A stretch of 63,319 bases of DNA, counting the filler. It is 10 parts of 10 records of this genome, joined end to end, with 100 filler letters (N's around TTAATTAATTAA, not from the genome) between each part and the next. Parts side by side here need not be neighbours in the genome. Positions count along the whole stretch, not along the records: positions 35,589 to 40,453 come from SRR20825010_1118; 9 more parts are not named here. The stretch is one strand, 5' to 3'. Every line of letters begins with the position of its first letter. The first letter of the stretch is position 1. Position numbers and translations under genes: made by a program. The notes under the pieces are model-generated. The model was not told the DNA's origin. It saw only the letters and a list, made by a program, of their open reading frames with translations, and searched no databases. Shown one piece after another: positions 1 through 63,319 of this stretch.

Positions 1-251
1 CGCCCAATTCGTTCAAGAATACGTCTGTCGCGCTAAAATAACAAACCGCCGCGCGCGGCTTTCGTGCCGAAATTCGCCAGGTTTCCGCCTTTATGCGCGA
101 CCGCTAACCAACCGGTAAGGTTCTGCCGCTAGAAAAGACGTCAGCGGACGGTTGCACGGCAAATGACCTCCCGGCTCTATCAGTTTCGCGTTTCCGGGAT
201 TGCCGTTTCAGGTATTGCGTATGCAACCGCCGCCCAGCGTCGGGCGAGGCG

Positions 252-683
252 CTAGAGCTTCTTCGCCACCCATGAATAGCTGTCAGTCACTACATGCAGC
301 GGCGCCGTCAAAACGGTTCCGAGCGTCTGGCGCGACGGCACTATCCCCATCATCGCCGCCATCGATCGCCCGCTCAGGCGCCGGAGCAGGCTCGACGTGT
401 CTGGTTCGGGCGTCGCGGCCGATGTATCAGGCACGGTCACGGATGAAGGCAAACCGGCCTCCGGGTTGCGTCCAAGCGCGACATTGACCAGTTCGCCGGG
501 CTCGCGGCAGACCGCAATGATGGTGGGATAACCGCTGTCACCATAGGCCGACAGGGTCCTTTCCAGCTCGCTGTCGCAGGCCTCCACGGTGGCGTAGCGG
601 GTTTCGGCCATATCGATGTAGCTGCACTGGTTCAGGCTGTCATCGCAGCCGAAAATCGTCATCGCAATCAGCGCCGCCTGCAT
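252..683 (-). CDS. hypothetical exported protein with Cys-rich N-terminal domain
   Basis: 143-aa ORF, GAGG just upstream of ATG, hydrophobic N-terminus, four Cys in first 60 aa; no recognised family. Confidence 0.6.
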   Translation of the reverse strand: MQAALIAMTIFGCDDSLNQCSYIDMAETRYATVEACDSELERTLSAYGDSGYPTIIAVCREPGELVNVALGRNPEAGLPSSVTVPDTSAATPEPDTSSLLRRLSGRSMAAMMGIVPSRQTLGTVLTAPLHVVTDSYSWVAKKL

Positions 684-864
684 GCCTCACCTCGTTCGTT
701 TCAGGGCTGACTACATCTTTCGCGCGAATGCGCCTCAAACAAGGCGGCGCAGCCCCAACCCGGCAGATTAACGAGGTTGGGGACGAGATTTGAAAGCGGC
801 GGGAAGAAATACCGGCATGCTCGCCGGGCCTGAAGCGGACGTTTCCGTCAACGGCCGACCGAAC

Positions 865-1554
865 CTATGTCTCGGCGGCCAGTTCGGCCCGTTGTTCCTT
901 GAGCAATTGAAGCGCGACGACGCAGGCGTTCTCTACGTGAAGAGAGGCAATCCTGGCAGCTTCCTCCGCGTCACGTTTCTCAAGTGCCGCTGCCAGGGCG
1001 TCGATCTCGGCGAGGCTCTGGTCGATGCGTTCGGGATGCATCAGCGAGGTCGCGCGCAGGAGGTTGATCCGCGAAAACAGACTTTGCAGCACCTCGCGGG
1101 CGAGGTTGTTGCCGCAATTGCCGAGCATGATGTTATAAAGCCGGCTCTTGGCTTCCAGCACCTCCGACTTGTCGCCGGACAGGGCATGCTGGCGAAGCGC
1201 CTCGGCGCCCTTGGTAAATTGCCTGATGGCTTCATCGGAACCGTTCAGGGCGAATTCCCGCGCGGCAAATCCCTCGAGCACCCCGCGAAGCGCATAGAGT
1301 TCCTTCGCTTCCTCCAGCGAAATGACGGCGACCACGGGCCCCTTGTGCGGCACGATCGCGAGCAGCTTTTCGGCTTCCAGCTTGCGCAGCGCCTCCCTCA
1401 GCGAGGTGCGGCTTACGCCGAGTTCCTCGCACAGTTCCCGCTCGATGAGCCGCGCCCCCGGCTGGTAGCGGCCGGAGGTGATCGCCTGGCGAACAGCGTT
1501 CTCGATCTGTCGGCGCAACGTGTCCGGTTGCAGCGCTGTCCCACGTGAACTCAT
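865..1554 (-). CDS. GntR/FadR-family (FCD domain) transcriptional regulator
   Basis: wHTH motif PGARLIERELCEELGVSRTSLREAL; start set at MSSRG (1554). Confidence 0.92.
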   Translation of the reverse strand: MSSRGTALQPDTLRRQIENAVRQAITSGRYQPGARLIERELCEELGVSRTSLREALRKLEAEKLLAIVPHKGPVVAVISLEEAKELYALRGVLEGFAAREFALNGSDEAIRQFTKGAEALRQHALSGDKSEVLEAKSRLYNIMLGNCGNNLAREVLQSLFSRINLLRATSLMHPERIDQSLAEIDALAAALEKRDAEEAARIASLHVENACVVALQLLKEQRAELAAET

Positions 1555-1650
1555 CAAGTCATCCCGTATTACATTATGACTATCCGCCATTAACACGAAA
1601 CGCCCATGCCCAACAAGCCGCCTGCCGCGCAGCCTCACCCGGCAAAGCGG

Positions 1651-2040
1651 CTATTTGTCGGCTGAGCGATAGTCGGCTTCGGCGACTTCCTCCAGCCAAT
1701 CGGTCTTGCCGATCGAGATCGCGGTGTGCAGCAGATAGCTGTCTGCGGCCGCGCCATGCCAGTGCTTTTCGTCCTTGGCGATCCAGACGGTGTCGCCGGT
1801 GTTAAGTTCCTGCGCCGCCTCACCTTCCTTGCAGACCCAGCCCTTGCCGGCAATGACCGTCAGGACCTGACCCGTTTCATGGGTATGCCAATAGGTGCGC
1901 GCGCCGGGCGAGAAGAACACGTTGTTGATCACAACGCCATCCGTCGGCGGCATCACGGGATCGGCATGAACCGTTCCGGTGAAGGTCTCGGTTTTCACTT
2001 CCGATGGAGCGCCGGTCTGGCGGCCGTGGAAAATCTTCAT
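1651..2040 (-). CDS. cupin domain protein
   Basis: FSPGARTYWHTH...GQ and HWHGA cupin motifs; GAGG before ATG at 2040. Confidence 0.88.
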   Translation of the reverse strand: MKIFHGRQTGAPSEVKTETFTGTVHADPVMPPTDGVVINNVFFSPGARTYWHTHETGQVLTVIAGKGWVCKEGEAAQELNTGDTVWIAKDEKHWHGAAADSYLLHTAISIGKTDWLEEVAEADYRSADK

Positions 2041-2044
2041 ATCC

Positions 2045-2941
2045 TCAATCCTTTTCGTGGAGGCGAACTTTGCCGGAAATGTCGCCGATGGCATCGACGA
2101 CGCGATTGCTGATGACATCGCCATAACCAAGCGCGGTTGCAAGGCCGAAACTTGCCATCGGCCCGGACGCGTTGAGCGAGGAAACGCCCAGTTCGTGGAG
2201 CAGATCGCAATAGAGCAGCACGTCCTTGGTCATCAGTTTCGAGGTGAGACCGCCCTCGAGATAGTCGCCATCGACGATCTTCGGGAAGCGGTTCAGGGTC
2301 GCGAAGTTCACCCCGCTGCTGGCATTGAGAACCTCGAGCAGGCGGTGGAGATCGAGACCGGCCTTCTTGCCGGCGACCATGACCTCGGCCGTGGCGGCCA
2401 GGCTGACGGCATTCAGAAAATTGTTCAAGAGCTTCGCGGTGTGTCCCGCGCCGCTTTCGCCCATCACGATGACCTTCCTGGCGATCAGCGCAAACACGGG
2501 TTCAAGTCGCTCGATCGCGCTGGCATCACCACCGACCATCAAAGTGAGCGCCGCCTTTTCCGCCGCCGCCGCGCCGCCGGAAATGCCGGCATCGACATAA
2601 TGGGCGCCCTTGTCGGCAAATTTGGCCGCGATCCGCCGCGTTGAGGCAGCAGACGCCGTGCTCATGTCGGCGACGACCTGTCCGGCGCGGACATTGTCCA
2701 GCAGGCCGCCCTCGCCTTCCACCACCTTCTCGATCACCGTGCTGTCGGGCAGCGAGAGAAACACGATGTCGGCCCGATCCATGATCTCGCGGGTGGAAGA
2801 GGCCCGCGTCGCACCGAACCGATCCGCGGCGGTCTCGTCCATGTCGAACCCCAGCACGTTGATGCCGCCCGTCACGATGCAGCGGGTCATCCGCCCGCCC
2901 ATGTTTCCAAGTCCGATGAAGCCTATCGTGTCGATTTCCAT
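2045..2941 (-). CDS. NAD(P)-dependent oxidoreductase, beta-hydroxyacid dehydrogenase (3-hydroxyisobutyrate DH-like) family
   Basis: IGFIGLGNMG Rossmann motif, DAGISGG, catalytic-Lys motif AKLLNN. Confidence 0.9.
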   Translation of the reverse strand: MEIDTIGFIGLGNMGGRMTRCIVTGGINVLGFDMDETAADRFGATRASSTREIMDRADIVFLSLPDSTVIEKVVEGEGGLLDNVRAGQVVADMSTASAASTRRIAAKFADKGAHYVDAGISGGAAAAEKAALTLMVGGDASAIERLEPVFALIARKVIVMGESGAGHTAKLLNNFLNAVSLAATAEVMVAGKKAGLDLHRLLEVLNASSGVNFATLNRFPKIVDGDYLEGGLTSKLMTKDVLLYCDLLHELGVSSLNASGPMASFGLATALGYGDVISNRVVDAIGDISGKVRLHEKD

Positions 2942-3040
2942 AGTGTAGTGACCCTTGCTGAGCGTATCCGTTTTGCCGGGGCAACGGCGGACCCATCCGG
3001 CCCGCAACGTCGCGGATCGATGATGGATTGAGGTGCCGCG

Positions 3041-3454
3041 CTATTCGTTCGGCGCGTCCTGATCCTGCTGCTCGGCGGACCAGTCCTTCAGCACCGCGCT
3101 CGCAGTCCTGAATGCCGCAAGCGCCGCCGGCGCGCCGCAATAGACCATCGCCTGCAGCAGCACCGCCTGAATTTCCTTCGGCGTCACACCATTGTTGAGC
3201 GCGCCCCTGACGTGGACGGCAAGTTCGTGATGCTGGTTCATCGCGGTCAGCATTGCAAGGTTCAGCATGCTGCGGGTGCGGAACGGCAGCGTTTCATCGC
3301 CCCATACCTCGCCCCAGCAGTATTCGGTCACAAGTCTCTGCGCCGGGCGGTTGAACTGATCCGCCTTTTCCCATGATTTTTCGACATGCGTGGCGCCCAG
3401 CACCGCCTTGCGATTCCGGAACCCTTTTTCGAACATTTCGCTTTCACCTGACAT
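3041..3454 (-). CDS. carboxymuconolactone decarboxylase (PcaC-like) family protein
   Basis: YCWGEVW...RTRS...ELAVHVRGALNNG...YCGAPAA. Confidence 0.88.
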   Translation of the reverse strand: MSGESEMFEKGFRNRKAVLGATHVEKSWEKADQFNRPAQRLVTEYCWGEVWGDETLPFRTRSMLNLAMLTAMNQHHELAVHVRGALNNGVTPKEIQAVLLQAMVYCGAPAALAAFRTASAVLKDWSAEQQDQDAPNE

Positions 3455-3514
3455 GAAATCCAACCTCCCCCGCTCCGCGCGGCCGTTCAATTCCCAAATA
3501 TTAAAGGGCAGGCG

Positions 3515-4948
3515 TCACTGCCCCGCGCCGTAACCGATCATCGCTTTCGTTTCGAGATATTCGTGCAGGCCCGCCTCTCCCCATTCGCGGCCATTGCCGG
3601 ACCGGCGAAAGCCGCCGAACGGCGCGGCAAAATCGGGCGGTGGGTAATTGATGTGTACCTGCCCGCCCGAGAGCCGGCGCGCAAGCGCGCGCGCGCGATC
3701 CCTGTCGGCAGACTGGACATAGGCGGCCAGCCCGTATGAGGTGCCGTTGGCGATCGCGACCGCCTCATCGTCGCTGTCATAAGGAATGATCGCGAGCACC
3801 GGGCCGAATATCTCCTCGCGCGCGATCGTCATGTCCGGGGTGACGTCGCTGAAGACGGTGGGTCGCACGAAGTAACCCTTGTCGAGCCCCTCGGGCCGGC
3901 CGGGTCCGCCAGCCACCAGCGTCGCGCCTTCCGCGATGCCCTTGCGGATGAAATCCTGGACGCGCTCGAACTGGCTCCGGTTCACGATCGGGCCAAGCTG
4001 TGTATCCTCGCGGTCCGTCGGTCCCACACGATAGGTCGCGGCAGCCTCTGCGGCGATCGATGCGGCCTTCGCCATCATCGCGCGCGGCACCAGCATGCGG
4101 GTCGGGATCGAACAGGATTGCCCGGAATTTGTGAAACAGCCGGCCACGCCCCGACGCACGGCATCATCGAGATCGACATCGTCGAGCAGGATATTGGCCG
4201 ATTTGCCGCCGAGTTCCTGAGCCACACGCTTGACGGTGGGGGCGGCCGCGCGCGCCACCTCGATCCCGGCCCGGGTCGAGCCGGTAAAGGAAACCATGTC
4301 GATATCCTCGTGGCGCGCGATCGCCGCGCCGACTGCGGGGCCAGCGCCATTCACAAGATTGAACACGCCCGGCGGCACGCCGGCCTCGTCCATTACCTCC
4401 GCGATCAGCAGCGCGCTCACCGCCGAATATTCGCTCGGCTTCAGAACCATCGTGCAGCCCGCGGCCAGCGCCGGGGCGACCTTGACGATCACCTGGTTAA
4501 CGGGCCAGTTCCAGGGCGTGATCAGGCCGCAGACGCCAACCGGCTCATAGCGGAGCCGCGTGGTGCCCCTGTCTTCCTCGAAGCTGAAGCGCTCAAGCAC
4601 GTCCAGCAGCGCGTTGACATGAATGGGAACCCGGGGGGCCTGCCCCTTTGCGGCAAAGGTGATGGGCGCGCCCATCTCGATCCGCATCGCCTCGACAAAT
4701 TCGTCGTAACGCCGGGTATAGATATCGAGAACCCGTCGCAGAAGCCCGATCCGCTCGGCAACCGAAGTCTCGGCGTAGGCAGGGAAAGCCCGCCGCGCGG
4801 CGGCAACGGCCCGGTCCACATCTTCCGACCCGCCAAGCGCCAGCCGTCCGTAAATCTCCTCGGTTGCCGGATCGACGAGATCCATCCAGTCCGGATTGGC
4901 CGGATCGACCCACATGCCGTCAATATAGAACTTGGCGTAATCCCTCAT
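3515..4948 (-). CDS. aldehyde dehydrogenase family protein
   Basis: ITPWNWP, FTGST, ELGGKS, catalytic Cys in NSGQSC, EEIFGP. Confidence 0.95.
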   Translation of the reverse strand: MRDYAKFYIDGMWVDPANPDWMDLVDPATEEIYGRLALGGSEDVDRAVAAARRAFPAYAETSVAERIGLLRRVLDIYTRRYDEFVEAMRIEMGAPITFAAKGQAPRVPIHVNALLDVLERFSFEEDRGTTRLRYEPVGVCGLITPWNWPVNQVIVKVAPALAAGCTMVLKPSEYSAVSALLIAEVMDEAGVPPGVFNLVNGAGPAVGAAIARHEDIDMVSFTGSTRAGIEVARAAAPTVKRVAQELGGKSANILLDDVDLDDAVRRGVAGCFTNSGQSCSIPTRMLVPRAMMAKAASIAAEAAATYRVGPTDREDTQLGPIVNRSQFERVQDFIRKGIAEGATLVAGGPGRPEGLDKGYFVRPTVFSDVTPDMTIAREEIFGPVLAIIPYDSDDEAVAIANGTSYGLAAYVQSADRDRARALARRLSGGQVHINYPPPDFAAPFGGFRRSGNGREWGEAGLHEYLETKAMIGYGAGQ

Positions 4949-5820
4949 CGCGGGTGTTCCGAAAGGAAGCGATACATCTCCGTGTGGTCGGTCGCGGGCG
5001 AAACGCCTTCGGCAATCCGGTGCCAGGTATTGATGCCGTAAGCGCCGAAGCTCAGCGTGTAGCCGACCGATTCGGCAAGCGAGCCTGCAATCGAGAGGTC
5101 CTTGTCCATCAGCTTGAGCGAAAACCCGGATCCAAAGGTGCCCGAAAGCATGAACTGCTTGACCTTGTTTTCCGAGGTATTGCTGCGACCGCTCGAGGCG
5201 TTGAGCACATCGGTCATGACGTCTTCGGCGATGCCGAACCGCTTGGCGACATGCAGCGCCTCGACCGTGACCATCAGCCCGCAGGCCGAGACCAGATTGT
5301 TGAGCGCCTTGGCGGCATGACCGGCGCCGGCCGGCCCGATGAACAGGATGGATTGCCCCATGGCCTCAAGGATCGGGCGGGCTACATCCATCTGAGCCTC
5401 GCTGCCGCCAACGAGGATTGCCAGCGTGCCGTTCTCGGCGCGTTTGACGCCGCCGGAAACCGGTGCATCGAGATAATGAAGACCACGCCCGACCAGCGTC
5501 TCGGCCAATTCGCGCGAGCGCACCGGCTCCGAGGAACTCATGTCGATCACCAGCGCGCCGGGTTTCAGCCGGTCGGCCCAGCCGCTTTCCAGCAGAACCG
5601 CCTCGACGATGGCCGAATTCGGAAGCATGGTAATCAGCACGTCCAACTCCCTCGCCACAGCCTCTGTCAGAGGCATGGCTGAAAGCTTCGCACAGATATG
5701 GTCGACGCGCTCGGGATCGGCGTCCGCGACATAGAGGGCGTTGCCGGCGCCAACGATGCGGGCGCACATCGGCGCGCCCATCATGCCAAGCCCGATAAAG
5801 CCGATTTTTTGAGCGTTCAT
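4945..5820 (-). CDS. NAD(P)-dependent oxidoreductase, beta-hydroxyacid dehydrogenase family
   Basis: IGFIGLGMMG, DAPVSGG, AKALNN; ATGA overlap with the downstream ALDH gene. Confidence 0.9.
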   Translation of the reverse strand: MNAQKIGFIGLGMMGAPMCARIVGAGNALYVADADPERVDHICAKLSAMPLTEAVARELDVLITMLPNSAIVEAVLLESGWADRLKPGALVIDMSSSEPVRSRELAETLVGRGLHYLDAPVSGGVKRAENGTLAILVGGSEAQMDVARPILEAMGQSILFIGPAGAGHAAKALNNLVSACGLMVTVEALHVAKRFGIAEDVMTDVLNASSGRSNTSENKVKQFMLSGTFGSGFSLKLMDKDLSIAGSLAESVGYTLSFGAYGINTWHRIAEGVSPATDHTEMYRFLSEHPR

Positions 5821-5885
5821 GACCTGATCGCCCCGCGATCCGAAAACCAGAATTCCATTCCCTATATGCCCTCCCTGGCAAATTT

Positions 5886-6212
5886 CTAGCGCAAGGCCGA
5901 AAAGTCGGTGGGCGCGAGAAAGCTGTTCTCGACCCGGGCGACGATCGGCGCATTGCGTTCGGATTCGGCGCGCGCGGCGATCCAGTCGGCATCCGACTGG
6001 AACGCATTCCAGCGCTGTTCACGATCGGCCATGCTTTTCCATTTCAGCAGATAGGTGAGCGCGTGGTTGTCGGGGCCGACGACAGTCGTCCAGAAGCCGA
6101 TCTGCTCGATGCCGTATTTGTCAAAAAAGCCCAGCGTCGTTGACCGGAAACGTTCCATCAGCGCCGGCAGCCGGCCCGGCGCACAATAGTAAATCCGCAG
6201 TTCCACGATCAT
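5886..6212 (-). CDS. NIPSNAP family protein
   Basis: ELRIY...PGRL...GFW...LAPTDFS pattern, 108 aa. Confidence 0.88.
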   Translation of the reverse strand: MIVELRIYYCAPGRLPALMERFRSTTLGFFDKYGIEQIGFWTTVVGPDNHALTYLLKWKSMADREQRWNAFQSDADWIAARAESERNAPIVARVENSFLAPTDFSALR

Positions 6213-6256
6213 CCGACAATTCCTTCTCTTGATAGGGTTGGAGTCTATTTTTGCTA

Positions 6257-6269
6257 TGACATTCTGTCA
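6257..6269. promoter_or_regulatory. palindromic candidate operator TGACA-TTC-TGTCA upstream of the NIPSNAP-to-cupin operon
   Basis: perfect 5-bp inverted repeat in an AT-rich intergenic region; binding by the cluster's GntR is inference. Confidence 0.45.
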
Positions 6270-6321
6270 ATAATACAATATCTGACGTCGCGGGTTAATC
6301 AGCCGATTTCACAGAGTGAAA

Positions 6322-7125
6322 CTAGCGGTCCTGCGGGTGTTCGTCCTCGTCAAGCTTGACCGCAAACGCCGCGGTTTGATCATTGAACGACGGATACCGG
6401 TTCATCACCGCTGGATCGTGACCGGGGACGATGTGGCTGTCCCGGCCGGCCAGTTCCTTCAGCCGCTGGTAGCCCACCACCGTATCGGAAACGCTGTCGC
6501 AGGTCGGAAATACCCTGCCTGTCTGAAAGTGTTCGTAAAGGTGGCTGGCGTCGGATGCCAGCACCACGGGGCCGCGTTTCGTCTCGACCCGCACGCACTG
6601 CAAGCCACGGGAGTGGCCGCCGATGTGATGGACGGTGATCCCCGGAAAAAGCTCGCGATCGCCCAGGCAGAACGAAACTTTGCCGGCATAGATACGCCGA
6701 ACCATCCCGGCGACGTCATCCACCTCATAAGGGTGGTTGAGGAAATGATGACACATGCACGGACCTGTGGCGTAGCGCATCTCGCTTTCCTGCATATAGA
6801 AGCAGGCATTCGGGAACAGGTCGTTATTGCCGGCGTGATCGTAATGCATATGCGTGGTGATCACGTGCTCGACAGCGTTGAATTCCACGCCGACGGCCGA
6901 CAGAGCCGTGTGAACCGGCGTTATCAGTTCACGGCCTCGGCGCATGCCAGACTGCGGATTGAACCCGGTATCGACCACGATGGTGCGGGCCGCATTGCGG
7001 ATCACCCAGACATAGTAATCGATGGGCATCGAGTGGTCGTGGGCATCGCCGCCAATGAAATTCTGCGACGCCGGACGATCATTGCGCGCGTATTTCAATG
7101 CCAGGATTTCGTATCTGTCGGTCAT
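6322..7125 (-). CDS. metallo-beta-lactamase-fold hydrolase, N-acyl-homoserine lactonase (AiiA/AttM-like) family
   Basis: VDTG, THMHYDH (HxHxDH), GHS, DASH, PGHD metal ligands. Confidence 0.88.
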   Translation of the reverse strand: MTDRYEILALKYARNDRPASQNFIGGDAHDHSMPIDYYVWVIRNAARTIVVDTGFNPQSGMRRGRELITPVHTALSAVGVEFNAVEHVITTHMHYDHAGNNDLFPNACFYMQESEMRYATGPCMCHHFLNHPYEVDDVAGMVRRIYAGKVSFCLGDRELFPGITVHHIGGHSRGLQCVRVETKRGPVVLASDASHLYEHFQTGRVFPTCDSVSDTVVGYQRLKELAGRDSHIVPGHDPAVMNRYPSFNDQTAAFAVKLDEDEHPQDR

Positions 7126-7212
7126 GCTGCTCTCGCCTCAACGTTTCATCTTTCCCGTGCCGGAAACGGAAAATGCGCGTCCGGCGATCGCGCGACCGCC
7201 GGACGCTTGTTG

Positions 7213-7365
7213 CTACTTCTTCGGCCACATCGGCGCGGACAGCGCCAGGTCTTCCGGGAACACGGTGACCGGAACGCCGTCCTGCCACTGGATCACCGTA
7301 AGGCTCGCGCCTTCGCGACGGCCCTTGTCGTCGAAGCTCAGCGTGCCGCCGGGATAGTATTCGGC
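7213..7365 (-). CDS. ABC transporter substrate-binding protein (branched-chain amino acid type), C-terminal fragment
   Basis: hand translation AEYYPGGTLSFDDKGRREGASLTVIQWQDGVPVTVFPEDLALSAPMWPKK*; 5' end cut by contig edge. Confidence 0.65.
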   Translation of the reverse strand, partial: AEYYPGGTLSFDDKGRREGASLTVIQWQDGVPVTVFPEDLALSAPMWPKK

Positions 7366-7465
7366 NNNNNNNNNNNNNNNNNNNNNNNNNNNNNNNNNNN
7401 NNNNNNNNNTTAATTAATTAANNNNNNNNNNNNNNNNNNNNNNNNNNNNNNNNNNNNNNNNNNNN
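7366..7465. other. artificial contig spacer (N-run, TTAATTAATTAA, N-run)
   Basis: 100-nt linker with stops in all six frames; same linker at 12601-12700, 28716-28815, 32256-32355, 35489-35588, 40454-40553, 50994-51093, 55125-55224, 59236-59335. Confidence 0.99.
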
Positions 7466-7676
7466 GACGGGAATTCCGTCTTGCCAGCGCTATTTACGGC
7501 GGGAACGCCGCGAGGGTGAGAGGCAAACCGGACAGAAAGGGGCCGTTTATGCCACAGATGGACGAAAGCGCGTGACGGCGATCACCAACGGCGCATTGCC
7601 GGAGCCGTGTCGGCCCGCTTGACGGGCACACGGGCCTGTGGTTCACTTCAATTTTCAATGGAATTATGGGGGCAGA

Positions 7677-7967
7677 ATGAAACCCGTTTTTGCCGTGATT
7701 GGCCTCACCCTCCTCGCGGCCTGCACGATTGAGGAGCCGCCGATTGATTATTCGAACCTCAATGAGAGCGACAAGACGGCGAGCTGTCAGGATTTGAGCA
7801 TTGAATATGCGGCCAATACCGACCGCGCCACCGAACTTGCAGGGAAAAAGGCCACCTCCGGGCAGGCAAATGACCTGCTGGACCGGAATATCTCGGTCAA
7901 GGAACTGGCCGAGCGCAAAGGCTGCAACACCGTCCTCTGGCCGGAACAGCCGGAAAAGGCGTTCTAG
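7677..7967 (+). CDS. small hypothetical lipoprotein
   Basis: signal peptide with lipobox MKPVFAVIGLTLLAA-C; two further Cys. Confidence 0.7.
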   Translation: MKPVFAVIGLTLLAACTIEEPPIDYSNLNESDKTASCQDLSIEYAANTDRATELAGKKATSGQANDLLDRNISVKELAERKGCNTVLWPEQPEKAF

Positions 7968-7988
7968 GCGGGAAAATATCGCGGGATT

Positions 7989-8019
7989 AAAAGGGAGGCC
8001 GGTTAGAGCCTCCCCTTTT
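7989..8019. terminator. bidirectional intrinsic terminator
   Basis: AAAAGGGAGGC-CGGTTAGA-GCCTCCCCTTTT between convergent genes. Confidence 0.8.
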
Positions 8020-8025
8020 GTTGGA

Positions 8026-8211
8026 TCAGCCGTTCTTTGTCAGTGCGGCGTCGATAACACGGCGGAGGTCGCTTGCTTCCTCCCCCACATGGCTGAGGAT
8101 GGCATCGACTTGCGACTGGTCAAGCTCGCCCTTCTGCGCGCGGAGCGCGGCGTTTACGAGGAACGCGCCGCCCTCGATCAGGGCGATAAGGGAGGCGGAG
8201 GTAATTTCCAT
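8026..8211 (-). CDS. small hypothetical protein, last gene of lysis-like cassette
   Basis: 61 aa, GGAG upstream, begins 4 nt after the previous stop, followed by terminator. Confidence 0.55.
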   Translation of the reverse strand: MEITSASLIALIEGGAFLVNAALRAQKGELDQSQVDAILSHVGEEASDLRRVIDAALTKNG

Positions 8212-8215
8212 GGAC

Positions 8216-8539
8216 CTAGCTCCCTTTTCCGGTGTCATTTTCGGCGGCAAGCCGCGCTTCCAGCAAAATCACTGACTGCGCCGCAAGACGGTTGAGCGCC
8301 GCGACATAATCCGGATCGTTGCGGCAGCTTTCCTCCACAATCACCGACGCATCGCGAATATCGCGGAGCGTGGCCGGATGATGAATCGTGCCATCGAGGA
8401 TGAAATTCTTCACGATCCCCATGGTGGTGGCGAGGCCGTCGCAGGTGACAAGCAGCTGATCGCGCGGCGAGAGCTGACCCAGCGGCGCGGCGCAGGCCGC
8501 CAGCCCCAAGAGGAGCGCGGCAATGAGGGCGCGCCTCAT
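8216..8539 (-). CDS. hypothetical lipoprotein (possible spanin-like accessory lysis protein)
   Basis: lipobox MRRALIAALLLGLAA-C; ATGA overlap with the holin-like gene; function inferred from context only. Confidence 0.65.
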   Translation of the reverse strand: MRRALIAALLLGLAACAAPLGQLSPRDQLLVTCDGLATTMGIVKNFILDGTIHHPATLRDIRDASVIVEESCRNDPDYVAALNRLAAQSVILLEARLAAENDTGKGS

Positions 8540-8712
8540 TTGGTGGTCTCCGTTGTGATGGCGGCGCGGATGGTCATGGCGGTCAGCGCGGCGAAGATCG
8601 CCTCGATCATGTCCTTGAGCGCGATCTCGTCCAGAACATAGCTGCCCACCGCCGCAATAATGGCGAGCGCCGCCGTGACATAGGTTTTCTTACCCTTCAA
8701 ATAGGTCTTCAT
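8536..8712 (-). CDS. holin-like small membrane protein
   Basis: 58 aa, basic N-terminus MKTYLKGKKTY and two hydrophobic segments; TGATG coupling to the endolysin-like gene. Confidence 0.6.
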   Translation of the reverse strand: MKTYLKGKKTYVTAALAIIAAVGSYVLDEIALKDMIEAIFAALTAMTIRAAITTETTK

Positions 8713-9173
8713 CAGGTCATTCCTTCTGTTAGGGGACGGGCGCATTTGAGGTATTTTTCCACCGTGCCACGCCCGAGCGCGGTGTTGTAATGGCACTTCC
8801 AATAGGCCGCCTGCCCTTTAAGATCATCCGGGATCGCACCGGGTTTCCGCCAGTAATGGATCCGGCAGATCGCGGTCGCGAATTTAAGGTTCCAGACAAG
8901 TTGCGAGACTTTCGGCACCCCTTCCCCCGCCATGAACAGCCGGAGCCGCCGGAGAAGCGCGGGGCGGCGTCCGAGATAACGGAGGATGTCGTCATAGGTT
9001 GCGGGTTCGCATTGATAGAAGCCGAGCGCGGGCCCGCGTATTTGCCTCAAGTGGCGAAATCCGCTCTCCACCAGCCCGGTGCCGAGGACAAGGTCTTCCG
9101 CATTCACACCGCCCATTTGCAGCGCGTCCAGCGTGGGACGGACAATAAGTTCGCGTAAGTCCTGAATAATCAA
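8712..9173 (-). CDS. phage-type lysozyme-like / lytic transglycosylase protein (putative endolysin)
   Basis: SLT-like motifs: VES (catalytic Glu), ALGFYQ, HYN..G; no signal peptide; TTG start after AAGGAG. Confidence 0.65.
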   Translation of the reverse strand: MIIQDLRELIVRPTLDALQMGGVNAEDLVLGTGLVESGFRHLRQIRGPALGFYQCEPATYDDILRYLGRRPALLRRLRLFMAGEGVPKVSQLVWNLKFATAICRIHYWRKPGAIPDDLKGQAAYWKCHYNTALGRGTVEKYLKCARPLTEGMT

Positions 9174-9234
9174 TTGCCTTGCTCCTTCTGCGTCGTAAAC
9201 TGACGATGCCGCGTCCCAAGTTGAAAGTTGCCCG

Positions 9235-10389
9235 ATGAGTTCAGCAAAACCCCGCCGAAGCCCGTTCGCCCGCTTTATCCACGGCACGACGACGCCGCTC
9301 GCCTCCATCTTCGGGAGCGGGTTTCTGGTGATCGTGTCCCTGCTGGCGGATACGACAGGGCCCTTTTCCCTGTTCGCGATGGCGGCGATCTGCGCGGTCG
9401 CCTATGCGGTGGGCATGGTCATTCGCCACAATATCGCCAAGGCGGAACCGGCGCTTACTTCAGGCAGCGCGCCGCGCCTGCTCACCCTGTTCGAGCGGGT
9501 GTCCGATATCGCGCTGATCCCGGCCTATATTATTTCGGTGACGCTCTATTTACGGATATTGGGGTCCTACGGCCTCGGCTTTTTCGGGGTCAACACGGAA
9601 TATAACGAGCGGATGCTGACCACCGCGATCATTGCCTTTATCCTATTTATCGGGGTCGCCAAGGGCCTCAAGATGCTGGAGGGGCTGGAACGCTGGTCGC
9701 TGATCACGACCCTTGCCATCATCTTCCTGGTGATCGGCAGCTTCGCCTGGTATGACGCGGGCGTCATCGCCGCCGGGCCGGTCACCCTGCCCACGCTTCC
9801 TGATCATTCGGTCTGGGAAATTATAACGGTCCTCGCGGGCACCCTGATCGTCGTGCAGGGGTTCGAGACAACCCGCTATCTCGGCGATGAGTTCGACGCC
9901 GAAACCCGTATTGAGGCGAGCCGGAATTCGCAAGCCATTTCGACCGCCGTCTATATCCTGTTTGTCGCGGTCTCCCTGCCGCTGATGCATATTCTGGGCG
10001 GCGATGTCTCCGGTAATGCGCTGATCGCGCTCGCCAAGGAGGTCGCCTTCTGGCTCGCCCCGCCGCTCGTGCTCGCGGCCGTGTTCAGCCAGTTCAGCGC
10101 CGCAACGGCGGACGCCATCAGCGCATCGGGCAACCTGCTTGAGATAACGAAGCATCGCCTCTCGGCGCGGCTCACCTATGTGATTATCTGCAGCTTTGCG
10201 ATCCTGCTCACCTGGACGGCGGATACCTTCCAGATCCTCGCCCTCGCCTCGCGCGCCTTCGCCTTCTATTACTTCCTGCAATGCCTTGTCGGGCTGGAGG
10301 TTGCGGAGAAGACAAGCCACAGGGTCGCGCTCGCCCTGCTGGCGGCACTGCTTCTCTTTATCACGATTTTCGCAGTGCCCGTGGGTTAG
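9235..10389 (+). CDS. APC-superfamily permease
   Basis: ASIFGSGF and QGFE motifs, about 11 hydrophobic segments. Confidence 0.8.
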   Translation: MSSAKPRRSPFARFIHGTTTPLASIFGSGFLVIVSLLADTTGPFSLFAMAAICAVAYAVGMVIRHNIAKAEPALTSGSAPRLLTLFERVSDIALIPAYIISVTLYLRILGSYGLGFFGVNTEYNERMLTTAIIAFILFIGVAKGLKMLEGLERWSLITTLAIIFLVIGSFAWYDAGVIAAGPVTLPTLPDHSVWEIITVLAGTLIVVQGFETTRYLGDEFDAETRIEASRNSQAISTAVYILFVAVSLPLMHILGGDVSGNALIALAKEVAFWLAPPLVLAAVFSQFSAATADAISASGNLLEITKHRLSARLTYVIICSFAILLTWTADTFQILALASRAFAFYYFLQCLVGLEVAEKTSHRVALALLAALLLFITIFAVPVG

Positions 10390-11309
10390 GGATGGCCGTC
10401 CTTATGCGCGAGCAGAAGCGCATAGGCCGTGTCATGGATCGGGCTTTCTAGGCCGAGATTCTTGCTCTCCCGGCAGACCCAGCCGATAATGCTTTCCAGC
10501 TCCAGCGGCTTGCCCCGTTCCAGATCCTCCAGCATCGATGCCTTGGTTTTCGGGTTGGCGGTGGTCTTGACGAAATGCACCTGTTTCTCGGCGATGGTAT
10601 CGGGCACATCGGCGCCCTTGGCCCGGCCGAGCGCGCAGATTTCCTTCATCGCGCGGAAGAAAAGATCCTGCATCTCCTCCGTCCCGACCCAGCCGCCCAC
10701 GGGCAGCCGTGTCAGGCAGCCGATCAGGTGAAAGGGCGCGAGAACCACATATTTCGTCCAGATTTCCTTCATCGGTTCTTTCAGCGCGAACGCATCGGTG
10801 CCGTGTTTTTGAAGTGCCGCCGCCAGTTCATCATGAAGGGCCGTGTCGCGCGGATGGAGGGGGCCGAAAACCGTCCGGGTCAGGCTGCCCGTGCGCAGCA
10901 CCTGCCCAGGTGCCTCAACCACCGCCGGAATATAGGTGATGCCCGGTGAGAGCTGACCCTCCTCATATTTGGCGGCCAGCCGCTCAATCCCGTACAGGCC
11001 GTTCTGCAGGCTGATAATCTCGGTTTTCGGGCCGATCATGGGGCGCATATCCTCCGCCGCCTGATCTGTCGATTGCCCCTTCACCGTGAACAGCACCACA
11101 TCGCAGACCCCGAGTTCCGCCGGGCTATCCGAGACGCCTGCGAATTTCACCTTGAGGACGCCTTTTTCCGAGGTGAGGGTAAGCCCGTCAGTTAAGAGCG
11201 CGTCGCGGTTCTTCCCGCGCGCCAGTACCACAACCTCATATCCCGCCTCGACCAGCTGGGCTGCGAAATATCCGCCGATGGCGCCTGCGCCGACAATTCC
11301 GATTTTCAC
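10386..11309 (-). CDS. panE: ketopantoate reductase (2-dehydropantoate 2-reductase) family protein
   Basis: GAGAIG, LQNG, WTK, SMLEDLERGKPLELE. Confidence 0.85.
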   Translation of the reverse strand: MKIGIVGAGAIGGYFAAQLVEAGYEVVVLARGKNRDALLTDGLTLTSEKGVLKVKFAGVSDSPAELGVCDVVLFTVKGQSTDQAAEDMRPMIGPKTEIISLQNGLYGIERLAAKYEEGQLSPGITYIPAVVEAPGQVLRTGSLTRTVFGPLHPRDTALHDELAAALQKHGTDAFALKEPMKEIWTKYVVLAPFHLIGCLTRLPVGGWVGTEEMQDLFFRAMKEICALGRAKGADVPDTIAEKQVHFVKTTANPKTKASMLEDLERGKPLELESIIGWVCRESKNLGLESPIHDTAYALLLAHKDGHP

Positions 11310-11319
11310 TGTTTTTTCC

Positions 11320-11787
11320 TTATTTTTTAATTGCGTAACGTCGGGCGAGCCTGTCCGCCGGCCAGACTTCCTTCATATCATAATAGACCCGGAACGCCGG
11401 GACATCTTCGGGCAGGGTGACCCAGGGCAGCTTTGAGCGGGTGAAAATATGCACATCCGGCGGTAGTTGCGATGGATCATCCAGCGTGCCGACACGCAAA
11501 AATCGCATCCCGGCACGCCGTCCGTAGTCGCTCCACAGCGCCGTCTGGCAGCGCGCGCAATGATAAATATCATGCGGCCCGCCGCTGTTGGTGGGCACGG
11601 AAATGGCGACAAGCTCCCCGCCGAGATGGTCAATCCGGTCCGTCTCGGTCAGGGCATTAATGACAAAGGCGCTGCCCGAATGGGTCTGGCATTCGCGGCA
11701 ATGGCAGCAATGCACAAATAACGGCGGTATCTGCAGCCTGTAGCGAACATCGCCGCAAGCACATCCCCCCTCAATAATTTCGCTCAT
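11320..11787 (-). CDS. GFA (glutathione-dependent formaldehyde-activating) family protein
   Basis: GGCACG, CHCRECQ, CARC, PDVHIFTRSKLPW. Confidence 0.9.
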   Translation of the reverse strand: MSEIIEGGCACGDVRYRLQIPPLFVHCCHCRECQTHSGSAFVINALTETDRIDHLGGELVAISVPTNSGGPHDIYHCARCQTALWSDYGRRAGMRFLRVGTLDDPSQLPPDVHIFTRSKLPWVTLPEDVPAFRVYYDMKEVWPADRLARRYAIKK

Positions 11788-11844
11788 GATCATTTTCCTC
11801 TGCGTTACGGGAACGTTAGGAAAATTAGCCGCCCTCGGCAAGCC

Positions 11845-12588
11845 TCAATAAGGGGCGCCGTAATTAATTGGCCGAATGCCGATGGTCTCCCGGAACAAGA
11901 TCGAGAGGAATGAGATAAATACCGCCATGATAAAAGGCATGATCAGGAAGCTGGACAGCACAAAGAACACCATCCCCGCCAGATCCGGCTTGTTCATCAG
12001 GATCAGCAGCAGCATTGGCATATATATCAGGACATAGAGCCCGATCACCGCCACCAGACCCAGCAGCAACGTGCCGAGGAGCGGCAGGAACATATCGATA
12101 ATCGTCCGGGCAAAGTCTTTCAGCGCCAGCGGTTGATCAAGCGCGATGGCCGGAAAGATAAACATCAGCGGCATGAAACACAGGCAGAGCAGCGTGATAA
12201 ACAGCACGATCGACGCGCTGGAGGCATCTCCCCCGCTCACCACATAGACCCGCGCCAGCAGATAGGTGACAATCACATAGCCCAGCATCGACCCGGCGAA
12301 CTTGATCTCGCGCAAGCCGAAATGCAGGCCGAAAGACGGGTTGCGCCGCTCAAACTTGAACACGGTGAAGCGATGCCAGTAGACAGCGAAGATGGCATAG
12401 AAAATCTCATTCACGACCAGGCGAAAATATTCCGCCGCCGCCAGGATATTGGTTTCCAGCCAGGCGATCAGCCCTGTCATCATCACCACCGGCACCGCCC
12501 GGAACAGGCAGGGCCAGCGATGCCCGATCACAAAGCGAAAGGCTTCGAGCAGGCAGGATGTCGGCTTCACTGTATGCGTTATTTCCAT
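11845..12588 (-). CDS. hypothetical integral membrane protein
   Basis: 247 aa, about 6 hydrophobic segments, AVYWHR motif. Confidence 0.7.
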   Translation of the reverse strand: MEITHTVKPTSCLLEAFRFVIGHRWPCLFRAVPVVMMTGLIAWLETNILAAAEYFRLVVNEIFYAIFAVYWHRFTVFKFERRNPSFGLHFGLREIKFAGSMLGYVIVTYLLARVYVVSGGDASSASIVLFITLLCLCFMPLMFIFPAIALDQPLALKDFARTIIDMFLPLLGTLLLGLVAVIGLYVLIYMPMLLLILMNKPDLAGMVFFVLSSFLIMPFIMAVFISFLSILFRETIGIRPINYGAPY

Positions 12589-12700
12589 ATTGTGCAGACT
12601 NNNNNNNNNNNNNNNNNNNNNNNNNNNNNNNNNNNNNNNNNNNNTTAATTAATTAANNNNNNNNNNNNNNNNNNNNNNNNNNNNNNNNNNNNNNNNNNNN

Positions 12701-13177
12701 CAGGCAGTTGGTGGTGCAGGAGGCGTTGGAGATGATGTTGTGTTCGGCGGTCAGAACGTCGTCGTTGACCCCGTAGACAACCATCGCGTCGGCGTCAGAA
12801 GAGGGGGCTGAGATAATGACTTTGCGTGCGCCGGCCTTGAGGTGACCCTCTGCCTTGTCACGGGCGGTAAACAGGCCAGTGCACTCGAAGACCACATCCA
12901 CATGGTAGTCTTTCCACGGCAGTTCTTCGGGGTTACGGATGGCGGTGATGGCGATGCGGTCACCGTTGACGGAGAGTGATTCGGCATCGTGGTTCACAAT
13001 GCCGTTGAAGCGACCGTGCACGCTGTCGTATTTGAGTAGGTGAGCGTTGGTTTCCGCGTCTCCCAGATCGTTGATGGCAACCACCTGAAGCTCATTTCGG
13101 TAGTCGTTTTCATAAAGTGCGCGGAGAACATTGCGGCCAATGCGACCAAAGCCGTTAATTGCGATACGAATAGTCAT
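12701..13177 (-). CDS. gap: type I glyceraldehyde-3-phosphate dehydrogenase, 5' part (3' truncated)
   Basis: INGFGRIGR and active-site [10 protein letters not shown]. Confidence 0.95.
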
Positions 13178-13223
13178 GTTCTGGCTCCAGATTTGTTTGT
13201 TTATTGTTCGTTTCAGTTCCTGA

Positions 13224-13240
13224 TGTAGTAAATATAACAA
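13224..13240. promoter_or_regulatory. candidate HexR-type operator in the gap/edd divergent promoter
   Basis: TGTAGTAAATATAACAA resembles the TGT-N-ACA HexR box known at Pseudomonas gap/edd; by-eye match. Confidence 0.45.
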
Positions 13241-13345
13241 CAAATAATGGAAAAATGAATGACTGGCGGGTGAAAGTAGCAAAAAAAGAAAGTAAACTTA
13301 CGGGAATAAAAAAGTAATTAGATAACAAGTTTCAGGAGACCCACT

Positions 13346-15162
<1,817 letters not shown>

Positions 15163-15166
<4 letters not shown>

Positions 15167-16128
15167 CGAAAGACAACTACTCGCTGGTAGGAGACATCGG
15201 GGGTACCAACGCCAGGTTTGCTCTCGTTCGCTCCGGTGACGTTACCCCGGAGGCTGTTGAAGTCCTTGCCTGCGGGGACTACGACAATCTTGATGCTGCC
15301 ATCGTTGATTACCTTGCCCGCTGCGGCGTAGGGGAGGTGCAGGATGTCTGTCTTGCGGTAGCATCGCCAGTCCAGGGCACCCAGGTGCGGATGACCAACA
15401 ACCACTGGCGTTTCGACAGCGAGGAGGTTCGCAGGCGGTTTGGTTGGGGCGCGTTCAAGGTGATCAATGACTTTACTGCCATGGCCCTCGGGGTTCCCCA
15501 TGTCAGTGCCGATAAGCTGGTCCACGTTTGCGGCGGCCCGGGCAATGCGGCGCGCCCCCGGCTGGTTATCGGTCCGGGTACCGGCCTGGGAGTGTCGGGG
15601 TTGGTTCCGTTGCAGCATGGCTGGGTGCCGCTGATGACTGAGGGTGGTCACGTGGACTTTGCCCCGACAGACGACACCGAGATGGCTATCCTGCGGATTC
15701 TGAAGGCCCGGTTCGGTCGCGTTTCCGTCGAACGTATCCTGTGTGGTCAGGGTTTGCTGAACCTTTACCAGGCCCACGCAGAGATACAGGGCGTGGCCGC
15801 CCCCCTGGATGCGCCGGAGAAAATAACCGCCGCCGCGTTGGATCAGTCTGATCAGCTTGCCCGCCAGACTTTGCGGCACTTCTGCGAGATTCTTGGGCGC
15901 GTTGCCGGCAATGGGGTTCTGACTCTCGGCGGCACTGGGGGTGTTTACCTGTGCGGAGGCATTCTCCCCAGGTTCATCGATTTCTTCCTGGAAAGCCCGT
16001 TCCAGAAAGGTTTCGAAGACAAGGGGCGGATGCGTCCCCTGCTGGAATCAACGCCGGTTTACGTGGTGATGGATGGGTACACCGGTTTGTTGGGGGCTGC
16101 CGAAGCGCTGGCCAACCCGGAAGTGTAG
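15163..16128 (+). CDS. glk: glucokinase
   Basis: [24 protein letters not shown]. Confidence 0.96.
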
Positions 16129-16140
16129 TCCGGCGCTCAT

Positions 16141-16473
16141 TCACAGGTAGTGAATGAGCGTATCCCTCTCAAAGCGGTATTGGCGGTTATACACGCCCTT
16201 GTCTGAGCGTTTCCCCGCCGCCAGTACCATGGTCACCAGGCCCTTTCGCGGTAGCTTCAACAGCCGTCTTACCCGGCATTCGTCAAAGCCTTCCATGGGG
16301 CATGAATCGTAACCGTGGGCCCTCAGCGCCAGCATGGCCAGCTCAAGGCAATCATCCAGCACGTGTTCCGGCACTGGCTCGTCGGTAAATCGGCGTACTG
16401 AACGCCGGCTGCGAACAACCTCGCGAAACGCATTCAGGGTGGCGTTGGAGTCAACATCTGACTTGGCATTCAT
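16141..16473 (-). pseudogene. nitroreductase-family gene with in-frame internal deletion
   Basis: N-terminal RRSVRRF motif runs straight into C-terminal GYDSCPMEGFD; the APxxxNxQPW motif and central region are absent. Confidence 0.75.
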
Positions 16474-16595
16474 GGGCGGAGCAGTCCTTGTGCCGTTCTC
16501 GGAATCGTCGATTTGTGGCTAACGGGTTGAGGCTTTATGGTTACGTTAAGTGGCTGTGTATGCAATGGCCTATTCTTCTGGAGTGGTTGGCACAA

Positions 16596-17195
16596 ATGAC
16601 CAGTCTTTATTCCCGGATGCCGTTTGGTGAATTGGTGGCGAACGTTCGCCAGTGCCGGATCTGTGAAGCTCAGTTGCCCCTCGGGCCCCGGCCGGTGATC
16701 CAGATCTCGCAGTCAGCGCGTTTGCTGGTGGTGGGGCAGGCGCCCGGGCGCCGTGTTCACGATACCGGATTGCCGTTCAACGACCCCAGCGGCGACCGGC
16801 TGCGCAACTGGATGGGCATTGACCGGGACACTTTCTACGACGAACAGCAACTGGCGATCTTGCCCATGGGGTTCTGTTATCCCGGCACAGGAAAGAACGG
16901 TGACCTGCCACCACGGCCGGAGTGTGCGCCTGCCTGGCGGGACCTGCTACTGGAACGCCTGGAGCATGTGGAGCTGACGTTGGTGATTGGACAGTACGCT
17001 CATGCCTGGCACTTGCCAGGGGCGAAAACGTCGGTGACGGAGCGGGTGAGGCAATGGCGGGAGGTGTGGCCGACCATGTTGCCGTTGCCACACCCCAGCC
17101 CGAGAAACAACCTTTGGCTACGGCGCAATCCCTGGTTCGAGCAGGAGGTTATTCCCGAGCTGCGCCGCCGGGTAAAGGATATTCTGGACGACTGA
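16596..17195 (+). CDS. uracil-DNA glycosylase superfamily protein
   Basis: CRIC, GQAPG, GFCYPG, HPSPRN; start codon uncertain. Confidence 0.88.
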   Translation: MTSLYSRMPFGELVANVRQCRICEAQLPLGPRPVIQISQSARLLVVGQAPGRRVHDTGLPFNDPSGDRLRNWMGIDRDTFYDEQQLAILPMGFCYPGTGKNGDLPPRPECAPAWRDLLLERLEHVELTLVIGQYAHAWHLPGAKTSVTERVRQWREVWPTMLPLPHPSPRNNLWLRRNPWFEQEVIPELRRRVKDILDD

Positions 17196-17218
17196 GCTCC
17201 CAGGTGTCTGTTGTACAC

Positions 17219-18973
17219 CTATCGGGCTTCTTCCCAGCGCGCAAGAAGATCTTCGTAGCGAATGGTTTTCCCCGGTGGCTTTTCGTTCTTCAACTTCGGC
17301 TTCGGAGCTCCTGGTTGTGCGAGCCACCAGTCGCGACCTTTTGCATCGTCGTCTGATGCGATACGGGGTGGGCAGTTCTTGACCGTGTAGTTCCGTTCCA
17401 TCACCGCCATCGCCCTGTCCTGACTTTCGGCCAGTTTATCCATGGCCTGCTGTGCTGTGCGTTCTCCCGACATTGCATCGGCGATGTTCGGCCACCAGAG
17501 TTTGGCCAGTTTGGGATAGTCGGCGATATTAACACCGGTCGGTGTCCAGGCTTCACGGGCGGGGCTGCGGTAGAACTCCACCAGCCCGCCCAGTTCCGCG
17601 CTTCTGGCCTGCATTTCCGGGGAGTCCAGGTCCGATTCGCGAATTGGCGTCAGGCCCACGAGCGTTTTTTGAAGTGATACCGATTTTGAGACGGTGAACT
17701 GGGCGTAGAGCCAGGCCGCTTTCTGGCTGCGATCACTCATCACTCTGGGAATGGTCCAGGCGCCTACGTCCTGATAGCCGAGTTTCATGCCTTCCGACCA
17801 ATAGGCGCCGTAAGGAGAGGGTGCCATTCGCCATTTCGGCGTACCGTCGTCATTGACCACGGGTAGCCCGGGTTTGGTCATGTCGGACGTGAAGGCGGTA
17901 TACCAGAAAATCTGCTGGGCAATCTGGCCCTGAGCGGGAACGGGACCAGCCTCGGAAAAGTTCATCTCTGGCGCTTCCGGTGGCGCGTAGCTTCTGAGCC
18001 AATCTATGTACTTCTGCAAGGCATAAACAGCGGCCGGCCCGTTGGTGGCGCCGCCTCTCTCGACGGAGGAGCCAACAGGATGACATTCCTCCATCCGGAT
18101 TCCCCATTCATCCACTGGCAGGCCATTGGGCAGCCCGTGGTCGCCAGCGCCCGCCATGGATAGCCAGGCATCGGTGAAGCGCCATCCAAGTGACGGATCT
18201 CGTTTGCCATAGTCCATATGGCCGTACACGCGCTCGCCGTCGATCTCCTTCACATGGACGGTGAAGAACTCGGCAATATCCTCATAGGCGGACCAGTTCA
18301 ATGGCACGCCAAGCTCATAGCCATAGCGCTCCAGGAACTTTGCGCGTAACTCGGGGCGCTGGAACCAGTCGTAACGGAACCAGTAGAGGTTGGCGAATTG
18401 CTGGTCCGGCAGCTGGTAGATTTTTCCATCCGGGCCCGTCACGAAGCTCAGGCCAATAAAATCCTTCAGGTCCAGCGTGGGCAGCGTGTACTCGCGCCCC
18501 TTGCCTTCCATGTAGTCACTCAGTGCCAGTGCCCAGCCGGTGCGCGCGTGGGTGCCAATCAGGTCTGAGTCGTTGACGAAGGCGTCATACCGACCCTTGG
18601 CAGCCATGATCCTTTGCAGGTTGACCTGCCGGATGACCTCGCCTTCCGGTTTCAGGTCGTGAGTCACCTTTATGCCGGTAATGTCGGAAAACGCTTTCGC
18701 GAGTACTTCGGATTCGTAACGGTGCGTTGCCAGGTTCTCTGACAGAACCGAAATCTCAAGGCCTTCCAGCGGCTTGGCGGTGTGTGCAAACCAGGCAAGC
18801 TCTTCTGCCTGTTGCTCCGTAGATAGCGTGGACGCCTGAAAATTTTCTGAAATCCACTGATGGATGACCTGCTTGCGTGCTTCCGGCAACGCACTAAACG
18901 TATCTGAACCGTGACCGGCTGCGCTGAAGCACAGCAGACAGGTGGTCGCAGCGACAATTGGCCATTTCCTCAT
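17219..18973 (-). CDS. ABC transporter substrate-binding protein, glycerol-type (GlpV-like)
   Basis: signal peptide; YQLPDQQFANLYWFRYDWF and GWRFTDAWLSMAG; glp context. Confidence 0.85.
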   Translation of the reverse strand: MRKWPIVAATTCLLCFSAAGHGSDTFSALPEARKQVIHQWISENFQASTLSTEQQAEELAWFAHTAKPLEGLEISVLSENLATHRYESEVLAKAFSDITGIKVTHDLKPEGEVIRQVNLQRIMAAKGRYDAFVNDSDLIGTHARTGWALALSDYMEGKGREYTLPTLDLKDFIGLSFVTGPDGKIYQLPDQQFANLYWFRYDWFQRPELRAKFLERYGYELGVPLNWSAYEDIAEFFTVHVKEIDGERVYGHMDYGKRDPSLGWRFTDAWLSMAGAGDHGLPNGLPVDEWGIRMEECHPVGSSVERGGATNGPAAVYALQKYIDWLRSYAPPEAPEMNFSEAGPVPAQGQIAQQIFWYTAFTSDMTKPGLPVVNDDGTPKWRMAPSPYGAYWSEGMKLGYQDVGAWTIPRVMSDRSQKAAWLYAQFTVSKSVSLQKTLVGLTPIRESDLDSPEMQARSAELGGLVEFYRSPAREAWTPTGVNIADYPKLAKLWWPNIADAMSGERTAQQAMDKLAESQDRAMAVMERNYTVKNCPPRIASDDDAKGRDWWLAQPGAPKPKLKNEKPPGKTIRYEDLLARWEEAR

Positions 18974-19034
18974 GGAACACCTTTCTTGTTGTTAGTTACA
19001 CGTGTTTTGTTGGTTTTACTACATTATTGAGAGT

Positions 19035-19044
19035 AATGTTCGTT
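19035..19044 (+). promoter_or_regulatory. GlpR-like operator half-site AATGTTCGTT
   Basis: matches E. coli GlpR half-site WATGTTCGWT; near-copies at 19251-19260 (AATGTTCGAG) and 26908-26917 (minus strand, AATGTTCGCT). Confidence 0.5.
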
Positions 19045-19380
19045 TCATGGTTCGTCAACGAAAATTTATCAACATTTCTGTATCTGTAATTAAGTCAATA
19101 AAAACAGCAATATATGGATTGTTTCGTTGTTTTTTTCGCCATGCAAGGGCGTAAATTTCAGATAAAATATGTTCTAAAACTTTCCATTTTTTCTTTAGCG
19201 CGCTAGATTTGTTCTGTCTCGAAAACAGAAAGCGGCCAAAAACCGCAATAAATGTTCGAGATGACAGTGTCTGTTAGCAAGAGGTAGCCCATCAAGTTAT
19301 TGATATAAAGGTTATTTCAGGTTCCAACGAGAGGAAGTGCTGATAGGCCAGAAAATCTCAAACAATAATAGGAAGCTATC

Positions 19381-20499
19381 ATGATCGAAAACAAAAACTG
19401 CGCGAATGTTAAGTCTTTCAAATTGTCTGCGCTGGCGGCCGGGGTTGCGATGGTTGCCGGAGCGTTTGCTGCGCCGGCATATGCTGATACCACGTTCGAA
19501 TCCGACAGCGGTTGGAGAGCGGGATTCAATGGTCACATTCCGATCTTCGCGGTACTTGGCAACTACGACGATCCAACGGACGAAGACTCGTTTACCATCA
19601 CCACAGGCTTTAACCCGGCTACGCTGCAAACCAACATCTACGCTCCCACTCAGAATGGCCTGGAAGTATCGGGTCACTTCCAGATGAACGCAGACATAGC
19701 GCCTGGTGATGCCAATGCGAATTTCCGCAGCCGCGTGTCCGAGATCGCGGTTGCCGGTGATTTCGGTCAGGTCAACATTGGTAAGGGCTTCGGGATCTTT
19801 GGTGTTCCAGCTATCGGGGACAACGGCAGTGCCCTGGGTGTCGGCCTGATCGGCGGCCCGGATCAGGTGGCTGCAACGGCGGGACGTATTGGTAATGGTT
19901 ACTTCTACGCCAACTTCACGCCGCGTGTGATGTATACCTCGAATAGCCTGGGTGGTCTGCAATTCAAGGTGGGTGTATTCAGCCCCTCCAAGGTGGATGG
20001 CGTAGCTGATGCGGAATACAGCGCGCCCCGAATTGAGGGCAACGTGGTCTACACCGCGGATATGTTCTCGTTGTGGTCAAGTGCCTTTACTCAGGATGTA
20101 GACTCGAAGACCGGCACCTTTGACGACTACACCATGTCTGGTGTCGATTTTGGTGGTTCGGTGTCGCTCGGCAACCTGAATGTTCGTGGTAACTATTCCA
20201 TGACGTCCGGTACCGGGAACGGCGTATTTGCCGCTCGCCTGGATCCGAACGAGGAAGACGCCAGTCAGTGGTACGTTGAGACGACATACGGCTTCAACCG
20301 CACCACATTGGGTGTCAGCTACGGCGAGGGTGAAGACGACATCAACTCGAGCGCGAACGATACGGATCTGACCATGGTGTTTGCGCGTTACGCCGCTACG
20401 GACGCCCTGACCCTGATGGCCGAGTACACGACGCTGGGCACAGAGGGTGGTCAGGGTGAATACGATGCGTTCATTGTTGGCTCACAGCTGACGTTCTGA
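19381..20499 (+). CDS. outer-membrane porin
   Basis: signal peptide ending AYA-D, alternating beta-strand pattern, C-terminal Phe (SQLTF). Confidence 0.85.
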   Translation: MIENKNCANVKSFKLSALAAGVAMVAGAFAAPAYADTTFESDSGWRAGFNGHIPIFAVLGNYDDPTDEDSFTITTGFNPATLQTNIYAPTQNGLEVSGHFQMNADIAPGDANANFRSRVSEIAVAGDFGQVNIGKGFGIFGVPAIGDNGSALGVGLIGGPDQVAATAGRIGNGYFYANFTPRVMYTSNSLGGLQFKVGVFSPSKVDGVADAEYSAPRIEGNVVYTADMFSLWSSAFTQDVDSKTGTFDDYTMSGVDFGGSVSLGNLNVRGNYSMTSGTGNGVFAARLDPNEEDASQWYVETTYGFNRTTLGVSYGEGEDDINSSANDTDLTMVFARYAATDALTLMAEYTTLGTEGGQGEYDAFIVGSQLTF

Positions 20500-20552
20500 T
20501 AGAAGCGGAAGAGCCTTATACACCCTACTGACTGGACGAAGGATGGGGCAGG

Positions 20553-20585
20553 AAAAGCCGGGTGCCGTAAGGCATCCGGCTTTTT
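20553..20585 (+). terminator. intrinsic terminator after porin
   Basis: AAAAGCCGGGTGCC-GTAA-GGCATCCGGCTTTTT. Confidence 0.9.
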
Positions 20586-20628
20586 CGTATCCAGGGATAC
20601 CGGGGAGTGCTTGCCAGTAAAGGGGCAC

Positions 20629-20662
20629 AAAAAAGCTCCGGGCGGGGGAGGCCGGCCGGAGC
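20629..20662 (-). terminator. intrinsic terminator after glpD
   Basis: minus strand GCTCCGG...CCGGAGC followed by T6. Confidence 0.75.
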
Positions 20663-20682
20663 GAAATGCCTGAGAGAGTGAT

Positions 20683-22212
20683 TCAGGCGCTGTGGTGGAG
20701 AGCAACGGTTTGCGGTTGCGGGGTTGCCTGGGCTGATAGATATCTGTCCAGCTCCCGAACATCGTCTTCAGTGGCATAGAGCCCCTGTTTGGTGCGGCGC
20801 CAGAGAATGTCCTCCGACGTCATCGCCCATTCATGCTTGATAAGATACTCGACTTCGCGCTCGTAGAGTGTGCCGGCAAACCGAAATCCCAGATCCTGGA
20901 TGGATTTTGCGTCGCCCAGAAAGTCGTATGCCTTGGTGCCGTAAGTACGCACGTAACGGCTGTATACCGCTTCGGGAAGCCACGGGTATTCTGCGGACAG
21001 GCTTGCCTCGAGAGTGTCGTGATTCTCGAAATCACCACCGGGCAGGATGCCTGTTTTCGTCCACGGACCGCGGGCGTGTGGGAAAAACTGGCAGAGTTTG
21101 TCCGTCGCAGCTTCCGCAAGTTTGCGGTAGGTAGTGATCTTGCCACCAAAGACGGAGATGACCGGTGCCTTGCCTTTTTCCCGGCTCACTTCAAATGAAT
21201 AGTCGCGGGAAGCCTTTTTGGCATCTCCTTCTTCGTCGTCCATTAATGGGCGAACGCCGGAATAGGACCACACCACATCGCTTTCCGTTAGTTGGCGTTT
21301 AAAGTGCGAGTTGACGATATCCAGCAGATATTCGGTTTCTTCCGGTGATATTTTCGCTTTTTTCGGGTCGCCTTCGTAATCCACGTCGGTGGTGCCTACC
21401 AGGGAGAACTCGTCCTCGTAGGGGATGACGAACACAATGCGTTCGTCTTCGTTCTGGAGAATGTAGGCCTCGGTTTCCCGATTGAGGCGAGGCACCACAA
21501 TATGACTGCCCTTGACCATGCGAATGGTTTTTGGCGCTTTCATGGACAGGCTTTCGCTGAACAGCCGGCTTACCCAGGGGCCCGACGCATTGACAATCAC
21601 CTTGGCGGAGACGTGGTGGATACTGTCGTCATTCATATCCTGAAGCGATACGTTCCATGAATCCGCGCCGCGCTCGGCATTGATGCACTTGGTTCTGGTC
21701 AGGATGGTGGCACCGCACTCCTGGGCTTTCTTGGCGGTCAGTACCACCAGACGAGCATCATCCACCCAGCCGTCTGAATACTCAAAACCTTTGGTGATGT
21801 CCGACTTGAGCGGATCCTTCTCATCGAACTTTATGGAGCGCGACCCAGGAAGGACCTCTCGCTTGGCCAGATGGTCATAAAGGAACAGTCCGGTCCGGAT
21901 CATCCAGGCGGGGCGAAGGTGAGGGCGGTGTGGCAACCGAAAGCGCATTGGCCACATGATGTGTGGCGAATTTCGCAGCAGCGACTCCCGTTCTGCCAGG
22001 GCTTCACGTACCAGGCGGAACTCGTAGTGCTCAAGGTATCGGAGACCTCCATGAATCAGCTTGCTGCTGCTGGACGAGGTGGCTGAGGCGAGGTCGTTCA
22101 TTTCGCAAAGCAACACCTTCAGGCCGCGGCCTGCGGCGTCCATGGCGATACCTGTGCCGTTGACGCCACCGCCCACAACGACAACGTCAAATGTATTGTT
22201 CTCCTCGGTCAT
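20683..22212 (-). CDS. glpD: FAD-dependent glycerol-3-phosphate dehydrogenase
   Basis: GGGVNG, TSSSSSKLIHGGLRYLEHYEFRLV, GGKITTYR. Confidence 0.97.
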   Translation of the reverse strand: MTEENNTFDVVVVGGGVNGTGIAMDAAGRGLKVLLCEMNDLASATSSSSSKLIHGGLRYLEHYEFRLVREALAERESLLRNSPHIMWPMRFRLPHRPHLRPAWMIRTGLFLYDHLAKREVLPGSRSIKFDEKDPLKSDITKGFEYSDGWVDDARLVVLTAKKAQECGATILTRTKCINAERGADSWNVSLQDMNDDSIHHVSAKVIVNASGPWVSRLFSESLSMKAPKTIRMVKGSHIVVPRLNRETEAYILQNEDERIVFVIPYEDEFSLVGTTDVDYEGDPKKAKISPEETEYLLDIVNSHFKRQLTESDVVWSYSGVRPLMDDEEGDAKKASRDYSFEVSREKGKAPVISVFGGKITTYRKLAEAATDKLCQFFPHARGPWTKTGILPGGDFENHDTLEASLSAEYPWLPEAVYSRYVRTYGTKAYDFLGDAKSIQDLGFRFAGTLYEREVEYLIKHEWAMTSEDILWRRTKQGLYATEDDVRELDRYLSAQATPQPQTVALHHSA

Positions 22213-22411
22213 CTCGAGTCATCTCCTGACGCCAATGAAAGGACGCTTCCGGCGCTCTTTCCGATTTTCACAGAAACGTATACCCACATTATGCGAAAGC
22301 AAAATATATTCGTAAAGGAAAATACAGAAAAAAAACGAAAAAAGATGGGCGAAGGCTTTGGGAGTCACACTGCCAGACTATGACTGGGTGATGGTTACGG
22401 CGATGGAGGGG

Positions 22412-23170
22412 TCAGACCAGGTGCAGTTCCACGTTGTTTTCACGCAGGAGCTGGCGGATTTCGACGGGAGGCGGTTCATCGGTAAACACATGATCTGCCT
22501 GAGCAATGCTGCCGAGGCGCACCATGGCGTTGCGGCCGAACTTGGAATGGTCCGCGGCCAGCAGTACCTGGCCGGAATTCTCGATGATGGACTGGGCAAC
22601 CCGGACTTCCCGGTAATCGAAGTCCAGCAAAGAACCGTCACTGTGGATGCCGCTGATACCGATAATGCCGAAATCCATCTTGAACTGGTTGATGAAGTCC
22701 CGGGTGGCTTCACCCACGATGCCGCCGTCGCGGTTACGCACTTCGCCGCCGGCAATAATGATGTGGAAGTCTTCCTTGGCGGAAAGAATGGATGCGACGT
22801 GAAGGTTGTTGGTGACTACCTGGAGGTTGTTTTTCTCAAGCAGGGCCTTGGCAATGGTTTCCGTGGTGGTGCCGATGTTGATGAACATGGAGGAGTTGTC
22901 GGGGATCATGTCCACCAGCGCTTCAGCGATGCGCTCCTTGGCTTCCAGGTCCATGATTTTGCGAGCCTGGTAGGCAGTGTTCACCGTGCTGGAGTCGATG
23001 CCGGCGCCGCCGTGATGCCGGCGCAGTTTCTTCTGGCTGGCCAAGTCGTTCAAATCCCGGCGGATGGTTTGCGGCGTTACCTTGAACTGATCAACCAGTT
23101 GCTCGGTGGTCACGAAGCCGTTCTGCTGGATGAGCTCCATGATCAGGTCCTGTCGGCGTCGTTGTGCCAT
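22412..23170 (-). CDS. glpR: DeoR-family glycerol-3-phosphate regulon repressor
   Basis: VTPQTIRRDL...RHHGGA; lies between glpD and glpK. Confidence 0.92.
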   Translation of the reverse strand: MAQRRRQDLIMELIQQNGFVTTEQLVDQFKVTPQTIRRDLNDLASQKKLRRHHGGAGIDSSTVNTAYQARKIMDLEAKERIAEALVDMIPDNSSMFINIGTTTETIAKALLEKNNLQVVTNNLHVASILSAKEDFHIIIAGGEVRNRDGGIVGEATRDFINQFKMDFGIIGISGIHSDGSLLDFDYREVRVAQSIIENSGQVLLAADHSKFGRNAMVRLGSIAQADHVFTDEPPPVEIRQLLRENNVELHLV

Positions 23171-23390
23171 TCAACTTCCTCCGGTTCACGGTTTTTCTGT
23201 AACGAACGAAATAGCGATTTCAAACCTGAACTCAGTTTAGAGTGTTTTGTGCCTTTGTGCAGCATTTTTAGGGGCTTGTGTGAGGCTTGCGAAGTGCGGG
23301 TAAGTTTTCGCCCGCAAAAAGGGTTGGCTTTTGTTTTCAAAAAAGTAAAAATACGAAAAAATAAGAACACTGGCCCGAGGCAAAACAACT

Positions 23391-24863
23391 ATGACTCAGT
23401 ACATTCTGTCGATCGACCAGGGGACAACCAGTTCCCGCGCCATCCTTTTCACCCTGGACGGCAACATCCACGCGACGAGCCAGCAGGAGTTCCCTCAGCA
23501 TTTTCCCGCGAGCGGCTGGGTCGAGCATGAACCGGAAGACATCTGGCGTACTGTCCAGGAAACCTGCGATGACGTGATGGCCAGGGGGTGTGGTGACAAC
23601 GATGAGGTTGTCGCTGTTGGCATAACGAACCAGCGTGAAACCACGGTGTTGTGGGACCGCGCAACGGGCGAGGCCATCTACCCGGCGATCGTCTGGCAGG
23701 ACAGGCGAACCGCGGACTGGTGTGAATCGCTCAAGAAGCAAAGCCTTGAACCTTCAGTGAACAACAAGACAGGGCTGTTGATTGACCCCTATTTTTCGGC
23801 GACGAAAATTCGCTGGATACTGGACAACGTACCGGGCGCCCGGCAACGGGCGGAACGCGGAGAATTGGCGTTCGGCACGATCGACAGTTTTCTGCTTTGG
23901 CGACTGACCGGCGGCAGGGAGCACAGGACCGATGCGACCAATGCCAGTCGCACCCTGTTGTTCAACATTCACGATCAGGATTGGGACCCGGAGCTACTTG
24001 ACCTGTTCGGCATTCCTGCCTCGTTGTTGCCGCAGGTGATGGATTCGGCAGCGGACTTCGGCCAGATCGTCGGTAACGGTCGGCTGGGTGGTACGTCCGT
24101 CATGGGCATGGCGGGGGACCAGCAGGCGGCCCTGTTCGGCCAGACGTGCTTTGAAACCGGAATGGCGAAAAGCACCTACGGTACCGGCTGTTTCCTGATG
24201 CTGAACACCGGCGACAAGGCTCTGACGTCAGAGCACCGCCTGCTCACAACGGTAGCCTATCGCCTCAACGGAAAGCCTGCCTACGCGCTGGAGGGGAGTA
24301 TCTTTATCGCCGGTGCGGCTATCCAGTGGCTGCGAGACGGATTGCAGCTGATTCGGGACGCCTGTGAGACCGAACCCCTGGCGGAAGGCACACCGGTGGA
24401 CCACGGGGTCTATCTGGTGCCAGCGTTTACGGGCCTGGGCGCACCGTACTGGGACCCCAACGCCCGTGGGGCGATTTTCGGGCTGACCCGTGATACCGGG
24501 ATCAAGGAAATCGTGACCGCTGGCCTGCAATCGGTTTGCTATCAGACCAAGGATCTGCAGAAGGCGATGGAGAAGGATGGCATAAGGCCCATTACCCTGC
24601 GTGTGGACGGTGGCATGGTGGCCAACAACTGGGTACTGCAGTTCCTGGCGGATATCCTCGGGGCGCGGGTCGATCGGCCTGCATTGGTGGAGACCACCGC
24701 GCTGGGCGCGGCCTATCTGGCTGGCCTGCAGGCGGGTGTCTACAAAAGCCTGGAGGATCTGAGCAGTATGTGGCGATGCGACCGCAGTTTTGAGGCAACG
24801 ATGACTAAAGCCCAACGTGACAAGCTCTACGACGGCTGGCTTAAAGCCATTCGCAAGCTATGA
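23391..24863 (+). CDS. glpK: glycerol kinase
   Basis: [34 protein letters not shown]. Confidence 0.97.
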
Positions 24864-26762
24864 CTACCTTACACCCAGATCCCGAAGTCGCTTGTACAGG
24901 GTGTTGCGGCTGACAGCCAGTTCCCTGGCTGCACGGGACACGTTGCCCATGCACTGTCGGTAGACCACCAGTGTCTGATCCATGGTGTCATTCCGGGAGT
25001 TATCATTCGCCTGGGGCGATTCTCTGTAGGGCGATGCATCGAATACCGGTTTGCGCTCGGGCCTGGTTTGACTCTCATAATCCGCCAGGAAGTCCTCCGG
25101 CAGGTGCCAGAGTTGCACGTCGTCGCCGTCGGCAATGGCCACGGCGACGCGGACGATGTTCACCAGCTGGCGAATATTGCCGGGCCAGGGGTGATTCTCA
25201 AGCGCCGCCATTACCTCATTGTTCAGAGTGTCCGATTGGCCGCTGTCACGATGCTCCAGATAGATTCTGCGGATCAGCTCGCGCCGGTCCATTCGATCCC
25301 TGAGTGCTGGAAGCTCAAGGCTGAGGCCATTGATGCGGTAGTAGAGGTCCGCTCTGAACTCACCATTGTCGATTCGATCTGCGAGCGGGCGGTTGGTCGC
25401 AGACACCAGTAGTATGTCCACGGGAATGCGTTCCGTGGAGCCCACCGGTGTCACTTCCCGTTCCTGCAGAACGCGCAATAGCCGGGATTGGGCGGCCAGG
25501 GGCATTTCTCCGATTTCGTCCAGGAACAGAATGCCCTTGTCGGCCTTGCGTATCAGGCCCAGAGAACCCTGGGCGCGGGCGCCGGTGAATGCGCCAGCCT
25601 CGTAGCCAAACAGTTCGGATTCGACAAGCTCCGGTGGGATCGCCGCACAGTTAACGGAGACCAGAGGCTGCGCGCATCGTTGGCTGGTTCCATGCAGGGC
25701 TTTGACCATCACTTCCTTGCCCACACCGGTTTCACCACAAATCAGTATCGGAACGCCTCTCTCCAGAACCTTCCTCGCCTGGTCGGCACAGCGCCGGACC
25801 AGTGGATCCCCATGTTCAATATCGTCCATGGAAACGCCAGCCATGCCTGGCTCCGTGGGCCTGGCACGGGGTATTGCGCGCGCGGGCTTTGTGGTGACGG
25901 TGTCGAGCGAGACCGGCCGCTTCAACAGTCCTGACAGCCGCACTCGTTTCGTGGTCGTGAGCTGTATGGGGGCGTTGTGGGAGTGATTCAGTACCAGGTT
26001 CCGGTTTTCAATGAACAGCGAGTTCAGGTTGCGCCCTGACAAAGGCTCGCCGAGTAGTTGGTCTGCCCGCTGATTGGAGGCAACTATGCGGCCGTTGGGG
26101 TCAAACGCGATCAGTCCCGACCAGGGGCTGTCGATATTGTCTGCCGTGGTGTTGAGGGTGAGGATAAAATGATCGCCCCCCAACTGCCTGACGATCAGAC
26201 GGTTTTCAACCGATTGCGAAAGAAGACGAACCATCCCCAGCGTATGCGCCTGCGGTAGGTAGGCATCACTGAAGGCACTGAGAACCCCCACCAGGGTTCT
26301 GTCGGTATCGAATATCGGCGCCGCGGAACTGATGATGCTCCGGTTGAGTTTGAGAAAATGTTCGTTTCGCTGGACCTGGACGGGCGAGCGGGTGGCGATG
26401 GAAGTGCCAATGGCGTTGGTGCCAGCGTAGCGTTCGTGCCAACTGGCGCCCGCGCTGAACCATGGCCGCAGATGGCTTTCGGTAATGCGTTTGTCGCCCC
26501 AGCCCTTCAGGACCTGGGCATGGGAGTCGGCCAGCAGGATCAGGCAGCGGCTGTTGGACATGATGTTGTTGTAGTAGGGAAGTACTTCCGTCTCTGTTGT
26601 GCTGAGTAACGCTTCGTAGTCCTTTTCCAGCGTTTCCCGGGCACGGTCGTCGAGGTTCGCGGGCTCGGGTTCGTAGTCATGGTGAAGCCCGTAACCAATA
26701 CAGCGGTTCCAGGAATCCGCGATGATGGATCGGTATTCCGCCCTCTCTTGTTGCCTTTTCAC
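24864..26762 (-). CDS. sigma-54-dependent transcriptional activator (GAF, AAA+, Fis HTH; AcoR-like)
   Basis: GTNAIGT in GAF, GETGVGKE, GAFTGA, FLDEIGE, WPGNIRQL, SRNTLYK. Confidence 0.93.
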   Translation of the reverse strand: MKRQQERAEYRSIIADSWNRCIGYGLHHDYEPEPANLDDRARETLEKDYEALLSTTETEVLPYYNNIMSNSRCLILLADSHAQVLKGWGDKRITESHLRPWFSAGASWHERYAGTNAIGTSIATRSPVQVQRNEHFLKLNRSIISSAAPIFDTDRTLVGVLSAFSDAYLPQAHTLGMVRLLSQSVENRLIVRQLGGDHFILTLNTTADNIDSPWSGLIAFDPNGRIVASNQRADQLLGEPLSGRNLNSLFIENRNLVLNHSHNAPIQLTTTKRVRLSGLLKRPVSLDTVTTKPARAIPRARPTEPGMAGVSMDDIEHGDPLVRRCADQARKVLERGVPILICGETGVGKEVMVKALHGTSQRCAQPLVSVNCAAIPPELVESELFGYEAGAFTGARAQGSLGLIRKADKGILFLDEIGEMPLAAQSRLLRVLQEREVTPVGSTERIPVDILLVSATNRPLADRIDNGEFRADLYYRINGLSLELPALRDRMDRRELIRRIYLEHRDSGQSDTLNNEVMAALENHPWPGNIRQLVNIVRVAVAIADGDDVQLWHLPEDFLADYESQTRPERKPVFDASPYRESPQANDNSRNDTMDQTLVVYRQCMGNVSRAARELAVSRNTLYKRLRDLGVR

Positions 26763-26881
26763 GCGAATCCTCCGCGTTCCTGAAGTTCGTTTTGTTTTTT
26801 CGCACCCCGCCAGGGTGGCCCGAGGCCGCGAATCTGTTCGCCACGATGTTCAATAATGTGCTCATTGGTTGTTCAGGTCAA

Positions 26882-26896
26882 TGTTCAAACTGAACA
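26882..26896. promoter_or_regulatory. perfect palindrome TGTTCA-AAC-TGAACA, candidate enhancer (UAS) for the adjacent activator
   Basis: 6-bp inverted repeat about 110 nt upstream of the sigma-54 motif; further TGTTCA half-sites nearby. Confidence 0.5.
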
Positions 26897-27002
26897 AAAA
26901 GTTTGATAGCGAACATTTTTATTTTCAATAAAGAAATTTCCTGGAAATTTAATGGCAATAAAAACAATGATCTACGTATTTGATCGTGGTTTCCACCTAC
27001 AT

Positions 27003-27017
27003 TGGTATGCTCATTGC
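27003..27017 (+). promoter_or_regulatory. sigma-54 (-24/-12) promoter upstream of the ABC ATPase operon
   Basis: TGGTAT-GCTCA-TTGC with exact GG-N10-GC spacing, next to a divergent GAFTGA activator. Confidence 0.7.
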
Positions 27018-27100
27018 CTTTATGTATTCGAAATCGAATTCTCGCCGGTCGCCTGCGGTGACGGCGGATAACGTGCCACAAGAACAACAAAGGAAAGCCT

Positions 27101-28198
27101 ATGTCCTTAACGCTGGAGAACCTCTCCCGTGTCGTGGATGGAGTCGATTACATCCGCGACGCGAACATCACGTTTGAGGCAGGTTCGTTCAACGTTCTGC
27201 TCGGGCGTACATTGGCCGGCAAAACCTCGTTGATGCGGCTGATGGCCGGGCTGGACAAGCCCGATGACGGCCGCCTCATATACAACGGCAACGATGTCAC
27301 CGGGCAAAGCGTTCAACAACGCAATGTCTCAATGATCTATCAGCAGTTCATCAACTATCCCAACCTCACGGTGTATGAAAACATCGCCTCGCCCCTGCGT
27401 CTGGCCAAGATGAAGGAGAGTGAGATTGACCGGCGGGTCAAGGAAACCGCGAACATGCTGCAGATTGACCCCTTGCTGAAGCGGTATCCGCTGGAGCTTT
27501 CAGGGGGGCAACAGCAGCGCACGGCGATGGCCAGGGCCCTGGTCAAGGACGCGACCCTGATCCTGTTTGACGAACCGCTGGTGAACCTCGACTACAAACT
27601 GCGGGAAGAGTTGCGCGCTGAGTTGCGAGAACTGTTCCGCGAACGCCAATGCATTGCCGTATACGCCACCACCGAAGCCAACGAGGCGCTGGCGTTGGGA
27701 GGTGTCACCACGCTCCTGAACGCGGGACGGATCGTTCAGAGCGGCCCGGTAATGGACGTTTACCGTAACCCAGTGAACACCCTGGCGGCACAACTGTTCA
27801 GTGAGCCCCCCATGAATATGATCAAGGGCCGTGTCACCGCCACGGAAGTGACCTTCGACGAATACTCCCATCATGCGTTGACCCAGGAACTCGCACGGCT
27901 CGAACCCGGCGATTACTGGTTTGGTATCCGCCCGAGTCACATCGGACTGGTCCCCAACAATGAGGATGATCTCGAGATGTCGATGGAGGTTGAGCTCAGT
28001 GAAATCAGTGGCTCCGAAACCTTCATGCACGTGCGCAATCGGTACTTCGAGATGGTGATGCAGTTGATGGGCGTACACCAGTACCACACGGGTTCGCCCA
28101 TCAAGATCTACCTGCCCATCAACAAACTGTTCGTATTCGATAAAGACGAAAGCCTGGTGCACACACCGGCACAGGTCGTCACAGGAGGGTCGGTCTGA
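27101..28198 (+). CDS. ABC transporter ATP-binding protein (glycerol ABC, GlpS-like)
   Basis: variant Walker A GRTLAGKT, LSGGQQQR, DEPLVNLDYKLRE. Confidence 0.9.
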   Translation: MSLTLENLSRVVDGVDYIRDANITFEAGSFNVLLGRTLAGKTSLMRLMAGLDKPDDGRLIYNGNDVTGQSVQQRNVSMIYQQFINYPNLTVYENIASPLRLAKMKESEIDRRVKETANMLQIDPLLKRYPLELSGGQQQRTAMARALVKDATLILFDEPLVNLDYKLREELRAELRELFRERQCIAVYATTEANEALALGGVTTLLNAGRIVQSGPVMDVYRNPVNTLAAQLFSEPPMNMIKGRVTATEVTFDEYSHHALTQELARLEPGDYWFGIRPSHIGLVPNNEDDLEMSMEVELSEISGSETFMHVRNRYFEMVMQLMGVHQYHTGSPIKIYLPINKLFVFDKDESLVHTPAQVVTGGSV

Positions 28199-28715
28199 TG
28201 GCTGAAATTCATTTGAAGTCCCTGGCTCACAGTTACAGCGACACTCCGGCCGGGCCCGATGACTACGCGATCCGTCAGCTGGACCATGTCTGGGAGAAGG
28301 GTGGGGCGTATGCATTGCTCGGTCCGTCCGGCTGCGGCAAGAGTACGATGCTGAACATCATTTCGGGTTTGCTCCAGCCCTCCGAGGGCGACGTACTGTT
28401 CGATGGCAAGCGGGTGAACGAGCTGTCCCCGAGGGACCGGAACATTGCCCAGGTTTTCCAGTTCCCCGTGATCTATGACTCGATGACCGTGTACCAGAAC
28501 CTGGCATTTCCGCTCAAGAACACCGGCGTGCCGTCGTCCCAGATCAAGGCCAAGGTGCATGAGATCGCGGAGATCCTGGAGATTGAGAGCGAGCTGCAGA
28601 AAAAGGCCAAGAACCTGTCCGCGGACCAGAAACAGAAGGTTTCCATGGGTAGAGGCCTGGTTCGGGGCGATGTGTCCGCCATCCTGTTCGATGAACCGCT
28701 GACGGTTATCGATCC
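28198..28715 (+). CDS. second ABC transporter ATP-binding protein (glycerol ABC), 3' truncated
   Basis: GPSGCGKS, variant signature LSADQKQK, DEPLTVID. Confidence 0.9.
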
Positions 28716-28978
28716 NNNNNNNNNNNNNNNNNNNNNNNNNNNNNNNNNNNNNNNNNNNNTTAATTAATTAANNNNNNNNNNNNNNNNNNNNNNNNNNNNN
28801 NNNNNNNNNNNNNNNCCACCCGCGAAAACCTGATCTGCCAGAGCGTCTCCGTCTCTTCCGGCGGCCACGACACACAAAACCTCACACGAACCATTCCGGG
28901 CGTAATGAAAAATTTACCCTGCGCGCAGTATTTTTCAGACTGGCACTTGTCACACCGTCTTTGAGTTTTGCGTAGGAA

Positions 28979-30142
28979 GTGTGTTTCGTGACGTCGATCA
29001 AGAATTCGAAATCCCGCCCCGGGCGTGATCGCAAGAGTGGTTTTCTGCGCCTTTCGCTCGCAGTCGCCATGATCGCGATCGCCGGCGGCGCGATCATCAC
29101 CATCGCCTCGTCGCCGATCCTTTCGGCAACGATCTCCGGGCCCGAACTTGCCTCTTCGCGAGGCATCGGCCTCACGGTCAATCCGGCCTTCAAAGCGCCT
29201 CAGCGCGCCCAGAGCGCGAAGGAGGCGAGGCTGGTCGCTGCCAGGAACGGTCAGGCCCGCGCCAGACCCGCGCTCGCCGCGGACGATATCCGGCAGGCCC
29301 TTCTGGCGGGTCGCCTGGAACAGGCGGGGCGCGTCGCGCTCGCTGATCTCCAGCGCGATCTGGTCGGACGACAGATCGCCGACAATGCGTCCTCTGAAAT
29401 CGCGCTTGCCGACATTCCACCGGAACTCCGGCCACCGGAACTCCGGCCACCGGAACTTCGGCCGCCGGAGCTTGGTCCCCGGACAACGCCGACGGCCGCG
29501 CCGACGCCTGCGACCCCATCCACAACGCTTGCCGCGCTTGCCCCGAGCGGCGGCGGCACGACGGCCGACGATGCCTTCAAGCTGGTGCTCCAGGGCGCCG
29601 ACTCATCCCGTCTCGCGCCGGGCGAAGTCCCGATGCCGGCCAAACGCCCGGCCGGCATGCAGCTTGCCTACGCCGATTTCGGACATGACGATCTTGATGA
29701 GATCATGGGCGACGTGCCCGGCCGCACCAAGAAGGTCGCCGTCTACGATATCTCCGCCGCAAAGGTCTACATGCCGGACGGCGAGGTGATGGAAGCCCAT
29801 TCCGGCAAGGGCAAATACCGCGACAACCCGAACGGCACCCATGTGAAGATGGCCGGCGCCGTGCCGGCGGCAACTTACAAGTTGACCATGCGTGAATCGC
29901 TGTTCCACGGCGTGCCGGCGCTGCGCATGACCTCGGTCGACGGCACCAATCCGCTCGGCCGCACCGGCATTCTCGCCCACACCTACATGCTGCGCACGCC
30001 GGGCGATTCCCATGGCTGCCTGGTGTTCAAGGACTATTACAAGTTCCTGAAGGCGTGGAAGGCCGGCAAGGTCGACTATATCGTCGCGGTTCCGAGCCTG
30101 GAGGAAGGGACCAGCACCCAACTGGCAAACCGGTCGGTCTGA
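28979..30142 (+). CDS. DUF2778 (Tlde1-like, L,D-transpeptidase-fold) domain protein with N-terminal membrane anchor
   Basis: VAVYDISAAKVYMPDG..EAHSG and GRTGILAHTYML...DSHGC; start uncertain. Confidence 0.8.
   Translation: MCFVTSIKNSKSRPGRDRKSGFLRLSLAVAMIAIAGGAIITIASSPILSATISGPELASSRGIGLTVNPAFKAPQRAQSAKEARLVAARNGQARARPALAADDIRQALLAGRLEQAGRVALADLQRDLVGRQIADNASSEIALADIPPELRPPELRPPELRPPELGPRTTPTAAPTPATPSTTLAALAPSGGGTTADDAFKLVLQGADSSRLAPGEVPMPAKRPAGMQLAYADFGHDDLDEIMGDVPGRTKKVAVYDISAAKVYMPDGEVMEAHSGKGKYRDNPNGTHVKMAGAVPAATYKLTMRESLFHGVPALRMTSVDGTNPLGRTGILAHTYMLRTPGDSHGCLVFKDYYKFLKAWKAGKVDYIVAVPSLEEGTSTQLANRSV
29417..29476 (+). repeat. 15-bp in-frame tandem repeat x4 (PPELR x3, PPELG)
   Basis: CCACCGGAACTCCGG x2, CCACCGGAACTTCGG, CCGCCGGAGCTTGGT. 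Confidence 0.95.
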
Positions 30143-30205
30143 CGCATTTCGCAGTCAGGCGGTTTTACCTGACTGCGAAATGTTCGGGGACCTCAATGAA
30201 GGCGC

Positions 30206-32255
<2,050 letters not shown>

Positions 32256-32357
32256 NNNNNNNNNNNNNNNNNNNNNNNNNNNNNNNNNNNNNNNNNNNNT
32301 TAATTAATTAANNNNNNNNNNNNNNNNNNNNNNNNNNNNNNNNNNNNNNNNNNNNTC

Positions 32358-32750
32358 TGGATCGATGGCGGGCACAATCCCGGCGCGGGCCAGGTGATCG
32401 CCGAGGCGATGGCCAATCTCAATGACCGGGAATCGCGGCCGTTGTTCCTGATCACCGGGATGATCAACACCAAGGACCCGGTCGGATACTTCGAAGCCTT
32501 TGCCGGCATGGCCCGGCATGTGTTTACCGTGCCGGTGCCCGATTCCGACGCGAGCCTCGATCCGGACTTCCTTGCCGATACCGCCGACGAGGCGGGATTG
32601 ACCGCCGAACCGGCAAATGATGTCGAGAGCGCGATTGCCGCCATCTGCAGCAACTGGAACGGCCTCGAACGGCCACCGCGGATCCTGATCGGCGGTTCGC
32701 TTTATCTTCTCGGTGACGTTCTCAGGGTCAACGGCACCCCGCCGGTTTGA
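32358..32750 (+). CDS. folC: folylpolyglutamate/dihydrofolate synthase, 5' truncated
   Basis: WIDGGHNP and GSLYLLG motifs; convergent with trxA as typical in Rhizobiales. Confidence 0.88.
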   Translation, partial: WIDGGHNPGAGQVIAEAMANLNDRESRPLFLITGMINTKDPVGYFEAFAGMARHVFTVPVPDSDASLDPDFLADTADEAGLTAEPANDVESAIAAICSNWNGLERPPRILIGGSLYLLGDVLRVNGTPPV

Positions 32751-32784
32751 TCCGCACCAGGCTTCATTCTGTCTGAACAAGCAC

Positions 32785-32815
32785 AAAACCCGCCCGGTTG
32801 CCCGGACGGGTTTTT
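32785..32815. terminator. bidirectional intrinsic terminator
   Basis: AAAACCCGCCCGG-TTGC-CCGGACGGGTTTTT. Confidence 0.85.
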
Positions 32816-32835
32816 GATTTTCCGAAGCAGGAACC

Positions 32836-33159
32836 TCAGGCGATGGCGCCGGAAATCCAGTTGGAAAGCGCGGTCTTGGGCGAAGCGCCGACCTTGATGT
32901 CGGCCACGGCGCCGCCCTTGAACATGGCGAGCGTCGGGATCGAGCGAACGCCGAACTGCGAAGCGAGCTCCGGGTTCTCGTCGATGTTGAGCTTGGCGAC
33001 CTTGACGCTGCCTTCCATCTCGTTCGAGATTTCCTCAAGGCTCGGAGCGATCATCTTGCACGGCCCGCACCATTCGGCCCAGAAGTCGACCACGACAGGC
33101 ACGGTCGAATCGAGCACTTCGCTCTGAAAATTGGCGGCGTCTACTTTTACGGTTGCCAT
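32836..33159 (-). CDS. trxA: thioredoxin
   Basis: WCGPC, 107 aa, downstream of addA. Confidence 0.97.
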
Positions 33160-33270
33160 GATTCGGCACTCCTTTGATGGATGACTCAGATGAGCCCAAT
33201 GTGATGATTCGCCCTTAAGTATTCAAGGCTTTTCGCCAGGGCTCACCGAGCCGTGATGGGCGCACCCGCA

Positions 33271-35488
33271 TCAGCCGTCGAAATGGGCGATCGCCTGATC
33301 AAGCGCAGGGCCGGGGATTTCCAGGAGAAACGGGCCGGAAACATAGACCAGCGCAGCGTCAATTCGCCGCCCCGGATAGAGAGGTGCAAGCAGCGCGCGG
33401 TAGATGGCCAGCTGGGCGACATGGCCCGTTGGCGGCTCTTCGCCGGGATCTGGCGCAAGCCCGGTCTTGTAGTCGATGATCAGGACACGGTCACCATCGA
33501 GCGCGATGCGGTCGATGCGGCCCGACACGGCTCGCTCTTCGCCCCTGATCCGCAAGGTGCCCATGACCGAGACCTCGGTTTCGCCGGGCGCATCGAAGAT
33601 CGGCGCGAAACGCGGATCCTGCAGGACCGCGAGCACCTGGGCCTCGATGGTCTCGGCCGTCGCAGCCTGGGCTTCGGGCAAGGCGCGCGCGAGGTAGCGC
33701 GAAAGCACAGTCTGGCGCTCGGCTTCCGGAACTGAAGGCAGGACCTGAAGCAGGCGGTGGATCATGCTGCCGCGTTCGAGCGCTGCAGCCGATTCGGCCT
33801 GGCCGGCGGCAAAGGGTGACCGGGACGCCACATCCGCGCTGTCCTCGAGCACTGCGCTGACACCCGAAGGCGCCAGCGGACGCGGCAAGCGCGCAGGCGG
33901 CGGCAGGGGATCGGACGGGATCGAGATCGCTGAGGTCGAAGGTGCCGGCGCCGGACCCATCGCCGTCGCGGCCGTGCCGGTCTTTGCCTCATCGGGTCGA
34001 ATGCGGTTGAAACGGCGGACTTCGAAAGCCTCGTCGCCTGCCCCATGCACCCCGTCCGTGACCATATAGCCGGCTTCGACGGCGGCCCGCTCCAGACCCG
34101 CCGCGGCCATCGAATGCCAAGTCGGTGTCTTGACCTCCCTGAGGCCACGGTATCCGCAGACCACCAGCCGGTCGGCGGCCCGGGTCAGCCCGACATAGAG
34201 CAGGCGGCGATATTCTTCCTCCGCCTGCTCGCGCATCTTCTCGCGGACCGGTGCTACCGCCTCGTTCTCATGGGTCTTGTCGGGAAGCCAGACGGGTATT
34301 GACGGCGCTTCCTCGCTTTTGGGGGCGGGCGGCAGCAGCCAGAGCCGGGGCTGATGGCTGTGCTGGAACGCTTCGCCGCCCGAATCCACCAGAAACACGA
34401 TCGGGGCTTCCAGCCCCTTGGCCGCATGCACGGTCATGATCCGCACCGCGCCGGACTGGCCTTCCATCTCGCGCTTGATTTCCGGCGTATCGGTTTCCAG
34501 CATGGCGAGGAATGACTGCAGACCGGGCAGGCCCGCCTGCTCGTGATCGAGCGTCAGGCCGAGAAACTCGTCGAGCACATCGCCGACCTCATGGCCGAGA
34601 CGGGAGAGATAGGCCTTGCGGCCGCCATCCGGTCCGAGCAGCTCGGCATAAAAATCATGCGGCGGCTGATGCGCCGACCGGGCTTTCCAGCGCTTGAGCT
34701 TCTCCACCGCCCGGGCAAGGCGCGGTTCGGCCTCCGCCAGTTCCTGCAACCGCCGCCAGACCGAAACTCCGTCCGACCGCTCGGCCGTCACCGCGAACAG
34801 GTCATCCTCATCCAGATCAAGGAGCGGGCTCTTGAACAGGGCGGCGAGCGAAAGATCATCGTCACCCAGCAGCACGAAGCGGCCGAGCGCCATCAGATCC
34901 TGAACCGCGATATGGTCGGTCAGGCGCAGGCGGTCGGCGCCGGCGACGGGAATGTCAGTGGTTGCCTTGAGCGTGCGCAGCAGCGTCGGCACGAATCCGT
35001 CGCGCTTCCTGACCAGCACCAGAATGTCGCCCGGCGCCACCGGCCGCATCCGTTTTGACTTCTGGTCCTCGATCAGCTCGTGACCGACCCAGCGGGACAG
35101 CACATTGGCGATGCGGCGGGCCAGACGGGCGGCGGGCGCGGTTTCCGGCACCTCGTCGAAGGCGGCGGTCCAGTCCTCGTCATTGCCGGCTTGTTCCTTG
35201 GCTATCATCGGCCAGACTTCGACCAGGCCCGGCGCCTGCATCCGCGCCGTCTCATGGATCACCGGCTCATCGGCGGAGCCCATGCCGCGCAGCGCGTCCG
35301 CTTCGGCAAAGACATGGTCGACGAGCTTGAGCACCTCGGTGGAAGAGCGGAAGGAGACGCGCAGCGAGACCTCGGCGAACTCTGCATCCGCCGCCCGCGC
35401 GAGTTTCGCAATCCGGCTGCGTTCCTCGGCGAACCGCTCGGGCCGGGCGCCCTGGAACGAATAGATCGACTGCTTTTCGTCGCCGACG
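33271..35488 (-). CDS. addA: double-strand break repair helicase/nuclease AddA, 5' truncated
   Basis: VGDEKQSIYSFQGA at edge, MTVHAAKGLE, YVGLTRA, GRIDR...IDYKT. Confidence 0.95.
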
Positions 35489-35588
35489 NNNNNNNNNNNN
35501 NNNNNNNNNNNNNNNNNNNNNNNNNNNNNNNNTTAATTAATTAANNNNNNNNNNNNNNNNNNNNNNNNNNNNNNNNNNNNNNNNNNNN

Positions 35589-36565
35589 GCGATACACAGT
35601 TCGCGGAAGTCGGCACGAAAGGCTAACGAAGTGGGTAGGACATAAGTATCGGACAGATTGCGGTTGGCGAAACTGCGCCCGGCCAGGAGAATGCACGACG
35701 CGGAACGCCACCGCTAGCCTTCGCCATTTGCTCCGCTCCCTGTTCGGAAATTGGGAACCAAGGAACTCCATTTACCGGATCGATGGATCCCAAGCGGGGC
35801 GACGTCCTAGCGAAAATCCAAGATCAGAAAAGGGTGCCTTCTGGCGCCACCGCGGTTCCAGACAATGAATCGAGAAAACAGTAACGACGCCAAACGATTG
35901 AGATCCGAAGTCCTTGAAACCAAACGTTCAAATCCCCATATCTATGGGGTCTATGCAGGGCATCCCCGCCGCACGATGAAGTTCCATAGATCGCCATTCA
36001 GGCATTTACCAGCGAACGCCCCAACTGACCTCCCAGCTAGCCGCTAACCAATCTCTGACCAGTAACGCGAACGTCGATACCCGTCACGTAGACGACGTGC
36101 CTCTTCCTGTCATGGAATGCGAACCATAGCGGACTTGATTACAACGGCTAAGCCCTTATCCCACTGGGGCACTATGAGGTATCCGCAACCGCCCGGAAGA
36201 TCGATGCGCAAGCTCCCCTGGTAGAGAATACCTGGACGCCAGCACTCGGTTGTCGCCGGACTACAAAGGACCCCAAAAAGATCGCGGCACCGTATTGGGA
36301 AATACGACCGCGTGTCGCGTGCCGGTTGGAGTTAAGCCGGACGCGATGATGTGACGGCGCTACGGCGTCTTCGCTAACCGGATGGAGCTGAAAGGCTCGG
36401 GATTCGGAGTTTATGGGCAGGTTACACATCCCACCTGTCCGCCCTGACAAGGCTAAGCTCTCCAACACTGTCGATGCAGTTACGACATAATCCTCCTTTC
36501 AAAGCAAATTACACCTCTTGTCGTGCCATTTCCTTTGCAGGGGGGAAAGTCAATCCTCTGCAGTT
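35589..36565 (+). ncRNA. candidate large structured non-coding RNA (unassigned family, 5' end beyond contig edge)
   Basis: no convincing ORF over about 1 kb; run of hairpins whose GNRA/UNCG loops and G-U pairs work on the + strand; 3' hairpin at 36535-36563. Confidence 0.4.
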
Positions 36566-36624
36566 ATTCAATTCGATACGGTCAACTGACACGATTTAAA
36601 CGACAACGAGCAAAGAAGCGTGGG

Positions 36625-37374
36625 TTAGAAGCAGCGATTCGGTTCCACCCTCTCCCAGCCGAGCAGGTGTTCGTTCTCGTCCAGCCAGGCCTTCCGCTCC
36701 TCCCAGTCCGGCAGGATCTGCCCGACCAGGGTCCAGAACTCCGGCGCGTGATTGCGGTGCTTGAGGTGGCACATCTCGTGGACGACGGCGTATTCGAGCA
36801 CCGGCTTCGGTGCGAAGATCAGGTGCCAGTTAAGATTGATCTGCCTGTCCTGGCCGCAGCTGCCCCACATGTGCTTCTGCTCCTTGACCTGGATGCCGCG
36901 GGGCTTCAGGCGGTTCGGCTCGCCATGCCGGCGGACGAAGGTCTTGGCGTCATCCCGCACGCGGCGCTTCAACCACAGGCGCAGCGCCATCTCGATCAAC
37001 GCGTCGGCAGAGCCAGGCGAGAGCGCTTCCGGCTTGCGGATCTGGAACCCGTTGCGAAAGGCGACCTCGACGAGGTTGCCGTCGAAGGGCTCGATGCTCA
37101 TCCTGGTCATCCGGCCGCGATAGGGGATCTTCGCTCCGGTGACAAACTGGTAGACCCTAGTCTGCGACTTCGCCCGTTCCTGCATGTGCGTGACGGTCTC
37201 AAGGATCCAGGCGCGGCGGCGTTGCAGAACCGCCTCGATCTGGCTCTCGGTCGCCGCATCCGGGACAAGCAGCTCGAATGACTTCGGCGTGACACTGAGG
37301 CTCGCCTTGCTGGCCTTTGAGGAGCGCCGGAGCGTGTATTCGATCTCGCGCTCACCGATCTGGAACACCGGCAT
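36625..37374 (-). CDS. M48-like / YgjP (DUF45) zinc-dependent hydrolase
   Basis: WGSC, YAVVHEMCH (HExxH), NH...FW; starts 2 nt after the hsdR stop. Confidence 0.9.
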   Translation of the reverse strand: MPVFQIGEREIEYTLRRSSKASKASLSVTPKSFELLVPDAATESQIEAVLQRRRAWILETVTHMQERAKSQTRVYQFVTGAKIPYRGRMTRMSIEPFDGNLVEVAFRNGFQIRKPEALSPGSADALIEMALRLWLKRRVRDDAKTFVRRHGEPNRLKPRGIQVKEQKHMWGSCGQDRQINLNWHLIFAPKPVLEYAVVHEMCHLKHRNHAPEFWTLVGQILPDWEERKAWLDENEHLLGWERVEPNRCF

Positions 37375-37376
37375 GG

Positions 37377-40300
37377 CTAGTGCCCCGCGAAGTGCTTGAG
37401 CGCGTAGGCTTCGACCTGGTCCGGGATCTCCCTGAGCTCGGTCAGGCCGGCCAGATGCGCCATGGCGCGGACCTGTTGACGCAGGCTCTTGCGCAGGCCG
37501 TCCTTCTCCCACCATCCGGCCGGTGCGGTCGCCGGGTCGGTGTAGAGGCCCTCCAGGCGGATCGCGAGGTCTTCCCCATCCGCGCCGGCATCAAAGTCGT
37601 TGAGGATCTGCAGGATGCCGTAAGCGCCTGGTGAAAGACCGGCATCGACATGCGCCTCGTCTTCCGCGGCGATATCCCTGGCCAGCTCCTCGGCCGCCCT
37701 TAGCTTGTCCGACCAGCTCAGCTGCGCGCTTTCGAGCTTCTCCAGCAGCTGGCGCAGGCGCTCGGAGAACTTGCCGTATTGGTGCGGGCTGGCGTCGATG
37801 CGTTCGCTGACGGTCTTCCTCAGCTCCGTCGTCTTGCGGATCGCGGCCGTCATCAGGTCTTCCTCGGACTTGCCGTCGGTGTCGAAGTCCTCCCAGAAAT
37901 CCGGATCGGTGATGTGACGGAGCTTGACCGTGACGCTAAGCCCCGTCGCCTCCAGGTGCTGGTTCAGCATCTCGCGGATCTTCTCGCTGTAGTTCATCTG
38001 GTCGAAGGCCTGGCGCTTCTCGAAATGCTGGGTGCCGTAGAGCAGGAAGGTCGCCACCCATTTCAGGTCTGCCGTGAACTCCAGCACGCTCGGATCCGGG
38101 CTCAGCGTCTCGTAGAGCGCGATGAAGCTGCGCGCCCGCGCCTTGAACTCGAACCACTTGTCCTCGCTGCCCAGGGCCTTGATGAAGGCGTCGAACTCCC
38201 CCTTCAGACCGTCCTTGTCGGACGCCTTGCGCTTGACCGGCTTCAGCATCACGGTCACCGCGGCATGGGCCGTGCGCAGCTGGTTTCTGAGATCGTCGAG
38301 GTCGCGCATGGCGTTCTTCACGTCATCAGCGCGGTAGCTGGCAAGCGCCTCCTCCAGGTTCGCCGAGACGCCGATGTAATCCACGATGAGACCGTTGCGC
38401 TTCTTCGGGTCGGAGACGCGGTTGGTGCGGGCAATCGCCTGCAGCAGGCCGTGCTCCTTCAGCGGCTTGTCGAGATACATCACGCTTTCGATCGGGCAGT
38501 CGAAGCCGGTGAGCAGCTTGTCGCAGACGATAAGAAACTGCGGATCCTCGCCCTTGCGCCCGAATGCCTGCTTCACCTGTTTCTCGGCTTCGGCGTCGAC
38601 ATAATGCGCCTTCAGCCCGTTGCGGATCGCCTGCCTGTGCGCGTCCTCGCTCGGCTTGCCGTCTTCCTGGTTGATCGAATAGACGCAGGCCGACATGGCG
38701 TCGGCACGCGCCAGCGCCGCCGCGGCGTCCAGGCCCCCGGCTTGCAGATCCTCGGCGATCGCGCGTGTCAGCGCCTGCTTGTAGAGGATCACCGCCTCGC
38801 GATCGATGGCGACGATCTGCGCCTTGAAACCGTCCGGCTGCGCATAGGCCTTGAAATGGGTCCAGATGTCGTAGGCGATCAGCTCGATCCGTCTCGGATG
38901 CTTGACCAGGTCCTCGATCCGCACCCCGCGCTTCTTGATCTCGTTGAGCTTGTCGTCGTCCAGTTCGGCAAACCAGGTGTCGAACAGGATATCGATCTTC
39001 GCCTCGTCGATGTGCCAGTCGGTCTTGCGGCCGGTGTAATAGATCGGCACCGTCGCGCCGTCGGCCACCGCGTCATCGATGCCGTATTTGTCGAGATAGC
39101 TCTCGCCGACTACGCCGAAATTGGCATAGGTGTCCTTGTCGTCCTTCTTTACCGGCGTGCCGGTAAAGCCGAAGAAGCGGGCATCGGGCAAGGTCGCGCG
39201 CAGATAGGCGCCGAGATCCTTTTCCTGGGTGCGATGCGCCTCGTCCACCATGACGATCCAGTTCCCGGAGTTCTCGATTGCCTCCTTCGACCCCTGGAAC
39301 TTGAAGATGGTCGACAGCGCCGTGTGCCCGTCCTTGCCGCTGCGGATCAGGGCATGCAGGTCCTTGATGCTGTCGATCGTCGTCGGGTTGGGCAATCCGC
39401 AGGCGACAAACGTGCCGCTGATCTGCGTGTGCAGGTCGACGCGGTCGGTCAACACCAGGATGTTCGGGTTGGTCAGCGCCTCGGATTGTATCGTCCGGTG
39501 CGTCTTCAGCTTCAGCGCGGCAAACACCATGGTCAGCGACTTGCCACTGCCCTGGGTGTGCCAGATCAGCCCCTGGCGGTGCTTGCCCTCCAGCACGCGC
39601 TCGACGATGCGGTTGACGGCGCGGAACTGCTGGTAGCGGCAGATCTTCTTGACCGTGCCGCTCTCGGTCTTCTCGAACACCACGTAATGGGCGATGAGAT
39701 CGAGCAGCCGGCCCGGCTCCAGCAGGCACCAGAGCCCCTTGGCCAGGCTGTCGGTGAAGTCGGCCTCGCTCTTCGGCCAGGGGTCGCGCCATTCGCCGAA
39801 ATATTTGGAACTGGCGCCGGTGGCGCCATAAAGCACCAGCGCCCCGTCGGTGACGATGTTGAAGAGGTTGGAGAAGAACAGGCGCGGAATGTCGCGCTCA
39901 TACTGCCTTATCTGCTCGAAGGCCTCGCCGGTCTTGTCCTTGATGTTGAGCGGGCTCTTGGCCTCGATCACCACCAGCGGAATGCCGTTGACATAGACCA
40001 CCAGATCCGGCCGGCGCGTATTCTCCGCCTTCACGCGCAACTGATTGGTCACGCTGAACCGGTTGTTGCCGGGGTCGAGAAAATCGATCACCCGTAGCGT
40101 CTGCCGCGTGTCCTGGCCGGAGACCTTGCGACTGTAGTCGCCGCGCAGCACCTTCAGCCAGGTCTCGTTGTCGCTGATCGCGGCCAGCTCGCCATAGGCA
40201 GCCTCGGCGGACGGCCGATCGATCCCGTTGATCCGCATCAGCGCCTCGATCAGGTGCGGGCGGAACAGAACCTGGTTCTCGCCCTCCCGCAAACCTGCAT

Positions 40301-40391
40301 GCTCGGCCATCGGCACGAAGCCGTAGCCCATTGCTTGCAGGTGCTCGATGGTCGGTCGCTCGGCGAAATGCCACTCGGGGCCTTGGCTCAT
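37377..40391 (-). CDS. hsdR: type I restriction endonuclease subunit R
   Basis: RPDLVVYVNGIPLVVIEAK nuclease motif, TQGSGKS, DEAHR, FTGTP, LLTGFD, QAIARTNR. Confidence 0.96.
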   Translation of the reverse strand: MSQGPEWHFAERPTIEHLQAMGYGFVPMAEHAGLREGENQVLFRPHLIEALMRINGIDRPSAEAAYGELAAISDNETWLKVLRGDYSRKVSGQDTRQTLRVIDFLDPGNNRFSVTNQLRVKAENTRRPDLVVYVNGIPLVVIEAKSPLNIKDKTGEAFEQIRQYERDIPRLFFSNLFNIVTDGALVLYGATGASSKYFGEWRDPWPKSEADFTDSLAKGLWCLLEPGRLLDLIAHYVVFEKTESGTVKKICRYQQFRAVNRIVERVLEGKHRQGLIWHTQGSGKSLTMVFAALKLKTHRTIQSEALTNPNILVLTDRVDLHTQISGTFVACGLPNPTTIDSIKDLHALIRSGKDGHTALSTIFKFQGSKEAIENSGNWIVMVDEAHRTQEKDLGAYLRATLPDARFFGFTGTPVKKDDKDTYANFGVVGESYLDKYGIDDAVADGATVPIYYTGRKTDWHIDEAKIDILFDTWFAELDDDKLNEIKKRGVRIEDLVKHPRRIELIAYDIWTHFKAYAQPDGFKAQIVAIDREAVILYKQALTRAIAEDLQAGGLDAAAALARADAMSACVYSINQEDGKPSEDAHRQAIRNGLKAHYVDAEAEKQVKQAFGRKGEDPQFLIVCDKLLTGFDCPIESVMYLDKPLKEHGLLQAIARTNRVSDPKKRNGLIVDYIGVSANLEEALASYRADDVKNAMRDLDDLRNQLRTAHAAVTVMLKPVKRKASDKDGLKGEFDAFIKALGSEDKWFEFKARARSFIALYETLSPDPSVLEFTADLKWVATFLLYGTQHFEKRQAFDQMNYSEKIREMLNQHLEATGLSVTVKLRHITDPDFWEDFDTDGKSEEDLMTAAIRKTTELRKTVSERIDASPHQYGKFSERLRQLLEKLESAQLSWSDKLRAAEELARDIAAEDEAHVDAGLSPGAYGILQILNDFDAGADGEDLAIRLEGLYTDPATAPAGWWEKDGLRKSLRQQVRAMAHLAGLTELREIPDQVEAYALKHFAGH

Positions 40392-40398
40392 GGTGCGA

Positions 40399-40452
40399 TC
40401 ACTCCGCTGCCATGGGCACGACGTCCGGCACACGCTTGCGGCCTGTGAAAAG
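40399..40452 (-). CDS. hsdS: probable type I R-M specificity subunit, last 17 codons
   Basis: hand translation LFTGRKRVPDVVPMAAE*, like HsdS C-termini (LLTG..RV); stop 7 nt before hsdR. Confidence 0.6.
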   Translation of the reverse strand, partial: LFTGRKRVPDVVPMAAE

Positions 40453-40682
40453 GNNNNNNNNNNNNNNNNNNNNNNNNNNNNNNNNNNNNNNNNNNNNTTA
40501 ATTAATTAANNNNNNNNNNNNNNNNNNNNNNNNNNNNNNNNNNNNNNNNNNNNTCCCAAAAGATGTGGGGTACAAAAAGGCTTACAGCCTGTGATGGATC
40601 CCCCACAATCTAGAAGCCTGAGCCAGACTTTACTCAAACGGCCCCACTCTTCACCAAACGATCGAAACCGTTGAGTTCTCTC

Positions 40683-43600
40683 TCACCGATCTTCGAACGG
40701 TTCCTTCAAACCTTCCACGATGCCGACACGTTGATTGACATCAATGGGCTTGCTGTCGATCGCGTTCCATCGCTGAACTTCCCCGCTTGGCCATTGCACG
40801 GCAATGGAATCTAGCGTGGCAACGTCACCCAGGCCAAAATGCAAAATGGCTTCGTTGCGACAGGCGTAGCCATCTCCCGCCGTGACCGCACTTGTCCAAA
40901 CTTGGGCCCCCGCGGTCAACTCGATGTGAGCCCCAATGGCATCCCGCTCGGATCGTGTGCCAACCAGTCGCAACTGGATGTAGTTGCCAACGGCCTCCGT
41001 TTCGTTTCGCAACAGTTCCGCCGCGGAATCCGCGCAAGTCACAACCGCGTCCAGACGCCCATCGCGATCGAAGTCGCATGTCGCCACACCACGACCAAGA
41101 CGTTCACGTTCCCACTGGCCGTCGGGATCGTCCATTTCTGCAAGCTCAAAACGTTTGCCTTGATTGACCAACAACTGCGTCTTCATCCGGAAGGGTGTCC
41201 CACGGTCGGTCAAATCCTCGACGTGCCCGTTGGCAACTAACAAATCAATCCAGCCGTTGTTGTCGTAGTCCAAACCCTGCACGCCGAACCCAGTCGTGCG
41301 TGACGTCAATTGATCGATTCCAAACGCGACTGCACGATCAGTGAACATGCCCGAGCTGGTTTGGCAAAAATGATTGGCCCATTCGTTGTAGAAATTACTG
41401 ACATGCAAATCCAGTTTCTGATCGCGATTGAAGTCCGCCATCGCAATGCCCATGCAAGCGTTCTTGTCTCCTCCTGGCCCAACCGCGACGCCTCGTATCG
41501 CGGCTTGGTTTCGCCATTCTTGCTCCCCGTTTGCATCGCCAGCTTGAAACCAAAAGTGGTTGGCTCGTTGATCATTCGCGACAAAGATTTCGTTCCCTGG
41601 CTGCTGGTCCATGTCGGCGATCATCACGCCCATGCCTGTGCTGCGAGATTGCTCTGAATCGCCCAATGATTGTCGCCGTCCTGCACCCTTTCCGTTGGAA
41701 ACCAACACCTCACTCAATGCCGGTTGGAAATGCAAAGGCCCCGGCAACTTGACCGGCGTCCCATCCGGTGTTCTTTCGATCGGCTTTCGGACCGCAGAAT
41801 CATCGACGTAATTGATTTCCACGATATCCGGCAGTTGATCCCCGGTCACATCAGCAATCGCAGCGGAAAGGGTGAACGATTCGGATGACACCGACTCTGT
41901 TTCGCTTAGTTCCGAAAGCAGGTGTTTTTCAAACGTCCCGTCGGCTTGATTGATCAACAATGCGTTTTCGCCAAAGTTGGCCAGCAAAAGATCCGGCCAA
42001 CCGTCTTGGTTCCAGTCGCCGGCGGTCACCCCATGCCCGTACCCGCGATCATCACTCATCGAAACATCGACGATGTTCGTGAACTTTCCGTCCAATTGAC
42101 GATACAACGCATTGGGCTTCACACCCGAATGCGTGGTCGCCTCGCCGGCGGCTTGATTGAAGTAAAAATCAACTCGTCCATCCGCGTCGAAATCCAAACA
42201 AGCCACCCCGCCACCCAAAGGCTCGTGCAGTCGAAATTCCGACTCAACTGGATCAACCGCATTGAACCACTGAAATTGGATGCCCACCTCTGACGCCACA
42301 TCCACCAAGCGAGCCTGGGTCGATTCGATGCTGGTTGGCGGTGGATTGCCGGTCGCAGTTTCGCTGCGTGTTCGCATGGCGAGTGCTTCCATCCATACGG
42401 AACTTTGATCCGCAAACCTCTCGGGGACCAATCCCACCAACAAGACTCGTTCGTCGATCCCTTTGGGGTGTTTCGTGAACGTTTCCTGCGTTGTTCGCCT
42501 GAGGGTGCTCCAGTCCTTGATCGGATGCATGGACGCCAGAAGCGATTGCCAACCCAGCGATTCCCCGAGACAACCTTGCTTCCAAAGCAAGTCCGCCAAA
42601 CGGTCAAACATCTCTGCTTGCTCCTCTCGCGACATTGGGCTGGATTGTGCGTTCCAAAGTTGATTCGCGAGCCACTGAGTCTCGTCCAATTGCAGCAATC
42701 GCTCGCTAAGACGTTCGCGAGCATCCTTGAGCGAACCTTCCCTCACAGAAACGACCTTCGACTCGGCGTCCAAAACTTCCAATGTGGCAGAAAGGCTATC
42801 CCAGGCGACTTGGCTATGCGGTTCGCGACGGATTGCTTCTAAGAAACAGCGAGCCGCAAAGTCGTTTCGGCGACTGAGAGTTGCTGGCTTCACGTCCGTT
42901 TGCGATGCGAGCACTCCATCGCGCAGTGCGGTGCCCCATGACAACCAATAGGCCGGGTAACGACGAAGCCGCTTAGCGTCCGTCTCAATCGCCCAATCAA
43001 TCCACTGGGATTCTTGCTGAGCCGACGCATACAACCAACCGAGCATCGCGACGGCGGCGGGATCATTGCGTTTGATTTCGTCATTGGTCGTCAACACATC
43101 GATGGCTTCCTGCAAATCGCCACGACTGCGAAGCGCGGCGACAACGCTCAGCACTCCTTTGCGATCCACCGCGTCTCGGTCTTTGATATCCGGCTTGGAT
43201 TCAAAATTGACCTGAGGCCGATGCGGGTAAATCAACCCGATCAATTCCGGTGGACTCAAGCCGACTCGTCCGGCCAGCAATCGGTATTGCTCGTTGGCAT
43301 CAAAGCGGTAACCGCGTTGAGCCAGCAAACCGGCGTAGTCTCGTCGCAACTCTACATTCTGCGGATGATCCTGAATCAATTCGCGTAGCCGCCTCATCGC
43401 TTCGCTCGCATCGCCTGCTTCAAAAGCCAAGCTGGCGGCCTGCGATGCGAGTGCGACTTCGTCGGCTGGTTTGGTTGCGATCAACTCATCCAACAACTTG
43501 ATCGCTTCCGCTGGTCGACCATCTCGAACCTGCTGAGCAATCTGTTCTCGTATGCTGAACGGTTCGTTGACGACGGGCTTGGGTTCCTCGTTCGGAACGA

Positions 43601-43766
43601 CCGAATTGGCCGGTGCAGATGGCTTGCAACCGATCCAACAACACAGACACAACAGCCCCAAACACCAACCAAGCGGCCAGCACCAACCATCATTGCGACG
43701 AGCAAACGTCGTCGGACGCGTGAAAGTCGCCTTGGCAAAGTTCGTCAAAAGGATCGATGGCTGCAT
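40683..43766 (-). CDS. TPR + FG-GAP repeat + ASPIC/UnbV (CRTAC1-like) protein, possible lipoprotein
   Basis: repeated DxD/NxDGxxD motifs, C-terminal RDAIGA...LHFGLG...VQWPSG; start codon uncertain. Confidence 0.88.
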   Translation of the reverse strand: MQPSILLTNFAKATFTRPTTFARRNDGWCWPLGWCLGLLCLCCWIGCKPSAPANSVVPNEEPKPVVNEPFSIREQIAQQVRDGRPAEAIKLLDELIATKPADEVALASQAASLAFEAGDASEAMRRLRELIQDHPQNVELRRDYAGLLAQRGYRFDANEQYRLLAGRVGLSPPELIGLIYPHRPQVNFESKPDIKDRDAVDRKGVLSVVAALRSRGDLQEAIDVLTTNDEIKRNDPAAVAMLGWLYASAQQESQWIDWAIETDAKRLRRYPAYWLSWGTALRDGVLASQTDVKPATLSRRNDFAARCFLEAIRREPHSQVAWDSLSATLEVLDAESKVVSVREGSLKDARERLSERLLQLDETQWLANQLWNAQSSPMSREEQAEMFDRLADLLWKQGCLGESLGWQSLLASMHPIKDWSTLRRTTQETFTKHPKGIDERVLLVGLVPERFADQSSVWMEALAMRTRSETATGNPPPTSIESTQARLVDVASEVGIQFQWFNAVDPVESEFRLHEPLGGGVACLDFDADGRVDFYFNQAAGEATTHSGVKPNALYRQLDGKFTNIVDVSMSDDRGYGHGVTAGDWNQDGWPDLLLANFGENALLINQADGTFEKHLLSELSETESVSSESFTLSAAIADVTGDQLPDIVEINYVDDSAVRKPIERTPDGTPVKLPGPLHFQPALSEVLVSNGKGAGRRQSLGDSEQSRSTGMGVMIADMDQQPGNEIFVANDQRANHFWFQAGDANGEQEWRNQAAIRGVAVGPGGDKNACMGIAMADFNRDQKLDLHVSNFYNEWANHFCQTSSGMFTDRAVAFGIDQLTSRTTGFGVQGLDYDNNGWIDLLVANGHVEDLTDRGTPFRMKTQLLVNQGKRFELAEMDDPDGQWERERLGRGVATCDFDRDGRLDAVVTCADSAAELLRNETEAVGNYIQLRLVGTRSERDAIGAHIELTAGAQVWTSAVTAGDGYACRNEAILHFGLGDVATLDSIAVQWPSGEVQRWNAIDSKPIDVNQRVGIVEGLKEPFEDR

Positions 43767-43953
43767 GCATTGATCATAGCCGAATGGCCACAAACGAAGC
43801 GATCCGTGACGGGTTTTCTCCCGCCGCGGATCATTGAGAAGCTTGCGATAAGCATCGAAGAAAAGTGCAGCCAACTGGCGGCCAATCCTCCAACCTTCCC
43901 GGCACTCAACCGCGGAAGGTGGATTCAAATTTCACCCTGAGTTCTTGACCGGA

Positions 43954-46044
43954 TTACTTGGGCGGCGCGTTGCAGACATAGATCCGCATTGAATGACGCC
44001 CAACTTCGACGATTCGATTGTTCGGAGGCATTGGACCATCGACATCAGGGTAGATGTCTTCTGGCGGTGATGCCGCGGTGTCGACAAACAGATTCCACTG
44101 TGTTCCACGAGCAATCGCCGGGAAGTGGAATTCGCGGTGATCGCCGGTGCTGTTGAACATCAAGATCACGTCTCGTCCCAAACCTTCCGGATCATCGATT
44201 CGGCTCGGGGCAGCAATGTATGCCGCCATCGCCAATTCACCTTGATCCCAATTCAACGGGTCGCCCGATGGACCGTACCAAGACACGTCCGGCACCTTCC
44301 GACCATCAACCGGTTGACCAGTCAAGTATTCGCGACGACGGATCGTTGGTTGGTTCTTTCGGAAATCAATCAATGCACTGACAAAGCGGACCAAGTCAGC
44401 GTTCTTTTCGACGAGTCGCCAATCGAACCACGAGATATCAGTGTCTTGGCAGTAGGCGTTGTTGTTACCCTTCTGCGTTCGGCGAGCCTCGTCACCGCTG
44501 ACGATCATTGGCACGCCTTGGCTGGTCAACAACGTCGCCAACATGTTGCGAACTTGCTGGCTGCGGATCGTGCTGATCGCCTTCTTTCGCGTCGGGCCTT
44601 CCACACCATAGTTGTCACTGATGTTGTGGTTGTCACCGTCGTTGTTGTCTTCACCGTTGGCTTCGTTGTGCTTGTCCTTGTACGAAACCAAATCGTTCAT
44701 GGTGAAACCATCATGCGTGGTCACCAAGTTCACACTGCAAGACGGCGGACGTCCGGCGTGTTGATACAAATCGCTGCTGCCTGCCAATCGAGTTGCCAGG
44801 GGGCCGAGAGTTCCAGCGTCACCACGCCAAAAACCTCGCACATCGTCACGGTATCGGCCGTTCCATTCCGCCCAGCGGTGATTGCCAAAGCTACCGACTT
44901 GGTAGGCACCCGCTGCGTCCCAGGCTTCAGCAATGATCTTGGTGTCGGCCAACATCGGATCTTCCGCGATCAGTTCCACCATCGGTGGGTTGGGAATCAA
45001 GTTCCCGCTCCTATCGCGGCTCAAAATACTGGCCAAGTCGAACCGGAAGCCATCGATGTGGTAGTTGTGGACCCAGTGTCGCAAGCAATGAAAAATCATC
45101 TCGCGAACGACGGGGTGATTCCCATTGATCGTGTTGCCGCAACCGCTGTAGTTGCAGTAATGCTGGCCTTCCGAAAGGATGTAATAGACTTGGTTTTCAA
45201 GTCCTTTGAATGATAGCGTCGGACCTTGTTCGTTGCCTTCGCAGGTGTGATTGAACACAACGTCAAGAATGACTTCGATGCCCGCGGAGTGCAGAGCCTT
45301 GACCATCTGCTTGAACTCGTTGACCTGAGCACCAGGAGCCGAGTCGTGTGCATAACCGCGATGAGGCGCGAAGAACGCCATCGGGTCATATCCCCAATAG
45401 TTCGGTCGCGAAAGCTTTTTGCCCTGCGGGTCCCGAATGGGGAACTCGTGCACCGGCATCAATTCAACCGAAGTGACGCCCAATGACTTCAGATATGGAA
45501 TCTTTTCAATCACACCGAGGTAACTGCCAGGAGCTTTGACTTTGGCGGTCTTGCTCTTGGTGAAACCACGAACGTGCATTTCATAAATGATCGATTCGCT
45601 GACGTCACGACGAACGTGACGATCGCCTTCCCAATCAAACGTGCCATCGACGACCACGCACTTTGGCGGACGCACGACACCATCGGTTTGCTTTTGGTAG
45701 GTTCCCGCCAACGCCTGAGCATAAGGATCGATCAACCGAGCCGTGGAGTCGAACCGGTGACCATTTTCAGGTTCCCAGGGTCCGCTGGCTTGGAAATGAT
45801 AAAGTTGGCCTGCTTCGAGGCCCGGTACGTGCAAGCTCCAAACGTCACCCCAACGGTCGGTTCCCCGATCGAAGTCAATGACTTGAGCTGGTTCGCGATC
45901 GGTCACCTTGTTGTACAGCAACAACCGCATTTCGGTTGCGGAACGGCTGAAGACCGAAAACTGCACTCCCTTCTCCGTGAGCGTCGCTCCGAATGGCGGG
46001 GAGTAGGCGAACTGAAGATCGGGGCACGGTTGTCGCATCAGCAT
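43954..46044 (-). CDS. glgX: glycogen debranching enzyme (GH13)
   Basis: NYWGY, DVVFNHT, DGFRFDLAS, AEAWD, HDGFT, GNNNAYCQD; AAGGAG before 46044. Confidence 0.96.
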   Translation of the reverse strand: MLMRQPCPDLQFAYSPPFGATLTEKGVQFSVFSRSATEMRLLLYNKVTDREPAQVIDFDRGTDRWGDVWSLHVPGLEAGQLYHFQASGPWEPENGHRFDSTARLIDPYAQALAGTYQKQTDGVVRPPKCVVVDGTFDWEGDRHVRRDVSESIIYEMHVRGFTKSKTAKVKAPGSYLGVIEKIPYLKSLGVTSVELMPVHEFPIRDPQGKKLSRPNYWGYDPMAFFAPHRGYAHDSAPGAQVNEFKQMVKALHSAGIEVILDVVFNHTCEGNEQGPTLSFKGLENQVYYILSEGQHYCNYSGCGNTINGNHPVVREMIFHCLRHWVHNYHIDGFRFDLASILSRDRSGNLIPNPPMVELIAEDPMLADTKIIAEAWDAAGAYQVGSFGNHRWAEWNGRYRDDVRGFWRGDAGTLGPLATRLAGSSDLYQHAGRPPSCSVNLVTTHDGFTMNDLVSYKDKHNEANGEDNNDGDNHNISDNYGVEGPTRKKAISTIRSQQVRNMLATLLTSQGVPMIVSGDEARRTQKGNNNAYCQDTDISWFDWRLVEKNADLVRFVSALIDFRKNQPTIRRREYLTGQPVDGRKVPDVSWYGPSGDPLNWDQGELAMAAYIAAPSRIDDPEGLGRDVILMFNSTGDHREFHFPAIARGTQWNLFVDTAASPPEDIYPDVDGPMPPNNRIVEVGRHSMRIYVCNAPPK

Positions 46045-46545
46045 GTAGAGATCGCTCCTTGAGTCGCTGGCCTGATTCGGCTGTCGTGGTCCTTCGAGAC
46101 CATCGTGTGCTCGGCGAAGTTCGCTGAACCCACTTGTGACGAACCGGTCAGGCATTTTCCAGTTGTCCGCTCAACCCTAGCACTCGATCACGGATCGGCA
46201 GGCGAAACCCACCACCACGGATCAAATCTGACCATGGACGAAACTCCCTGCATCAAACGAATCGATCGATTCATCAAGGCAAGCTGTTCCGGCACCACTT
46301 ATGATGCAGATCAGAACACTATTCCGGGCTCAGCCAAAAGGATTGGATGAATCCGACAACCTTTCATTTCAGTCGCTCTCAAACGTCTCCCAAAGAGGAA
46401 ATTTAGAATCGTGTGACTGCACCATGATATCGTGCATCCAAGCGTCAGAGTTACAAACACGACCACCCGCAGGCGGCCCTGTCGCCCATCTCCCCTTGCA
46501 AACAAATACAGGTCCAGATTCCGCCCTGACACATTGAACAGGTCT

Positions 46546-46995
46546 ATGAACGAACAAAACCCGTACCAAACAACCATTGAAATTGCCGAAGACCCGTACA
46601 GCACCGCCGGCATGCGGTACGGCGGGATCGGCCGCCTGGCTTTTGCACTCGGCTATTTTGGGATCACGGCAATGCAGTGGATTCTCGCCGCAGTGGCATA
46701 TTCGGTGACCGAAGCCGGAGTGGTTGCGGTCGATGTCCCGCTGGCACTGATTGCGGGAGTGGCCACGATTGCTCTGTCTTGGTACCGAATGATCAATCAG
46801 GGCAGCAGCGGTTTTTGGGGCTTCGCGACGATCATCCCGCTGGTCAACCTTTTTGTCTTCCTGCGCTGCATGGTCTGCCCGGAAGGCTACGCAGACACCA
46901 AAACACTTGACACTGCGGGCAAGGTCATTGGTCTGGTGCTGTTTATCATGTTGCTAGGCTTCATCGGAATGTTTTTCTTCATCTTCTCGATGTGA
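46546..46995 (+). CDS. small membrane protein, DUF805-like
   Basis: planctomycete NPY N-terminus; R...G.SG.W...IPLVN pattern; four hydrophobic segments. Confidence 0.7.
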   Translation: MNEQNPYQTTIEIAEDPYSTAGMRYGGIGRLAFALGYFGITAMQWILAAVAYSVTEAGVVAVDVPLALIAGVATIALSWYRMINQGSSGFWGFATIIPLVNLFVFLRCMVCPEGYADTKTLDTAGKVIGLVLFIMLLGFIGMFFFIFSM

Positions 46996-47042
46996 TGCCT
47001 CACCGCTTAGCCAACTCGCCTCCATTGATGCAAACGACCATC

Positions 47043-47084
47043 TCAGGCAGAAAGGCTGGGTACTTTCGCCCATCCTCTGCCTGA
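47043..47084. terminator. hairpin between convergent genes
   Basis: TCAGGCAGA...TCTGCCTGA 9-bp stem, no U-tract. Confidence 0.55.
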
Positions 47085-47112
47085 CCGAGTGAAGCGAACC
47101 CTTTCTCGACGA

Positions 47113-48168
47113 TCAAGGAATTTGAATCACTTCGTGCCCTGCTCGTGTCGACATGGACTGCCAAAGTTCAAGTTCAACAGAATCCGTGATGAAGCGAACC
47201 GAACCATCCAGCAACGACACGTGCACACCACCCTGGTGATAACTTCGAGAAGTGACCGCTGCGTAGGTGCGAACACCTGCCGGAGGCGACTTGCCTTCCC
47301 GCATGTTGGTGAAGTCAATGTCGTATTCCACGCCAGAGATCTCGCACAGAACTTTCTTGTTCGGTGAAAAGACTGTCGTCACACCGGCCTGGTGCACACG
47401 GCCATCAATCCATTCGGTGTGTCCCGTCTCAGTTTTAAAATCACCACCCAGAGCACAAATCTCGTCCGTGTTGATCGGCATCGTCATCGTTCCGCTGTGC
47501 TTCGCGTCACGAGCATACGGTGTCCAACCCTTGACCTCCGCCAGAGCCATTGTGTTGCTGGTCCCGTCCAAACAATCGCGAAAACCGAGATAGCGACCGG
47601 GAACGAACATCCCATCGCCCACCTGATTCGTGGCTTCATCCAGCACAAACCAAACACCCTCGTTGGTGGCGTAATTCAGTTTGTAATACTGTGGGCCGGA
47701 TGATCCAAAGCGAGGGTTATCCCGCGGATCGCTGGGGCACTGATAAGCAGCGACCCGAAACGAAGATGTGGGAACTTGAACGCCATCAATCGTCAAATAG
47801 GACTCTCCGTAATCACGGCTGAAGTCGACCCCTTCGGACAAAGCCGCTTCCTCCAAAAACGGAAGAATGCGAGCCTGCATTGACCACCCCGATCCCTGGC
47901 CTGGGTTCGTCCAAGCCGGCGGCAGCTTTTTGTAGGCCGATTCGTAGTTGTGGATCGCGAGAGAGACTTGTTTGAGATTGTTGCCACAGCTCATCCGCCG
48001 GGCGGCCTCGCGGGCGGCTTGAACGGCGGGCAGCAACAATCCGACCAGAACGCCAATGATGGCGATCACAACCAACAGTTCCACCAAAGTGAACCCAGGC
48101 CGCATCGTCGCGGGGGATTGATTCGTCGAAGGGGCGGTGATGAGTTTCGATGGTGCGAGCGAGCGCAT
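47113..48168 (-). CDS. DUF1559 prepilin-type N-terminal cleavage/methylation protein
   Basis: GFTLVELLVVIAIIGVLVGLLLPAVQAAREAARR, CPSD, DGTSNT, H-X9-DG. Confidence 0.95.
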   Translation of the reverse strand: MRSLAPSKLITAPSTNQSPATMRPGFTLVELLVVIAIIGVLVGLLLPAVQAAREAARRMSCGNNLKQVSLAIHNYESAYKKLPPAWTNPGQGSGWSMQARILPFLEEAALSEGVDFSRDYGESYLTIDGVQVPTSSFRVAAYQCPSDPRDNPRFGSSGPQYYKLNYATNEGVWFVLDEATNQVGDGMFVPGRYLGFRDCLDGTSNTMALAEVKGWTPYARDAKHSGTMTMPINTDEICALGGDFKTETGHTEWIDGRVHQAGVTTVFSPNKKVLCEISGVEYDIDFTNMREGKSPPAGVRTYAAVTSRSYHQGGVHVSLLDGSVRFITDSVELELWQSMSTRAGHEVIQIP

Positions 48169-48603
48169 GCAATTGTCCCGAAAACAGGTTTTCGTTGAAG
48201 AACAAGCATGGCTGGCGAGAAGTCGCGGCCGATGAAAGGGGCAATCTGGCAAACGAACGCGTTTTGTTTGCTTGTCAGATACGTGAGGCATCGGAGCGTT
48301 CTTCAATGGCTGGCTAGCTTTTGAAGGTGATCCGGGGGACTCTAATGCGATCGACTCGCATTATCAAACCCTTCATGGCCATAATGCTCAAAACACAGCC
48401 CCCTCTTTCAGCTGCCAGCTGGCAATGACGACTGGCCGCCAACTGGTAGGAGGGGATTTCGCCAGCGTTTGAGCCCCTCGCCCTTGAACATTTCACCTGG
48501 TTTAACGTAATATCTGGGATTCGACCGACAGCGAATTCACTTGACCGACGGTTCTGTCGAAAACCACCGTCGTAACACCCTCATTGGCTCGAGTTTGAAC
48601 GTC

Positions 48604-48849
48604 ATGCAAGACGGCATTCACCCCAACTACCAAGAAACGTCCGTCACCTGCGGTTGCGGCAACACTTTCACCACCCGCAGCACGCGTCCCGAGCTGAAAA
48701 TCGACATTTGCAGCGAGTGCCACCCGTTCTACACCGGCAAACTGAAATACGTTGACACCGCCGGTCGTATCGACAAGTTCCAGAAGAAATTTGCTGCTGG
48801 TACCTACGGATCGTTGCAAAAGAAGAAGGCTAAGAAAGCCACCAAATGA
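48604..48849 (+). CDS. rpmE: 50S ribosomal protein L31 (zinc-binding form)
   Basis: [25 protein letters not shown]. Confidence 0.97.
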
Positions 48850-49928
48850 GCGGATCTATCCGCGACATCCTCGAGGAAAAACTGGCGCGTTTCGAGAAAC
48901 TCGAAAACGACATGTCCGACCCGGAAGTTCTCTCCGATGGTGCTCGCATGAGCGCGACGGCCCGAGAACACGGTGGACTAAACCGCTTGGCCAACCAATA
49001 CCGGACCTTCAAACGCCTGACGGACGAAATCCATCAGTGCGTGGCGATGGTCGCGGACGCTGAGGATGTCGATGAACGAGAAATGGCGGAATCCGAGATG
49101 GAATCGCTCCGGAAGGAACGCGAAACCGTTTGGGAAGATCTGCTTTCACTGACCGTTGGCGGCGAAGACTCTCACCGCACGCGGTGCGTGATGGAAATCC
49201 GCGCCGGCACCGGCGGCGATGAAGCAGCCTTGTTCGCACGTGACTTGTTCGAAATGTACACCCGCTACGCCGAAAAAGTGGGTTGGAAGACCGAACTGAT
49301 GGACGCCAGCCCCACGGAAATGGGCGGCTTTAAAGATGTCACGTTGACCCTCGAAGGCGACAATGTCTTTCGTGACCTGCAGTACGAATCCGGTGGTCAC
49401 CGTGTCCAACGCGTTCCTGAAACGGAAACACAAGGTCGCGTGCACACCTCCGCCGCAACTGTCGCGGTGATGCCCGAACCGGAAGATGTCGAAATCGATC
49501 TGAAACCAGACGATTACCGCAAAGACTTCTTCGGTGCTTCCGGCCCCGGCGGCCAGCACGTCAACAAAACCGACTCGGCCGTGCGACTGACTCACCATGA
49601 AACAGGCATCGTCGTGCAATGCCAGGACGAGAAAAGCCAGCACAAAAACCTGGCGAAAGCCCTCCGCGTTTTGAAGGCTCGGATCTACGAGAAAAAGCGT
49701 GAAGAGGAAGCTGCCAAGCAAGCTGAGGCACGCAAAGGATTGATCGGTTCCGGCGACCGAAGCCAACGCATCCGAACGTACAACTTCCCGCAAAATCGGT
49801 TGACCGATCACCGCATCAACCTAACGATTTACAAACTCGATCAAATCATCGCGGGCGATCTCAATCCTGTTACCGAAGCGTTGATCGAATATGATCGCGA
49901 TCAACTCCGCGGCGACATGATTGACTAA
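48846..49928 (+). CDS. prfA: peptide chain release factor 1
   Basis: PET tripeptide in [11 protein letters not shown]. Confidence 0.97.
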
Positions 49929-49931
49929 TTT

Positions 49932-50822
49932 ATGGCTGAAACCAGCAACGACACCCCGTGGACCGTCATGCGTCTGCTGGAATGGACCACGGACTTCTTC
50001 CGGAAAAAGGGCAGCGAATCGCCGCGATTGGATGCGGAAATCCTGCTCGCCCATGCGCGTGGTTGCCAACGCATTGAGCTCTACACGTCGTTCGATAAAG
50101 TCCCCGAAGAAGAACAACGCGTCGCCTTTCGCGAACTCGTTCGACGACGCGGTGAAGGCGCCCCCGTCGCCCAACTGGTCGGCTACCGTGAGTTCTACTC
50201 GATCTCCATTCGCGTCGACGAGAACGTGTTGGTGCCCCGGCCCGAAACTGAGCACTTGGTCATCGAAGCCATCGACCAAATCAAAGGTCGTCTGTCAGAC
50301 CGCCCCAGCCCAACGGTGCTGGACATCGGAACCGGCAGCGGAGCGATCGCGGTTGCAATCGCCAAGTCGCTGCCAAAGACGCAAGTCACCGCCGTCGACA
50401 TCAGCTTGACCGCTCTCGACATCGCCAAATGGAACGTCGAGAACCTGAAGCTCTCCGATCGAGTCACGCTGTTGCAAAGCGATTTGTTCGATGGGCTGGA
50501 ACCCGACCAAACCTTCGACGTGATCTGCAGCAACCCACCTTACATCAGCCAATCCGAGTACGACGAACTGCCAACCACCGTCCGTGAATTCGAACCTCGC
50601 GGCGCGTTGCTATCGGGTCCCGATGGAACCGAGATCATCGCTCGGTTGCTCACCGATTCGGTCCAGCGTCTGAACGATGGCGGCCAACTGATCATCGAAC
50701 TCAGCCCCATGATCGCGGGCGCCTGCAAGACGTTGGCCGAGCAAAACGGTGGCTACAAAGAGATCCACCTGATCAAAGACCTCGCCGGCCACGAACGCAT
50801 CCTCTCGATGCAAAAAGCCTGA
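49932..50822 (+). CDS. prmC: release factor glutamine methyltransferase
   Basis: PRPETE, DIGTGSG, NPPY. Confidence 0.96.
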   Translation: MAETSNDTPWTVMRLLEWTTDFFRKKGSESPRLDAEILLAHARGCQRIELYTSFDKVPEEEQRVAFRELVRRRGEGAPVAQLVGYREFYSISIRVDENVLVPRPETEHLVIEAIDQIKGRLSDRPSPTVLDIGTGSGAIAVAIAKSLPKTQVTAVDISLTALDIAKWNVENLKLSDRVTLLQSDLFDGLEPDQTFDVICSNPPYISQSEYDELPTTVREFEPRGALLSGPDGTEIIARLLTDSVQRLNDGGQLIIELSPMIAGACKTLAEQNGGYKEIHLIKDLAGHERILSMQKA

Positions 50823-50851
50823 ACCGGTCCGCGCTGAGGCTCTCTAATCAA

Positions 50852-50993
50852 GTTGCCGACAGAGGCCCTCTGTCGGTGAAAGATTCCAGCAATGCAGCAG
50901 ACATCGGCAAACTCATCACCCCTGACCTGCGGGGAAACCAAACGCTTCCGCGTTGGGTTGCGCTCATGCCGACGGAGAGCCTCCGTCGGCTAC
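50852..50993. repeat. inverted pair of REP-like palindromes (GTAG family)
   Basis: GTTGCCGACAGAG-GCC-CTCTGTCGG at 50852-50876 and GCCGACGGAG-AGC-CTCCGTCGGCTAC at 50968-50993. Confidence 0.7.
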
Positions 50994-51094
50994 NNNNNNN
51001 NNNNNNNNNNNNNNNNNNNNNNNNNNNNNNNNNNNNNTTAATTAATTAANNNNNNNNNNNNNNNNNNNNNNNNNNNNNNNNNNNNNNNNNNNNG

Positions 51095-51400
51095 GCGCGG
51101 GACGAAAGCTATCCGCGCAATGCCGTGACGGACGGAACCTTGCGCCTGACGCTTTGGCAGGTTGATCACACGCTGGACGTGGCCGGTTTCGACCGGCGGG
51201 CGAATATCGGTCTGCACCACCTTGCCATCGAAGTGCCGGACGAAGATGTCCTGCATGCCACCGCCGCGCGGGTACGGGACTGGCCGGGAGTGGAAGTCGA
51301 GTTCATGCCGGAATTTATGGGTAAGGGGCCGAGGAAGCACATGATGTTTCGCGAGCCGGGCGGTATTCGCCTGGAGCTGGTCTGGCCGGGCGCCGCGTAG
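51095..51400 (+). CDS. VOC/glyoxalase family protein, 5' truncated
   Basis: GLHHLAI and EPGGIRLE motifs. Confidence 0.85.
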   Translation, partial: ARDESYPRNAVTDGTLRLTLWQVDHTLDVAGFDRRANIGLHHLAIEVPDEDVLHATAARVRDWPGVEVEFMPEFMGKGPRKHMMFREPGGIRLELVWPGAA

Positions 51401-51415
51401 GCGGTCAATACCGGC

Positions 51416-51901
51416 TCAGCGCCAGCGCGACTCGGCCGCCATCTCGTTCAATGTCAATCCGCTAAGCTCGAAATCCGCAGCCTGATATTGCCGGCTGCCG
51501 ATATGATTATAGAATTCGATGGCAACCGAATTGGTTGGCAGGGACTGCCAGACCACCCAGGATCCGCCGCGTGCGATGGTTTCCGCCGCGACGGCGCCGA
51601 TCAGCGCGCGTCCGGCACCGGTGCCGCGGGCCCGGTCGTCGACATAGAGGTCGAGCATGTGAATACCCGGTGTGCCGAGGCCGATATTAAAACTGTTGAT
51701 GAAGATGGTGTAGCCGATCAGATCTGCATCCCTCTCCGCGACGATACCGTCGAACCGCTTGTGTTCGCCGAAGCCGTACCGGATCACATCCGACGCATCG
51801 AAGGGGGGCGGCGGCATGCCTTCATGGGCTGACAGGGCGGCAGCCATCTCCGCCACGCGCTCTGCATCCTTTTCCTGAAGTGCCCTGACCTGGAACTTCA
51901 T
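51416..51901 (-). CDS. GNAT family N-acetyltransferase
   Basis: DLYVDDRARGTGAGRAL, N..AIEFY. Confidence 0.9.
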   Translation of the reverse strand: MKFQVRALQEKDAERVAEMAAALSAHEGMPPPPFDASDVIRYGFGEHKRFDGIVAERDADLIGYTIFINSFNIGLGTPGIHMLDLYVDDRARGTGAGRALIGAVAAETIARGGSWVVWQSLPTNSVAIEFYNHIGSRQYQAADFELSGLTLNEMAAESRWR

Positions 51902-51987
51902 TATGATCTCCCTCATGATGCGGGTTGGAAACCTCGGGCTGTGATGCAACATAATGCTAAAGCCTTGAGGAAAGTGAAGTAGCGAAG

Positions 51988-52722
51988 ATGACCACGCGAA
52001 AAAAGAGTGGTGGGATTGTCAACAAACCGGCGGCCGGGCCGGTTTCGTCCCAATCCGATATCGATGCTTTTGTACGCCGGGTCCGTACGGCCCCCGCCGC
52101 CGTTCCGGCGGGCCGTCCGGGACGGCTTCTGTTCGCGATGGATGCAACGGCCAGCCGGGAGCCTTCCTGGGACCGGGCCTGCCAGCTTCAGGGAGAGATG
52201 TTTTCGGAGACGGATGCCCTTGGTGGCCTCGCCGTACAGCTCGCCTATTATCGTGGTTTTGGTGAATTCAAGGCCAGCGCCTGGCTGACGGATACGAAAA
52301 AGCTGCTGCGCGAGATGACCGGCGTCTTCTGCCTCGGAGGCCAGACCCAGATCGACCGTTTGCTTGGCCATGCCATCGCGGAGACCGGTAAGGAGAGAGT
52401 GCAGGCTTTGGTATTTGTCGGCGATGCCTTTGAAGAGGATATCGATGCTGTCTGTCATCGTGCCGGCGAGCTTGGTGTTCTCGGGGTTCCGGTCTTCATT
52501 TTTCATGAAGGCGGCGATCCGGTCGCGCGGCGGGCTTTCGAGCAGATTGCCCGGCTGACCAAGGGGGCGTGCTGCCCGTTCGATGGCAACAGCGCCCAGC
52601 AGCTCCGCGATTTGCTGGGAGCTGTCGCGGTTTATGCCGCGGGAGGCCGCAAGGCCCTGCAGGATTTCTCGTCGCGGCGTGGCGGGGCAGCGCTGCAGCT
52701 GACCCATCGTTTCGGTAAATGA
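51988..52722 (+). CDS. VWA domain protein
   Basis: MIDAS-like FAMDATASR, GGQT, FVGD. Confidence 0.85.
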   Translation: MTTRKKSGGIVNKPAAGPVSSQSDIDAFVRRVRTAPAAVPAGRPGRLLFAMDATASREPSWDRACQLQGEMFSETDALGGLAVQLAYYRGFGEFKASAWLTDTKKLLREMTGVFCLGGQTQIDRLLGHAIAETGKERVQALVFVGDAFEEDIDAVCHRAGELGVLGVPVFIFHEGGDPVARRAFEQIARLTKGACCPFDGNSAQQLRDLLGAVAVYAAGGRKALQDFSSRRGGAALQLTHRFGK

Positions 52723-52747
52723 CAGCGCCCGGCGGGAGGAGAACCAC

Positions 52748-53464
52748 GTGCAGTTTCTGATACTGGGCGGCAGCCTGTTGGTCGGGCTCGGTCTGATCGG
52801 CTACTGGTTCGTCAATGCGGATCCGGCCAAGATCCGGGCGTCGGCGAAATGGGTCGGCCTCAGTCTGCTTGGCCTTCTGGTCGTCGCGCTGATTTTCTTC
52901 CGGCGTTTCGACTGGTTGATGTATGCGGGCTTGATTGGACTTCCCATGCTCATGCGGGCCGGTGCTCTTTTCCGCCGTTTCCGGAATGCGGTGAAGATGG
53001 CGCGTGGCCCGTCCTCCGGGCAGAGCAGTTCCGTTCGTACCGAGACACTGGACGTCACCCTCGACCATGACAGCGGCGCCATGGAAGGCGAGGTGTTGCG
53101 CGGCAGATTCCGGGGCGCCAGGCTTTCCGATCTGACATTCGAGGACCTGCTTGAGCTGCTGCGGGATTGCGACCGGAACGATCCGCAATCCCTGGCGGTG
53201 CTGGAAAGCTATCTCGATTCCCTGCATGGAACTGAGTGGCGGGACCGGGCCGGAGAGGGGGGCGGGCATGCGGAAGCCGCGACCGATGGAACCATGTCGC
53301 GGGCGCGCGCGTTAGAGATTTTGGGACTGGAAGACAACCCGGAACCGGCCGCGATTCGGGAGGCGCATCGTCGATTGATGATGGTCAATCACCCCGACCG
53401 GGGCGGGTCCGATTACCTTGCAGCCCAGATCAACGAGGCGAAAGACGTTCTGCTCGGCTCTTGA
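52748..53464 (+). CDS. membrane-anchored J-domain protein (Tim14/Pam18-like C-terminal J domain)
   Basis: three N-terminal hydrophobic segments; MSRARALEILGL...REAHRRLMMVNHPDRGGSDYLAAQINEAKD. Confidence 0.9.
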   Translation: MQFLILGGSLLVGLGLIGYWFVNADPAKIRASAKWVGLSLLGLLVVALIFFRRFDWLMYAGLIGLPMLMRAGALFRRFRNAVKMARGPSSGQSSSVRTETLDVTLDHDSGAMEGEVLRGRFRGARLSDLTFEDLLELLRDCDRNDPQSLAVLESYLDSLHGTEWRDRAGEGGGHAEAATDGTMSRARALEILGLEDNPEPAAIREAHRRLMMVNHPDRGGSDYLAAQINEAKDVLLGS

Positions 53465-53567
53465 GCCAAGCGATCCTTGCGGTTTTCGCCGGTTATGTGC
53501 CAATAACGGAGCCCCTTGCCGGTCGTCATGGCGGGTGGCGACCCAAGCAACGAATCGAGGTTCAGAT

Positions 53568-54437
53568 ATGCCAGTACCAGTTCGGAAGGCGATCTTTCCG
53601 GTTGGGGGGCTTGGTACGCGTTTCCTGCCTGCAACCAAGTCGATGCCGAAGGAAATGCTCCCGGTTGTCGATAAACCGCTCATCCAGTACGCCGTCGAGG
53701 AAGCCCGTGCCGCCGGGATCGAGGAGTTCATCTTCGTCACTGGCCGGGGAAAATCCGCGATAGAGGATCATTTCGATCACGCGTTCGAGCTGCAATCCAT
53801 GCTTGGAGACCGTGGCAAGGAAGAGGCTCTGAAGGTTGTCGAGGCGACGATCCCGCAGCCCGGACAGTTTTCCTACACACGTCAGCAGGAACCGCTGGGC
53901 CTTGGCCACGCCGTCTGGTGTGCCCGGAACTTCGTCGGCATGGAGCCTGTTGCCGTTCTGCTCGCGGACGACCTTATCCTGAATGGCAAGGGCTGCCTGA
54001 AGCAGATGGTCGACGCCTATAACAGGGTTGGCGGAAACATGGTCGCGGCCATGGAAGTCTCGCGCGAGGAAACCCAGTCCTATGGCGTCATTACGCCAGG
54101 CGAGGTCAACGACCGCCTGATCGAGGTGCGCGGCCTTGTGGAAAAGCCGAAGCCGGAAGAAGCACCATCGAACTATGCGATTATCGGCCGCTACATTCTG
54201 CAGCCGAAGGTGTTCGAGGATCTGGCGCGTTTCGAGAAGGGCGCCGGGGGCGAAATCCAGCTGACGGATGCCATGGCGCGGCAGCTCGGCTTGCAGCCTT
54301 TCAACGGTTTCCTGTTTGAAGGCCATCGTTTCGACTGCGGCAACAAGGCCGGGTTCCTCGAAGCGAATATCGCCTATGCTCTCGACCGTCCGGACATGGC
54401 CGATGCCGTCCGGAGCTTTTTGAAGAATTACGCCTGA
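53568..54437 (+). CDS. galU: UTP--glucose-1-phosphate uridylyltransferase
   Basis: GLGTRFLPATKSMPKEMLPVVDKP, GLGHAV, VEKP, GEIQLTDA. Confidence 0.96.
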   Translation: MPVPVRKAIFPVGGLGTRFLPATKSMPKEMLPVVDKPLIQYAVEEARAAGIEEFIFVTGRGKSAIEDHFDHAFELQSMLGDRGKEEALKVVEATIPQPGQFSYTRQQEPLGLGHAVWCARNFVGMEPVAVLLADDLILNGKGCLKQMVDAYNRVGGNMVAAMEVSREETQSYGVITPGEVNDRLIEVRGLVEKPKPEEAPSNYAIIGRYILQPKVFEDLARFEKGAGGEIQLTDAMARQLGLQPFNGFLFEGHRFDCGNKAGFLEANIAYALDRPDMADAVRSFLKNYA

Positions 54438-54452
54438 TAACGGAGCGAATTC

Positions 54453-55124
54453 ATGCGTATTGCCATGATCGGTACGGGCTATGTTGGCCTGGTATCCGGA
54501 GCCTGCTTTTCGGAATTCGGTAACGACGTCGTTTGCGTCGACAAGGACGAGGTGAAAATCTCCCGTCTCGACCGCGGAGAAATTCCGATTTTCGAGCCGG
54601 GCCTGGATGATCTTGTCGCCAATAATGTGCGGGCCGGGCGGCTGACCTTCACCACGGACCTGACCTCGGCGGTCAGAGACGCGGACGCGGTGTTCATCGC
54701 CGTCGGTACGCCGACACGGCGCGGCGACGGGCATGCGGATCTTTCCTATGTCTATGGCGCGGCGAAAGAGATCGCCGCGGCGATGGACGGTTATACCGTT
54801 GTTGTCACGAAATCGACGGTTCCTGTCGGCACCGGCCGTGAGGTCGAGCGGATCATTCGCGAGGCCCGGCCGGACGTCGAATTCGACGTTTGCTCGAACC
54901 CGGAATTCCTGCGCGAAGGGGCTGCGATCACCGACTTCATGCGGCCTGACCGGGTGGTGATTGGCACGGAGAGCGAGCGCGCCCAGGAAGCGATGCGGGA
55001 AATCTACCGCCCGCTCTATCTGATCGAGACGCCGATCGTCTTCACCTCGTTGCAGACCAGCGAGCTGATCAAATACGCGGCGAACACCTTCCTTGCGACC
55101 AAGATCACCTTCATCAATGAAATT
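54453..55124 (+). CDS. ugd: UDP-glucose 6-dehydrogenase, 3' truncated
   Basis: GTGYVG, VGTP, KSTVPVGT, NPEFLREG, KYAANTFLATKI. Confidence 0.92.
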
Positions 55125-55224
55125 NNNNNNNNNNNNNNNNNNNNNNNNNNNNNNNNNNNNNNNNNNNNTTAATTAATTAANNNNNNNNNNNNNNNNNNNN
55201 NNNNNNNNNNNNNNNNNNNNNNNN

Positions 55225-56508
55225 GCCCTTGCAGATGCCGTTGCAGCCGCAGATTTCCGCGTCATCGGGAAGTGCTGCCACGGCCGCCGCCGGATCGACG
55301 GCACCGCCGCCCTGATAGGCCTGTCCGAAAATCAGCGTCTCGCGCATCTCCGAGACATCGGTCCCGCGCTTCAGCATGTCGAAATACCAGGCGCCGTCGG
55401 CGGTATCGCCGTAAAGCACGGCACCGATCACGCGATTGTCCTGCAGGATCACGCGCTTGTAGATGCCGCGGGTGGCATCGCGCAACACCACCTCCTCGCG
55501 GTCCGGCCCCTCGGCGAAATCGCCGGCGGAAAACAGCTTGATGCCGGTGACCTTCAGCTTGGTGTTGACGTGGGACCCCTTGTATTCGGCCGCGCTGCCG
55601 GAAAGCCGGTCGGCAAGCACGCCGGCACTTTCATAAAGCGGCGCGACCAACCCGTAGCAGGTGCCGCGATGCTCGGCGCATTCGCCGAGCGCGAAGATTG
55701 CGGGATCGGAGGTCGCCATGCCGTCATCGACGACGATGCCGCGATTGGTCGCAAGGCCTGCGTCCTTGGCAAGCCCGGCCGCCGGGCGGATGCCGACGGC
55801 CATCACCACCATATCGGCGGAGATGATGCGGCCATCATCGAGCTCGACGCCCTCGACGCGCGTCTCACCAAGGATCCGTTTGGTGTTGGCCTTGGTGATG
55901 ATCTCGATGCCGCGTTGTTCGAGCGCCTTTTCGAGAAGGTAGGCGGCGGCGGGATCGAGCTGCCGCTCCATGATCGTGTCCATCAGATGCAGCACCGTGA
56001 CGCTCATGCCGCGCTGCTTCAGCCCATAGGCCGCTTCAAGGCCCAAAAGCCCGCCGCCGATGACGACCGCGTGGCCCTGGCCTTCAGCGATTTTCAGCAT
56101 CGCGCCGACATCGTCGAGATCGCGATAGGCAAGGACGCCCGGAAGATCGTGGCCGGGGACCGGAATGATGAAGGGCGAGGAGCCGGTGGCGATCACCAGC
56201 CGGTCATAGCGGGCGATGACGCCGTTTTCGGCGGTAACTGTCTTGGCTTCCCGGTCGATCTTCGCGACCTTTGCGCCGCGATAGAGCGTCACGCCATGCG
56301 CTTCATACCAGTCGTCGCCATGGATGATGATGTCTTCATAGGTTTTTTCGCCCGAAAGCACCGGCGACAGCATGATGCGGTCGTAGTTCACCCGTGGCTC
56401 GGCGTTGAAAATGGTGACGTCGTAGCGGCCGGGCGCCTTTTCGAACAGGTTTTCGAGCATCCGCCCGGGCGCCATGCCGTTTCCGATGATGACGAGTTTC
56501 TCAGCCAT
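55225..56508 (-). CDS. nirB: assimilatory NADH nitrite reductase large subunit, 3' truncated
   Basis: GNGMA, NYDRIMLS, GGGLLGLEAA, TKLKVTG, ICGCNG; nitrate ABC context. Confidence 0.93.
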
Positions 56509-56513
56509 GATGT

Positions 56514-58277
56514 CTACTCCGCAGCAGCGTGTTTTGTGAGGGTCTGCCGGCTGATGCGCTGATTGCGCTTTTCCCGGATGGCGGCCAGTTGCGCCTCCGC
56601 CGGCGATGCGCCGCCCTCATAGGCTTCCAGGAATTCCAGCAGTTCCTCGCGATAGGCGTAATAATCGGGATGATCGAGCAGCGCTTTTCGCGAGCGCGGG
56701 CGCGGCAGGTCGACCTCCATGATGTTGCCGATCGTCGCATTCGGACCGTTCGACATCATCACCACGCGGTCGGCGAGCAGGATGGCCTCGTCGACGTCAT
56801 GGGTGACGCAGATGGCGGTGACCTTGGTGCGCGACCACACCTCCATCAGCACTTCCTGCAATTCCCAGCGCGTCAGGCTGTCGAGCATGCCGAAAGGCTC
56901 ATCGAGCAACAGCAGCTTCGGCGAAAGCGCGAAGGCGCGGGCGATGCCGACACGCTGGCGCATGCCGTTGGAAAGATCCGCGGCGTGACGGTGCATCGCA
57001 TCGCCAAGACCGACGCGCTCCAGGTAATATTCGACGATATCCCTGCGCTCGGCGGGGCTCGCCCTGGGGTAAACCCGGTCGACACCGAGCGCGACATTCT
57101 CGCGCGCGGTCAGCCACGGCATCAGCGAGGGTGCCTGGAACACCACGGCGCGATCCGGGCCGGCACCCGAAATCTCGCGACCGTCGAGAATGATGCCGCC
57201 GCCGCTGATCGGGTTCAGCCCGGCCGCCATCGACAGCACCGTCGATTTTCCGCAGCCGGAATGGCCGATCACGGAAATGAACTCGCCCTTCCTCATCTTC
57301 AGGTCGAACCCATCGACAACCGTCAACGGCCCCTTCGGTGTCGGGTAGATCTTGGTAACCTGCGAAAACTCGACATAGCCGCGTTCGATCGCCGAGCCCG
57401 CCCTTGCCCGGTAGGCCGCAGGCAAGGTTTTCGAGGTTGACCGGATCGTGATCGGAACCACATTCGGGAGCGCTTCCACGCGGCCCGCTTCCGGCCTGGC
57501 GCTGATCCCGACATCCATCAGATAGGCGGTGACCGACGAACGGATGCGGATGAAATCCGGGTCGGAATTCAGTTCCGCGCGGTCGCGCGGCCGGGCCAGC
57601 CGGACATCGAAGGACGGCCCGAACGTGGCGCGGGGACCGGGCGTCAGCGGCACGATCCGGTCGGCCAGCAGAATGGCCTCGTCGACATCATTGGTGACGA
57701 GGACGATCGTCTTCTTCTCCTTCTGCGAGATATCCGCCAGTTCGTCCTGAAGCTTGGCGCGGGTCAGCGCGTCGAGGGCGGAAAGCGGTTCGTCGAGCAG
57801 CAGCAGGTCGGGCTGCATGGCGAGCGCGCGGGCCACCGAAACCCGCTGGCGCATGCCGCCGGAAAGCTCGGAAGGCTTGCGATCGCAGGCGTGATCGAGC
57901 CCCACCATCGTCACATAGTGGTCGACCAGCGCCGCGCGCGCGGCGGCGTTTTTATCCTTGTGCACGGCATCGACGGCGAGCCGGACATTGGCCTGAACCG
58001 AGAGCCACGGCATCAGCGCGTAGTTCTGAAACACGATGCCGCGTTTCGGAGACGGGCCTTCGACCGGTTCGCCGCGAAACAGGATTTCGCCGCCATCCGG
58101 CCGCTCCAGCCCGGCCAGCATCGACATCAGCGTCGTTTTCCCGGCGCCGGAAAACCCCAGGATCGCGATGAACTCGCCTTCGTCGACCTTCAGTGAAATG
58201 TTGGCGAGGACATCATTGCGTCCGGCGCCTTCGCCATAGCCCTTCTTGACGTCCTTGAGTTCGAGAATGGTGTTCAT
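56514..58277 (-). CDS. nitrate ABC transporter ATP-binding protein with two ATPase domains (NrtC/D-like)
   Basis: GFSGAGKT + LSGGMRQ and GHSGCGKS + LSNGMRQ. Confidence 0.9.
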
Positions 58278-58287
58278 CACATCCTCC

Positions 58288-59235
58288 TTACCGGTTTGCC
58301 GAATAGGTGAAGGCGGTCTGAAGCGCGAACATCACCCGGTCGAGAAAGAAGCCGATCAGGCCGATGGTGATGACCGCGACCATGATGCGCGCCAGCGAGA
58401 CGGAAGAGCCGTTCTGGAATTCGTCCCAGACGAATTTGCCGAGGCCGGGGTTCTGCGCCAGCATTTCCGCGGCGATCAGCACCATCCAGCCGACGCCGAG
58501 CGAAAGCCGCATGCCAGTGAAGATCAGCGGCAGCGATGACGGCAGCACCAGCTTGCGGATCGTCGTCCAGGTGGAAAGCTGCAGCACCTTGCCGACATTG
58601 ACGAGATCGCGATCGATCGAGGCAACGCCCAGCGCCGTGTTGATGATGGTCGGCCAGATGGAACAGAGCGTCACGGTCACCGCCGAGATCACCATCGATT
58701 TCGGCAGAAAGTCGCTCTGGCTTTCGTAAAGCGCGGCCACCACCATGGTCACGATCGGCAGCCACGCCAGCGGGGAGACCGGCTTGAACAACTGAATCAG
58801 CGGGTTGATCGCACCCTCGAAGGTCTTCGAAAGCCCGCAGGCGATGCCGACGGGCACGGCGATGATGGTGCCGATCAGGAAACCGAGGCCGACCGTGACC
58901 AGCGAGGTGAGGATCTGGTCGAAATAGGTCGGCTTGCCGGTATATGGGCGCACCTTCACCCGATCGGAATACCCCTGCCCGATCAGCATCTGGTTGCGTT
59001 CGTCCTGACGCTGGTAGAATTCCTGAGCCTTTTCGCGCTCGGCGAAATGATCGTCCACCAGCGCCTCGGCCTGTTGCAGCACCTCGGCGGGACCGGGGAT
59101 CGCGCCGAGCGAGGTGTGGACCTTCGGTGCCAGAAATGCCCAGGCCGCGAGAAACGCCAGAATGCCGATCAGCGGCACGAGCAGCATCTGCCTCAGGTCC
59201 GCCCACTGCTGCGACGGCGTGTCGCCGGCGGCCAA
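58288..59235 (-). CDS. nitrate ABC transporter permease (NrtB-like), 5' truncated
   Basis: [30 protein letters not shown]. Confidence 0.9.
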
Positions 59236-59335
59236 NNNNNNNNNNNNNNNNNNNNNNNNNNNNNNNNNNNNNNNNNNNNTTAATTAATTAANNNNNNNNN
59301 NNNNNNNNNNNNNNNNNNNNNNNNNNNNNNNNNNN

Positions 59336-59354
59336 TTCACCCAAGGGCACAGAG
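59336..59354 (+). repeat. 19-nt direct repeat shared by both ends of the last contig
   Basis: TTCACCCAAGGGCACAGAG at 59336-59354 and 63301-63319. Confidence 0.95.
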
Positions 59355-59391
59355 AGCCTGAAAGGGGTAATCCGACATCCTGCCATTAACA

Positions 59392-60084
59392 TCAATTCAG
59401 CGTCGCCAGGTGCTCCCGCAGCGCCGCCTCATCTTCAACCGTAATGCGCCCGTAGCCCAGCGTGATCAGGCCCTGCGCCTCAAACGCCTTGAGCGTCCGG
59501 TGCACGCCCTGGCGGGTCATCCCCATCATATTGGCAATATGTTCACGGGTCAGGCGCACCGTCACCGGCCCGCCCTCCGGCTTGCCGCCCCGTTGCATTT
59601 GCGACAGAAACAACAAGCGCTGCCCTATCCGCGCCTGGGTACCCCGCAATGCGTCTTCTTCGATCATAGAAATAGCTGACCACAGCCGCTGGCTGATCAG
59701 ATCCAGCACCACCGGGTAACTCTGCGGGTAACGTTGCAGCAAGTTACGGAAAAAGGGACCCGGCACTTCCACCAACACCGCCGCCTCGTGGGCCGTGGCG
59801 CCATAGACCCGCCCGGTACCGGGGGAAAACACCGCATCGCCAAACCAGGTACCGCTGTCAAAAATAATCAGCACGGCTTCCTGGCCCTGGGCATTAACCG
59901 AACTGATCCGCACCAGGCCCTCGGCAATCACACACAGGTTGGACTGGGGCTCGCCCTTTTCATAAATCGGCTGGTTGGCCTGAAACGAGCGCACCCGGGC
60001 GTGCCGCGCCGCTTCATGCAGGGCAACATCGGGAAATCCGGCCAGTAAGGGACAGTGCCGCAGCACCGTGTACGCATCCGTCAT
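59392..60084 (-). CDS. Crp/Fnr family transcriptional regulator
   Basis: cNMP-like domain (G.V...WFGD) and HTH LTREHIANMMGMTRQGV. Confidence 0.9.
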   Translation of the reverse strand: MTDAYTVLRHCPLLAGFPDVALHEAARHARVRSFQANQPIYEKGEPQSNLCVIAEGLVRISSVNAQGQEAVLIIFDSGTWFGDAVFSPGTGRVYGATAHEAAVLVEVPGPFFRNLLQRYPQSYPVVLDLISQRLWSAISMIEEDALRGTQARIGQRLLFLSQMQRGGKPEGGPVTVRLTREHIANMMGMTRQGVHRTLKAFEAQGLITLGYGRITVEDEAALREHLATLN

Positions 60085-60092
60085 GAAGCAAT

Positions 60093-60108
60093 TGTAAACC
60101 AGTTGACA
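60093..60108. promoter_or_regulatory. near-palindromic operator TGTAAAC-CA-GTTGACA, candidate site for the adjacent Crp/Fnr protein
   Basis: dyad centred about 30 nt upstream of a -10-like TACACT (60131-60136), the geometry of a class II activator site. Confidence 0.5.
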
Positions 60109-60212
60109 GTTTTCCCCCTAACCCCGGGCCTACACTCAAGAGAGTTTAAAAAAGAGTACCTTCATAAGGGTCACTGACCCGCATAAGACCCACAACAAGG
60201 GAGAGCGCTACA

Positions 60213-60998
60213 ATGAACAGCCAGGTCACCATTACCCCAGCTACCATCCCCTCCAAGAAAGGCAGCGTCAGCGCCGAAGAATGGCAACTGCGCGTGGATC
60301 TCGCCGCCGCCTACCGGCTGATTGCCCTGCACGGCTGGGATGATCTTATTTTTACGCACTTGTCCGCCCGTATCCCCGGTGACGAGCACCATTTCCTGAT
60401 CAACCCCTACGGGATGATGTTCGACGAAATCACGGCCTCCAGTCTGGTCCGCGTGGATCAGGAAGGTAACAAGCTGGACGACAGCGATTACGACATTAAC
60501 CCGGCCGGGTTTACCATCCACAGTGCCATCCACGCCGTGCGCGACGATGCGGCCTGTGTCATGCACACCCACACCACCGCCGGTGTGGCCGTGTCGGCCC
60601 AGCAGGAAGGCTTGTTGGCACTGTCACAGCAGAGCCTGTTCCCACTGGCCAGCCTGGCCTATCACGACTACGAAGGTGTGGCCCTGCGCGACGATGAAAA
60701 AGCGCGCCTGCAAGCCGATCTGGGCGACGCAAACTTTATGATTCTGCGTAACCATGGCCTTCTCACTGTGGGCAGCACCATCGCTGACACCTTCCTGGGC
60801 ATGTTCATCCTGCAGCGTGCCTGCGAAATCCAGCTGCAAGCCCTCTCCGGCAACCGCCCGCTGACCCCGATCCCCGCAGGCATCGTCGACACCATCAAAC
60901 AACAGGCATCGCAGGTAACCAAGGGCATGGGCGGCAACCTGGCGTGGCCCGGCCTGCTGCGCAAGCTGGACCGTAACAATCCCGGCTACGCGGAATAA
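60213..60998 (+). CDS. class II aldolase/adducin family protein
   Basis: THLSAR, NPAGFTIHSAIH, HTHT, LRNHG. Confidence 0.92.
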   Translation: MNSQVTITPATIPSKKGSVSAEEWQLRVDLAAAYRLIALHGWDDLIFTHLSARIPGDEHHFLINPYGMMFDEITASSLVRVDQEGNKLDDSDYDINPAGFTIHSAIHAVRDDAACVMHTHTTAGVAVSAQQEGLLALSQQSLFPLASLAYHDYEGVALRDDEKARLQADLGDANFMILRNHGLLTVGSTIADTFLGMFILQRACEIQLQALSGNRPLTPIPAGIVDTIKQQASQVTKGMGGNLAWPGLLRKLDRNNPGYAE

Positions 60999-61008
60999 GG
61001 AGTGCACC

Positions 61009-61605
61009 ATGAATGACATGACCGCACCGCGCGCCGAGTTTACGCATATGAAGGATGGCACCGGCGAGGACTGGCAGATCATTGCCAAGTCCTTCGGTGA
61101 TTTCAGCAAGGGGCTGTCTGACCGCATCATGACGCACCTGCGTCTGTTGGAAGGCGACTTCGGCGGCTTCAAGATCGACCGGTTCCAGCATTGCCTGCAA
61201 ACTGCCACCCTGGCCCACCGTGACGGCAAGGACGACGAATACGTGGTCTGCGCGCTGCTGCACGACATCGGCGACACCCTCGGCACCTTCAATCACGCTG
61301 ACGTGGCCGCCGTATTGCTGGAACCGTTCGTGAGCGATGCCAACCACTGGATGGTGAAACACCACGCCATCTTCCAGGGCTACTACTTCTTCCATTACCT
61401 GGGCATGGATCGCGACATGCGCGAGAACTTCAAGGATCACCCGCACTATCGGCAGACCCTGGAGTTCGTCAGCAAGTACGATTCCCCCGCGTTCAATCCG
61501 GAGGGAGAAATCCTGCCGCTGGATTACTTCGAGCCCATGTTGCGTAAGGTCTTCGCCGAGCCGCGTAAATCACTCTACAAAGAGGCGATGACGGAGCAGG
61601 AATAA
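61009..61605 (+). CDS. HD domain protein, PhnZ-like ligand pattern
   Basis: HCLQTAT...ALLHDIG...NH...KHH...YD. Confidence 0.85.
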   Translation: MNDMTAPRAEFTHMKDGTGEDWQIIAKSFGDFSKGLSDRIMTHLRLLEGDFGGFKIDRFQHCLQTATLAHRDGKDDEYVVCALLHDIGDTLGTFNHADVAAVLLEPFVSDANHWMVKHHAIFQGYYFFHYLGMDRDMRENFKDHPHYRQTLEFVSKYDSPAFNPEGEILPLDYFEPMLRKVFAEPRKSLYKEAMTEQE

Positions 61606-61626
61606 CTCGTCTCGTCACCCACACGC

Positions 61627-61662
61627 CAGTGCCCCTCTCACGCTATCGGAAGAGGGGCACTG
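61627..61662. terminator. strong hairpin after the HD gene
   Basis: CAGTGCCCCTCT / AGAGGGGCACTG 12-bp stem, no clear U-tract. Confidence 0.6.
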
Positions 61663-61821
61663 CCAATAATAAACATCAACCGGGCAACCGTTTCCCCTGA
61701 AAAAACAAAGCCCTGCCCCGTGTTTCCCCTGTCTGCATCCGCCTCTGTCCATTCAGGCCAAAAACCAGCAAGTTCTCACGATTGTGCTTTCCTGCCATTG
61801 TCACCAGCACGCAGTAAACCC

Positions 61822-61837
61822 AATGTATACACACATT
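61822..61837. promoter_or_regulatory. palindrome AATGT-ATACAC-ACATT upstream of the oxygenase gene
   Basis: 5-bp inverted repeat about 25 nt before the start; regulator unknown. Confidence 0.35.
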
Positions 61838-61860
61838 AAATACCGTTTTAGAGGTGAGTG

Positions 61861-63231
61861 ATGGCACAGTCACTGGATGCACTCTGGGAAAAAGTGCGGG
61901 CGCAGAAAACCCGCATCCCCTCCCTGTATGGCGATATCGATTTCGATGTCACACCGGAACGTTTTACCGACGACATCCACACCCGCAGTGCCCTGCCCGA
62001 AAAGTTTTCCCGCAAATACCGCGGAGGCATTCTGGCCGACAAGGAAAAAGTGGAACGGGCCCGGGCCTACACCCTGCTCGGCGATACCGTTTCCGACGCC
62101 TATTCCGCGCTGATGCCGGAATACGGCTTTCGCAATCTGATCACCATGCTCAAGAAAGCCTGCGATGAAGGCCTGGAGGCCGTGGACAATGCGCCCCAGG
62201 AGCTGATCGATTTCATCACTGCCATGGAAACCACACCGGACTGGGTAGACATGGAACTAGTGCGTGAAGGGGCTCGCCTCAGCCGCAACCAGATGGTCAA
62301 CCTGGCCCCCTACGTAATTCGTGGCGCCTTCGTCGCCACCTTTATGAACAAGTACTCAGGCCTGCCCATGGCGATTACCGGCACCCTGGCCAATGACTCG
62401 GTGAACCAGCGCATCAACGAAACCGCCAGCTTTTTCACCACCGCCACCCTGCCCGGCGCACTGGAACGCTTCGGCCCCGGCTTCAAGGCCGCCGCCATGG
62501 TGCGCCTGATGCACTCCATGGTGCGCTTCAACATCATCAAGCGGGCCACCACCGACAAAGGCGGCCCCTGGGACCCGGCCGTCTACGGCATTCCCATTCC
62601 CCAGGTAGACCAGATGCCCGCCGGCACCATGCCCGCCTACCTCACCGCCTTCAAGGCCCTGCGCAAAGGGCGCAAACACTTCACCGCCAACGAGCGAGCC
62701 ATTGTCGAGTTGTCACGCTATGAATGCTTCCTGCTGGGCTTACCCGAAGAGCTGCTGCCCGCCGAGGCGCCGGACATTATCGACACCATGCTCACCTACT
62801 CAGGCACACTGCGCGAAGGCTATGACGACGAGACCTGCGGCGAGCTCACCCGCGCGACCATGTCGGTCTTTCGCCCCAAAGACGAAACGCTGCTCAGCAA
62901 AGTGCACAACCGGGTGGAGCGCAGTTTCTCCAAAGTCTTCTTTACTCAGGCGTTCCTGGGCCGCAAGGACAAATCGAAAGCAAAAGAAATGGGCGTGGAA
63001 CCGCACCTGATAGACTATGCCCTGTTCACCGTAGGCAACCTGTTCGTGCTACCCCGGCTGATCGCCTATCGCACACTGCAAGACATCCCGGTGATCAACA
63101 AGGCGGCGGACAAGATATTGGTGAAGAGAATTAAGGCACTACTGGTGGACTATGGCCACGCGGAATACACCACCGACGCCAATCAGTACGCCCCGACAAC
63201 ACAGGAAAGCAAACAGCAAAACGTCGCCTGA
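61861..63231 (+). CDS. MpaB/rubber-oxygenase (Lcp-like, DUF2236) family protein
   Basis: PDWVD, RINET, VRLMHSMVR (haem-ligand His motif), GIPIPQ. Confidence 0.85.
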   Translation: MAQSLDALWEKVRAQKTRIPSLYGDIDFDVTPERFTDDIHTRSALPEKFSRKYRGGILADKEKVERARAYTLLGDTVSDAYSALMPEYGFRNLITMLKKACDEGLEAVDNAPQELIDFITAMETTPDWVDMELVREGARLSRNQMVNLAPYVIRGAFVATFMNKYSGLPMAITGTLANDSVNQRINETASFFTTATLPGALERFGPGFKAAAMVRLMHSMVRFNIIKRATTDKGGPWDPAVYGIPIPQVDQMPAGTMPAYLTAFKALRKGRKHFTANERAIVELSRYECFLLGLPEELLPAEAPDIIDTMLTYSGTLREGYDDETCGELTRATMSVFRPKDETLLSKVHNRVERSFSKVFFTQAFLGRKDKSKAKEMGVEPHLIDYALFTVGNLFVLPRLIAYRTLQDIPVINKAADKILVKRIKALLVDYGHAEYTTDANQYAPTTQESKQQNVA

Positions 63232-63243
63232 AGGCGGCGCTGG

Positions 63244-63304
63244 TGTCGGGTTACGGCTACGCCTAACCCGACCTACGAATCACTGTTTTTGTAGGTCGAA
63301 TTCA
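63244..63304. repeat. GTAG-family REP elements (one complete, one apparently truncated)
   Basis: TGTCGGGTTA-CGGCTACGCC-TAACCCGACCTAC at 63244-63276; GTAGGTCGAATTCA at 63291-63304. Confidence 0.75.
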
Positions 63305-63319
63305 CCCAAGGGCACAGAG

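Follow-up and report, generated by a model that had tools for sequence, protein, structure and literature searches.

A large structured non-coding RNA in mobile-element contexts of Rhizobiales, absent from Rfam

We analyzed a stretch of DNA of 63,319 nucleotides (the window), a chain of contigs joined by N spacers. Near the start of one 4,865-base contig (35589-40453) lies what is very probably the gene for an uncatalogued large structured non-coding RNA, apparently with its own promoter, carried as accessory cargo by mobile DNA of Rhizobiales and proposed to act in trans (35949-36590 on the + strand, ends approximate). The RNA has a supported fold, belongs to the + strand, does not encode a protein, is absent from Rfam and sits in mobile-element contexts. 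Its length is about 640 bases (~0.64 kb), and falls short of the ~1 kb given by the first-pass annotation, which had proposed a structured RNA at this place; the conserved core measures about 530 nt (~0.53 kb), extended in the lineage of the window by a 5′ hairpin and a linker of repeats. The features of the locus are collected in Table 1.

Table 1. Features of the RNA locus, in coordinates of the window
Feature	Position	Strand	Remarks
3′ end of membrane-like ORF	35589-35645	+	Last 18 codons and TAA stop of a 221-aa ORF; outside the RNA
Spacer	35646-35912		No excess folding (z near 0); ~90-nt motif inside 35689-35857
Putative sigma-70-type promoter	35913-35942	+	-35 CTTGAA/TTGAAA, 17-nt spacer, -10 CCATAT/CATATC; predicted
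RNA 5′ hairpin	35949-35991	+	Stem GTCTATG/CATAGAT in the window; alignment judged by eye
Variable linker	35992-36067	+	Rich in CGAAC-like repeats; alignment A1
5′ domain of conserved core	36068-36261	+	10 helices, 51 pairs; covariance models R1 and R2
Central part	36262-36376	+	Conserved single-stranded A-rich joint and hairpins 36283-36312, 36315-36346 and 36356-36369 (UNCG loop)
3′ junction domain	36377-36463	+	Hairpins 36385-36398 and 36415-36440, strongly conserved unpaired stretches
3′ part	36464-36590	+	Long hairpin, conserved G-run/AAAGUC motif, terminal hairpin; 3′ end predicted
YgjP-like metal-dependent hydrolase gene	36625-37515	-	Pfam PF01863, E 2e-52; last gene of the convergent R-M operon
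hsdR, type I restriction subunit	37377-40433	-	Pfam HSDR_N, SWI2_SNF2, T1R_D3-like

Homologues and boundaries of the RNA

With the YgjP-like protein as bait, 47 loci were collected from genome contigs, two of which align with the whole non-coding stretch: L001, a metagenome-assembled genome (MAG), at 93% and L002, Hoeflea alexandrii DSM 16655, at 85%. In L002, the RNA lies at about 6905-7580, on the minus strand of the locus. Among 400 genomes from the family to which L002 belongs, a search at the DNA level recovered 36069-36499 at 75-76% identity in G540, G370 and, partly, G446, the flanks of which are unrelated to those of the window. A covariance model of the 5′ domain (R1) detected a diverged copy in Martelella radicis (L016) and, in a 150-genome family sample whose centre genome (G216) was not counted, new copies in G276 and G321. 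A further match to R1 in that sample, in G315 (28 bits), was discarded as a false positive, as it lies antisense inside a metallophosphoesterase ORF and the motifs are absent; L038 gave a weak model match of 17.7 bits. The rebuilt model, R2, found G733, G725 and G735 in a 150-genome order sample and had no match in a 150-genome class sample. Blastn with the G321 variant contributed G400, G506 and a second copy in G321, and a motif scan of viral contigs returned 8 stretches, 5 of which R2 confirmed. The homologues found by model, by blastn and on viral contigs also carry the 3′ half, with the order of motifs unchanged. In all, 18 distinct homologous sequences were obtained, at one or two copies per genome; they come from Hoeflea, Martelella and further genomes of Rhizobiales as well as from metagenomes and viral contigs.

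The family is rare, with new matches in 3 of 150 genomes at the level of the family (one of them the false positive), 3 of 150 at that of the order and 0 of 150 at that of the class; these model searches scored about 17 first-look candidates per genome, so that their sensitivity is uncertain. Blastn with three RNA variants found no match in 72,556 plasmids, and blastn with one variant found none in 50,697 phage records. A pattern of the window type returned nothing from the viral contigs and only 3 close relatives from metagenomes. The RNA was likewise missing from the genome nearest to the whole window, from 61 relatives of that genome and from 191 genomes of its genus, all searched at the DNA level. 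That nearest genome shares 21% of the words of the window, and the relatives of the contig are Hoeflea and the MAG; either the contig (35589-40453) is mobile DNA or the assembly mixes organisms.

The gene layout agrees with the proposal that a + strand RNA converges on a type I R-M/YgjP (hsdR-ygjP) operon, and base composition agrees with the claim that the stretch is less G+C-rich than this operon (0.50-0.59 over 35589-36624 versus 0.62-0.67). The statement that the stretch holds no credible protein stands insofar as it contains no conserved ORF and no Pfam match above the cut-off, but a gene reaches 57 bases into it with its 3′ end. This gene, a 221-aa ORF, is complete in L001:7866-8531(-) and L002:7867-8532(-), and the window keeps its frame and stop; it has a weak NnrS-like Pfam match, below the cut-off, and occurs in L062 at 88% identity (tblastn). 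Since 35589-35645 is coding, the 5′ end of any RNA does not lie beyond the contig edge, where it had been supposed to be: L001 and L002 continue past this edge, the protein gene stops at 35645, and a promoter-like site follows at 35913-35942.

Promoter-like sites lie upstream on the + strand in every lineage that was read. Before the 5′ hairpin, the spacing of the -35 and -10 elements is TTGAGC-N17-TATCAT in G540 and TTGAAG-N17-TATTAT in G370, and in other lineages a TGCTATAAT-like -10 element directly precedes the core. A sigma-70-type promoter of its own appears to drive transcription of the RNA. Consensus scans of the window stretch returned neither a promoter nor a terminator-like site, so we infer both the start, near 35949, and the end, near 36590. 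In a sediment metatranscriptome (X17), two 151-nt contigs from an L001-like strain fall on 36043-36191 and 36249-36351, with nothing on the rest of 35589-37417, the flanking gene and the spacer being silent. These contigs are a hint of expression: they are two in number, at a depth of about 3, strandless and from a relative, and could stem from DNA carry-over. RNA runs X19 and X20 gave no read; as polyA libraries, they are no test of expression.

A covarying fold on the + strand

Between 36270 and 36570, folding exceeded that of dinucleotide shuffles on the + strand (z -2.57) and not appreciably on the - strand (z -0.44), while 150-nt windows over 35589-36240 gave z values near 0 or positive on either strand. 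Excess folding is therefore limited to the 3′ third and to the + strand; the comparison with shuffled sequence that the first-pass annotation had suggested came out in its favor on the + strand of 36270-36570 and against it over 35589-36240. As the folding of the single sequence is modest and local, it would not by itself carry the claim of a structured RNA.

The comparison of homologues carries this claim. We counted as double changes those in which both sides of a pair are altered and pairing is kept, and partners slid by 1-3 columns served as a control. In alignment A2 (6 sequences), RNAalifold gave 128 pairs in 24 helices, with double changes in 36 of the 128 pairs (3-7 when slid) and 95.8% of cells paired (37-41% when slid). 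For the 5′ domain, A6 (18 distinct sequences) has double changes in 40 of 51 pairs versus 13-21 for slid partners, and 89.4% of cells paired versus 33-46%. A4 and A6 were fitted to the covariance model, and pairing is therefore favored in those two alignments; A5, a plain MAFFT alignment of 11 sequences, has double changes in 25 of the 42 pairs of the 3′ half (6-12 when slid) and 90% of cells paired. The central part comprises helices 12-16 of A2 (helices 1-6 of A5), and helix 16 of A2 has double changes in 8 of its 10 pairs; the 3′ junction domain comprises helices 17-21 of A2, and A5 helices 8 and 9 have double changes in 8 of 11 pairs.

The first-pass annotation had named eight hairpins, all of which exist in the sequence where it had placed them, and those within 36283-36440 are present in the minimum free energy fold. 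Compensatory changes in relatives keep five of them, namely the hairpins listed in Table 1 for the central part and the 3′ junction domain (36283-36312 through 36415-36440). The third pair of the 36415-36440 hairpin, for example, is G-U, A-U, U-G or U-A depending on the lineage, and the UNCG-capped hairpin at 36356-36369 has a wholly different stem under a UUCG loop in G540 and G370. A sixth, at 35941-35990, draws its support only from our reading of the sequences: the corresponding stem of G540 and G370 is another one (GTCGTG or GTTGTG with CACGAC, aligned by eye), and pairing of 35949-35955 with 35985-35991 is the likelier homologous register in the window. The remaining two did not find support in the comparison. 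These are the pairing of 36481-36487 with 36519-36525 and the "final hairpin" at 36535-36563, instead of which the relatives keep a long hairpin (36491-36504/36533-36546) and a terminal one (36561-36565/36584-36588). In the long hairpin, a C/U-rich run set against a G run closes the stem (A2 helix 23); A5 helix 10 has 89.6% of its cells paired, with changes mostly from C-G to U-G. Covariation in the terminal hairpin was read by eye.

Special tetraloops and G-U pairs had been put forward as marks of the + strand. The GNRA loop of the first hairpin (36283-36312; GGGA/GAGA) and the UNCG loop of the 36356-36369 hairpin (UACG/UUCG) are indeed kept, but the GAAA loop at 36390-36393 is not. G-U cells number 83 and A-C cells 9, so that 95.8% of cells pair on the + strand versus 85.9% on the - strand, an excess in keeping with the + strand only. 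We found no codon periodicity in the substitutions, which are spread evenly over the three phases (p 0.69-0.99), and no frame preference in tblastx, where all frames score alike; nor did the stretch yield a protein-coding remnant, with no frame-specific conservation and no Pfam match above the cut-off for its longest ORFs. Covariation, the G-U excess and the flat substitution phases bear out the claim of a large selected RNA fold on the + strand.

Outside the helices, 85 of the 191 ungapped unpaired columns of A2 are invariant. A long-range pairing between the GGGAU stretch and the 3′ tail (A5 helix 7) shows changes on a single side and is tentative. An RNase P-like reading of the G-run/AAAGUC motif was dropped, with no RNase P match in Rfam and no P4-type partner by eye, and so was the reading of UAUGG/CUAAG as an 11-nt tetraloop receptor, as these strands form an ordinary covarying helix.

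Islands and phage-like elements around the RNA

A partner protein had been suspected just upstream of the RNA. The 5′ neighbors differ between lineages, however, and include a membrane protein, a DUF3102 protein, an integrase, a tape-measure-like protein and an aldehyde dehydrogenase. The suggestion to look for a reverse transcriptase or nuclease was followed as well, and in no locus examined does one of the retron, group II or OMEGA type adjoin the RNA: in 10 loci, flanking ORFs scanned with Pfam, PHROG and PADLOC included no reverse transcriptase, and the flanks examined contain no IscB/IsrB/TnpB, IS110-type or Cas gene.

In G735, the RNA belongs to an island with the order tRNA-Ser, integrase, RNA, small ORFs and type I R-M operon. 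A tyrosine integrase is directly upstream of the RNA in three genomes (G735, G276 and G725) and lies within about 2-2.2 kb of it in G446 and Martelella. These five RNA-linked integrases form one clade (52-71% identity), which is present in 36 of 400 genomes. Among 30 integrase loci, one has the RNA within 1.5 kb, the G446 copy falls just outside its locus, and 28 lack it within that distance. Because the clade mostly occurs without the RNA, we regard the RNA as cargo and not as part of the island core; the idea of a fixed partner of this integrase clade was ruled out by the single locus in 30 with the RNA within 1.5 kb. Two islands with an integrase of the same clade, one of them carrying the RNA, encode NYN and OST-HTH/LOTUS proteins (L067:4314-5066; L069:10592-11392).

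In six non-identical phage-like elements, with TerL identity down to 39%, the RNA directly follows genes for TerS, TerL and a tape-measure-like protein. The RNA-bearing elements are flanked by tRNA genes, and the cargo beside the RNA in the phage-like elements has weak, domain-level PADLOC matches only. One such module (L068:2857-9839, with homologues in L116-L120) encodes an HNH endonuclease, a tail terminator, TerS, TerL and a tape-measure-like protein of 790-900 aa, and contains no portal or capsid gene in the stretch read. Modules of this type lie near tRNA-Gln in G321 and G400 and may be satellites or defective prophages.

R-M genes lie within 5 kb of the RNA in 8 of 15 non-redundant loci, a count biased by the use of an R-M gene to find two of the lineages, that of the window and Martelella. 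Directly adjacent to the 3′ end of the RNA are convergent hsdR genes of three unrelated types.

Several repeats and motifs accompany the RNA. A conserved non-coding motif of ~90 nt precedes the putative promoter (35689-35857) and also occurs at L003:8656-8814 and L054:~1500-1563, where the surroundings differ; the L003 copy is closely followed by a 404-aa ORF. Between the 5′ hairpin and the core are CGAAC-rich, iteron-like repeats of variable length (35992-36067; L058:~8340-8440 on the - strand; L057:1590-1680), and the linker of G370 includes about 8 repeats of a 9-nt unit. Downstream of the RNA, most lineages, the window not among them, have GA-rich runs of very short G+C hairpins with a GAA loop, the stems of which covary between genomes (L068:10480-10540, L073, L016, L067, L059 and L116-L118). 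Short GAA-loop G+C hairpins are unusually stable DNA mini-hairpins found near phage origins.

Comparison with known RNAs and possible roles

The comparison with Rfam that had been recommended confirmed that the RNA is absent from release 15, with 0 matches at the gathering score in the whole window and matches to tRNAs only in 8 homologous loci. At E values up to 10 for the window stretch or 5 for the 8 loci, we obtained scattered, unrelated low matches, none of them recurrent at the RNA. The scan covered models of group II introns, GOLLD, ROOL, HEARO, retron-type RNAs, RNase P and tmRNA, none of which matched, and ARAGORN detected no tRNA or tmRNA in the window and only ordinary tRNAs away from the RNA in the homologous loci. 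Three generic traits of structured non-coding RNAs are present: helices kept by compensatory changes in excess of controls, G-U pairs biased to one strand and the lack of a coding signal. The RNA constitutes a new family, outside Rfam 15. We found no description of it in the literature consulted; the 10,006 candidate RNAs of PMC10690425 could include a fragment of it.

ROOL and GOLLD are "ornate" large RNAs of prophages, addressed by cryo-EM (PMC12286853). Like them, our RNA exceeds 500 nt, has many conserved helices and junction nucleotides, resides on prophages or mobile DNA with tRNA genes nearby, lacks a conserved partner protein and probably forms its own transcription unit. It differs from them in having no match in Rfam 15 and in its frequent adjacency to R-M genes and a tyrosine-integrase clade, and the likeness is one of descriptive class and not of homology, with no detectable sequence or structure in common. 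The hosts of ROOL and GOLLD are Firmicutes and relatives, a phylum other than that of the Rhizobiales here. HEARO/OMEGA RNAs, IS110 bridge RNAs and TnpB reRNAs are likewise large structured RNAs on mobile DNA, with a recombination or nuclease gene of the element beside them; in three genomes, our RNA has an integrase directly upstream. In contrast to these systems, the flanks contain no IscB/IsrB/TnpB/IS110-type gene, there is no HEARO match in Rfam, and the recombinase beside the RNA is a tyrosine integrase mostly found without it. With retron msr-msd RNAs and group II introns it shares a structured RNA in defense-island settings, but neither a reverse transcriptase ORF in the examined flanks nor an Rfam match.

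Other element-encoded RNAs serve the DNA transactions of the element itself, such as the packaging RNA of phi29 (pRNA) and the replication primer RNA II of ColE1. The position after TerS-TerL in six phage-like elements recalls phi29 pRNA; our RNA, however, is several times larger and also occurs in islands without packaging genes, and it differs from ColE1 RNA II in that no origin or initiator was identified. The TwoAYGGAY RNA (10.64898/2026.09.22.753630) is short, present in tens of copies per genome and matched by RF01731. It resembles our RNA in having short upstream and downstream repeats and a suspected link to mobile elements, and differs from it in that ours has ~530 nt, one or two copies per genome and no RF01731 match at E values up to 5-10.

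Our best guess, drawn from these comparisons, is a trans-acting "ornate" RNA that serves the mobile element. The RNA is carried as an accessory gene by tRNA-integrated islands with one tyrosine-integrase clade and by phage-like elements, often bordering variable cargo such as type I R-M, and would act in trans as a folded RNA or as the scaffold of an RNP, in the manner of ROOL and GOLLD. The benefit to the element may lie in its maintenance or in conflict with phages or host restriction, and would not consist in antisense regulation of hsdR. A more ambitious version, which we consider conceivable rather than probable, sees in it a new RNA machine by which Rhizobiales mobile elements engage in conflict with restriction systems and phages, of the elaborateness of ROOL and GOLLD and unrelated to them; such a machine could block or time type I restriction, could be an RNA-only or RNP component of defense or packaging, or could be a new ribozyme.

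The position of the RNA next to R-M genes raises the question of a role in cis, as an antisense or convergent transcript that would tune hsdR-ygjP by read-through into the 3′ end of the operon and, for example, delay restriction in a new host. The RNA ends ~25-220 nt from the convergent R-M stop in the window lineage, in G540/G370 and in G446, no terminator-like site separates it from the R-M gene, and three different hsdR types occupy the convergent position. However, an abutting convergent R-M gene is missing in G276, G735, G733, Martelella and all six phage-like elements, the operon lies outside the conserved part, and such a role needs neither 24 conserved helices nor long invariant unpaired stretches. 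With most lineages lacking a convergent gene, a purely antisense role toward hsdR is very unlikely. We give, if anything, still less credence to a fold that works as single-stranded DNA (an origin, an initiation or priming signal, or a single-strand promoter) or to a primer akin to ColE1 RNA II. The constant presence on mobile DNA, the iteron-like short repeats upstream and, in many lineages, the downstream runs of short GAA-loop G+C hairpins would suit this explanation, but the excess of G-U over A-C cells (83 versus 9) and the conservation of UNCG and GNRA loops, which are RNA-type tetraloops, disfavor a role at the DNA level. Promoter-like sites directly upstream, coverage in a metatranscriptome, the lack of a consistently adjacent replication initiator gene and the lack of a match in the plasmid collection also speak against it.

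A new ribozyme, or a guide-type RNA working with an element protein (the integrase clade, the tape-measure-like protein or type I R-M), be it as an anti-restriction decoy or as a defense RNA, seems unlikely to us, without being far-fetched. The high number of invariant unpaired positions that accompany the covarying helices (85 of 191 columns in A2) and the recurrence next to R-M genes, the integrase clade and the TerL/tape-measure-like module argue for it; against it, the lineages share no adjacent protein family common to all of them, most loci of the integrase clade are devoid of the RNA, and the examined flanks have no reverse transcriptase, IscB/IsrB/TnpB-like or Cas gene. It is hardly credible that the stretch has no function and represents either a decayed gene or palindromes that arose by chance in island DNA. 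A G+C content below that of the neighbors, the lack of a homologue in the 191 genomes from the genus closest to the whole window and the first 650 bases without excess folding are compatible with such an origin, whereas conservation at 75% identity between unrelated flanks, compensatory changes far above controls and the lack of codon periodicity and of a tblastx frame preference contradict it; this explanation is refuted for 36068-36590 and is a possible one for 35646-35912.

To our knowledge, bacterial RNAs this large and conserved are few (rRNA, RNase P, tmRNA, group I and II introns, OLE, ROOL, GOLLD, raiA and HEARO), and each of them acts as a catalyst or a guide or forms an unusual assembly. 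Here, a well-supported fold, a culturable host (Hoeflea alexandrii DSM 16655, whose copy is 85% identical to that of the window) and a sharply defined setting, right after phage packaging/tail genes or an island integrase and bordering R-M cargo, make the role of the RNA directly testable. Should the RNA affect restriction, phage resistance or element transfer, it would be an RNA player in an almost protein-only field; whatever its role proves to be, it adds a family to Rfam and lends itself to structural work.

A strain represented in run X2, compared with the window over 35589-37600, differs from it at ~4% of ygjP positions and, among the differences listed, at 3 positions in the RNA and 4 in the spacer, a pattern that could reflect a recombination mosaic or purifying selection.
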